DNA of 64,000 nt from Octopus vulgaris (taxonomy: Eukaryota): positions 147,374,001-147,438,000 of the forward strand of contig OX597817.1 of the NCBI GenBank assembly GCA_951406725.2, read 5' to 3'. Below the pieces are notes generated by a model. That model saw nothing but the letters and a program-made list of their open reading frames with translations. It did not search any database and was not told where the DNA came from. The translations under genes were made by a program, and so were the position numbers. Shown piece after piece: positions 1 through 64,000 of the stretch (its first letter is position 1; each line of letters opens with the position of its first letter).

Positions 1-347
1 GCGGGCGTTATAACAATCTAACAGTCTAAGGATTATAACAGTGGCGACGAGGATTTAAAGAACTCACGAGGAATGAATAAACTTGACGAGGATAAACCAA
101 TTCACGTGGAGTTAATAGAAACTCTAAGAGGAGTTAATAATTCACAAAGTTTTGTTGTGTGAGTTTTACGAAAGAAAAATCGTAAAATAATGGAAAATTT
201 GTTGGCTGGTTTGCTCGACATGCAAAAACAGCAACAACAGCAACTAAAAGAACAACAACAGCAGCAGCTACAACCGTAAGAACAACAGTTGAAACAACAA
301 CAACAACAACAAATAATAATATTACAGCAACTCATTCTTCTCATGGA
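1..347 (+). mobile_element. Gypsy-type LTR retrotransposon 5' relic: LTR end, tRNA-Ser primer-binding site, degenerate poly-Q gag start
   Basis: ...TAACA (ends 40), then TGGCGACGAGGAT at 42-54, complementary to the 3' end of tRNA-Ser(GCT); ATG at 190 reads MENLLAGLLDMQKQQQQQLKEQQQQQLQP*EQQ; cut by a SINE at 349. Confidence 0.65.
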
Positions 348-348
348 A

Positions 349-635
349 GGCGCGGGCCTAGTGATTAAGGCCTAGTGATTAGGCCTAGTTATTAGGGCGT
401 TGCACTCACGAAAGTGTGGTCATGGTTTCGATTCCTAGACCGAACATTGCGTTCTGTTTTTGACCAAAGTACTTTATTTCACGTTACTCTTGTTCACTCA
501 AATATAAATGAAGAACCCTGCAACAGACAGGCGCCTCGCTCGATGGAATGTTGTGTGGTATCGGTGACTTATACGCCAAAGAAACCAGAGTAATCAACCT
601 ATGAGTAACTGGGCTCGAAACTACTTACTTTTACT
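349..635 (+). mobile_element. tRNA-derived SINE (family D), diverged
   Basis: A-box-like GGCCTAGTGATTA, B-box GGTTTCGATTCC; body and tail homologous to 39192-39439. Confidence 0.6.
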
Positions 636-1336
636 GTTCACTATTTCAGTTTCAACATACTCTTACGCAATTATACATTCACACAAATGTAGCAAAACTA
701 TTGTTTTTCTCATAAAGAAGGCAACATGTCTGAAATGTGAAGGGACAGTATATAAACCAGTATTACATCATGGTGGCAATTGTGCAACAAAATATGATTT
801 CAAACACATCTTAGTGAATTTTACAACGAAGCATAAAATAGATAACATTGATTTGACAGCTAATAATTTTAAAGAGAGTCATATAATAACATTAATATCA
901 AGGACGTTGGTAGCATCTACATAGTATAAAATATATATAAAAAAATAAACTGATGATAGATGTGTTAATCGACAAGTTTGCACATGGCAAACACAAAATG
1001 TGCTTTGTGTGAAGAATACACAGATGACATATGTAATATAGTAAGTGGTAACTTCACAAATTGAAGACAAGAATTCCATATACAATGTATGAACAACAGT
1101 CATATAACATATGATGATAAAATTCAACAGAACACGGATGACGTTGCAAAGACGAATGCGAGAGTAGAAGCGCTAACATATAGTTATATATTAAGACTCT
1201 TAAAGCCGGCTATACGCTTTTTCTGGCGTATACAGAACGAAGATCCCAAAGTTACCTTCCTGGTCCGCTGCAGTGCTTAAGGCTAGTTATTATTTTAAGA
1301 GGACAAAACAAGTCGCTTATATCAACCCCAGTACTA

Positions 1337-2066
1337 CAGGGTGATTGGAAAGTAACTCTCTATTTTAAAATGCTTATAATTTATTTATTAACTATAAATT
1401 TTTTTCTCAAATTTGTTGTGTATGTTCTTTAATGTATGGGAATTGATTCCATGTTGTTTTTTTTTTCAGTTTGATTATGTTATTTGAAATTTAGAAGCCC
1501 AACAAACATGGCTGGATGTTTTACTGTACAGGAGCGTGCCCAGCTAGCTGCACATTACGAAGTTTGGTGATCAGTTATTCAAGTGCAAAGATGGTGGAGG
1601 ATCATTAGAGGAAGACATGCTCAAGTTGATGGAAAGATAATCAAGAATTGTCATGCAACATTCTTGATTACAGGATTTGTAGCTGATACTTGAAGTGGCC
1701 GTCCTTCCAATTCATCAAGGTCCGCATGACTGGCTGGCCAGAAGCCCTGATCTAATACCCTGCGACTGTTTTCTTTGGGGTTGGTTAAAGGAGGAAATCC
1801 TCTCTACCAAACCAATGACTTTGGAAGAACTTGAAGGGTGAATACAAGAAGTTATGTCTTTCATTACACAAAACTTCCTGATGAAATCAGTTAATGTGGT
1901 TCCCAGGCGGCTTCAGAAGCTGGTGGTAAATGCTGATGCCTATATCAAATTTTAAATAAAATTCCATGCTATACTCTTTCTTTACATATTCGTTTTTTCT
2001 AAAAATTATAATTAATAAATAAATTATAAGTATTTTAAAATAGGGAGTTACTTTTCAATCACCCTG
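1337..2066 (+). mobile_element. Internally deleted Tc1/mariner-superfamily DNA transposon
   Basis: About 55-bp TIRs CAGGGTGATTG(G/A)AAAGTAACTC..., TA on both flanks; relic transposase N-terminus (MAGCFTVQERAQLAAHYE...SGRPS) joined to C-terminal WLARSPDLIPCDCFLWGWLK motif; in-frame stops. Confidence 0.9.
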
Positions 2067-2751
2067 TAGAGTGATACTTGACGTTACTTTACTGCTGCGA
2101 ACGATACAAAGCAAAGAAAATAGACGTGGGTCAGTGATGAGTAGTTTACGAAGTCTCTAACATAAACGCCTGTTTCAATCGCTATCTTTATAAATATGGC
2201 GGCAAAACGATATCGTCGAAATTGAATTGTAAGATATAGTAAGAAGCATCATAATTTCTTAATTTCTAAAGAAAATACAAACAAGGGTAATGAAGACTGC
2301 AAGATACGAACCAGAAATTGAAAGGTTGAGCAAATTATCTTTTAATTGTTTCGCTTATTGGACTGTGGTCAAGCTGGGGCAAGTTATAAAGACATTAATT
2401 AGGATGAACGAGATATTTCTTCCACATCATTTTTCATTCTTTCTTTCTTCGTTAGTTTGCTATCAGGTAAGTCATTGATCAAAGGTTATTGATCAAAGCT
2501 GTTTAGATTTAACTAGAAAGAAAACACCGCTCCTTTACTTTCTTCACGAATTTCTTGCACGAATACACTCTCAGGCACGTATATACAAACACCTATTATT
2601 CTCTCACCCTCTCTTTCTCTTTCCCTCTCCCTTTCTCTCTCTTTCTCTCACTCTGTCTATCTGTCTCTCTACATGTGTACCTGTCTATTTATCTATGTAT
2701 CTGTCTCTGTTTATCTCTCTCTCTTATTTATACAGTCATACCTATGTACTT

Positions 2752-2900
2752 GTTTCAAATTTTGGTACAAATCCAACAACAATTCTGTGCTCGGTCGGTG
2801 TTTATTTTACCGAACTTGGTGGAATTTGAACGTAAAGAAGGACGAAATGCCTTAAACATTTTGCGAGGCTCGGTAGAGATTCTGCCTCCACGTCGCCTTA
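2752..2900 (-). mobile_element. SINE family B fragment, degraded
   Basis: GGAATTTGAAC, GACGAAATGCC, ends ...GTCGCCTTA like other family B copies. Confidence 0.5.
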
Positions 2901-2927
2901 TATATGAATATATGTATATATATATAT

Positions 2928-3463
2928 TCGATTCAAAAATGATTCTTTTTGTGACGAGAAAGTAGCATAATGCAGGCTTGCAAACGTTGCAGTTTCTGAT
3001 TTTCATTGAGTTTATGTGCAACATATTTATCCACCTTTTTCACTTTTCCGAGTTGAACTAGGTGAGTCAATATTGTTTGCTTGCTAATACCAAACAATAA
3101 CGAAAAATCACGGGCACTTTGAGATGGCCCTGACTCGACGGTGGTTTTCAGTTCGTCATTAACATTGTTTCTTGTCGTCCGCATTGCTATTTTGTGAGGT
3201 CAAAGTTACCAGAACGAAATTTTGCAAACCGATTTGATAGTGTGTTGGGTAATAAACTTAGAAGGAAATACTCCATTAATGTTCCGAGCTGTCTGTGATG
3301 CTGTCTTTCCAAGAAAGAACTCATATTTCAAAACTGCACGAATTTCCCACTTATCCATCTCTGAACAAAAATAGCAGAAAACGATTTATAAATAATTTAT
3401 AAAGCGCAAAATGAGCAGCTTTCAAAATTTACCATATGCCCTACTACAAATTTCATACTTGAC
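2928..3463 (-). mobile_element. Mariner transposase 5' relic (HTH region)
   Basis: Minus strand MDKWEIRAVLKYEFFLGKTASQTARNIN...; ORF 2933-3184 ...ISKQTILTHLVQLGKVKKVDKYVAHKL (WVPHEL-like motif); frameshifted and truncated. Confidence 0.8.
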
Positions 3464-3543
3464 GACGACGACATACATACTCACAAGCGCACGCGCGCGC
3501 GCACACACACAAACACACACACTCATATATACATATATATATA

Positions 3544-3946
3544 GGCGTAGGAGTGGCTGCGTGGCAAGTAGCTTGCTTACGATCAAGATGGTTCCAGGTT
3601 CAGTCACACTGCGTGGCAGCTTGGCCAGGTGTACTCTACTATAGCTTCTGGCCGACCAAAGCCTTGTCAGTGGATTTGGTTGACGGAAACTGAAAGAAGC
3701 CTGTCGTAAAAATGTATATATATATGTATGTATATGTTTGTGTGTCTGTGTTTGTTCCCCCTCTATCGCTTGACAACCGATGTTAGTATGTTTACGTCCC
3801 CATAACCTAGCGGTTTGGCAAAAGAGACTCATAGAATAAGTACTTGGCTTACAAAGAATAAGTCCCGGGAGCGAATTGTTCGACTAAAGGCGGTGCTTCA
3901 GCATAGCCGCAGTCAAGTGACTGAAACAAATAGAAGAATAAAAGAA
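3544..3946 (+). mobile_element. SINE family A, full length (tRNA-like head, internal microsatellite, LINE-like tail)
   Basis: GGCGTAGGAGTGGCTGCGTGG head ... GGAAACTGAAAGAAGCC ... CAGCATAGCCGCAGTCAAGTGACTGAAAC tail; more than 10 copies in window. Confidence 0.85.
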
Positions 3947-3956
3947 TATCTATATA

Positions 3957-4274
<318 letters not shown>

Positions 4275-5529
4275 TATATCTATAAAGAAGGAATTGAAAG
4301 ATTCAAACATGCATAAGATGGAATGTCTTACGTTATTCGATCTCACACCCTGCTGATCCCGTCGAAATCCATCTTTCTGTGATTGACGAAGAAAACCCCT
4401 ATGTGTCCTCGAGTCGATTCTATTCCGGTCTGTCTTATTTTTCCGAGTTATCGCCTCAGTTCAGATTTTCTGAGCAATTAGTGTAAGGTTTGTGTTGCCT
4501 AGAAGAATACAGTAAAGCCTACGTGTGTCTGTGGAATACTCGGCTGTTTACCCGTTAATTATAAGTATGTGTTCAGTTAAAGAAACAAATAGATGTTCAT
4601 CGTAGATACTGACGGAGTATCCAACTTCTAAGCACAAATATACACACACACTTTTTATGTATTTGCATGCCTATATATTTGTTCGAACATAAATCAGACG
4701 CAGAAAGCCTTATGCATGGAGATATTTAATATTTAAACAATGTGAGTTTGGCAAAGTTATGAAACGCTGTAAACAAACTTGTCTGAAAACTTGACAACGC
4801 TGATATTTGGTATGAGAAATATTTCTGCGAATCAAAAACCGAAATAATCTGTCTTATATCGGTGGTTGTACCATTGTTTAGCACTTATGCTGGCACAGTC
4901 ATTTGCTATCCCGTACCTTAGCAACTAAGTAGATTTTATGGCATGCTGAAGACAAGAGCGAAGCCGATACTGCAACAGTACACATCCGAGTATTTACGTT
5001 GTCATAGCAATAAAGATAGTAAATGAGAATTAAATGATTAGGTATATTGTTGAGAGAAGATTTTCTTTATTCGTTCTTTCTATCCTTCGTTGATATTGAA
5101 TATGTTTGTTTTCAATATTTTTGCTTAATTTTCCGGTAATGTTGCTCGTTCGTTATATTTCTAGCTGTTTCGTCTGATGCTGGTTTTCAACGATGTTTGA
5201 AAACATCTAAAAACAGACGCCCAATTCAGAAGACGTGGTAAGCAATGTACGGCAGAGACAAGTGATCGCAATAAACATGACCCATATTTTCAATCAGCTA
5301 AATCATGTCTGCATCCATGAAAACAAAAGCAATAGAGAATTTCGTACGAAAATACATGCAAAGATACGTATGTAAAAGTCATTAAATATTAACAATGAAC
5401 TCTAACTAGTAAATACATTGAAAACATCCAATATAAATGTTGAATCAGTCTTCATCTTCTGTTATATTTCCATTCACATCTAGAATGCATAGCAGGAATA
5501 TTAAATCGACACCGTTACATGACAGGTAC

Positions 5530-5947
5530 TAGAGCTTTTCGGTTTGAACGGCAGTTTTTATCATAATTTCTAGGTAACTAAAAAAATTTTAAACTTCGTA
5601 TACTGGAAGAATGTGTTTATAAAACATCTTTTTCTCTTGGCTTTATTGAGAAAATTTTATAGTTTGTAAGATATTTGTTTTTTTTTCTTCAATTTCTGCA
5701 ATTTCAACCAATCAATGACGTGTATTGAGGTAAAAAACATTCTGTGCCGCATGAATATGTCCTTCGTTTAAGAAACAGATTTGGTTTATTTACATTTGTG
5801 AAGAAAAAAAGATACTCTTCCCCCCACCCCTAACCCTAACCCTAAAATAGATTGAAATGCAATAGATCGATACTAAGGTCATAATTATGGGAGACAATTT
5901 CATATGACACCGCTAGAAAAAACTGCCGTTCAAACCGAAAGGATCCC
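5530..5947 (+). mobile_element. MITE with GGGATC-type termini and internal TAACCC repeats
   Basis: TIRs CTTTTCGGTTTGAACGGCAGTTTTT / AAAAACTGCCGTTCAAACCGAAAGGATCCC; flanks AGGTAC...AGGTAC; second copy at 23392-23799. Confidence 0.85.
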
Positions 5948-5991
5948 AGGTACTTTATTTTATTGCTCTCGAGAAGCTCAAGCGCAAAACT

Positions 5992-6250
5992 GGGATCTTT
6001 TCTCTTTGACCGGCAGATTTTTTAAATAATTTCTTTGTAACTAAACACTTTTAAACTTCGTATACTGGTAGAATGTGTTACATAAAACATCTTTTTCCCT
6101 TGGCTTTCTTGAAAAACTTCTGTAGTTTGTAAGCAATTTGTTGTCAAATTTCTTGCATTTCGGCAATTTCAACCAATCAATGACGTCTATTGAGGTGAAT
6201 TTATTTAAAAAATTATTAAAAAAATCTGCCGGTCAAAGTTAAAAGATCCC
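5992..6250 (+). mobile_element. Related MITE subfamily with 6-bp TSD
   Basis: TIRs GGGATCTTTTCTCTTTGACCGGCAGATTTTTT / AAAAAATCTGCCGGTCAAAGTTAAAAGATCCC; TSD AAAACT at 5986-5991 and 6251-6256; interior homologous to the 5530 element. Confidence 0.85.
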
Positions 6251-6457
6251 AAAACTAGCCTTGGTAGGAATAGAACAGCAATAATTCAAAACCAGAAGGC
6301 ACGTTATTCGACGCTTTAGCGATCTTACCAAATACTCTCGATTACAGGTCATATTTTCTGTTCGTCTTACTCAATGATAACAAAGCGTGATAACAAAGCG
6401 CTGTCTTACATAAGTGAGTGTTCTCATTCGAGCAAGAACTTTAGATATGAGTAATCA

Positions 6458-6756
6458 ACACACACATACATACATACACACACACGCACACACGCAGGCT
6501 CACGCACACACACACACACAAACTCACGCATACAAACACACAGACTCTAACACACACACAAACACACACATAGACACACATACAAATACATGCACACACA
6601 TACACATACGCGCGTACACACACACATACACACAAACACACCTGCTAATACACACAAATATATGCATGCACACACACATACACACACACGTACACACACA
6701 CACACACGCACAGACACATACAGACACACGTACACACACACACGCACGCACACGCA
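6458..6756. repeat. Degenerate (CA)n microsatellite
   Basis: CA/CG-rich run. Confidence 0.9.
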
Positions 6757-6759
6757 GAT

Positions 6760-7130
6760 GAAAGATGAAATAAGTTCAAGAATAGAGTGATTCAAGGGAC
6801 ATATAAGGAAAGCGATATAGTCTTACAGATGTTTCTGTGATATTATGGATACGACTTCTTCAGAGACGATGTGAGGGAAGTAAGTATTCGAGTTTGAAGT
6901 AAGGAAATTTTTATGGAAAGGGAGGAGATAGGGAAAATAGAGGGAAAATAGAGGGAAATAAAAGAATGAAAGTACAAATGACATAAAATATTGTCGTTGC
7001 AGTTAAGTGGTGTATAGAAGTGGTAAAAATGTTTACTGTACATGGTATGTAAGTTCCGATAGTTTAGTCATTTGTGGTGTGTAGCACACCACAAAACCCC
7101 TTCGAATGGGTAAAACGATCCATGATTCCA
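6760..7130 (-). mobile_element. Penelope-like LTR fragment
   Basis: Homologous to 47251-48173; contains a hammerhead motif. Confidence 0.5.
6820..6867 (-). ncRNA. Minimal type I hammerhead ribozyme motif
   Basis: Minus strand gtct-CTGAAGA-a...-GAAA-catctg-TA-agac; stem II poorly paired. Confidence 0.55.
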
Positions 7131-7234
7131 TACTTTGAAATGAGATATATATGTGTGTGTGTTTGTGTGTGTGTGTGTATGTGTGAGTGTGTATGTGTGT
7201 CATTGTGTGTGTGTACAAATATATATGTATGAGA

Positions 7235-7394
7235 GCAGGAGTGGCTGTGTGGCAAGTAGCTTGCTTACAAATCACGTGGTTCCGGGTTCGGTCTCACTAC
7301 GTGATACCTTCAGCAAGTGTCTTCTACTATAGCCTCAGGCCTACCAAAGACTTGTGAGTAGATTTGGTTGACGGAAACTGAAAGAAGCCCGTCG

Positions 7395-7428
<34 letters not shown>

Positions 7429-7637
7429 GGTGTATATGTTTGTGTGTGTATTCGTCCCCAAATCTTGATAAGTGATACTGGTGCAGTTACGTTCCGTAAT
7501 CTAGCGGTTCAACAAAAGAGACTGATAGAATACACGCACTAGATACAAAGAATACGTCTTGGGGTTGATTTACTCGACTAGAGGCGGTGCTCCAACATGG
7601 TCGCAATCAAATGACTGAAACAATTGAAAGAATTAAA

Positions 7638-7640
<3 letters not shown>
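7235..7640 (+). mobile_element. SINE family A, full length
   Basis: Family A head, internal (TA)n, tail ...CAAATGACTGAAAC. Confidence 0.85.
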
Positions 7641-7688
<48 letters not shown>

Positions 7689-7815
7689 TGGGTGTGTAGT
7701 TAAAGAGGTTGCTTTGCACGTTCAGTGCCACTGTGCGGCACTTTGGACAAATGTCGTCTGTGATAGCCACAAGCTGATGAATGCTTTGTGTGTGAAAGAT
7801 GTGCGGCAGCCCGTG

Positions 7816-7855
<40 letters not shown>

Positions 7856-7969
7856 GGGTAACAGGATATTAAGAAGTGATGCAGTACGACCGCTTCAAGC
7901 GGCTCCATTTAATTGAATAAATGCAATCATTGCATCAAATTAAATGTATGTACATATCTATATACTCTA

Positions 7970-8027
<58 letters not shown>

Positions 8028-8997
8028 TGTGTGTGTATGTGTGTTTGTGCGTCTTTGTGTCTATGCTTGTTCCGCTAGAGCGCCGGTGTTAGTTTGATTA
8101 TGTCCCCGTGACTAAGTTGTTAGAGGAAATAGAGTGAGAGAATAAAAATACCACTCTTGGAAAAATATATAAGTACTGGACTAAAACTCTTTAAGCCGGT
8201 GATCCAGCATGACTGCAATCCAATGACTGACAGAAATAAAATATAAAAAAATAGCAGCAGTAATATCTCACAGATGTAAACATTATACAAACCTAGAATT
8301 ATGGGACTCCTATTTATGAAGAGATTACGAATAGCACTATATATAACTTAGATACCTATTTTACTGTGTAAAATAATTCACAATTGTGTTTTGAATATAT
8401 AGAATGAAAAAGGATATGTATTTGTCAGTTAGAGAATTGTGTAGTTAAGTATACGTGCTAGGACTTAAATATACAATCTTTCATCTGATTTAGTGTAAAG
8501 GATCACAGATTAGGCTAATCTAGAGAGACAGCTTCTCTTTTCCTCCCTTCAACACGACTTCTGAAATAGTCCTGGTCAGTATTGGCTGTTATCGTATGCT
8601 AATGTTTCGCCAACCTTATTTTGACTTAAATATATCTCGACCTTTCCCGTGGTTGTTTGACCCAATCCTCATTTACTATGCATTCTTCAAGGCTTCATAG
8701 TACATACCTTTAAAATTCTTAAAGGTTTTAGATGAGGTAAAAGTAGTTATATGTCTGCAACCATGCATCTATATGTGTATGTGTTCATGTAATGAATGTA
8801 TGTCTAGATGAGGTGGTTGTGTCTGTGTATGCATGTATGTAATTGTGTATGTATGCATGTACATACACATGTATATACACACATGTATATACACACATGT
8901 ATATACACACATGTATATGCATCTAAAAGTCTTATGGATTTCTGATGGTTTAGAAATAACTATCTGCATATGCATATATGCATGTATGCAGGCTTGA

Positions 8998-9052
<55 letters not shown>

Positions 9053-9998
9053 CATACACACATACATATATACATACATACATACACACATACATTCATA
9101 CATATGTATACGTGTACTTGTGTGTGTATGGATACATATGTATATACGTGTTGTCGCTCGTTCGTTTGTGTATGCGCATACTCATCAGAATTCCTTAGAT
9201 AAGGACAAATAAAGACATGGAGAAATAAAGTAACCGAGGCATTCAAAATGCAACAGCCATTTCAGTGTTGTTTCTCTTATCAACGGTGGAATCTTTCAGA
9301 ACAACGAGGTATTTAAACGACACTACATTCCCGTATTTATGGATGTCAGTTCGTGGTGAGATGCTGACATTTATCAAGGTAATGAATGGCTTTGCTTCAC
9401 AATACCTTTTACACCGATTTAATGCCTTTTAGTATGGACGTTATCAGTTCTGCATCCAGCCGCAAGTGTAAACAATTCGAGTGGAATTCCATTTTAGTGA
9501 TCATTCGACGAACGTGTAATGAATAAACTTTGCTAAGCCAGCGATGTTGGAGCATCAAGATATTAATCTCTGTTATTTTGACAGAAACATCACAACAAAT
9601 TATACATCTCTTTACAAAGCCTTATCCACCTTGCCCTAAGTCACCCAATCCTTAGCAACATGACATTTTCTCTATTTTAGTCATGTTTTAATTAGTATTA
9701 ACAAGTAATCTTATGCATTGTAACTTTGTGTTTTCTTTCATAAATAAGTCCAACTCATTTAAATAGATAATTGTTATTTGTTTCTTCTTCTGACAAGTTG
9801 CTTCTCTTTTCTCCTCTCATAGTTGCTACACGCCATTTCGTTCATTTTAAGCTATTTCCTAAAAGTAATGTCACCGAAATTTTACGTTGCAAAAAACACA
9901 AAAATCGTCGGATCTTTTCTGATGTGGTAAAATGCTAATTTACTTTTGTAAGACGATGAAGAAATCAACAACATTCAATCTGTTACTTTCTGTCTCTC

Positions 9999-10054
<56 letters not shown>

Positions 10055-10983
10055 CGGATAAGGTGAACGAAGACAAACCAGTGTGTAAGCAAGTGACCAA
10101 ACATAAATCGGTTATACTCGCAATAAATGAACGTTAAAATTCTGTTCGAAGTGTATGTGTGATAACGTTTTGAGAGACATGAATCACATCCTTTAAGCAA
10201 GTTAATCAGGTATTGTAAACATCCTTATATGGATCCAGCTTTTGCAGGCCTTTCATTTGGCTTGCGTTCTCATTCTTTCTTTCCATATTCCTACCTTTCA
10301 GTGCATTCATACCAATCATCAATCATTTTGCTTTTTCATCTATTCATTTATTTTGACAATGTTTATTATGCTCTCCTTTCTCTGATAGAATCAGGAACAA
10401 AACGCACGCACAAAACCAAAATGAATCATATGAAAGCACACACTAATACACCTATCATACTTTTAAACAGGCAGAAATATCTCACTCCACAACCACATAT
10501 AAACACATAAACTTCAGCTAACACACACGAAATTATTTACAAATCCTCGTTCGTGAACAAAGAAAACCAAAATTCCTTCTGAACAAAATGAAAAACAGAG
10601 ACACATAATTGAAGTATAGGAATAAGCCTGTTCACATTTATACTATTATATCCATCCAATGTTTATATCTTTCTATATAGCACGTACACTGGAACTAAAA
10701 TGTAGCTTTAGTTAAAGAATATTTTTTTCGCTAAATTTGTCAATAGTAAAATATTTCTGTGTAAACGTGAAGTAAACATCGGAGATGCTTTCCACACAGA
10801 ACTGCAGGAATTTCGAAGAAGTTTTGAAAGCTCTTCTGAATATATTGCAACGATGGAAATCTTTTCGTATTTTTAGGAGGTCTTTCAGTATCAAAATCGT
10901 TCATCCATTTTCCTGTACGCTTCGCCTGAGTGCGACAGCGGAGATTGAATTAGTCTTCGTTTCTAGAAGGTTTTCACCTGCGG

Positions 10984-11212
10984 TCTTTCGCTAACCGCGC
11001 TTATTTCGAGCTGCAGTGCCTGACTTCTTTACAGCTTTCTTCAATTGTTTCAGTATCAGACCAATTTTTGCAGGAATTAGCGCACCACGAGAACCGATCT
11101 TTCGCTAATCGCGCTTATTTCGAGTTGCGGTGCCTGACTTCTTTATCGCTTTCTTCAATTGTTTCCGTTTCAGACCAATTTTTTGCAGGAATTAGCGCAC
11201 CACGAGAACCGG
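10984..11212. repeat. Tandem duplication, two copies of about 114 bp
   Basis: TCTTTCGCTAA(C/T)CGCGCTTATTTCGAG...GCGCACCACGAGAACCG occurs twice. Confidence 0.9.
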
Positions 11213-11685
11213 AAAGAAGCGGAAGCTGACTTCATTCACGTAAATAATAATAGTATCTATCATTATTGAATTTTTCTCGTCACTTACTCGGAGCATGAAA
11301 AGGGGATTTAGGCCAATAGCATAGATTTGTGGGTTTAAAATACTATTCGACTGTTATCATAGTTTTAACTATAATGCTTACTGTAAAGCACAATCGAGCA
11401 AAGCTTTGTGATACTTGGGTATAAGCTATATTTCGCTTTGTTTTTGAACTGTTCAGTTGTATTGAAAACTTACTGTTTGATGTGTATATGCAACTAAAAA
11501 ATACTATGTTCCGTAAGATTAATGTAAGATTACTCAGGTTTAAATTCCGTATTTGTCAGCAATTTTTATTTTACTAGTTTCCATAGGAACTCTTATTATA
11601 AAAGGAATGTTTCCGTTTTTAACACTACATTCCAGTTATCTATATTTCATTTGCTTATATTTAGCGAATTTCTTCCATTCCGATA

Positions 11686-11932
11686 CAGTACTCCCTCGAA
11701 TATCGCGGGTGTTACGATCCAAAACCTCACGTGATAGGTGGTAATACGCCAAGTAGAAACAGAACTGTATATATATATTTAATTTTTTTTTATAATTTGT
11801 ATATATTTATTTTATTATAAATGCAAAACAACACCACGGAGGATCGACGTAAGCTTAAATAATAAAACGCTATAGGTGAACCGCAGTAGATGAACCGCAG
11901 TAGATGAACCGCGATATGGCGAGGGATTACTG
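11686..11932. mobile_element. pogo/Tigger-type MITE
   Basis: TIRs CAGTACTCCCTCGAATATCGCGG / CCGCGATATGGCGAGGGATTACTG; TA flanks. Confidence 0.85.
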
Positions 11933-12074
11933 TATCTCGTGTTTGGAAATATATATTCTTAATAGACTCTGATGACAATATTAGAATGATTTAACTTACT
12001 CTCTCTACCGTCTGCTTCACTTTCAGCTCTATGCTTGTACCATTACATCGTTGTCGAGATTTCGATCATATTTT

Positions 12075-12280
12075 CAAGTTTTGGTACAAGGCCAGCAATT
12101 TTAGGCGCGGGTGTAAGTCGCGTACATCGATCTCAGTTTTTAACTCGTACTTACTTTTAGCGACTCCGGAAAGGTGAAAGGCAAAGTCCACCGCGACAGT
12201 ATCTGAATTCAGAACGTACAGAGCCAGAAGGAATACCACTTAAACATTTTGTTCGACGCGCTAACGACTTTGCTAACTTA
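12075..12280 (-). mobile_element. SINE family B, old-tail type
   Basis: TGAAAGGCAAAGTC core; GGCCTTGTACCAAAAC tail on the minus strand. Confidence 0.65.
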
Positions 12281-12354
12281 CTATAATGCTGACTAATTTC
12301 AAGTTCCAAGCTAGCATGCCTATGCAAACAGACAGACAGACAGACGAACACACA

Positions 12355-13400
12355 CATAATGTCTTTGGGTTAATACTGCTTAACTTCTAAGAAGGTGATT
12401 TCTTTCGTTGCTCCTTTTCGACCTCCACACATTCAGACTATTACTATTATGCATTTTGCCTCATTATTTGGATTTGGTGGTTTCCCGTGTTAAATATTTG
12501 ATCAGGACACGTAATCAAAAATACTTCGGTCTCGGCTTTCATTCTTACATTGCTTAATCAGTACTGAATTTCATCTTTCTCCTCGTTTAGCTCAGTTTCG
12601 TCCAATACTAGACACGTAGCAGTTTAGTTCTGTCTTGCGAGCGTCTCACCATGATATTTTAACTTTTAATATTTTTCCTTCATTTATTCATGGGTTGTTC
12701 TCTCTTCATCCTCCATATATTTGTCATTCTTTATCTTCCATTTTATATAAATTGACCTTTTGTTTTATTCTTCTTATTTATTGCTAAATTTACTCTTGAG
12801 GGAATTTTCGTCGGTTCACAGGAAAATCCTCCAGCGATTTGAATTTTAAACTATTTCCACGTTTACGTTGTTGTCTTATTTATAAATTTTATCTTTAGAA
12901 TTTTCTAATCTCACATCTTTCTCATATTTGTATTTGTCATATTTATATTCATATTTTCGTTTGTATAATTCTCATTCAGCCTTTGTTAGACTGTATTCTC
13001 TAGATATGTTTAGGTTAGATTTTGTAGTATTTTGTTCTCTAAAGCTTCGAGATTTACATATTGAATGTTTATAGCTTTAATATTTTTATTCTCGTTGTAT
13101 GTATTTCCATTGTTTTCTCTTGAAATACTTTGTCTTTTTGTTGTGTATTATTTATTTTAAGTCTTCTATTTCTATATTCGAAATAAATTTGGTTTTCAAA
13201 ACGTATCGTCTTAAATAAGCTACTCTCTGAGGATTCAGATCTATTTTCTCTCTAGACATTAAACGTGTATGCTATGATAGTCTCATATAGTGGGAGAATA
13301 AAGTAGCTGCAGACGTACGTACTATATAAATACATTCCATACGTGTATATTCATTAGATGGTTTTGTTTTTTTTTGCTGGGCTGAAAATCCGGGTTTAAG
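12355..13400 (-). mobile_element. R4/Dong-like non-LTR retrotransposon relic lacking RT
   Basis: Minus-strand peptides KPSNEYTRMECIY and NPQRVAYLRRYVLKTKFISNIEIEDLK (N-terminal); KYHGE...LSNVRMKAETEVFLITCPDQIFNT and MCGG...NHLLRS*AVLTQRHY (post-RT region and zinc knuckle). Confidence 0.55.
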
Positions 13401-13934
13401 AACAACATATTGTATTTTTGTTGAGCATCTTGTTTCAAGAGTAACCACAAGGAGAAAGGTGAGCTTATTCTGTTTCCCCGACCGTGAAGGAACAAAATCC
13501 ATTTAAAGTATATATTTGAAGGAGATTCTTCTGAAAATATTGAAAGATTTACCAGTAACGCCATGTGATAGCGGAAGAGAATGCAAGAAAACCAGGGAAA
13601 AAGAATGAAGGGAAACTCCCTTTGTTACTTAACGTGAAAGTCCCTACTGTATTTCGACAGTTGCGATGAAATGATTGCAACAGTAACTGTGGAGACATCT
13701 GCTATATCAGTAATGGTGCCACTACCACAAACTGGCAATTAGCAAAATTAATAATTTTGTCCCCAACGTAAAGAAAGGAGTGTCATTCGCAAAAATCACT
13801 TAGTCGAGATGAAGAATTCGCTTTGAAAACAATTAAGGGTTTTTAATTAAAAGCACAAAGGCTACGTAGCAGGAGTTGATATTATAGTTTTAGCCAAGAC
13901 AAAAATGGTAGAAAAAAAAAGTAAAACAATATCC

Positions 13935-14522
13935 TTTTCTATTCTAGAAACAAGGCCTGAAATTTTTGTGGGGAGGAGGCCAGTCGATTAAAACGACCTC
14001 AGTACGTAATTGGTACTTAATTTATCGACTTGCCTGAATTTGAACTCAGAACGTAAAGAAACACTAAGTACCGCTACGCATTTCACTCGGCGTGCTTACC
14101 GTTTCTTATTTCTTTATTGCCCACAAGGGGCTAAACATAGAGATGACAAGCAAGGACAGACAAACGGATTAAGTCGAATACATAGACCCCAGTGCGTAAC
14201 TGGTACTTATTTAATCGACCCCGAAAGGATGAAAGGCAAAGTCGACCTCGCGGAATTTGAACTCGGAACGTAAAGACACACGAATTACCTATTTCTTTAC
14301 TACCCACAAGGGGCTAAACACAGAGGGGACAAACAAGGACAGACAAACGGATTAAGTCGATTACATCGACCCCAGTGCGTAACTGGTACTTAATTTAATC
14401 GACCCCGAAAAGATGAAAGGCAAAGTCGACCTCGGCGGAATTTGAACTCAGAACGTAACTGCAGACGAAAAACCGCTAAGAATTTCGCCCAGCGTGCTAC
14501 CGTTTTTGCCATCTCGCCGCCT
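13935..14522 (-). mobile_element. SINE family B multimer (two Tx1-tailed units plus an old-tail unit)
   Basis: Repeated GACCCCGAAAGGATGAAAGGCAAAGTCGACCTCG units; head ends ...CTCGCCGCC. Confidence 0.85.
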
Positions 14523-14539
14523 TTGAAAAAAACCATATC

Positions 14540-15150
14540 CACAAAGAACTGTTCACTAGAGATGATCGAAAGGAGAGAATAATATAAGTGTGAAAACCTT
14601 ATTTCATTGCACACCATAAGGAATTGCCTGTGGTTTCGGTTAACGATTTTCTCTTTGCAGCTTCATTCCTTGTTGATGATACTGAACAACTGATGAGATG
14701 GAATTAGTGACGGTCTATTACTTTTACAGAGAACAATCACAGCGTTTATAACCTCATTCACGTAATTCGAGAGCTTCACCATTAATGTAAGGTTTTCCAG
14801 ATTTGCCGATTAATCTTGGAATTTTGTAAGATGCATCCAATCATTTCTGAAAGCGGCTACTTTCTTTTACAATCAACTCCTTAATTATAGATCGATTTTT
14901 AATTTATTTTTTCAACCCTGAAAAAACAAAACAAAAACATAGCTTACGTAATATTTTGCTTTGTCTTGGAGGTTTTGTTTCTTTAGTATAATCAATCAAT
15001 CATGCTTAAAGGTTTTATTCATTGGTTTCAGAAAATGTTTTCACATAATCAGCAGGTTGGTAACTGCACCCTATTAATTGATGAAAACTCCATCTTTCAA
15101 ATATTTACATGAACAATGGCAACAATTTCCTTTTTCAATGTTTATCATGC
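14540..15150 (-). mobile_element. hAT (Buster/Charlie-like) transposase N-terminal relic
   Basis: Minus strand KYLKDG...VQLPTC*LCENIF...IKPLSM and ASYKIPRLIGKSGKPYINGE...VNEVINAVI. Confidence 0.65.
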
Positions 15151-15458
15151 TGCTAACCACAATATCAATATTTACATAAAACGTTTTTATCTTAATAAAG
15201 GATCGCCATAAAAACTCTTAACCTCAACTGACTGTTCTAAAGAATAAATTGCGGAAGGATTTTTTTAAAATACTGATATAAATATAAACAACTGATTTCA
15301 TGTTATAATTAGATTTATTAAAATTCATTTAAATACTTGGAACCTGACAGAAAAATAAGAAGCAAAGCAAGATGACAACCAACAGCGAAGATGGGGACCA
15401 ACACGTCAATTGTTCGACTTCACTCTTTAAAACACTTATCAATATTTACTGATACTAA

Positions 15459-16250
15459 GGCGGTGAGCTGGCAGAAACGTTAACACGCCGGGCGAAATGC
15501 TTAGCGGTATTTCGTCTGCCGCTACGTTCCGAGTTCAAATTCCGCCGAGGTCGACTTTGCCTTTCATCCTTTCGGGGTCGATTAAATAAGTACCAGTTAC
15601 GCAATGGAGTCGGTATAATCGACTTAATCCGTTTGTCTGTCCTTGTTTGTCCTCTCTGTGTTTAGCCCCTTGTGGGTAGTAAAGAAATAGGTATTTCGTC
15701 TGCCGTTACGTTCTGAGTTCAAATACCGCCTTTACCTTTCATCCTTTCTGAGTCGATAAATTAAGTACCAGTTACGCATTGGGGTCGATATAATCGTTTT
15801 ATCCGTTTGTCTGTCCTTGTTTGTCCCCTCTGTGTGTAGCCTAGCACCTTGTGGGCAGTAAAGAGTTAGGTATTTCATCTGCCGTTACGTTCTGAGTTCA
15901 AATTCCGCCGAGGTTGACTTTGCCTTTCATCCTTTCGGAGTCGATAAATTAAGTACCAGTTACGCACTGGGGTCGATATAATCGACTTAATCTGTTTGTC
16001 TGTCCTTGTTTGTCCCCTCTATGTGTAGCCCCTTGTGGGCAATAAAGAAATAAGAATCGTTAGTACTGCGAGCAAAATGCCTTGCAGCATTTTATCCGTC
16101 TTCACCTCCTGAGTTCATATTCCACCGCGGTCAGCCTTGCCTTTTAACCTTTCGGAGTCGATAAAATAAGAACCATTTGAGTACTGAGGTTGATATAATC
16201 GATTTAGTGGCGCGCCCGAAATTGTTGGCCTTTTCTCAAAATTTTAAATC
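15459..16250 (+). mobile_element. SINE family B multimer (three Tx1-tailed units plus an old-tail unit)
   Basis: Head GGCGGTGAGCTGGCAGAAACGTT; units of about 180 bp; imperfect TSD ATCAAT(A/G)T(T/C)TACTGA at 15438-15452 and 16248-16262. Confidence 0.9.
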
Positions 16251-16279
16251 AATGTCTACTGAGAGGTTTTACGATACCA

Positions 16280-16710
16280 CGGCTGTGTGGTAAAGAAGCA
16301 CGCTTTACAACTATGTGGTTTCGGGTTCAGTACTACTACACTGCACCTTGGACAAGGGTCTCCTAGAAACTGTGAGAGTGAATTTGATAGACACTATCAA
16401 GAAGCTCGTCGTATATATATATCATATATATATATATATATATCATATATATATATATATATAGATATATGTAAGTGCACTTTTGTTTGTGTGTGTGTTT
16501 CTGTTTGTGATTGTCTCCATCAACACCGCTTGAAAAGCGGCACTGTTCCGGTGACTTGAAATGTCCTGTAAAATAAATAGTTAAAATAAGTACCAGGCTA
16601 AAAAGAATATATACTACAGCTGATTTGTTCGCGTGTACTCTTCAAGGCGATACCCCAACATGGCCACAGTCGAACGAATGGTATACGAAAATGATAGAAA
16701 ATAAAAGACA
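16280..16710 (+). mobile_element. SINE family A, diverged
   Basis: GGCTGTGTGGTAAAG head; CAACATGGCCACAGTC tail. Confidence 0.65.
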
Positions 16711-16817
16711 TCTGAACTAGCATTGAGCTTGAAAAACCAAATTAACGTTTCTATCCAGACGTTTATGCCATGCATCGAAGGGAGAAAACTCCGTTTCATC
16801 TTCATTGCAATTATCAA

Positions 16818-17218
16818 TCTCTCTCGATATAAAGCTGAAGTTGTCTGTGTATGGCAGGTTGGGTAGCCTTCAACTAACACTATCTCCTCCGAGACCCTGC
16901 GGCGCATGTTGACCAAAATTGAGAGTATGATAGAAGAAGGCTCGCTCTTCCATCCGTAGAAGAAAAAACTTCAAATCGGACCATATTAACACCAAAAATT
17001 ATTTACATCAAAAAGGTGCTTTTTGTCTATGAAAAGTTTTCTATTTTTTACGATTTTTTGACTGCTGTGTCGTCATTTTTCGGTGTATATTAACCAGAAA
17101 AATGTTCACTTAAAGAGAATTACAAGCTAAATAATGCCAAATTTTTACTTTTCAAAACTTCCAATTCTAAAGGGTCGAAAAGAAAACAAGCCCGAGCAAC
17201 GCTGGGCTATACTGCTAG
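16818..17218 (+). mobile_element. Non-autonomous Helitron-like element
   Basis: A|TC 5' end; 3' hairpin GCCCGAGCAACGCTGGGC followed by CTAG|T. Confidence 0.75.
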
Positions 17219-17409
17219 TTTTCCTTAAAAATTTATACTATGCTCATTGTTTTTCATTATCAGGAAATTCGAAGGGACTCATATTTATTGAAATAGAAAG
17301 AATGGATGAGAGCGATGAAAATGGGATGTGAACAGAAGTTGTCAGTGAGTTATCAATATAAGAACGAACCCCCAAAATCATTTCACTTGCCATATTTATC
17401 GATTTTTAT

Positions 17410-17556
17410 CTGTGTCACGCTGAATCTCCCCCAGAACTACGTTAAGGGTACACGTGTCTGTGGAGCGCCCAGCCACCTGCACGTTAATTTCACGAGCAGT
17501 CTGTTCCGTTGACCGGATCAACTGGAACCCTCGTCATCGTAGCCGATAGAATGCCA
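17410..17556 (+). mobile_element. SINE family C 3' fragment
   Basis: TTAAGGGTACACGTGTCTGTGG...GCACGTTAATTTCACGAGCAG; homologous to 20610-20920. Confidence 0.65.
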
Positions 17557-18493
17557 CAAATGTCTGGGACCAAACATTTTCAAAAGCGAAGTATGTGTAG
17601 ACAGTACATCGAACGAGGTTGGCTGATAAGCATTTGAAAGCAATTCTCTTGGTTGGATGCAGCAATTCCAAAGCAAATATTGATGATATATTAACAGCTA
17701 AACATCAGTTTCACAAATCTGACTAACCTTTTCTTCCCTGCTTAGTTTATGGGATTCGGATATGTGCGCACTGGGTGTGATATAATTATCTTATTGCTAA
17801 CGTCGCCTTCCTTGATAACTTTTGGTAAATAAATATATTTGTTGTCTTTTTTTTTGTATATTCACTGTATTACATTGAACAAAATGGTCATGCAGCTTCG
17901 CTCGTCAATCTCTCAGTCATCTGGCTCGCCGTGAAAACAGTTCGTTGACCCTTGGTCTAATCAATTCAAGTTCATGTCCAAGCATGGCCGCTGTCCAATG
18001 ACACTCACAAGTAAAACATAAAACGTAAAACAAATGTAGTTAACGATGACATTAATTTTATCGGGAAATGATAACCAGTCTCTGATCAATAGATTTTGAT
18101 CTTTGATAATATCTAATGTGTTTTAATTAGTTTTAATTAGTTCTTCCTCTGAATCTTGATAAATAAGGAAGCTCGTTATGTCCATCGTTGATAATAGTGT
18201 ATCACTTCACTTTGTCAAAATGCATTATGGCGGACGTGGGAGGACTTGGTTTGTCACTGTGTTGTAGCCATTTCGTCTGTCATCTTTTGTCTTTTGTTTC
18301 ACTCATTAAAGTACGGCCATGCACGACCAACGCCACGAAGGGTTTAGTTGAACAAGTCGACACCAGGACTTATGTTTTGTTTATAAGTCTGGTACTTATT
18401 CTATCGGTTTCTTTTGCAGAACTTCTAAGTTATGGAGACGTAAACAAACCAGTAGCGGTTGCAAAGTGGTTACGGGATGGGGGAATAACAAAG

Positions 18494-18586
18494 GTATACA
18501 GACAGGGTAAATAAAATACACACACACACATACATATGTATATACTCATATACATGAGTATATATGTGAGGAATCTCGCTATTTAG

Positions 18587-18624
<38 letters not shown>

Positions 18625-18814
18625 CTAAATAGCGAGATATGTATATACTCATATACATGAGTATATATGTGAGAAATCTCGCTATTTAGATACGTATATA
18701 TATATATATATATATACATATCTAAATAGCGAGATTCCTCACATATATACTCATGTATATGAGTATATACATATGTATGTATGTGTGTGTGTGTGTGTGT
18801 ATTTTATTTACGTG

Positions 18815-18822
<8 letters not shown>
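18494..18822. repeat. Nested fold-back palindrome
   Basis: 18494-18600 is the near-exact reverse complement of 18710-18822; internal partial re-copies of GAATCTCGCTATTTAGAT in both orientations. Confidence 0.85.
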
Positions 18823-18854
<32 letters not shown>

Positions 18855-18857
<3 letters not shown>

Positions 18858-19065
18858 TTGATTCAAAATGTGACCGCGTGGCGATTTTTCCTTCCGTCTT
18901 CCCTTCTTTGGATCTTTCCTTTTCCTATGTTTCTGACGAAGAGCTCCGCTCGAAACGTTAAACCCTCCTTTCCTTCTTTCCTGAGCATCCAATAATACTA
19001 TACTTGTTCCACGCCCTCGCGTTGTTGTGTTTTCTCTTTGTGTTTTCATGTTTGGATTAACTATG
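18855..19065 (+). mobile_element. Penelope-like LTR fragment
   Basis: Pyrimidine-rich segment with a CTGACGAAG...CGAAACGTT hammerhead core. Confidence 0.6.
18929..18963 (+). ncRNA. Minimal type I hammerhead ribozyme motif
   Basis: gttt-CTGACGA-a-gagc(tcc)gctc-GAAA-cg-TT-aaac; intact core, stems I and II, palindromic ACGT stem III. Confidence 0.7.
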
Positions 19066-19067
19066 TA

Positions 19068-19410
19068 CGAGCAAAACGCACCCCGTCCAATGGACGGTGC
19101 TGAGTTGTCAAACCTTTAAACCAAAACAACTTGTCCGACCTTCCCATAGACCTCCCCTTTGAGAAACACTGATTTAACCTAAATTTGAGACACCAGCAAA
19201 AGAAGGAATAAAGATAGACTTTTTTCTATTCCAAGGAAAACGATTTTACAAATGCACGTTCCCACGGCTTTATCGATCTCATTCTCACATGGAATCGATA
19301 TTTGCAATTTTTTCAAGACTTATACACGCCCTGATACCGTCGGTATCTACATATCAAATTTGAGCACAATCCTAAAAGACACACACAGAGACAGCCATAT
19401 ATATATAAAC
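19068..19410 (-). mobile_element. Helitron-like element
   Basis: Terminal hairpin GCACCCCGTCCAATGGACGGTGC next to a mutated CTAG; other end TATATATGGCTGTCTCTGTGTG on the minus strand. Confidence 0.45.
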
Positions 19411-19711
19411 AGCGAGATTCCTCACCGTTTCCGAAATCCACTCACAAAGTACTGGTCGGCCCGGGTCTGTAGTAGAAAGCACTCATCCACGGTGCTGCGC
19501 ATTGAAACTAAACACAAAGGCACGTGGTTGCTAAGCAAGTGTCTCCACACCGCCAAGCCAGCTCATATATTCGTGGATATGTTTTCGTACAATTAAGAAT
19601 TATTTTTCATTGTTGTATTTGTTTAGTTCTGTGTTATTTCTCTTGCCTAAGATGGGAAGGTGTAACTGTTTCACTTTATTTAAAAATTGCTTTTGCTATT
19701 GTTCATAGCAA

Positions 19712-20029
19712 ATTTGAACTTCGGCGGAATTTGAACTCAGAAGATGAAGACAGACGAAATACCGCTAAGCATTTCGCCCGGTGGGCTAACGTTTCTTGTT
19801 TCTTTATTGCTCACAAGGGGCTAAACATAGAGGGGACAAACAAGGACAGACAAAGGTGTTAAGTCGATTACATCGACCCCAGTGCGCAACTGGTACTTAA
19901 TTTATCGACCCCGAAAGGATGAAAGGTAAAGTGGACCTCGGCGGAATTTGAAATCAGAACGTAGCGGCAGACGAATTACCGCAAAGCATTTCACCCGGCG
20001 TGCCAAAGTTTTTTCCACCTCGCCGCCTT
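19712..20029 (-). mobile_element. SINE family B (Tx1-tailed unit plus partial second unit)
   Basis: Family B core and tail; junction AATAAAGAAACA|AGAAACGTTAG on the minus strand. Confidence 0.85.
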
Positions 20030-20221
20030 AGATTGTTCTCATTATAATGAAAAAATGTTAGAGAGTAAAAAATACACCCTTTCCGAACTGATTCCTGCAC
20101 CTTCCTCTGCAAACCGCTATTTTTCATGTTTCACAGCGTACTAGGGGGCGTTACCTCCTTGATTGGTAATCACTGATTTCGACCAATTCCGGTAACTTTG
20201 TGCTTGGATTTTAGTTTTTCT

Positions 20222-20590
20222 TTTATTCTTTTGCTTGTGTCAGTAATTTGACTACGGCCATGCTGGAGCACCGATTTTTAGTCGAAGAATCGAACCTCCA
20301 AGCCTAGTACTTATTCTATCGGTCATTTTTGCCGAACTGCTAAGTTACGGGGACGTAAACGCACCAGCATCGGTTGTCAAGCGATGTTGGGCGACAAACA
20401 CAGACACACAGATAGACAGACAGACAAACACACACACATATATTCGACGCGCTTCTTTCAGTTTCCGTCTACCAAATCCGCTCACAAGGCTATAGTAGAA
20501 GACACTTGCCCAAGGTGCCACGCACTGGGACTGAAGCCGGAACCATGTGGTTGGCAAGGCAGCTACTTACCGCACAGTCATTCCTGCGTC
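20222..20590 (-). mobile_element. SINE family A
   Basis: Reverse complement of family A with small deletions. Confidence 0.85.
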
Positions 20591-20609
20591 TATAAAAAGG
20601 AGCAGTTTG

Positions 20610-20920
20610 TCCGTTACGTCGACGAGGGTCCCAGCTGATACGATCAACAAAACAGCCTGTTCGTGAAATTAACGTGCAAGTGACTGAGCAATCCACAGAC
20701 ACGTGAACCCTTAACGTAGTTCTCAGGGAGATGCATCGTGACATACAGTGTAATAAGGCTGACCCTTTGAAATACAGGTACTACTCATTTTTGCCAGCTG
20801 TGTGGACTGGAGCAATGTGACATAAAATGTCTTGCTCAAGGACACAACGCGCCGCCGGGAATTGAACTCACGACCTTATGATAGTGTACCGAATGCCCTA
20901 ACCACTAAGCCACGCACCTT
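20610..20920 (-). mobile_element. tRNA-derived SINE family C
   Basis: Minus strand GGTGCGTGGCTTAGTGGTTAGGG...GAGTTCAATTCC (A/B boxes), CCTTGAGCAAGACA, GCACGTTAATTTCACG. Confidence 0.75.
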
Positions 20921-21352
20921 CACTTCCTTCGCCTAAAATGATATTTGTAATATATATGCTATTGTTGACAACAGCAGTGAATTGCTGCTGCATACTAAGA
21001 CATTCTAGAATAAGGTATAAAAAGTTGATCCAGTATGGGCGTATATAAGATATTTGTTGCAAATAAGAGCTACATGTACATGGATTGTTACTGTATCATC
21101 TTGAAAATGATGGAAGTCATTGGATAAAATAGTTCTATGTCTTAGATGCACTTAAGGTTTAAGTTCGTTATGAAACCTGGCGGTCATATAACAGGGGCTT
21201 AGTTCCTGTTCCATTAAATATCAGTGAGTTGCACCACAAGACTGTCCAAGTAAACAGCATCCTGCTGCAGCATCAACTTCCCGGCTACTACTGGAACTCA
21301 TTTTCTGCTAAGTGGATTGGAGGAACGTGAAATGATGTATCTCAAGAATGTC

Positions 21353-21633
21353 AAGCACCATCTGGTCAGTGAATTGAAACCGTGATCTGACAACCAGTCG
21401 AGCAACATCCTAGCCAATACACCACGGATATGGTTGGAATGCATTTAATCATAAGTATTCTTGATTAAAGCTGAGCTGAGGTTAAACAAAACAAATATTT
21501 ATTAATGAATATTTGCAACAGAGTACAAAAAAGCACCACCTGTTCAATGAATTGAAACCACGACCTGACGACCATGAGAGCAAAATCCTAGGCAATACAC
21601 CATGGATATGGTTGGAATACCTTTAATCATAAG

Positions 21634-21634
<1 letters not shown>
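21353..21634. repeat. Local duplication of about 100 bp covering an old SINE head and flank
   Basis: AAGCACCA...GAATTGAAACC...GGATATGGTTGGAAT...TTTAATCATAAGT at 21353-21455 and 21531-21634. Confidence 0.7.
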
Positions 21635-21669
<35 letters not shown>

Positions 21670-22671
21670 TTAAGTGCCACAAAAATGTACGGAGTACTAT
21701 TTGCCACGACTTTGCAATATATTGCTATCAAAACCACGAGATCATGTTACCGTAGTAGACAAATAATAGCAGCCATAAAATAAAAGGTGATCAGGCCGAC
21801 AGAACCTTTACACAGGAACATATGCAAGAATCACTTCGACATTGATGCTTTCAATCCCTTTATTTTATATCATTTCTAGACATATTACCGTTCAGTTAAA
21901 TTAAAGAGCTGCGTTCAGAACTTTCGTACACCTTATTCAATCGGCATTTCTTCCCTCTTGATAACTGTGTTTAACACTAAAACCACCAGCTGGAACTGTT
22001 TTAGAAACAATAATTCATACAGTCTTCAAGCTATAGGGAACTGGACTGCTAAGACAACGGCACCAGAACGAAAGATCACTTGATACAATATTTGAAATTC
22101 TGACAAATTAACGAACTTACATCACTTAACATTAGTCAAATTGACAATACAAAATACGACGGATGTGTCCCCACTGTGCGTCAGTTCTCCTGTGTTCTCA
22201 GTCGTTTTGGTCTCCTGTCTTTTCCTGATTGTCTTGACAGCCTGAAAGTTTTAATACCGTTGGACAGCAGCTCTTTCCCATATTCTCTCCTCTTCTGTTT
22301 ATAAGTACTTCTGATTATACGTATCAATGAAGTGGCTACAATCTCGGTCCGTTACTGTTACAATGATGCTCTCCTGAAGATATCCTCGTTATGAATTTTA
22401 AAACAAAATTTGTTATCGACTTTTTGGCCACACTTCGCTGTTCAGTTAGATAAGTATCAGTCAAGTATTGAGGTATATTTTATCGACTGAGCTCTTCTCC
22501 ATCATGTTTATTATCTTAAAAAGTATCATTCATACTATAGTATCATTACTGGGCAAATCATTTTACTTTAATCTTTGTTTTAAAATTCCCCTTGAAAATG
22601 ACGATTGAGAGCGGACGTGAACAGCAATAAAAAACACAGAGGTATCTTTATGAAATCTGTTTTCAAAGCCA

Positions 22672-22883
22672 CTCTTTACTCTCTTTTACTCTTTTACTTG
22701 TTTCAGTCATTTGACTGCGGCCAAGCTGGAGCACCACCTTTAGTCGAGCAAATCGACCCCAGAACTTATTCTTTGGAAGCCTAGTACTTATTTTATCGGT
22801 CACTTTTGCCGAATCGCCAAGTTACGGGGACGTAAACACACCAGCATCAGTTGTCAAGCGATGCTGGGGGGACAAATAGACAC

Positions 22884-22914
<31 letters not shown>

Positions 22915-23115
22915 CACACACACACATATATATATATACATATACATATATACGACGGGCTTCTTTCAGTTTCCGTGTAACAAATCCCCTCACAAGGCTT
23001 TGGTCGGCCCAAGGCTATAGTAGAAGACACTTGCTGAAGGTGCCACGCAGTGAGACGGAACCTGGAACCATGTGGTTGATAAGCAAGCTACTTATCACAC
23101 AGTCACTCCTGTGCC
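22672..23115 (-). mobile_element. SINE family A, full length
   Basis: Near-consensus head and tail with terminal AAAGAGTA-type repeats. Confidence 0.9.
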
Positions 23116-23391
23116 TATCATATCACAGAATGAATGTCGACAAAAAGAGATTATTCTAGATGAGTTTTGGAGATAATACGTTCTGTTAAAGATAAATTTG
23201 TCATCAAATCATTATCAAGTGTTTGTTGTTTTGTTTTTGTTGTACCTGTGTATCTTGAGCAACCTGGTCTATATATGTCAGATAGATTCTAGTGAGTGTT
23301 CATAATTGATATGTCTTTGGTGCGGTGGAAATTCAGATTAAAGTCTTTTGAATGAAGCTAGATATACATTTATACATTGGATGGTCATATT

Positions 23392-23799
23392 AGGATCTTT
23401 TCGGTTTGAACAGCAGTCTCTTTCTAGCGTTGTCATATGAAATTGTCACCAATAATTATGACCCTAGAATCGATCTATTGGTTAGGGTTAGTTAGGGTTA
23501 GGGGTGGGGGAAGGGTATCTTTTTTTCTTCACAAATTTAAATAAACCCAATGTGTTTCTTAAACGAGGGACATATTCATACGGCACAGAATGCTTTTAAA
23601 CTCAATAAACGCCAGTGATTGGTTGAAATTGCAGAAATTGAAGAAAAAAACCCAAATATCTTACAAACTATAGAATTTTCTCAATAAAGCCAAGAGAAAA
23701 AGATGTTTTATAAACACATTCTACCAGTATACGAAGTTTAACATTTTTTAGTTACCTAGAAATTATGTTAAAAACTGCCGCTCAAACCGAAAAAATCCC
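23392..23799 (-). mobile_element. GGGATC-type MITE, same family as 5530-5947
   Basis: TIRs GGATCTTTTCGGTTTGAACAGCAG / CTGCCGCTCAAACCGAAAAAATCCC; internal GGTTAG repeats. Confidence 0.85.
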
Positions 23800-24238
23800 A
23801 TACTTATATCGGTTGGGCTCTGCGGTGCAGCTGAAGCATCTCCTAATAAGGTAAACTTATTATCACACGCCATTTGCTCCTGAAGTAATAGCCTCATAAT
23901 GTTTGGCCAAAACTAACCGGCCTATCGTTCAAATAAATATTACATCTGCACCTTCACTCTGATTATCAGGTAAAACGAGTGGTGCTCATATCTTCAGAGA
24001 GAACGATTTACGTTGGATTTAACGCTATTTTATTCGACATAACATACTTGTGTCACATGTACTGAGAGCTGTTACAAATATCGTGAAGCTTCTGCGTTTC
24101 CCTTATATTAAAAACGTTTCTATTTCTGAATCTTTATATTTAGAAATTTAATCCTGATTCGTTCAGAAAGATATTTTATTCTGTTATTGAAATATCTTTA
24201 AAATCTATTACTATTTTCTTTATATTACATTATATGAG

Positions 24239-24570
24239 GGCGCATGGCGCAGTGGTTGGAGCGTCGAGCATACGATCGTGAGGTTGTGAGTTCGAATCCC
24301 AGACTGGGATGCGTGTTGCGTTCTTGAGCAAGACACTTTATTTCACGTTGCTCCAGTTAACTCAGCTGTAGAAATGAGTTGCGACGTCACTGGTGCCAAG
24401 CTGTATCTGCTCCTTTCCCTTGAATAACACTGGTGGTGTGGAGAGGGGAGGCCGGTATGTATGGTCGACAGCTGGTCTTCCATAAACAACCTTGCCTGGA
24501 CTTGTTCCTGGAAGGGTAACTTTCTAGGTGCAATCCCATGCTCTGTGCCGTGACCGAAGTGGGGCCTCAG
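24239..24570 (+). mobile_element. tRNA-derived SINE (C/D-type head, different body)
   Basis: GGCGCATGGCGCAGTGGTTGGAG A box, GTTCGAATCCC B box, CTTGAGCAAGACACTTTATTTCACGTTGCTCCAG. Confidence 0.75.
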
Positions 24571-24998
24571 ATATTATAGTATTGTTCCGATACCATGTTT
24601 TTATTAATACTGGCCAAAAATATCAACCTGATCACCATGTTCATTACGAAAACTTTTTAAGGCGACTAGCTCAGACACCTGTTCAATTCCAGACATTTTG
24701 TATTGGTATCTTTGGGGTTTGCTAGCCACAGTGTCCTAAACAAGAATAAAACTATTTCTGGCAGTTTTATCCCCCGCTCCTACCTCCACAAACTGGGTTA
24801 TAGTTCGATAGCATGTATCATATTTTCGTTAAGTGTCTTAAGTGGATATGTAGTCACGAGAAGGCATAAATGCGCTTCCAGTCTCCTCAAGAGGGCTTCA
24901 CTCGTGTCTGTTGTGTCCTCATTGCATTTACGTAGACTGGAGCAACATAAAACTGGAGTGAATTGTTCAAGAGCACGACGTTCTGCCCACTTACCACT

Positions 24999-25416
24999 CG
25001 CAGGAGTGGCTGTGTGGTAAGTAGCTTGCTTACCAACCACATGATTCCGGGTTCATCCCCACTGCGTGGCACCTTGAGCAAGTGTCTTCTACTATAGCCT
25101 CGGATTGACCAAAGCCTTGTGAGTGGATTTGGTAGACGGAAACTGAAAGAAGCCCGTCCTAGATATGTATATATGTATATATATATATATGTATGTATGT
25201 GTGTGTGTCTGTGTTTATGTATTTGTGTTTGTCTCCCCGCCAACATCGCTTATCAACCGATTGTGATGTGTTTATGTCCCCATAACTTAGCGTTTCGGCA
25301 AAAGAGACCGATAGAATGAGTACTAGGCTTACAAAGAATAAGTTCTACGTCGATTTGCTCGACTAAAGGCGGTGCTCCAGCATGGCCACAGTCAAATGAC
25401 TGAAACAAGTAAAAGT
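24999..25416 (+). mobile_element. SINE family A, full length
   Basis: Near-consensus head and tail. Confidence 0.9.
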
Positions 25417-26077
25417 GTACTCCAGTATTTGAACTCGCAACCTTGTGATTATGAACAAAACATTCTAACCACTAACCTACACGCCTTCTCCAATATTCTG
25501 AACACCCACTCAATTATGCATTTCTGTTTCTCTTGTATATAGCCATATCATCAGAGAGAGAAACATGAGATAACTCGTTGTTTTCACTAACTAATCAAAT
25601 ATAATAACATGCTTTAAATCGGCTGATATGTTATGGAAGCTGTAATTAGTATAGTTGTTGGATTACATAATTTGCTATCATATTTATATGTGGGCTGCGT
25701 ATAAATATCTCAGATATGACTTGCGCACAACACGAGCAAAATTGCGAGATCTTAACTGTACACTGACATGAGATTGATAAACATGAGACCGGCTAACCCG
25801 GCTCCTGTTACACAGCGTTTCGCTTTTTGTTTGTATGGCTTAAATATTGCTGCTCATATGTGTGAGTGTGCGCATGTTTGTGTGTGTATGCGTGTTTATG
25901 TGTGTGCGTGTGTGAGTGTGTGAGTGTGTGAGTGTGTGTGTGTGTGTGTGTGTGTTTGTGTGTGAACATTTCCGAATGAAAGATGGAGACCAGAAATTGA
26001 GATGGGACTTTATGGAAAATAACTATAACTGCAGAGGTAATGGTTTATTTTGGGGGTATAATATTTTACTAAAATAA

Positions 26078-26272
26078 GGCGGGGAGCTGTCAGAATGGTC
26101 AGCTTGCCGGGAACAATGCTTAGGGACATTTCCTCGGTCTTCACGTTCTGAGTTCGAATTCCGCCTCGGCCGAATTTGTCTTTCAAACTTCCAGGGGTAA
26201 TTGAGTGCCAATATAACCGACCTAGCCCCATCACCAAAACTGCTGGCCTTGTAACTAAATTTGAAACCATTT
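26078..26272 (+). mobile_element. SINE family B, old-tail type
   Basis: GGCGGGGAGCTGTCAGAA head; GCTGGCCTTGTAACTAAATTTGAAACC tail. Confidence 0.7.
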
Positions 26273-26274
26273 TA

Positions 26275-26280
26275 ATATTA

Positions 26281-26371
<91 letters not shown>

Positions 26372-26825
26372 CATTATTACTGAGTGAGAGAGCAGTGTAT
26401 GCCATCAAAGTGACACTGGGGTAAAATATACGAAGCCCAGTATACGCAGCATGACTACCCGTCTGATAAACAGCACGTGATCTTGCGGGTGGGGCCCAGT
26501 TAGAATTTACTTCTGGTCGGGTAACGCATCCCACTCAAAAGCTCCTTGATTAAGGGTTGTTTAAGGACGTTGAATGAAACACCCATGTTTCCAGAGGTGA
26601 ATTATTCAAACCCTAAAGGATCCCTCTGAACACATGGCTATGATGCTCCCCCACTACTTCTACTCGTCATCAGAGATGCACATATCGTCAGCCACTAAGG
26701 GAAATGCTCAACTGGTTAAGGTCATACAACTGACAAGCAAATCTGTGGTATTGAGCAGAATATTTGTTGTAACCCATCTTTTATACCAAGGCGAAACAAT
26801 GTACATGATAACACTTCCAATCTGT
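26275..26825 (-). mobile_element. Retroposon 3' portion with (AAT)n tail, family unassigned
   Basis: Long (TTA)n at 26275-26380 abutting a complex segment of about 440 bp. Confidence 0.4.
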
Positions 26826-27137
26826 GTTATGTATGTATGTATGTATGTATGTATGTATGTATGTATGTATGTATGTATGTATGTACGTATTTTAGTCGTG
26901 AAGGCTAAAATATTTTTGCTTTCATATATTGTCTTCCTTACTATTTCATTTACGCTTGTTGTCCTACCCTTGACTCAGCGGCACATTAAAGCTAGTCGAG
27001 AGCTGCCTGAGTGAAAGCTCTATCACATTCATACACATATTAAGACACTGAGGGACGACCTTCATATACATGTGATATACGTATGTACACACACAGACAC
27101 ACATACACACAGTCACACATAACATCACAAAGATGGT

Positions 27138-27526
27138 TGTTGCTGTTGGCATCTTTTGACTCGGGAGACAATGGAGTTGCGGCTAAACTAATCCAGTCTG
27201 CTTTTTACATTTCCTGTCCTCTCCAGTTTCCTCTCCAGTCTTGCGCAGGCCTGGGCTAGATGTAAGAAAATCCTGGGTAGGCCAATCGTCAGGATTCCTT
27301 GCTGACGTAATCCAAAGGAGTTCAGAGCATTAAGTTTGGTACCAGCTTGGTTGCAGGAGCTGCTGGAAGAGTGTTGAGTCGAATACCAAACTCCCTACGG
27401 GGATCCACTCCGGATTTCTTTGAAGGTTGATTCCTTTCCGTAACCCTGGATAGGGGCCCATGCCGGTTACTATCAGCCGGAGCCAGCTGAATCCGGGACT
27501 CGTGTCAGGCACGGTCGCCACTCCCT
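27138..27526 (-). mobile_element. Non-autonomous RTE-derived element (5' UTR-like part plus 3' tail)
   Basis: Minus strand AAATCCGGAGTGGATCCCC...GCTCCTGCAACCAAGCTGGTACCAAAC resembles RTE 5' UTRs; ends ...GATGCC(AAC)n; no ORF. Confidence 0.45.
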
Positions 27527-27631
27527 GAAGTAGAGAAGAAAATCGCTACCCACTACCTACACTCACACATCTGACATTTATATGTACACACACACACTCA
27601 CACACAGAAAGATGGTATGGATACATTTTAG

Positions 27632-27861
27632 GGCGGCGAGCTGGCAGAAACGTTAGCACGCCGGGCGAAATGCGTAGCCGTATCTCGTCTGCCGTTACGT
27701 CTGAATTCAAATGCTGCCGAGGTCGACTTTACCTTTCATCCTTTCGGGGTCGATAAATTAAGTACCAGTTACGCACTGGGGTCGATGTAATCGGCTTAAT
27801 CCGTTTGTCTGTCCTTGTTTGTCCTCTCTGTGTTTAGCCCCTTGTGGGTAGTAAAGAAATA
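27632..27861 (+). mobile_element. SINE family B monomer with Tx1-like tail and TSD
   Basis: TSD GGTAT(G/A)GATA(C/A)ATTTTAG at 27614-27631 and 27862-27879. Confidence 0.9.
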
Positions 27862-28339
27862 GGTATAGATAAATTTTAGTATGTATACATCTTCGTAAAG
27901 CAGTGTGTGTGCATGTTCTATGCTTTGTGAAAACGACTTAGCATTGGTGGTTCGCTTTCATGCTACAGTCACCAAACTGAACAGAACTCAATATAATAAG
28001 AAATGAAAAAACCTCACCGTTATATAGTGCTGCTACTAATTACACTATTGAATCGTTCACTTTATGTATATAGAGATTATTTTCAAGCATGTAATATTGA
28101 AGGTGAGACTAAAGTTAATCTTTTGTATTTTTATCAATAATTGCTCATAATTCCTTATTAGTATTTTAAAGTTTAGTTCTCAACAGTAATTCTTTAAAAT
28201 CAATAAATGTTTTTAAATAGTGGAGGACAGCGTTCACCACAACTTACAAAAAAGCTGTGTAATTTCAATAAATAAATGCTTGATAATGCGCCGACATGTT
28301 TGCTTAATAATAAAAAAATTGTATACTCTTTAATATCGT

Positions 28340-29112
28340 TTTACTCTTTTACTTGTTTCAGTCGTATGACTTCGGCCATGCTGGAGCACCGCCTTTAGTC
28401 GAGCAAATCGACCTCTGGATTTATTATTTGTAAGCCTAGTACTTATTCTATCGGTCTTTTGCCGAACCGCTAAGTTACGAGGACATAAACACACCAGCAT
28501 CGGTTGTCAAGGAATGCTTGGGGGGGGGGGCAAACACAGACACACAAACATATACACAGACACACACATACACACACACGCACACATGTATATATATACA
28601 TATATACGACGGGCTTCTTTCAGTTCCGTCTACCAAATACACTTACAAGGCTTTGGTCGGCCCGAGGCTATAGTAGAGGACACTTGCCCAAGGTGCCACG
28701 CAATGGGACTCAACCCGGAACCATGTAGTTGTTAAGGAAGCTGCTTACCACACAGCCACTCCTACGTATATAAATCTTTCTCATTAGATTATATGCGTTC
28801 TTCGATTAGACAGGCACACATCGGTTATCAAGCGATGCTGGGGGGACAAACACAACCCACAAACATATACACACACACATACACACATACATATATACGA
28901 CGTGCTTCTTTCAGTTTCCGTCTACCAAATCCACTCACAAGGCTTTGGTCGGCCCGGCGCTATAGTAGAAGACACTTGCCCAAGGTACCACGCAGAGGGA
29001 CTGAACCCGCAACCATGTGGTTGGTAAGCAAGCTATTTACCAAACAGCCACTCCTACGTATATAAATCCTTCTCATTAGATTATATGTGGTCTTCGATTA
29101 TACATGCACACA
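28340..29112 (-). mobile_element. SINE family A plus a tandem duplication of its 5' part and flank
   Basis: Copies at 28340-28766 and 28815-29057, both followed by TATAAATC(T/C)TTCTCATTAGATTATATG...CTTCGATTA. Confidence 0.85.
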
Positions 29113-29996
29113 TTACAATACATTAAGCTTTGTCATGGGGACTAACTCTATATCACACAAGTTACCCCTAAGACGAGATCGCACGCTACTTCCGATACTA
29201 AGACTCAATCAAAACTCATATTATAATCTAGAAATTAAAAGCCCGGAGTAACGCATGAACGCCAAACCAACGTCATTTGCATTTAATAAATCAAGCAGAG
29301 CATCAGATAACTGATACCACGAGTGATTACCCCAGTCGAACAGAAAGCAATTGCTATACCCAACGATAACAAAGTGGATATTTAATTGCTGTAGATACAG
29401 AATGGAGAATAGAGCTGTTTCCTGCTGAAGTTTACGTTTGGGGCTTCGAATACTAATGTTTAATGTTCAGATTATTGATAGCAAACAATGATAAAGTGAT
29501 TTCTGAATATTCCTTATGACTTCCGTTGAACCTGAGCATATGCTATTTATGACGTCATACTGGATGGACTATATATTTCTCAGGAAGCAATCTATCTAAT
29601 GTTTGTTGTATAGGTTACTATAAGCAACAGATATCAGAGCTGCACGGCAAACGCGTCGTATACGATATCAAAACCAATGCTGATTAGGATGTTTTATATT
29701 ATAGAATATGATATGATCAACTTGAATGAATTTGTTTCTGAATTTCATACATCTGCATAAAATACATAGAAACATATGTACATACACATATACACACATG
29801 AACACAAAGTTATATATACACGTTAAAAGACATATTTAGATTTCAATGTATTACAATATATAACTGCATATGGAAACAAAGCAGTTTGAGTTTTATAATT
29901 ATGATATAATACCTGAAGGCAGATAGAAAACCTACAACAATATATATGTATAGATATGTGTGTGCGCGTGTGTTTATGTATATGTATGTATATGTA

Positions 29997-30067
<71 letters not shown>

Positions 30068-30074
30068 TTATATA

Positions 30075-30267
30075 GGCGCAGGAGAGGCTGTGTGGTAAAT
30101 AGCTTGCCTACCAACCACATGGCACCGGGTTCAATCCCACTGCATGACACCTTCGGCAAGTGACTTCTACTATAGCCTCGGACGACCAAAGCCTTGTGAG
30201 TGGATATGGGAGATAGAAACTGAAAGAAGCCCGTCGTATATATGTATGTGTTTGTGTGTGTGTATGT

Positions 30268-30306
<39 letters not shown>

Positions 30307-30510
30307 TGTGCTTCTTTGTCCCGTAACATCGCTTGACAACCAATGCTGGTGTGTGTACGTCCCCGTTCCTTAGCGGTTCGGATAAAGAGACCGATAGAGT
30401 AAGTACTAGACTTACAAAGAATAAGTCCTGGGTTCGATTTGCTCGACTAAAGGCGGTGCTCCAGCATGGCCGCTTTCAAATGACTGAAACAAGAGTAAAA
30501 GTGTAAAGAG
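30075..30510 (+). mobile_element. SINE family A, full length
   Basis: Family A with private variants GGATATGGGAGATAG, CCCGTTCCTT and GGATAA. Confidence 0.9.
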
Positions 30511-30511
30511 T

Positions 30512-30552
<41 letters not shown>

Positions 30553-30555
<3 letters not shown>

Positions 30556-30712
30556 GACAGGCTTCTTTCAGTTTTCGTCTACCGAATCCACTCACAACGC
30601 TTTGGTCGGCCCGGAGCTAGAACAAAAGACACTTGGGCAAGGTGACACGCAGTGGGTCTGAACCCGGAATCATGTGATTGTGAAGCAATCTTCTTACCAC
30701 ACAACCACACAG
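30553..30712 (-). mobile_element. SINE family A 5' half, inverted
   Basis: Reverse complement of the head after (TA)n. Confidence 0.8.
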
Positions 30713-31019
30713 CTAAATAATGAGACTAAGAAAAACCTCAGCACATTTTTAATGATCGCTTACAATTGTTTCTGCATCAACTCTGTAAAGAATCAATTAT
30801 TGCTGATCATTATGGCTTAAAGTTCTCCTTTGTTTCCTAATTCAGATTATATTTTACTCTTCACTAAACCCACATAATAGTTTTATCGTTGTGAAACCTG
30901 GATTTTCTACAACTGAAGATTTTCTATATTGGTAGGGAACCTGACATTGAAATTCGCCTAAATATCGTGTTAGGTGCTGCATTGGAAAATGCTCTATCTT
31001 TCACGCTTCCGAGACCTTG

Positions 31020-31327
<308 letters not shown>

Positions 31328-32598
31328 GGAGGGCTGGGCATGCCGTGGTTGATGATGCGCAGACACGCGCTGAGACTGCGACATCTCTGGCTCTATGTAG
31401 ACGACGGTGAACAGGTGTGGTCGCCGTTTGTGAGGCACGCTTTCCCGCAGCTCGTCTCCATGACCGAACTGCAGTCGTGGATCAAAAAGAGGCCGAGGAA
31501 GGGCGAATGGCACCGCGAGTGTCGCGTTGCTCTCAAGCAACTCTGCCGTCTTGGGTCGACCTTAAGTGACTTCAACACAACCAAAGCATTCTATAGGGGT
31601 TTAGTGGAGGGGAGGTACGACGACGAGCTCGGGGCGAACCTGGACGTCGACGAGGAGTACCTGACCCGCCTGTTCAGGACGACTTTCGGGCCAGGGCCCA
31701 TGGACAACTTCCAGAGATCCCTGGCCTGGCAGTGCTACCGAGAAGCGCTACCCGTTCGGGATAAGCTCTACAGACACGGCTCGAGAAACACGGGGCCGAC
31801 CTGCCCGAGATGCGGTCAGAGCGACGAAACCGTTCTGCACGCACTCGTTCAGTGTCCAACAATTTCCGACCTGTGGGCTTATGTCGAACAACTGCTGTCA
31901 CGTGTGGGACGAGTCGGTTTATCAGCTGAGTCTATCGTCAATATTGTCACGCCTCCTTCCTTCAAACGGGAAGGAAGAGCTATTTTCATCATCCTTGTGG
32001 CTATGGCGAAAGAATGTATCTGGTGGACGCGTCTGAAAGGATTGGAGACAAACACTTTCCTCTCTGGTCAATCTCTCATCAACTTCTTCAAGTACCACTT
32101 GAAAAGGAAAGTGAGAGTAGAGGGCAAGTTTTGTCTAGCGAATGTTTTAAAAAAAGATGGGTGAATGTAGCAAGAATGGCACGTATGAATGACGAAGCCA
32201 CCTTGAGCATAGTCCTATGAACCCAGAAATCGAAAACAGAGAGTTGCTTATTTGCAAAAAAAAAAAAAAAAAAAGAAATATAAAATGTGACTTCATTGAC
32301 CGAGGTTACCGTGGTCTTTTCCGTAGGCTTTTCTTTCCACGGGTAAACCTCACCTGTCCTCCCCTTTACACTTCATATTGACATTTCTGTGATAACGATC
32401 CCTATTGATCAATTTTTTTTCCTCTCCCCTTTTTTTTTTAACCCCCTTTTTTTTGTCCTCTTTCTCTCCTTTTACGATCCCTTTTGATCGAAACTCCCCC
32501 TTCCTTTTTTTTTTTTTTTTTTTTAAACCTTCAAAAGAAAAGCTCTACCTTGTAATTTGTTCTATCTGTGTGCAGCCCTGTGTGGCTAATAAAGAAAC
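31328..32598 (+). mobile_element. 5'-truncated Tx1/L1-clade LINE
   Basis: GC-rich ORF2 C-terminus, T-rich 3' UTR, ends GGCTAATAAAGAAAC then (ATCT)n. Confidence 0.85.
31340..32220 (+). pseudogene. Tx1/L1 ORF2 C-terminal fragment with zinc knuckle (zf-RVT-like)
   Basis: NFQRSLAWQCYREALPVRDKL...TCPRCGQSDETVLHALVQCP...LW; probable frameshift near 32120 into KKRWVNVARMARM...L*. Confidence 0.85.
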
Positions 32599-32619
32599 AT
32601 ATCTATCTATCTATCTACT

Positions 32620-32711
32620 TATATATATATGCATATATGTATATATGTATATATATATGCATATATATGCATATATATATATATATATATACATACATAT
32701 ACATATGTATA

Positions 32712-32749
<38 letters not shown>

Positions 32750-32880
32750 CATATATACATATGTATATATATATATATATACATGTATTATTATATGTAT
32801 GCATGTATGTACGTACGTATATATGCATCTATGTATGAATGTATGTATGTAAGTGTGTGTGCGTGTATATGTGAGTACGG
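32620..32880. repeat. Degenerate (TA)n/(TACA)n microsatellite
   Basis: Low-complexity run. Confidence 0.9.
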
Positions 32881-33364
32881 ATGTGCCTGTCTGTGTATAT
32901 AGGGGAGAGACAAATATATAACATGTGGTACCAATATATATGAAACATTAAAAAAATGAAGAGAGAGAGAGAAAGAGAGAGAGAGAGATAACGTGCAAGA
33001 GAGAGAGAGAGAGACAGAGGAGAAGATAGAGGGAGAGAATGTGGCAGATAAAAGCGCGGATAACTGTCCTAATCCAAGTGAGATATTGAATGAATTATGT
33101 ATTTTCGAGAAGGAACGCTATTTTGCGACACTTGTGCTGTTCATTTTCGTTCTTTATCCGTTCCAACACTTATTCCCAGATTCACACATCCAGTAACGAT
33201 ATAGTCATTCAGACATACGTAAGTTACTCAAACACACGCACACGCACACACGCACACAAACACACACACTCACAGGCACCCACCACATATACACTCACAT
33301 GCAAAACTTCGTTGTGGCAACGTGTCTACACACACATACACACACACACACATATATATATATG

Positions 33365-34001
33365 TAATATTGAAATTATTGTATACAGTGCTCAGGTGCA
33401 CCACAACCTGTCAAAAGTGCGTATAAAGCATATGCAGTAATGTACAAATGTCTGGGAAGTAAACAGTGTATGAGTCAGATACATGCTTGCGTGTGTATGG
33501 AGGGGAGAAAATCAGGTGTAGTTTTGGCGAATCTCAGGAAGCATGGAAGTTTTGAAGGATGCAGTGCTCCGACAACTAACAACTGATGCCGGCAGTTTGT
33601 TCCATGCTTCAGCAACTCTTAGCGGGAAAAAATGTTTCCGAAAGTCATGGGAGCTGTGCTGTTTTCTGACTTTGGAAACATGTCCACGGGTGTTAGACAG
33701 GTGGAGTTTGAAAAGGTGCTCAGAGTTATTGTTTGTAAGATGGTTAATAACTTTATGGGTGTATGCCAAGTCAGTTGCCAGACGTCGGAGTTTCAATGTA
33801 TCCATGCCCAGGGAAGTAAGGCGTTCAGAATATGGCAAATGCCTGATGGAAGATTCTCTTGCTTACACATCGCTGAACGGTTTCCAGACGATTAATATCC
33901 TGAGCAAGATAGCGGTTCCAAACCGGTAATGCAAATTCCAGGTGAGGCCGCACCATAGCTATATAAAGCCGCAGGATGATAGCCGGAGAGCGGCTCCCAA
34001 A

Positions 34002-34005
<4 letters not shown>
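33365..34005 (-). mobile_element. CR1-type LINE 3' fragment
   Basis: [18 protein letters not shown]...RLETVQR; [23 protein letters not shown]...TRGH...FFPLRVAEAWNKLP...FK. Confidence 0.9.
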
Positions 34006-34047
<42 letters not shown>

Positions 34048-34102
34048 TAGATAGATATAGATATGAGTGCGTGTGTATATATATATCTACATATGTATAT
34101 TG

Positions 34103-34161
<59 letters not shown>

Positions 34162-34389
34162 ATATATATATATATATATATAATATGCATCAATATACAC
34201 TCATACATGTGTATATATTTACCCATAGGTACGTAACCTTTGTCTGTCTGTATATCTGTTTGCCCGTCTGTCTGTCCGTCTTTCTTTCTCTCTATATATA
34301 TTTTTAAGTAACATATCTCAGTTACGTATCTATGACCCTCTCCTACACGTACGTAATAAAAGGCTTATATATATATATATATATATATA

Positions 34390-35512
34390 CTAGCATTATG
34401 ACCCATCGTTGCCGGGTCATATTGCTAGTGCATGTACATATGTGTATATATATGTGTACATATTACATGTACATATATATATACATCTACACACAAAATA
34501 CAAAATACAAAGTTATATATTGATATTGCTAGTGATAACAATACTCAAAATATATAACAGACTGGTATTGTAAGCCCGTCTCTTGCAATTTCGATCAATT
34601 GTATCTTGTCCTCCCTCTTGTATAGAAGTGTGGCTACAATCCAGCCTACCTCTACTACTGGGGGGGGGGGGCATTTTTAATTTTTTATCCGAGATGTCCT
34701 ACGTCCCAGATATAAAGGTAAAAATAAAATATTTCCACTTTACAAGTTCGAGTCGAATACTCCCTTGCACGCTCCGTTGACTCGAAACTTGCTTCTATTG
34801 TGGCGAATTTAACGCCTCTGCTTAGATATCTTTCATAGTCGCACCAAGACACTTTTCGATGGTGTTTTCCTCCAGGTGTTCAAATCTTTTTTCTCTACAT
34901 TGTATACTTTATAGACAATAGTCTTTTCTTTAATTTAACTTTTTATTATCCATCTGGACTATTCAATTTCTGCACGCTAATTTTATATTTAGTTTATTCC
35001 CATTCATGTGAAACCACTTATTCAAGTTCAAGTCATTGATGCAATTTCATACCAATTGCTATTTTCACTTTAGTTTGATTTTAATTATTACTTACTACAT
35101 ATAATTCAATTGTTATTATTATTTTTATTGTTAAAGTGAAAGCATCTGACATAAAATAGAGAAACGTTTTTGTTTCACTTTTAACACGTAATACTAAAAT
35201 AGTGAGAAGATATGATATTGCTATGGGCTCGCTCGCTCTAGTTGAACATTTTTTGCCCATGAAACTACATGGACGTTAAGTAAGGCATGTGTAAAATTTG
35301 AATGAAATTGGTTGTGTAGTTCTCAAGTTTTAGGGAATCGTAATGGAGAAGATATGATATTGCTGTGGGCTCGCCCTAGGCAAAAAGTTAAAAAAATTTT
35401 GTCGATGACACTCCCCGGACCCTAAGTAAGGGATGTGTAAAATTTGAATGAAATTAGTGGTGTAGTTCTCAAGATTTAGGGAAACACACAGACAGACAGA
35501 TACACATTCTCA

Positions 35513-35525
<13 letters not shown>
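34390..35525 (-). mobile_element. Non-autonomous Helitron-like element with an internal tandem repeat
   Basis: CTAG at 34390-34393 with hairpin GACCCATCGTTGCCGGGTC; far end TATAAAACTGAGAATGTGTATCTGTCTGTC on the minus strand; unit of about 140 bp twice at 35204-35480. Confidence 0.7.
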
Positions 35526-35589
<64 letters not shown>

Positions 35590-35708
35590 AATATTGGTTG
35601 CAAATATGAAAACAGCTGTAAGTAGATAATGATAGATATCATCGGAAAGCATAGATGCAGACACACGCGAATATTACAAACATTCACAATAATACACACA
35701 CACACGCA

Positions 35709-35750
<42 letters not shown>

Positions 35751-36134
35751 TATATATATATATATAGAAAAGCCATCTGATCACATAATATTATACTTGG
35801 TTGAGAATATGTAAAACAAAAGAAAAAAAACAACAGCAAAATCTGTTGCGAAGGATTATCAATATCCGATAGCAGAAGAAACTGTTATTTTCCCCCTTTG
35901 CAAGGAGCAAGCATCATCTGTTGCTTCTGGTTTGGTTGTATTAAGACTAGTGAGGCGAAATGGAATCTGTTCTCAGTTGGCTTAAACGCAGCAGAGGTGT
36001 GCCATCGCGATGAGGTATTAAACAAGTTAATTTATTGGCGGAGCGGTTTGTCTTGCGATGTGCAGCCAGACGCCATACATATGTGTGTAGGAATCTGTGT
36101 ATGTGCGTATGTAGTATGGATGGACTTTACCTCT

Positions 36135-37815
<1,681 letters not shown>

Positions 37816-38254
37816 TGATATGAGATTACGTGAGACTACGAGTATATGCCTAAGTCTATTAGTAATATCTATGCGTATGTGCAAGTGTCTCTGTATGGAA
37901 GCTGAGAAGAGAAAGAAACATTTCGCCAGGATGCAAATACTATGGACATCAGTAGTTTTGTAGAGAAAGTAAAAAGTTAATCATGATGTGACGATGAGTT
38001 TCAAGTAAGACACAGTAAGAGAGCAATCAAAATTATAGATTTTATACGGTAACAAGCTGTCGTTAAGGCAGGCTTCTTATTGATTGATGTCTCAACAATG
38101 GTCTTCTACGTTTTACACCTTTACTTCTCGATTCCTTGGTCACTTTTTCTTTCCTTCTCTATTCCGATCTCTTGTGTTTTTTCATTGTTATCTTCTGTCT
38201 TTCTGGTAACCTGTTCCTTCCTTTTCTTTGTCTTTTATTCTGTCGCAATCACAC

Positions 38255-38515
38255 TCTTCCTTTCTTTCCTTCCTTCTTTCCTTCTTTCTTTTGTTCTTTG
38301 TTTCTTTCCTTCTTTCTTTCTTTTTTCTTTCTTTCCTTCTTTCCTTCGTTCTTTCTTTCTTTCCTCCTTTCTTTTTTTCTTTCCTCCTTTGTTTGTTTGC
38401 TTCTTTCCTTCTTTCTTTCCTTCTTTCTTTCTTCTTTCTTTCTTTCTTTCTTCATTCCTCCTTTCCTTCTTTTCTTCTTTCTTTCCTTCTTTCTCTCTTT
38501 CTTTCTTTCTTTCTG

Positions 38516-38550
<35 letters not shown>

Positions 38551-38569
38551 GTCTTTCTGTCTTTCTTCC

Positions 38570-38632
<63 letters not shown>
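38255..38632. repeat. (TTTC)n polypyrimidine tract
   Basis: Degenerate to perfect TTTC run. Confidence 0.9.
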
Positions 38633-39191
38633 CGCTCCTTGTTATTTCCCGCGCTTTTAGCCTACCAATTTTTTCGATTTACTCTCTTTCATTTCTTTCC
38701 CTTTTCTTTTATTTTATGTTTTTTTTTATTATTCCCTGTTCTTTCCTTCTATTTGTCAATTATTCTTTCAATTATTCGCTTCTAATAACACTCTTTCATT
38801 TACTTTCTTCTTGAGTTATTTTATTGTTGGCACATTTATTTTTTGTCTTTAAAAAACAAATATGGTTGACATTAGAAAACAACAACGATGACAACGACAA
38901 CATCAATAACCACAACTTGTAACATTTCTCGTGTAAATGTCTTTCCTTCCAATATTGAGACTTTGAAAGACAAGTACTCGTATACAAATGTCTCTTATCT
39001 ATGATTTATCATTTACATTTTTATCCACTCGCTTGATTTCATATCTAAATCTTATGAAAGATTCCTCTTCCGATCTCTTCCCAGTCTCTATATGGTGTTC
39101 TAGAAAAAATGGCTATCAAATCCTCATAAAATTACACCCTTCTATTTCAAATAAAGAAGAGGAGGAAACGCCCGATATTGTTATTCTAGAT

Positions 39192-39439
39192 GCGCCCTTT
39201 TTTAAGCCTGGCCAAGCTCATGGGCCTGGTTTCCCGGTTTCAATGGCGTATGTGTTCCCCAGCTGGACGGGACGCCAGTCCATCGCAGTGTTACTAATTT
39301 TTGCCAGCTGAGTGGACTGGAGCAACGTGAAATGAAGTGATTTGCTCAAGAACACAACGCGTCACCCGGTCCAGGAATCGAAACCACAATCTTACGATCA
39401 CGATGCTGACACCCTAAACACTAAGTCACGCGCCTCCAC
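39192..39439 (-). mobile_element. tRNA-derived SINE family D with TSD
   Basis: B box GGTTTCGATTCC on the minus strand, CTGCGATGGACTGGCGTCCCGTCCAG core, TSD TATTCTAGAT at 39182-39191 and 39440-39449. Confidence 0.85.
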
Positions 39440-39894
39440 TATTCTAGATACAGTCTGAAAAAGAAAGAAGGACTCATATACTACAAGAATATATTTTATA
39501 ATAGGCCCCTTCTATCCAGGCTAAACTAGGGTTAGAACCAGCTGCCGCAAAAATAAATTTGATTCACAACGCACGATGTTCTTAAGGTAATGATATTTTT
39601 CTAGAGCAGCTCACAGTATTTGACTCTTTGACACTTGTCATCCGTGTAGAATCACGACTTGCATTACAGCCATCGGCCAAACACACCACCTCTTGAAGTA
39701 AATTCGAAGGAATACACTTCCTATGCATGTCGTTAGGTGCTGATATTCAAACTGAATATCAAACATATTAATCTCAATACACTCTTATACTCAAATATAA
39801 TCATATATTCATATATACACACATACATTCACACGCATATACACACCCACACGCACAAACAAACGCATATATATGTGCGTTTGAATCTCTCTCC

Positions 39895-40208
<314 letters not shown>

Positions 40209-40899
40209 ACCTATAATTATTGCTGCTCTGAGATATGTAACATACTGCCTAAATAACAATCTTGAGAAATTAGCCTTCTCAAAATCAGAAAGGAAGAACT
40301 TAAATCGAAGATGACAGATCCAGTTTATCACTGGAACTGTTTAAACCTGTAAGACTTTCTGGAAGTTTATCATTTAAATATATATGATCATGTCTAGATA
40401 TGTAACTATATGCATGAGAATATATACGTAAAACAGCACATAGAAATCTGCACATATACATCCATACGTACATACATCCATACATACATACATACATAGA
40501 TACATACATACATGGATGCGTATATACATACATACATACATGCGTTCATACATGCATACATAAATACATACATACATAAATATATGCATACATAATAGAA
40601 ACAAAAATACCCTGTTGATGTTGAAATTCAAATGAAGGAGCCTTGGATCTAGTTTAGAAACCGGCTCTTTCTCCATTTGCAAGAAATAGTGAAATAAAAT
40701 TGAACAGCGACATACATATATGCACATAGAGAAATGCATATACGTAGGTGCCAATGTGGCTATGTTAATAAGATCGCTTTGTAACCATTGCCAGATCTCC
40801 GGCACTATACTGCCGGCGCGACCATTGCATTTTGAGTGAATTTCCTGGACGGAAACTGTGTCGAAGTATGATTGTGTATCGTTGTGTTTGTCTCATACC

Positions 40900-41111
40900 T
40901 AGTTCTTTACTACCCACAAGGGGATAAACACAGAGGGGACAAACAAGGACAGACAAACGGATTAAATCGATTATATCGACCCCAGTATGCAACCGGTACT
41001 TAATTTATCGACCCCGAAAAGATGAAAGGCAAAGTCGACCTCGGCGGATTTTGAACTCAGAACGTAGCGAGGGGCGAAATACCGAGCTATCGATTCTGCC
41101 AGCTCGCTGCC
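40900..41111 (-). mobile_element. SINE family B monomer with TSD, inserted in an old family A copy
   Basis: TSD TTTGTCTCATACC at 40887-40899 and 41112-41124. Confidence 0.9.
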
Positions 41112-41599
41112 TTTGTCTCATACCACCTCCAGACAAAATGTGGTTGTTTGTTTGCATGCCAGGAACATAGAAGTTGGGCAAAAGAGTTCTCGATTTAAAA
41201 ATGATAACCGGAATTGATTTCTTTGACTATAACGTGTATGGCTGGAGCAAGTAAAAGATAAATAAGATATATAATCAGTCGTCATACGTGCAGAGTCCGT
41301 CGAGGATTTCATTGATAATTTCGATTGTGCCAACATTTTAGACGGATGGATGTAATCCTGTTTTAGCCGCATAGATGTAATCCTGTTTACTTTAATATCA
41401 CAAACATCTATTGGATTCGAAACACTTCGACTTCAAAGCGGCAACGAACTCTTTCATGTCTTTCCAACATAAAACTAATAATGCTACATACACACGCACT
41501 CACGCATGCACAAACACACACACATACACACACACACACACAAACACATACATATATCTACAGAAATACATACATACACATGCACATGTATTTATACAT

Positions 41600-42102
41600 A
41601 GATGTGAAGCAATTGCAGTAGGCGGCCGGGTTTGTAGGACATTCACCTGCCTGTAAAGCTCTTATTTGGCTTGGAGTTATTGGTGCAGCGCAGTAAACGG
41701 CCACACAGTCCACCATCGCATCTGCCGAGAAGGCCACGAGGTGGCTTTCGACAAAGGCTACAGACCAGTAGGGTCAACTGGGCGGTGGGGTCCCAATGTT
41801 GAATGACATGAAACACTCTGAAACAACAGAAATATCGTTATTAACGCAGTCCAGGGTGTCTGTGGGAATTATCTTGGAAAATACACACACACGCACACAT
41901 GTGCAAACAAACACATACATATATCTACAGAAATACACTCATGTATTTATACATAGATGAGAAGCAATTGAAGTTGGCTGCCGGGTTTGTAGGACAATCA
42001 CCTGCAATGCTTTTATTTGGCTTCGAGTTATCGGCGCAGCGAAGTAAAACGCCACCATCGCAGCTGTCGAGAAGGTCACGTAGGAGGTAGATTTCGATAA
42101 AG
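41600..42102 (+). mobile_element. Hero-like restriction-endonuclease LINE 3' end, tandemly duplicated
   Basis: EAIEVGCR/GFVGQS...AEKATRWL peptides at 41600-41760 and 41956-42102; 3' UTR-like segment to about 41860. Confidence 0.6.
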
Positions 42103-42726
42103 AAAATACACACACACACGCACACATACACACACACACATTCACACGCATGCTCGCACACACATATGTATATAGAGTCAAAGATATATATATGGGCAGG
42201 CAGTTATTTATGGCATTTATTAAGTTATAAAAAATATATATACAAAAACCAACTAGGCAGGAAGCTAGTCTGCATGAAATTGTTGGCATCAAAAGATTTT
42301 ATACGCGAAAATCATTCAGAAGACAATAGCGAATTCAAGGCAGGACTTTACAACTGTTTCGAGAATTTTGTACAAATATGTGGTTATGTGCATTATGCCT
42401 ACATATATATATGCATATACTGAATGTGTGTTATCAAATAAATAGGATAAAACACAATTGAATCTATAATTGAGATGTCGGCTACTCCGACCACGGAAAA
42501 TATTGCGTGAGCACGTGTGTTTATGTGAATACTCTGTGGCATTAAACTCTGTTCTCTATTTAACATGTAGACTAATGATTCAGCTCTAAATGACCTAATA
42601 CATTTTCAAAATAACTAATTAACCATTTGGTTGTACTACTCATTATAACTAATCAAGTGGAGATGTGTTTAACACACACACACACACACACACGCATATA
42701 TATATATATATAGATATACTTATATC

Positions 42727-42799
<73 letters not shown>

Positions 42800-42949
42800 C
42801 ATTGCAATGTCGACCTTAGGATAATACCCGTGCAATTTTTTCAGGGTCTTTATTTTAATTTCCTTTGATTTAACTGTTTAAAAGTTTTCATTGATTTACG
42901 TTTTATGATTTCGAGTTGTACGTTAATTTAGACGCGAACTGTATGTATA

Positions 42950-43524
42950 AAACTTAAATAAAATTTAGATGTGTTTCTACGAAAGATTGGTCCAGACCAT
43001 ATCTAACTTAATAGCACCACCTGATAGAATAATTTAAATCCTTTTTAAATCAGGTAGTGAGTTCTTGTTGACTGAGTTGTATCCAGGTATAGGTGGCTTA
43101 TCTGGTATTCCTTGAACAAAATTTGTCCAGATTCCGTTTAAATATCATGGGATCATTTTCCTCTTTGATCTGCTTCGTGACAATGTTAAATCAGGCAGAG
43201 CCTGTTGAGGAAAAGAAATTGTATTGCAGCCTATTTATGTGTTGCGATTCTGAATTGGGCAGAGGACGTATGGCCCGCGGTCCTATACTTGGATGAATTT
43301 TGAAGCTAATGTTGAGGTCGTTTGGGCAATGCTGGCGGTGCATTCTCCACAAAGTGAAAATGATGTATCGCTCATGGCGTCGCTGGAGAGGGTAGAGTTT
43401 CTATGCTTTAAGGTGGTCCCAGTAATCGAGATCAGTCATGCCCGTAATTCTTTTAGTGAATGATTCAATTTTCGAGTTGATTTGTTTTGTATGGGGAGTT
43501 CACAGGGGGCAGTATTATTCGAGG

Positions 43525-43525
<1 letters not shown>
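42950..43525 (-). mobile_element. CR1-type LINE 3' fragment
   Basis: [33 protein letters not shown]...NFFSSTGSA*FNIVTKQIK...FKRNLDKF/IPDKPPIPGY. Confidence 0.85.
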
Positions 43526-43556
<31 letters not shown>

Positions 43557-43568
43557 AGTATATATAAG

Positions 43569-43647
<79 letters not shown>

Positions 43648-43654
43648 TATTTAT

Positions 43655-43830
43655 AACCTGTTTGGCACAGATTAACCTTGGGCTGTGCTGTGCTGTTTAC
43701 AGCAGTCCTTGGAAGGAAGGCGTGCAGCATGTGATCGTCGCATTGACCATGACAAAGTTGAGCAGAGATTCTGCATCAAATTTTGCCAGAAGCTTGAGCA
43801 ATACTTGCTCAGATGTCTTGGAAAAGTTTT
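43655..43830 (+). mobile_element. Mariner 5' fragment
   Basis: [17 protein letters not shown] start; leader homologous to the minus-strand copy next to it. Confidence 0.7.
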
Positions 43831-43889
43831 CAAAAAGTTCTCATCGTTCTCGACACAAGCACAAGGAAATCTGCCATTGAAACTCGGAT

Positions 43890-44313
43890 TTGTTTTTAGT
43901 CAGCTGAAAACAGTTTTGGCACAAACTTGGCAGACTGAACTGAACCGTAACTAATCAGCACATCCTCTGATAATTCATGGATGGTGATTCGACGATTTCC
44001 CCTCGCAGCGGTACGCACATCTGTGATGTTTATTCCCAGTTCTGTTGGTTGCTTGTCTCTAAAAACTTTCGTCAATATCGACATTTCTTCGGCCATCTTG
44101 GAAACGTCTGAACCATTCGCACACCTGCGTGCAGCTCATACACCCTTTCCATACACTTTCTGCACCATTGCCATGACAACTTTGTCTGTCATGGTCAATG
44201 CCATGATCACACGCTACACACCTTCCTTCCAAGTACAGCAAAGTTCAAGGTAAATCTTTGCCAAGCGTCTTCGTTACTATTACAACTGTCCGGATACTTG
44301 TTGACCAGAACTC

Positions 44314-44314
<1 letters not shown>
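43890..44314 (-). mobile_element. Mariner 5' fragment with terminal repeat
   Basis: TA|CGAGTTCTGGTCAACAAGTATCCGGAC end; MSCTQVCEWFRRFQDGRRNVD, NRRITIHELSED, SAKFVPKL. Confidence 0.8.
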
Positions 44315-44351
<37 letters not shown>

Positions 44352-44489
44352 GTTCTTAATTTATCGACCCCGAAAGGATGAAAGGCAAAGTCAACCTCGG
44401 CGGAATTTCAACTAAGAACGTAAAGACAGACGAAATACCGCTAAGCATTTTGCCCGGCGTGCTAACGTTTCTGCCAGCTTGCCGCCTTA
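44352..44489 (-). mobile_element. SINE family B 5' part
   Basis: Near-consensus head and core. Confidence 0.85.
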
Positions 44490-44589
44490 AACCCGATAAT
44501 ATATTGAAAAGACCCCACATAGATTGCGTATCTCATTTGGATCACCATAAGCTGCAGTTAAGTTCTGATCATTGTGGATCTGAACATAT

Positions 44590-45605
44590 CTTTTGAGGCC
44601 TCCGTTAAATTTTCAGACCTTATGGCATACATGGCATTGAAAAGTGTGCACCGATGTATAAGCGGAGTAGTTAGTGAGGTTCGTTTTCTATGGGTCTACA
44701 AATGGGATTTAAGCCCATCAAAAGAAAGCCATGGTCTGTCACAGACTGTGCACACAAAAAAGATCGCCAAGATTCACCTTCTTCATCAAAACATTCTTCT
44801 TGAGTCTTGCATGTGTGATATTGGCCCCCTCGAATGCTTTTACTCCACTCCACACTTTAGTTTGCCATCCAGTTTGATCCGAAACAAGGATTTCTATGGC
44901 CTTTGGATCCATTCCAAATGACTTCATGGTAGTCCTTATGCCCTCCTGAAACCTCTTTTTAGGTTTACACCGTTTGCGTTTCCTCTCTGCAAGTTCGCCA
45001 TAAAACAGTTGTTTGTGTGTGCGTTCATCCACTATTTGAACAATATGACCAGACCATCTCATTTGAATTTTCACAATCATTGATTTAATTGAGGTAATGC
45101 CTGCAGATACAAAGACTAAGAAATGCACCATTTATTGTTTAAAATGCGGCGAAGGAATTTTTTGGTGGAATCGTTCTAACTATTTGAGATGTCTTGCATA
45201 ACAAGTCTATGTGTCAGAAGAATGCAACAGGAATGGTAAGACGAACGATTTGTAAAGAGCCAATTTTGTGTTGTTATTTATTTGTCGTTGGCGCCAGACG
45301 CGTGACTCCAAACCACCACACCTTGGACTGTCCTTTCAATTCGCAGATGTATTTCTTTGGCCAGACTTCCAAGATTTTGTACAGAGATTCCGAGGTAGAT
45401 GAAAGTCAACAACTTCAAGTAACTTACCCCTAACGAATCTTTTAGGAGTCATGCAAACAGTACCACATGCAGATTGATACCTTATAACTTTTTTTGTTTT
45501 TCAAGTTAATTGCCAAGCCAAAGTCATGACAAGCTGAGTGTAATGCAGATACAAGAGATTACACGCCCGTTTCAGATTGACTGACGAGATCGCAATCGTA
45601 TATAA
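44590..45605 (-). mobile_element. RTE-clade LINE 3' fragment, degenerate
   Basis: FGLAINLK, LERFHQKFLRRIL, QMRWSGHIVQIVDERTHKQLFYGELAERKRKRCKPKKRF. Confidence 0.85.
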
Positions 45606-46185
45606 CTTCAAAAGGTGGTTGATAGAAACATTCGAGTGATGTACAAAATGTCGTTTCTATTTACGGTATATGGTAACTTTTGTCCACATCCATTGCATTC
45701 AATACCACGTTCCGTCGAACAGGTTCCATAAAATAAATAGGTGTCGAGTACATGGGTCGATGCAGTCATCAACATACATCTATCTTCCTGTAAATGTGTG
45801 GGTCTTGGGCATATTGCAGTAAAGGATATAGCACCATGAAATGGTTTGATGCATTAATACTCCTATTTCTGTGTCATTAATAGTATTTACAACCGACATG
45901 ATGTGGAATTGGACTAATTCTTTATGTTTTCAATGAGATCGGTCATTTAATTTATCTAAACAACGCTTCAGGGATATCTAGTGGAAATGGCATTCATGAA
46001 TAATACATAAAAATGTTAGGACATTCTTTCATTGTTTTCTGTTCAACTTTCATTTAATGTCCGCACATATGTACAATCATAAATACGTACAATCATACAT
46101 ACACACATACAAACATACATGCATGCATATATAATACATATGTACGTACGTACATATATACATACATACATACGTACGTACGTGC

Positions 46186-46227
<42 letters not shown>

Positions 46228-46230
<3 letters not shown>

Positions 46231-46416
46231 GGAGTAAACACATAAGTGTGAAACAATGTGGAAAAAAGAGTACTCAAATACCAGTGGTAGAGTAATATGC
46301 TTTATTTAAAGTTCATCGGACAGTTTTTGCTAGATTCTAGCAAAGACTGTCCGATGAACGGCAACGTGAAATTCAGAGTAACAGGTTTTGTTGAATTTTC
46401 TGCTGCTTTAAACAAA

Positions 46417-46423
<7 letters not shown>
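46228..46423. mobile_element. Inverted (head-to-head) Penelope-like LTR fragment
   Basis: Central 24-bp-arm palindrome at 46311-46359; outer arms at 46296-46311 and 46407-46423. Confidence 0.6.
46347..46384 (+). ncRNA. Minimal hammerhead ribozyme motif (CCGATGA variant)
   Basis: ctgt-CCGATGA-acg(gcaa)cgt-GAAA-ttcagag-TA-acag. Confidence 0.6.
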
Positions 46424-46502
<79 letters not shown>

Positions 46503-46792
46503 GTACATATCTCTCGATATCTTTATATATATACATACATACGTATGTATGTATATATTTATGTATCTATCTATCTATCTGTCTGTATATCTGTCTGTTA
46601 CTCTGTTTGTCTATCTATCTATCTGTCTACCTATCTATCGAAGGTATGAAAGGTATTTGTGTCAAGGAGACCCAAAGGTGTCAGGTAATGCTGAGTAAGT
46701 GCTATGGATAGATCATGGTGAAGCTCCGGGTTCGATAATGATACGCATGAGAAGTTCAACCTGGGTCATGTATTAGCATATATATATATATT

Positions 46793-46817
<25 letters not shown>

Positions 46818-46830
<13 letters not shown>

Positions 46831-47137
46831 TGTTTGTTCCTTCTCGAGCTATGCCTGGCTCATAAGGGCCGGTTTCCCAGTTTCCTTGGGTGTATAGGTT
46901 CCCCACTTGGACTGGACGCCAGTCCGTAGCAGGTGAGCTGCAAGGTGCAGGAGAAAAGTGTGAGAGAAATTTGTGGCGAAAGAGTCAGCAGAAGTTCGCC
47001 ATTACCTTCTGCCGGAGACGCGTGGAGCTTAGGTGTTTCGCTCATAAAGACACACATCACCCGGCCTGAGGTTCGAACCCGTAATCCCTCGACCGCCTGT
47101 CCGATGCGATGCTCTAACCACTTGGCCATGTGCATCC
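46818..47137 (-). mobile_element. tRNA-derived SINE with family D-like tail and (AAC)n end
   Basis: TGGCCAAGTGGTTAGAGC A box, GGGTTCGAACCTC B box, GGAAACCGGCCCTTATGAGCC tail. Confidence 0.8.
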
Positions 47138-47196
<59 letters not shown>

Positions 47197-47317
47197 TGTA
47201 TGTGTGTGTGTGTCTGTGTGTGTGTGTGTCTGTGTGTGTGTGTGTGTGTGTAAATCAACAGAATGAGATAAAAAATCCAAGGCTGTAAATAGTTTTCAGA
47301 ACATCTATAAAGAAAAG

Positions 47318-47365
47318 GTCTTACAGTTGTTTCCAGGATGTTTTATATATAACTTCATCAGAGAC
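47318..47365 (-). ncRNA. Minimal hammerhead ribozyme motif
   Basis: gtct-CTGATGA-a...-GAAA-caactg-TA-agac. Confidence 0.6.
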
Positions 47366-48058
47366 ATTGCGAGAAAATGTCTGTTTATAGCTAACTTGAC
47401 TTATATTCTGTATTCCACCCCAATTTTTACCACCAAAACCAATACACATTTACACATCACCCTACCCTTACCTTATTTTTAAACCCATCCCTTAATGCAG
47501 CTCTATCACACCACCCTGCTCACATACCTCACACTGTTTTACTCCTTACCCTCTCATCTCTTCCTCTCTCTCCCCCTCACATCTCCCTTCCTCCTATCAC
47601 TTTATCCTGACCACTAGCTAACAACCCCCTCTCATTTCATTTCATTCCCTCTTTCTTCATTTCCTCTTTGTCTCCCCCTTTTATTCTTTTTCCTCATATT
47701 CTCTTCCTGTTTTTGATTTGACCTACCTCCTCTTTCTAATCATACACATCTCTCCTCCTTCCATCTATCCATTAATATTGCAAACACATTCCCAAATTTT
47801 ATTCAGACCAAAAAAAAACCCTCGATCGAACCACACCGTTTACAAGGCTCTATGCTTGGAATGACCAAATATAACTGCCATTGGAACTCACACACATGAT
47901 ACAGGAAACTTCTTCACTTATATACAGCATTCTACTTCAATAATGGAACTGCACATACAATATCCTTATGTATCTCATTTTTTATTTTCATTCTCTTACT
48001 TCCCTCTGTATTTCATATCTTCTCTACAATAATTAATACTCAAACATTTTCTCGCAAT

Positions 48059-48106
48059 GTCTCTGTTGAAGGGATATATAAAATAGCCCGGAAACAGCTG
48101 TAAAAC
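48059..48106 (+). ncRNA. Minimal hammerhead ribozyme motif with core mutation
   Basis: gtct-CTGTTGA-a-ggg...cccg-GAAA-cagctg-TA-aaac. Confidence 0.5.
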
Positions 48107-48292
48107 CTTTTCTTCATAAATGTTCTGAAAACTATTTACATTCTTGGATTTTTTATTTCATTCTATCAATTTACACACACACACACACATATATATATAT
48201 AGGGAGAGTTTACGAAAAAAAACAAAAGACAAAGACAGGTGGTGTAGAAAACAAACAGATGTATTAGTATAACGCTCAGGAATAGAAAAAGT

Positions 48293-48328
48293 CTTTTACG
48301 TTTCGAGCCTACGCTCTTCTACAGAAAG
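48293..48328 (-). ncRNA. Minimal hammerhead-like motif in a Penelope-like fragment (about 48200-48390)
   Basis: cttt-CTGTAGA-a-gagc(gtag)gctc-GAAA-cg-TA-aaag. Confidence 0.55.
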
Positions 48329-48446
48329 GGACACAGAAAAACAAGGAGAGAAAAAAGGAGAGGAAAAAAAGGAGAGAAAAAAGGAGAGACATCTTGTGTA
48401 GGAGTTCCAATGGTAGTTATATTTAGTCATTCCAAGCATAGAGCCT

Positions 48447-48483
<37 letters not shown>

Positions 48484-50004
48484 GCGTAGATATACTTATG
48501 AGTAATGCATATTTATATCTACATCGGCACGAATTTATTCGTATAAGATGTAAAAAAATATATTCAGTAATACCAGAAACAAAACAAAATACATCATTAT
48601 GCTCATCATTATAATCACACATATTAACAATATGATGCATTTGCTTTCGATATCAATTTAGATGATGATGTCATCAATATGCTACCAACTTCATTCCAAA
48701 CATCACCAGACACCAACGTTACAAGCATCATCATAACGCTATCACCAACACCACGAGAGCTCTATGTCTCCCGTCACTACTTCTATCCTCAGTTTCATTA
48801 AAGCTGTATATATTTATTGTCTCTCCTTATCTAACAATTGGCTACTGTTTATCCGACACAACATGAATGGCGACAGAAAGACCACAATTAACAGTACTGG
48901 ATTATTAGAGATGTAATTAGGAAGTATTTAGAAGTTCTTTGTTGAGGAAATTGTTGGCAATAAAAAACATTTTCGTTCATTTTATTTTTTTCTAAATGTT
49001 TGCTATAATTCTGACATTTAGACTGTCTTTGAATTTGTTGTTGAAAACACATCAGCACATCATAAGACAGACACACATAGACACACACATACACACGTAC
49101 AAACACACACACACGCATGCACACGAACGCACACACATATACACACATATATATAAACTCCCCACGATGTTTTAGTAGTTTTTATGAAACGCAATACATT
49201 AATAATGAATATATGTATAAATGTGTACACATGCATACATATATATGTAGAATATATATATACATATACTTATATATGTGTTTGTGTGTATGTAGGTAGA
49301 ATATGTATATGTATATGTATATATACATATATACATGTATATATATATATGTGTGTGTATATATTTATATATATATATATATGCAAGTGTGTAAAAGTAA
49401 ATATGTGTATATATTTATATGTGCATGTATACACAATCGCATACACACGTACAAGCATGTACACGTATATTTTGTAGGTATGCGCATAAACGTATAAATC
49501 TTAATACACAAATGCACATAAGCAAAAATACTGATGTATTCCTTCCAATTTAGACATAATGCAAGCAGTTAAAGTCCATACTATATACCCCAGTACATAA
49601 CGTGTATTTTATTATTGTTTCAAAGCAACAAAAACAAAGTTAACGACAACAGGCATCGAAATCGAAACCTACTCAAAACCCAGCAACGCATTTTCTCTGA
49701 AGCTCAAATGAATCTGCCAAGCCAACATCATTATATATACGTGCAAGCACACATACAGACACATAGACACACACACACACACACCTATTTATCGATGCAC
49801 ACACACATATGTATCGATACATGCACACACACACATACACTAACACACATGAACGCATGCCTACCGCTTTACATCGGCTGTTAATTAATCGAATACTATT
49901 TCGGGATGACCTCCTCCCATTTCAAATAAAATATTACACAATACTTATCAGGTAAAGCCGATTGTTTACTTTTGTGATTTATTTATTGGCAGGCATCTCA
50001 CACA

Positions 50005-50065
<61 letters not shown>

Positions 50066-50147
50066 TCCATGCATGTATCCCACAATACGCTCACAATCTC
50101 TTCACGCACGCATGCACAAATATATATGCATTCATACATATATATGC

Positions 50148-50183
<36 letters not shown>

Positions 50184-50619
50184 TGACAGATTGGTAAGAG
50201 TGAAATGACTGAAGACAATCGACTTTATAGTAGGAATATAAGAATGCACACATCGCCTCGTTATGCTGGCAAATATATCTCTCAACTTAATTTACCGTGA
50301 AACTCAGCAATAAAGGAAGCACCCGATTACCTCTGTAAGTTGAAATATCATTGACAAAGTCTCTCCATATTCCAACCGAATACATAGCTCTAGACTGTGC
50401 ATAACTGGAAACCTCTTTGTACTGAAACAACCTATGATTCTCTTTAATAAAGCATAAGGTTTTTATCTATCAGTTGTCACATTTAAAGACAATATTCCGA
50501 GTGAATATAAACACGCCTTAAATTCTCGTGCCAGGCTACTCAAAATTGCAAATACACAATTAGATTTGTCTTCTCGTCATATGTCTAGTAGTCCAACTTG
50601 TGGTATGCAGCAATTTCGG

Positions 50620-50870
50620 CTCGCGTGGCCTTGTGGTTAGGATGTTGCATTGACCATCTTGCGATCGAGTTTTCGAATCTCAAACAAAGCAGTTCATTGT
50701 GTTCTCGGGCAAATCACATTTCACGTTGGCACGTTGCGCACAGCTGTGAATGGCTAACACCCTCACTGACTGGCATCCCCTTCATGGGTGTTTTTGCTAT
50801 CTCGGTTACTTAGATGCTTTGAAAACCGGTCAACAGGCCCCATGCATTCCAGAACTCGAGACAATATTGT
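50620..50870 (+). mobile_element. Old tRNA-derived SINE (family D-like)
   Basis: CGCGTGGCCTTGTGGTTAGG, TTCGAATCTC, ATTTCACGTTG. Confidence 0.5.
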
Positions 50871-50879
50871 CCAGGGGTC

Positions 50880-50910
<31 letters not shown>

Positions 50911-51218
50911 ATCTGCCTTACGCCATAAGCAGAGAATTAAGTAACCAAAATCATTAGAAAAGTTGGGGGATAAATGTTTATTGTAGCAGAGAGATTACTC
51001 TCTGCTACCTAAAAGTGTCGCTCAAGATGCTGATCATGGGACAGATTTTTTTTTGTAGCTGGGATACAATATTTTAAACAATATATTTATTATTGAGCAG
51101 TCATTAGACGGAATAAGTTTTTTTCTATCCTCGACCGCACTATTTATATTAAACGTATTCATATACGAAACGTCGTAACAAAACAGTGTTTTCTTTAATT
51201 TCTACAGATAATCTGTGA

Positions 51219-51363
51219 CGGTGTTGTAAGAAGCTTCCTTCCTAACCACATAGTACCGGGTTCAGACCCTGCGTGGCACCTTGGGCAAGAGTCTTTTACT
51301 ATAGCCTCGGGCCGACCAAAGCCTTATCAGTGGATTGGTAGACGGATAGTAAAAGAACCTGTC

Positions 51364-51396
<33 letters not shown>

Positions 51397-52058
51397 ATAT
51401 AGATAAGTAAATAATTTTATTGTCAAACGCGGGATAATGCGAATAATATGCTATCCTTATTTTTGCAGAAAAATCTGTTGGCGGCCAGCCATGAGACTGG
51501 AACTCAGATCTCTATGTTTACGCGTTAAGTGCTTTACTATTAAACTAAACTGCCCAGCAACAAATTCTTCTGCAATTTTAGGATATATAAATCTCTATAA
51601 GACGCTATCGTACGTTAAATTCAACTTGAAAGTCAACAAAGTTTGCTTTAGAAGCGTTGAGATGTATTGAAAGATACATATAAAGAAATAATTTTATTCT
51701 CAAAACATATAATGCTAATAATATAGCATGAACAGGATACATTATTCATATTTTGCAGAAAAATCTGTCGGCAGCCATCCATGAGACTCGAACTCACATC
51801 TCTGTGATTAAGCATCAACTGATTTACGATGAAGCTAGACTGTATAACTTTATGTGTGCGTGTGTCTGTGTTTGTCCTCCCACATTCGCTTGACAAGCGA
51901 TGCTGGTGTGTTTACGTCCTCGTAACTTAGCAATTCACCAAATGAACTGATAGTATAAGTACTAGGCTTAAAAAGAATAAGTCCTGGGGTCGATTTGTTC
52001 GACTAAAGTCGGTGCTCCAGTATGCCCGCAGTCAAATGACTGAAACTAATAAAAGAAA
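51219..52058 (+). mobile_element. SINE family A split by a tandem insert of about 450 bp
   Basis: Head at 51219-51365, tail at 51850-52058; insert 51395-51845 is about 1.6 copies of a unit of about 280 bp. Confidence 0.7.
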
Positions 52059-52204
52059 ATAACATTAATAAGTGATTTAATTGCACTGCTAGCACCGTAG
52101 GACAGAGTATTGACTCATGAAACCTTTAATATACTTGATAATATATCATGGTTGCTATAAGAAATACGGCGTCCCTACCAACAATTACTATGTACGTACC
52201 AATT

Positions 52205-52370
52205 GCCATTTCATTCGTCTTTACGTTCTGAATTAAAATTCCGCCGGGGTCGATTTTGCCTTTTATGCTTCGGAGCCAATACAATAAGTACCACCTGAGC
52301 ACTGGAGTCGATTTAATCGTCTTACCCCTCCTCCAAAACTGCTGGCCTTGCACCAAAATTTGAAACCAAT
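52205..52370 (+). mobile_element. SINE family B, old-tail fragment
   Basis: ACGTTCTGAATTAAAATTCCGCCGGGGTCG...GGCCTTGCACCAAAATTTGAAACC. Confidence 0.7.
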
Positions 52371-53264
52371 ATGTAAATTTGCTATATCCCATTGTGTTAC
52401 ACCGCTATATTAAGGGGATATTCAAGCTATGTGTTCGTAGATGTGGTGCCAAAGAAGGAGCAATATCTCATGATATATGCATATACACCAATATGGCCAT
52501 ACTTCTAACTTCGATGGCATTGTTTACATTAGACGTAATCGTATACAAAACGTCGAAGAAAATCATTGGCGGCTAAAATTTCTAAAGGAATTCTATAGAT
52601 TTAAATTTAAGAAGTAATATAATATTCTACATTGGAACATTTATATCACTCGGCTTAAATACTGGACCGCATTTTCTTCAGTTACTTTTCCAAAATATAC
52701 GCTACACATAAATTAACGTACATACCCATAAAATCATGGGAGATTCTACTCTAACGCACACACACACACACACACACTTTCACTATCTATTACCGATACA
52801 TGAAACAAACATCCATCGAACTTATACCTACGTTTGTACACTACTTACGATTAAATTCTCAACCACATTTTTATAAATCAGTTTCCTAATACGTAAACAA
52901 CTTTCAGTATAATATATATAGCCACACTCAAACATGCACACACATCTACATAGTCTACATGAAGCAAATAGCATTCTACCATAGTGATCAAATGTTTGAG
53001 CTATACATTAGTTCATTCTCCCAATCAAATAAATATCGCACGATGTAGCACACATCAGGTGTCGAAGTGATCACGGAGGAACAGGAGATGGCGTGTTTTG
53101 CTCGGAAACACAACCCGCCACTGAGTCCTCGAATTGAAATCACGATCTTGGTAACGGCAGTGGACAGTGGCCTGTCTTTTAATAACGTAGGCAAACTCAG
53201 ATATATCAAGTACCATGCAATATTAAATCTTGATTATTAAAATTATCACCGCATTTAGAATATT

Positions 53265-53388
53265 CAGTAATCTCTCGCCATATCGCGGTTCACCTATCGC
53301 CCACTCAGTACATCGCAGATATTTCTGGCTAATATATGTAAATTTATTTGGCGGACTGCTCAGTGTATCACGGGATTCTCTGGCTGAT

Positions 53389-53391
<3 letters not shown>
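53265..53391. mobile_element. pogo/Tigger-type terminal fragment
   Basis: CAGTAATCTCTCGCCATATCGCGGTTCA matches the TIR of 11686-11932. Confidence 0.6.
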
Positions 53392-53448
<57 letters not shown>

Positions 53449-53735
53449 CAATTGAGGATAAAATCTTTAAAAGAAATTATCAGTAGTTAGCGTGAAAAAC
53501 CTCGTAAGAGAAAAAATCCGTAAATTTTTCCACTTTGAAAATATTTATTTATATTATATTGAGGGTACTACTATTCGTAGATAACACACGCTAAAGAGGG
53601 ACCAATGCGGTCAAAACTACTAAAATAAACAAAATTTTACCGAATGCAAAACTTCAAAGCAAATCATTTAAAAAAAGAATTTAGTTACATATCACCTGTG
53701 ATTTCGCAATTAATGCAGAATATGCATTCTATGTT

Positions 53736-53790
<55 letters not shown>

Positions 53791-54721
53791 CATATATTGT
53801 ATACATATTTATAAGCATATATATATATCCCTGTTTATATACATACATGCACATATATTTACGCGCGTGTGTGTGTGCGTGTGTCTACATTGAACTTACG
53901 CGGATAGCTAAATTATTTTTGAAGTGTTTTCAATTGTTGGACATTATGGACTGTATGAAAGTTCATAATATATATATATGTATATACCAGAAGATATAAT
54001 CCTGACGAAATTATATGAATATGCATTAAACACTACTCGCCTAACCCTATGCACATACGTATCAAACAAGTAGAATGTGGAATAGTTTCACATAGAATAT
54101 ACACACATGCGTACAAACACATTCAGTAACGTCAGGATAGGTGCGCTCTCTCACACGTAAGCAAACACACATACACAACAACATGTCCAACATACGAACT
54201 TACACAGATTGATTTTGTAATTCAATGCATCACAGACCCTTGATTATGTGTGTGTGTCATCTCTTGTCATCATTAAATGAAAAGAGGATGCTCGTTACCA
54301 AGGTTACTGAGTAAAATATTAGAACAAAAACATTATGCTGCTTTCGCTTAATTAGATATTTTGCTTGGTTAAGCAGTTGTTCACCGGAAAGATGGACATT
54401 GAAGCAAAGCCAAACTGGGAAAGCCTGTTGTGTCTCATTTTTCTGATTTTCTCTCTCGTTATTACTCAATGCCTGCGGCTCAGAGAAATGTGTAGCGAGT
54501 GAACTGTCTCTCTCTCCTCTTCTTTCTCTCCACTATACATGTATGTGTGTGTGTGTGTGCGTGTGTAATGCATGTATGTATCTGTCTACATCAACATATG
54601 CATGAATATATATGTCTACGTATATGTGTGTATATATACATCTTTATGAAGGAACATACATACATACATGCATATATATATATAGGTACATATATATATA
54701 TACATACATATATATATAAAA

Positions 54722-54839
<118 letters not shown>

Positions 54840-54855
54840 GTATGTATGTATGTAT

Positions 54856-54891
<36 letters not shown>

Positions 54892-55092
54892 GATTGTATG
54901 TATGTCCCTATAGAAAGATAAAATGTTCTCTGACTATCAAGTTATGAAGCTGGTTATCTGTTTACATATAGATGTACTTATCTACAGGAATGCATTCGGA
55001 AAAAAATCCTTTAATATGTTTCTCTACTTTTGGAGCTCAAATCCCACCGAAGCGAGCTTTGTTATTTTTCATTCCGAGTTGGATGAAATAAT

Positions 55093-55768
55093 CTTTTCTA
55101 TTCTCGGCACAAGGCCCAAAATTTTGTGGGTCGGGGCCTGTCGATTAGATCGACACCAGTGCGTAACTGGTGCTTAATTTATCGAACCCGTAAGGATGAA
55201 AGGCAAAGTCGACCTCGGCGGAATTTGAACTCAGAATGTCAACTCAGACGAAATACCACTCGGCTTTTCGCCCGGCTTGCTAACTTTTCTTATTTCTTAT
55301 GGCCCACAAGGGGTTAAACATAGAGGGGACAAACAAGGACAGACAAAGTGATTATGTCGATTACATCGACCCCAAGGCGTAATTGGTACTAAATTTATCG
55401 ACCCCGAAAGGATGAAAGGCAAAGTCGAACTCGGCGGAATTTGAACTCAGAACGTAAAAACAGACGAAATACCACTAAGCATTTCGCCCGGCGTGCTAAC
55501 GTTTGTGCTAGTTCGCCGCCTTAAAGATATATTCTTTTCTGCTCTAGGCACAAGGCCCGAAATTTGGGGGATGGAGCCAGTCGATTAGATCGACCGCAGT
55601 ACAAAACTGGTACTTAATTTATCGACCCGGAAATGATGAACGCAAAGACAACCTCGCCGGAATTTGAACTCAGAACGTAAAGACAGTCGAAATACCGCTA
55701 AGTATTTCTCCTGGCATTCTAACGTTTCTACGTTCTAACGTTTCTACGTTCTAACGTTTCGCCGCCTT
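55093..55768 (-). mobile_element. SINE family B composite flanked by a 17-bp TSD
   Basis: GAGTTGGATGAAATAAT at 55076-55092 and 55769-55785; three family B units inside. Confidence 0.85.
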
Positions 55769-55858
55769 GAGTTGGATGAAATAATGCACGAGGCATTGAC
55801 TAAACCCTTCTCATCAAATTTTCTATCCTTGTGCATGAAGCAAAACTGTTATTATCGA

Positions 55859-55906
<48 letters not shown>

Positions 55907-56034
55907 CTGCTGTAATCATCGTCATTATCGTCGTAATCGTCGTCATTTCGTCGTCGTCTTCGTCGTCGTAGTAGTAGTAATAGCAACGGCAGCAACAACA
56001 GTAGCTCCATGTGGGAAATACTGTTTCCTATTAA

Positions 56035-56478
56035 GGCGGCGAGCTGGCAGACTCGTTAGTACGCCGGACGAAATGCGTAGCCGTATTTGTCTGCCGTTAC
56101 GTTCTGAGTTCAAATTCCGCCGAGTTCGACTTTGCCTTTCATCTTTTCGGGGTCGATTAAGTCAGTATCAGTCACGCACTGGGATCGATATAATTGACTC
56201 AATCCGTTTGTCTGTCCTTGTTTGTCCTCTCTTTGTTTAGCCCCTTGTGGGTAGTAAAGAAATAGGTATTTAGTCTGTCTTTACGTTCTGAGTTCAAATT
56301 CCGCCGAGGTCGACTTTGCCTTTCATCCTTTCGGGGTCGATAAATTAAGTATCAGTTACGCACTGGGGTCGATGAAATAAGCACCAGTTATGTATTGGGT
56401 CGATGTAATTGACTGAATCCCTTTGTCTGTACTTGTTGTCCCCTCTCTGTTTAACTCCCTGCAGGCAATAAAGAAATA
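56035..56478 (+). mobile_element. SINE family B dimer
   Basis: Head, then junction GTAAAGAAATA|GGTATTT; AAATACTGTTT repeated on both flanks. Confidence 0.9.
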
Positions 56479-57351
56479 AATACTGTTTTCTGTATTTTGC
56501 TATTATGTTCATTCAATTTATTAAGCTACTGTATTGATCCACACAAGATATACCACTTGGAAACTAATTAAATATAGTAATTATGCAATGCCGTGTTTAT
56601 CTTTGTTCTTGCGATTAAGTCCTGCCGTCACTGCTTAAGTAGACCTAAGTGTTAGTGATAGCCGATAGAAGTTCTGACGATGGCCATTTCATCTCTATGA
56701 TGAGAAATACCATTTCATCACTGTTTTAGAAATGGCAGATTCACTTACCAGAGGAGAAATACAGGATGCGACAATAAATAAAAACATCCCACATTCACCA
56801 TTTCTAATAAACGATTTAACATACAATTTGCACCAGGCTGAACCATGAGGATAACTGAAAAAACTAGAACCAATAAAATATTACATCAATACTCGTTTAT
56901 CACATGGGTTTGGTTCACATAATCACATTAAAAAAGAAAAACAAAGCAAAACAAAAAACAGTGATAAATGAATCAGTTACAGACTTTTTGTAAAGGGAGT
57001 GAATAGTAGACTCACTGACATAAAACACTCGGCTCACAACAGTGAAACTTCCATCGTTACATTTTTCCTTGTTTGTTTCTACCTCTTTCTGCAGAGAATA
57101 AATTCGACTACGTCATTTGTTAAGACTATGCTCCTTCGTTCACTGGACTCATGTTGATGAGTATCAATGAGTACACCAATCCACATAAAAGTACACAGTC
57201 TCGACGCACCGTACTCAGTGCATTCTGAGTAGCTCTGAATTGTGGGTGTCTGTGGGGAGCGGTTTTGACGTCCAAGGGGAATCTCCCACAGTTCGTTGAC
57301 CCTTGTTATCACAACTCAATTTAATCTGTAATAAGCTAACACGGTTCACAA

Positions 57352-57562
57352 TTGAGTGTGTCCTATTATCCCGGATCAGTGTGTCCTATTATCCCGCAGC
57401 ATTGTGTCCTATTATCCCGCATCAGTGTGTCCTATCATGCCAGATCAATGTGTCCTATTATCCTCGTTCAGTGTGCCCTATTATCCCGCATCAGTATGTC
57501 CTATTTTCCCGCATCATTGTGCCCTATTATCCCGGATCAGAATGTTCTATTATCCCAGATGA
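57352..57562. repeat. Minisatellite, unit of 20-23 bp, about 9 copies
   Basis: Consensus ATCAGTGTGTCCTATTATCCCG(C/G). Confidence 0.9.
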
Positions 57563-57689
57563 GTGATGAATGGATCAGTGATGAATGGATAAATGATGAT
57601 TGTATTAAGTTACAAAATAAGAAAACACCCAACAAAAGATCTGCAACAGTTTTTGGCCAAGTTCTAAGTTGAATACTTTGACAATTTTA

Positions 57690-57850
57690 GCGCAAGAGTG
57701 GCTGTGTGGCAAGTAGCTTGCTTACCAACCACATGGTTCTGGATTCAGTCCCACTGCGTGGCATTTTGGGCAAGTGTCTTCTACTATAGCTTCGGGCCGA
57801 CGAAAGCCTTGTGAGTGGATTTAGTAGACGGAAACTGAAAGAAACTCGTC

Positions 57851-57882
<32 letters not shown>

Positions 57883-57902
57883 GACATATATACATATACA
57901 TA

Positions 57903-57950
<48 letters not shown>

Positions 57951-58160
57951 TATGTATATGTTTGTATGTGTGCCCCCCCAACATCGCTTGACAACCTATG
58001 CTGGTGTGTTTACGTCCCCGTAACTTAGCGGTTCGACAAAAAGTGACCGATAGAATAAGTACAAGGCTTACAAAAAATAAGTTCTGGGGTCGATTCGTTC
58101 GACTAAAGGCGGTGCTCCAGCATGGCCGCTGTCAAAACGACTGAAACAAGTAAAAGAGTA
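57690..58160 (+). mobile_element. SINE family A, full length
   Basis: Near-consensus head and tail. Confidence 0.9.
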
Positions 58161-58631
58161 GTATTATTTGCTTGTACATTAGATCTGTTTCAACCCCCCC
58201 CCCCATCCCATGTAAATTAGAAGCTCAACAGGGCAATGTCTTATCTCACGCTATGTGTCGCGAATTAGCGGCAGGAACGAGTGTTTCTAATCATTCCAGT
58301 ATTGAAATAAATGGATGTTAAAGTGGCGGCATCGATGTCTCTGAAGTGGGAAGGGTTTAACCAAACTGTTGAAGTGATAATTCGATTGCAGCTAAACGAT
58401 AACAACAGCCACAACATCGACGACAACGATACAAACAGAAACAGCATATGAAGACACACGTATGCACACGCTGCAACAACGGTTACAGATACATCAGTGA
58501 GTCTACATACAATAGGACCGGGGTTATTAGAAAATTACACTAACGAGGAGACCTCTGTGTGATGGCTCGGCGATGTTAGAAATAGTAGCTAAATCTCACT
58601 AGTCATACTTAATTATTTGAAAAACAAGGAG

Positions 58632-59548
58632 GCACCTGCTTGAAATTCCATTAATATCCAGTTCTTATAAGTTTAGAATTTTAATTCCTTTTATTTTGTA
58701 TCTTTATCATATTTTTCTCTAACCTAATGAGTTTATAGACATATTTATTTGTTGTACTCATGGACCGACTTCAACCCGCAATCATTTGAATGATTATAGG
58801 GAAAATACTTTTGATCAAGTGCGATCGATGATTATACAAGAAGAAAAAGAAAAAAGAAGAGGAAATAGGAAAAGAAATAAGAGAAGAGGAAGTAGAAAAA
58901 GAAAAAGAAAAAGAAGAGGAAGAACAACAACAGTAGGAAAGACAACAATAAGTGCGACAAAAGTTACAAGTAAGGGAAATCCACCGCAGTGATGATACTT
59001 TCAGAAAAAAAAAAACATAACGATTGAGATCTTAGTAGTAGTAATCAAATCTTCCTGAAATGGAAGGAGTATGAATCGTCAAATTAGAAATAAGCTAAGA
59101 AATACTTACATAGGATTTTAGAATTTATCGCTAAGAGCAATACACAAAAGGAAAAGATTGGGAACTAGACCAGGGACAAAGCATATCTTGATGGCCATAA
59201 GCGGAAATCTCAATTTTTTTATAGAGAATAACATAGATTTGAAATTGCGTCTTAATCTGAACCTGAAGCAACTACATCATGGATTATCAATTGAGTAACA
59301 CACAAAGCTGCTAGATTTACTTTCAGTTTAAATTTATTTCACGGTGATTCAAAGTTTCCGTCGTACAACTATTACCTGGTCACTGTCACATCTCCACAGC
59401 ACCTGCTTGAAATTCCATTAATATCCAGTTCTTATAAGTTTAGAATTTTAATTCCTTTTATTTTGTATCTTTATCATATTTTTCTCTAACCTAATGAGTT
59501 TATAGACATATTTATTTGTTGTACTCATGGACCGACTTTAACCCGCAA
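58632..59548 (+). repeat. Spaced 150-bp direct duplication (58632-58781 and 59399-59548)
   Basis: GCACCTGCTTGAAATTCC...ACCCGCAA; one mismatch seen. Confidence 0.95.
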
Positions 59549-60228
59549 CATCGGTCATCATTACTCATTAACAGTACGCAATTAAGTTTTTTTTTTGTTG
59601 TTGTTTCCTTCCGACGTTGTGTATATTAATGTCATCATAATTTCCAGTCTTTTCTCTCCCGCTTCTTCCTATTTATTTAATCTAAAGTGTATTTAACAGC
59701 TTTGTGTGTTATTAAATGGCTCTTTCACGGTGTAATTGCTATCTTGTTTACATTATTGTTTTTTAATAATTTTATTTGTTCATTCTCTGTAAATATTTGT
59801 AGTCTATCAAATTTTAATTCGTCCCAATACTATAGTCTACCGTGTATTCCATTCTTCCTCTTGTTTTTTCTATAATTCTTATCCGTCAACGTCGCTAGAC
59901 TTTGTAAGCTTCTGGTTTAGCATTTCTTAATTTCTTTGAATTTTTTTCTGTACATCATCATGATCATACTCATGTCCATCATCATCAGCATCATCGTTGT
60001 CGTCGTCGTCGTCGTCGTCGTCATTATCATCATCATCATCATCATAATCATCATCATCATCATCATCACCACCATCATCATTCTCGTCGTCATCATCATC
60101 ATTTTAGGAGAAGGCGAGCTGGAAAAACCGTTTGCACCGAACAAAAAAACAAGCTGTACGTTTTCTTTACGTTCTGACTTCAATTTACACCAAGGTTCAC
60201 TTCGCTTTTCAACCCTTCACATCGATAA

Positions 60229-60582
60229 TTAGTTAGTTAGTTAGTTAGTTAATTTGGCTCAAAAGCAAATAGCAAGGCCATGTAGGGGGACATGGAGTTA
60301 AGTACAGGGTGGTGTTCATGTAAAGAGTTCAGGCCACTTGAAGTCAAGGGAGACTTTGAACAAAGCGGTCGTCGGCATCTTCACCATCTCGTCTGGCAGC
60401 TTGTTCCACGGATCCGCAACCCGGACGGAGAAAGCTCCTCTCCTTCGATTGAGATAAAATCGTCGCAGGTAGAGCTTTTCGGAATGACCCCGCAGCCGAC
60501 GCTCTGGAGCAGGAGTGAAGAACAGCTCTTTCGAGAGGTTACACTTTCCGCTTATGATGTTGTGTGCGAGAATGAGATCACC
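60229..60582 (-). mobile_element. Young CR1-type LINE 3' end with (TAAC)n tail, nested in an old SINE B (about 60112-60665)
   Basis: Open frame GDLILAHNII...RLRGHSEKLYLRRFYLNRRRGAFSVRVADPWNKLPDEMV...FKVSLD. Confidence 0.9.
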
Positions 60583-61044
60583 ACTCAGGTACTTGAATCA
60601 GTAGAATCGATTCCCCCCCCACCACTCGAAACGACTGACATTCTGCCTAAATTTGAAACCATTATTATTGTAGTAGTATTAGTTGTTCTTTAAAATAGAG
60701 AAAAACCAGACTAGGAAAAAATAAAGAAGAGTTAAAAATCAAAGCAAGATTATGGATAGAAAGAAAAGAATAGAACGTAAAGGTGAGGAAAAAGAAGAAA
60801 AAAGAACGAGGTTAAAGATTGTTCTCATTCTAAATGTCGCATGCGGCACTGATGTCTAAACTGGTGTCTCAAACGCCGAAGGGTTTTGGAAATGACACTT
60901 GCTTTGTCGACTTGCAGGAAAATGCCGTCCTTTATTTTACAAGGATACCAAGAAAAATGTTTGGAAAATGAAGATAGCTGCCACCAAACCCCCAGGAAGA
61001 CAAAATAACAAACTGCTAATGAAATTAGAATATAATAGTCTGTC

Positions 61045-61045
<1 letters not shown>

Positions 61046-61103
<58 letters not shown>

Positions 61104-61151
61104 GTTGTAGTAGTAGTAGTAATAGTAAGCAGCAGTAGTAGTAGTAATAGT

Positions 61152-61218
<67 letters not shown>

Positions 61219-61238
61219 CATAATAATAATAATAATAA
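61046..61238. repeat. (AAT)n/(TAG)n microsatellites
   Basis: Trinucleotide runs. Confidence 0.95.
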
Positions 61239-61648
61239 GCCAGACATAGTCTTAATTGAGAAAGAAAACAAACTATGCTGGACCATAGATATAGCATGCA
61301 CAGCTGACAACGGTGTATGCGATAAGGAAGAATGCAATTTGAGATATATGAGGGGGGTTAGCTTGGGAAGTTAAGCAGCTGTGGTCGTTGAAAAAGGTAG
61401 CAGTAGTAACAATAATTGTCTCAGAGCCCTGGGAACAGTGAGCAAAATCTCGAGAATTACGTGGAACAAATAGGGCTGCAATAATGGTGGAGCACTTGCG
61501 GAAACCCACTGCTTCGAACCGCTGGGATACTCCGGAAGGTGCTCGAAAAATTAGAGGTGTTACCTTAGTTCACTGGTACTGAACAGCTGACACTGTAATA
61601 CGTCTCTAGCATTAAAAGCGTTGAAAAGGTAACAACAACAACATTAAC

Positions 61649-61744
<96 letters not shown>

Positions 61745-61791
61745 AAAAACCTCTCTTGGAATGAGAACCCAGGTTCGAAATTTCACCAGGA

Positions 61792-61833
61792 TACCTGCTG
61801 GAGGCTGGAGAGTATATCAACCGAAACGTTGTG
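61792..61833 (+). ncRNA. Degenerate hammerhead-like motif in a Penelope-like fragment (about 61750-61925)
   Basis: tac-CTGCTGG-a-ggctg...caacc-GAAA-cg-TT-gtg; two core mismatches. Confidence 0.35.
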
Positions 61834-61996
61834 TTATCAACAAACAAGATGACGACAAATATTGTCAAATATAAATGAAGCAAATAAAGTACATAATTCC
61901 TCATTTCTCAAATATAGAACTATAAAATAAAATCTGTTACAAACCTTAACTACTGAGAATGTCAAAAAGCTCTGTGTTTCTACTCTCTTAGACGCT

Positions 61997-62087
<91 letters not shown>

Positions 62088-62091
62088 TAGA

Positions 62092-62545
62092 GAGGGAGGT
62101 ATATACTGTCATATACGTATGAAAAGTCTTGGGTGGGGACATATTCTACGCTTCGATATTAGAGAGAATTTAATTGCCCGAACTGGTAGATACTGTCAAA
62201 CTTCCGAATATTCAGCATTCGAAATCACAAGCGAAATCACTCTATTGCACCAGTCTGATATTTAGAAATCTTCAGTTGTTGAATTGCTTACCTAAAGAAA
62301 TCAGAAATATAAAAGGGGCCTCTACTGAAATAGTTAAAAAATAAGCCGGATAAAACTCTTGACAACGATACCGGAGCAGCCAACCATTCAAGGATTAACA
62401 CAAGGAAGATCAGCTAGGAACTCAATCATAAACCAATTACCAGCATAAAGCGACGACAAAACTGAAAGAAAATAAATGAAAGCGGTGCCCTAGCATGGCC
62501 GCAGTTCTACGATTGAAACCATTTGAATAAAGAATAAAAGAAGAG
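62092..62545 (+). mobile_element. CR1-type LINE 3' end whose UTR matches the SINE A tail
   Basis: SLIFRNLQLLNCLPKEIRNIKG, TIPEQPTIQG, NSIINQ; UTR GCGGTGCCCTAGCATGGCCGCAGT...TGAAAC. Confidence 0.75.
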
Positions 62546-62654
62546 CTAATGTTAGAGAATAACGTTTTGTATTATTGCATGAAGACAGAATCATGGGCAG
62601 ACTGACGGCTCGACAGACCAACCGAGAAGTAGAGATGAAAATGTGAATGGTAAT

Positions 62655-62689
62655 AGTGGTGGTGGTGGTGATGGTGGTGGTGGTGGTGG

Positions 62690-62726
<37 letters not shown>

Positions 62727-63830
62727 TCTGTAGAAGACGGAGGAAGTGGAAGATAAATGGAAGGAAGCAAGATGAAGATGAAAAAGTTGTGAAAGCAAAG
62801 TAAAAGCAAAAAAACAGCAGCAAAAGAAGATACGGAAGTGGAAGAGAACATAAAGAAGAAGAAGAAGAAGGAGGAGGAGGAGGAGGAGGAGGAGAAGAAG
62901 AAGAGAAGAAGAAGAAGAAGAAGAAGATGATGATGATGATGATGATGAAGAAGAAGAAAAAGACGATGATGATGATGAAGTAGTGAAGGCAAAAAAAACA
63001 GAAGCAAAAGAAGATACGGAAGTGGAAGAGAACATAAAGAAGAAGAAGAAGAAGGAGGAGGAGGAGGAGGAGGAGGAGAAGAAGAAGAGAAGAAGAAGAA
63101 GAAGAAGAAGATGATGATGATGATGATGATGAAGAAGAAGAAAAAGACGATGATGATGATGAAGTAGTGAAGGCAAAAAAAACAGAAGCAAAAGAAGATA
63201 AGGAAGTGTAAGAAGTAGAAGAGGAGGAAGAAGAAGAAGAAGAAGAAGAAGAAGAAGAAGAAGAAGAAGAAGAAGAAAAAGGAGGAGAAGAAGAAGAAGT
63301 AGAAGAAGAAGAAGGAGGAGAAGAAGAAGAAGAAGAAGAAGAGGAAAAAGAAGAAGAAGAAGAAGAAAAAGGAGGAGGAGGAGAAGAAGAGAAGAAGAAG
63401 GAGAAGAAGAATAAAAAGAAAAAGGAGAAGAAGAAGAAGAAGAAGAAGAAGAAGAAAAAGGAGGAGAAGAAGAAGAAGAAAAAGGAGGAGAAGGAGAAGA
63501 AAAAGGAGGTGAAGAAGAAGAAGAAGGAGAGAAGAATAAAAAGAAAAAGGAGAAGGAAAAAAAGGAGAAAGAGAAGAAAGAGAAAAAGTAAAAGGAGAAG
63601 AAGGAGAAGAAAGAGAAGAAGAGGAGGAGAAGAAGAAAGAGGAGAAGAAGAAAAAGAAAGAGAAGAAAAAGAAGGAGAAGGAGAAAAAGAAGAATGAGAA
63701 GAAGGAGAAGGAGAAAGTAAAGAAGAAGATGTTGATGATGATGATGATGATGATGAAGGTGATAAAAAAAAGCAGTTAAGAAAAAGGAGAAAGAATAAAA
63801 AGAAAAGTCGAAGAAGAAGGCAGAGGAGAA
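62655..63830. repeat. Purine-rich compound trinucleotide tract (GAA/GAG/GAT) with a higher-order duplication of about 183 bp
   Basis: AGCAAAAGAAGATA(C/A)GGAAGTG recurs near 62820, 63003 and 63187. Confidence 0.9.
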
Positions 63831-64000
63831 GTAAAGAAGCCTGGACGGTCAGAAATGAGAAAATGAGGGACGAGGCTGGAGTTTGGAAGGAATGGAAGGC
63901 CAACAAGTATGGAAGGCCTGTAAGGAAAGAAGCGAATAAGCAAGGAAGCAATTGAAGACCTCGTTTCTCTAAGTAGGATCAGATAAACCGATCGATTTGG

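What the first reader, a model, noticed from the sequence alone, without database searches (positions are those of the whole stretch)
27614..27879. SINE B monomer whose TSD starts with GGTAT (target-site specificity, case 1)
Seen: the 18-bp TSD GGTAT(G/A)GATA(C/A)ATTTTAG shows that the GGTAT after the tail was already in the target, in sequence unrelated to SINE B. It is the same pentamer found at array junctions. Known: many Tx1-clade endonucleases are sequence-specific. Inference: the SINE inherits a GGTAT preference from its partner LINE.
Basis: partly seen in the sequence, partly recalled or inferred. Interest (0 to 1): 0.72.

Follow-up and report, generated by a model that had tools for sequence, protein, structure and literature searches.

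The report
SINE landing at mimics of itself
A very common short jumping repeat lands at GGTAT about ten times more often than a control word, and GGTAT is also the spot inside the repeat's own front end where related long retrotransposons insert, so the repeat likely borrows their aiming machinery in a looser form.

Summary
Observation confirmed. A 230-nt SINE ends at AAAGAAATA and is flanked by an 18-bp TSD (16/18) that starts GGTAT. Genome-wide, GGTAT lies just upstream of the head in 763 matches for 5,847 full-length copies (13.0%), against 77 (1.3%) for the reverse complement. In 95 called TSDs GGTAT starts 13 (166x background), but TATAT starts 18 and NNTAT 50, so the preference is graded, not strict. 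The inference is largely supported. A LINE group with an RT zinc-finger region and a related tail joins the SINE's own head site in about 75 of 84 exact-tail copies. Those junctions are mostly CGTAT (50), with GGTAT in 21; two sampled subfamilies use GGTAT (24/30, 10/12). SINE TSDs never start CGTAT (0/95), the rate differs between SINE lineages (15.8, 10.5, 6.6%), and the best tail-matching LINE shows 0/20 GGTAT. So the partner is not pinned down, and RNA-primer pairing may contribute. Tx1 membership is inferred, not shown. The precedent is crocodilian SINEU/Tx1-Mar. This scan reported the SINE-head-targeting LINEs before, on other DNA of this genome.

The parts
27614..27631 (+). 5' copy of the target-site duplication, starting GGTAT, preceded by AT
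   Evidence: 16/18 identity with the 3' copy
27632..27861 (+). SINE B monomer, 230 nt; internal marker of the GCGTAGCC lineage
   Evidence: 5,847 exact head+tail copies genome-wide
27642..27652 (+). Pol III box A-like motif (motif form recalled, not from a call)
   Evidence: sequence only; Rfam gave no match
27679..27687 (+). The SINE's own head site (position 49; here CGTATCTCG, elsewhere (G/C)GTATTTCG), where array units restart and where the head-targeting LINEs join
27703..27714 (+). Pol III box B-like motif (motif form recalled)
   Evidence: sequence only
27800..27861 (+). LINE-like tail ending AAAGAAATA; last 28 nt match LINE 3' ends at 27/28 (1132-aa family), 25/28 (fam418 element), 22/28 (fam417)
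27862..27879 (+). 3' copy of the target-site duplication, starting at the first base after the tail
15459..16201 (+). SINE array: full unit, two units restarting at position 49 after GGTAT, one restarting at position 16
40887..41124 (-). Second monomer in the window with a 13-nt TSD starting GGTAT
   Evidence: read from the flanks
31328..32599 (+). 5'-truncated LINE piece (zf-RVT) with a related tail, followed by a TATC microsatellite; a sister family, not shown to be the partner

Best explanation
This SINE copy sits at a target that starts GGTAT, a word enriched about tenfold at the family's insertion sites, and it was likely inserted by the enzyme of a Tx1-like LINE lineage whose own copies sit at the (G/C)GTATTTCG site in the SINE's head. 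Shown: the SINE ends at AAAGAAATA, the TSD starts at the next base (median 16 nt), a pyrimidine usually precedes it, and TSD starts are graded around GGTAT. LINE copies with a related tail join the head site in the same register. Inferred: the LINE protein binds the SINE tail, nicks the bottom strand at ATACC/R-like steps and primes reverse transcription there. In trans the specificity is relaxed, so most SINE copies land at NNTAT mimics in ordinary DNA, TA runs most often because they are abundant. A minority land in other SINE heads, which feeds the arrays. Primer-RNA pairing and other partner LINEs probably modulate the mix.
For: GGTAT 763 vs control 77 matches for 5,847 copies. Fold over background by mismatches to GGTAT: 166, 8.4, 3.6, 0.7, 0.3, 0.2 in 95 TSDs; NNTAT 50 of 95. 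Base before the TSD in 57 clean junctions: C25 T18 A13 G1; in 19 GG-start targets it is a pyrimidine in 16, and only 1 has the RNA's TA there, so this flank preference is not RNA pairing. GGTAT is symmetric between the two TSD copies, 15/20 and 15/19. fam417 LINE: 24 of 30 sampled copies joined to GGTAT, 9 of 30 with zf-RVT upstream. Host head upstream in L486 (12-nt duplication) and L477. Off-target copy L484 sits at AT|GGTAT with a 15-nt TSD in ordinary DNA, the same context as this locus. The 12 closest fam418 copies all join the head site, 10 with exact GGTAT. Precedent: SINEU families share the Tx1-Mar target with weaker specificity, 90%, 23%, 13% (PMC4494074, section 14).
Against: Exact-tail fam417 copies genome-wide are CGTAT 50, GGTAT 21, other 13 of 84 (CGTAT tallied by eye from the full listing). 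SINE TSDs are CGTAT 0, GGTAT 13 of 95, although the two words are similarly common (717 vs 988). The best tail match (27/28) is the 1132-aa family, with 0 of 20 GGTAT and 0 of 20 NNTAT junctions. The GGTAT rate depends on SINE lineage: 162/1,025 vs 174/1,651 with the same last 23 nt (p=9e-5), and 54/824 for the other tail. Where the TSD copies differ in the first 5 nt, the 3' copy is nearer a tail word in 26 cases vs 5 (7 ties), mostly added TA; only 4 vs 0-1 in the GG class. No intact ORF2 of a GGTAT-joined family was recovered.
Confidence: 0.55

Rival explanations
1. A loosely specific endonuclease nicks at many Y^R-like sites. Read-through SINE RNA from array sources, continuing GGUAUUU after the tail, then selects the nicks whose primer can pair with it. 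The pentamer would be set by the RNA, not the enzyme.
For: Lineage dependence of the GGTAT rate. The lineage with more position-49 arrays in the sample (18/46 vs 8/43) has more GGTAT targets and more GGTATTT: 48/162 vs 32/174, background 18%. G-only at +1 while the LINE uses C or G. 3'-biased mismatches, 26 vs 5. Four terminal matches suffice for L1 priming (PMC3649969, abstract). Co-transcribed target strengthens targeting in R2/R1 (PMC4494074, passage).
Against: GGTAT is as often 5' without 3' as 3' without 5' (4 vs 5). About a third of the 48 GGTATTT rows are insertions into other SINE heads (by eye), which a head-targeting enzyme also predicts. LINE junctions follow the host base (CGTAT in a C-type host, L488). 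The pyrimidine before the site does not match the RNA.
Confidence: 0.28
2. Several LINE families share the AATAAAGAAA-type tail and each mobilises the SINE at its own sites: head-targeting families give GGTAT, a microsatellite family gives TATAT, and the relaxed 1132-aa family gives the rest.
For: At least six families carry related tails with different targets: TC repeat 30/30, TATC, other fixed junctions. The 1132-aa family has the closest tail and the same TSD register and length, 16-21 nt in 6 of 18 fetched copies. Lineage differences would follow from changing partners over time.
Against: 0 of 95 SINE TSDs start CTCT. The 1132-aa family's junctions lack NNTAT (0/20 vs 50/95, p=3e-6). One graded motif fits the enrichment curve.
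Confidence: 0.14
3. GGTAT is simply the end of the SINE, or a chance match in AT-rich DNA.
For: My first, tail-inclusive query returned many GGTATAG ends, an ascertainment effect.
Against: Only 20 of 119 monomers chosen without regard to flanks have GGTAT after the tail. Tenfold enrichment on the 5' side.
Confidence: 0.03

Closest known systems
SINEU-1/2/3 with Tx1-Mar in crocodilians (PMC4494074; passages and section 14 read)
   Same: The SINE shares the target of a target-specific LINE, with weaker specificity in some families (90%, 23%, 13%); tandem insertions; about 16-nt TSD.
   Different: There the target is a third element (Mariner-N4_AMi). Here it is the SINE's own head, the SINE carries a LINE-like tail, and most copies land at short mimics in ordinary DNA.
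Kibi and Koshi, microsatellite-specific Tx1 families (named in PMC4494074 passages; the primary paper was not read)
   Same: Sister LINE families in this genome sit at TC repeats (30/30) and at TATC repeats.
   Different: These are not the SINE's targets (0/95 CTCT).
L1/Alu target choice: endonuclease consensus plus primer-RNA pairing (PMC3649969, abstract)
   Same: Degenerate nick site, about 16-nt TSD, possible 4-5 nt pairing at priming; nearest solved relative of the 1132-aa ORF2 is L1 ORF2p (E 3.5e-66).
   Different: No poly(A) tail; a fixed 3' end at AAAGAAATA; the motif is GGTAT/NNTAT, not TT/AAAA.
Octopus tRNA-SINEs OR1/OR2 and the MetaSINE/CORE superfamilies (PMC4824008, PMC4758252, passages)
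   Same: tRNA-type head, central region shared with a SINE of another tail, LINE-derived tail.
   Different: No reference sequence was on hand, so identity with any named family was not tested; neither paper's passages mention a Tx1 partner or a target preference for these.

Membership tests
tRNA-derived SINE | Short, high-copy, non-coding, flanked by variable TSDs | tested here: met
   230 nt; 5,847 + 824 exact copies; TSD called in 95 of 133
tRNA-derived SINE | tRNA-related head with Pol III boxes A and B | tested here: inconclusive
   Box-like motifs seen by eye (recalled forms); Rfam no match at E<=1; transcription not examined
tRNA-derived SINE | 3' tail shared with a LINE | tested here: met
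   27/28, 25/28, 22/28 over the last 28 nt with three elements
Tx1-clade LINE (partner candidates) | ORF1 plus ORF2 with APE endonuclease, RT and C-terminal zinc motif (L1 group) | tested here: met
   1132-aa family: Exo_endo_phos, RVT_1, zf-RVT; ORF1 zf-CCHC; best PDB hit L1 ORF2p. For fam417 only the zf-RVT region was seen (9/30)
Tx1-clade LINE (partner candidates) | RT phylogeny groups with named Tx1 elements | tested here: inconclusive
   No named Tx1 reference returned: atlas names hypothetical, 9 homologues at 25-31%, fish hypothetical proteins or unnamed; my tree held only own-genome rows. PMC13282606 lists L1-Tx1 families in an octopus (passage)
Tx1-clade LINE (partner candidates) | Target preference (Kojima's rule: over 20% of flanks) | tested here: met
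   fam417 about 75 of 84 at the SINE head; TC family 30/30. Not met for the 1132-aa family (20 junctions, no shared site)
SINEU-type target-inheriting SINE | SINE shares the target of a specific LINE | tested here: met
   Same site and register at array junctions (24 of 31 GGTAT) and relaxed mimics elsewhere
SINEU-type target-inheriting SINE | U1/U2 snRNA-derived head | tested here: not met
   No Rfam match; it works like SINEU but is not a SINEU
SINEU-type target-inheriting SINE | Mobilisation by that LINE's protein | not testable with these tools
   Needs a trans-retrotransposition assay

The most novel reading that the evidence does not exclude
A closed LINE-SINE loop in which the LINE homes to the SINE's own head and the first base of the site (G or C) is read by RNA, not protein. 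Read-through from SINE arrays would then guide new copies to GGTAT mimics and into other SINE heads, and LINE subfamilies would switch between GGTAT and CGTAT by changing RNA: a natural RNA-assisted targeting system in an L1-group element, testable on thousands of insertions.
Probability: 0.25. Interest if true: 0.75.

Novelty: new variant of a known kind. Interest (0 to 1): 0.47.

Why it matters
Few SINEs have a measured target preference traced to a target-specific LINE; SINEU is the case I found in print. Here thousands of off-target SINE insertions map the relaxed specificity of the machinery, and lineages differ in their use of GGTAT. That makes an old question testable: how much of target choice in L1-group elements comes from the endonuclease and how much from primer-RNA pairing. 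It also offers an origin for the SINE arrays. The single locus is ordinary; the value is in the family-wide pattern, which this scan has already noted on other DNA.

Tried and rejected
GGTATAG as an RNA-templated tail: it came from my tail-inclusive query and did not hold in flank-blind samples. A strict GGTAT link to one tail subtype: none appeared in the first 30 C-tail loci, but it is 54/824 genome-wide. The sample odds ratio for lineage (11/19 vs 3/26) shrank to 1.6 genome-wide. The TC-specific LINE as partner: 0/95 CTCT. The 1132-aa family as source of GGTAT: 0/20; pattern search 0. Searches for a LINE with the full SINE tail found nothing usable: none; two SINE variants; eleven rows that look like SINE variants from the listing, loci not examined. 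A scan of 1.55 Mb of held loci for non-SINE tails at the head site printed none. A stable tail hairpin: z 0.07 and 0.27. The tree of C-terminal ORF2 pieces missed the 1132-aa family and had two frameshifted long rows, so it was not used. PMC7265360 passages gave nothing on pairing. A by-sequence look-up of earlier findings was empty. No complex, structure or read-mapping job was run.

Full report
Observation. The SINE spans 27632-27861 and ends AAAGAAATA. GGTATGGATACATTTTAG (27614-27631) and GGTATAGATAAATTTTAG (27862-27879) flank it with 16 of 18 matches. The window holds arrays whose later units restart at SINE position 49, GGTATTTCG, or position 16, AGAAACG. The genome is 2.8 Gb and rich in microsatellites. 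That it is an octopus is taken from earlier scan notes and was not tested.

Genome-wide test. Exact head-plus-tail patterns give 5,847 copies with the GGGTAGTAAAG tail and 824 with GGGCAATAAAG. GGTAT 3-22 nt upstream of the head gives 763 matches, 13.0%; ATACC gives 77, 1.3%. Sixty evenly spaced 10-kb stretches give 1.65% per 20 positions. One copy can give two matches.

Shape of the preference. I examined 160 copies chosen without regard to flanks: the first 90 listed of 5,847 and the first 70 of 824, all on contigs C1 and C2. I dropped 25 that continue into another SINE tail and 2 duplicates; 95 of the remaining 133 gave a TSD starting at the base after the tail, with the first 5 nt left out of scoring. 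The caller passes 84 of 119 monomers and 75 of 2,949 shuffled pairs; in TA runs the register can slip. Median TSD is 16 nt. Target starts were TATAT 18, GGTAT 13, AATAT 6, AGAAA 5. Per site, GGTAT is 166-fold enriched, one-mismatch words 8.4-fold, two-mismatch words 3.6-fold, and NNTAT covers 50 of 95. The base before the TSD in 57 clean junctions is C25 T18 A13 G1. GGTAT is target-derived: 15 of 20 monomers with it on the 3' side have it 5', and 15 of 19 the other way round.

Partner LINEs. The tail resembles 3' ends of many LINE families with RT and zf-RVT. One sits at TC repeats in 30 of 30 copies; 0 of 95 SINE TSDs start CTCT. A low-copy family with an open 1132-aa ORF2 (endonuclease, RT, zf-RVT) has the closest tail, 27/28, and TSDs of 16-21 nt in the same register in 6 of 18 fetched copies. 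Its 20 junctions show no GGTAT and no NNTAT (the GGTAT difference alone is not significant, p=0.12).

Head-targeting LINEs. Earlier scan notes pointed to LINEs that insert in the SINE head, and I tested this. Two of 64 rows were LINE-like tails joined to GGTATTTCG. Searching with them gave two groups. In fam417, 24 of 30 copies join GGTAT, most continuing as SINE position-49 sequence, and 9 of 30 have zf-RVT upstream. In fam418 the 12 closest copies all join the site (10 exact GGTAT), and the 18 more distant relatives do not; no coding region was seen for it. L486 has the host head upstream with a 12-nt duplication, and L477 has the head with none. L484 lies in ordinary DNA at AT|GGTAT with a 15-nt TSD, as this locus does. 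An exact-tail pattern listed 84 copies: CGTAT 50, GGTAT 21, other 13; about 75 are at the head site (tallies other than 84 and 21 are by eye). The LINE target is thus the SINE head, and the first base appears to differ by subfamily.

Results against the simple reading. SINE TSDs start GGTAT 13 times and CGTAT never, though the words are similarly common. Lineages with the same last 23 nt differ: 162/1,025 vs 174/1,651 (p=9e-5), and the other tail gives 54/824. GGTATTT makes up 48 of 162 vs 32 of 174, against 18% background; about a third of the 48 are insertions into other SINE heads. Where TSD copies differ in the first 5 nt, the 3' copy is nearer GGTAT, TATAT or AGAAA in 26 cases vs 5, with 7 ties. 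I chose those words after seeing the data, most cases are added TA, and the GG class gives 4 vs 0-1. These results fit RNA-primer pairing or changing partners as added factors.

Mechanism. Most likely the SINE tail recruits the ORF2 of a head-targeting family, which nicks at ATACC/R-like steps and starts reverse transcription at AAAGAAAUA (inferred). Specificity is looser for the SINE than for the LINE. Insertions into other heads give arrays: 26 of 90 G-tail copies are followed by a position-49 unit, and some TSDs flank whole arrays. That fits either transcription of composites or head replacement; I did not separate them.

Comparison and novelty. SINEU with Tx1-Mar is the precedent for a SINE inheriting a Tx1 target with weaker specificity (PMC4494074; passages; section 14 whole). 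Kibi and Koshi are cited there for microsatellite targets. L1 priming needs four terminal matches (PMC3649969, abstract). PMC4824008, PMC4758252 and PMC13282606 (passages) name octopus SINEs and L1-Tx1 families; the passages give no target data. Searches listed no paper whose title or abstract start describes a LINE targeting its own SINE's head. The library lacks most subscription papers and Repbase, and no supplements were read. Tx1 membership is inferred from domain layout and behaviour. Verdict: real, a new variant of a known kind, already noted by this scan elsewhere in the genome; interest 0.47.

Noticed in passing
window 31328-32599: 5'-truncated LINE piece between TATC microsatellites, with a 278-aa open C-terminal stretch (zf-RVT); relatives L031, L052, L065, L084 also end at TATC repeats.
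   Followed up: partly
L283-L312 (e.g. L308:2-1711): Young LINE family (96-98% alike) joined to TC repeats in 30 of 30 copies, Kibi-like; it ends in the same 12 nt as the C-tail SINE.
   Followed up: partly
L337, L347, L348, L350; L343-L345, L354, L361; L351: Further LINE families with fixed 3' junctions in other repeats or an ATT microsatellite; one family lies in tandem at about 5.4-kb spacing on C2 near 73.05 Mb.
   Followed up: no
window 15682-15697 and all position-49 junctions: The junction AAAGAAATA|GGTATTTC holds a 5-bp inverted repeat (GAAAT/ATTTC) with a 4-nt spacer; the tail end is complementary to the top strand of the head site. Folding gave no support for a stable hairpin.
   Followed up: partly
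window 16053, 19796, 55290, 14106: A second restart point at SINE position 16 (AGAAACG) follows mainly the C-type tail (8 of 70 C-tail vs 0 of 90 G-tail first junctions), and AGAAA starts 5 of 95 TSDs.
   Followed up: partly
25 of 160 sampled copies; window 14521-13982, 55520-55142: Composites in which SINE B is followed by positions 50-166 and a different tail (the other SINE type) are common.
   Followed up: no
window 56035-56478: Array flanked by a TSD starting AATAC rather than GGTAT.
   Followed up: no
rows ending AAAGAAATA (7 of 84): Copies with the fam417 tail but the SINE's terminal A sit off the head site, mostly at NNTAT-like words, whereas those ending T sit on it.
   Followed up: no
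L017, L022: Two independent SINE insertions at the same GGTATAGAAG site of another repeat.
   Followed up: no
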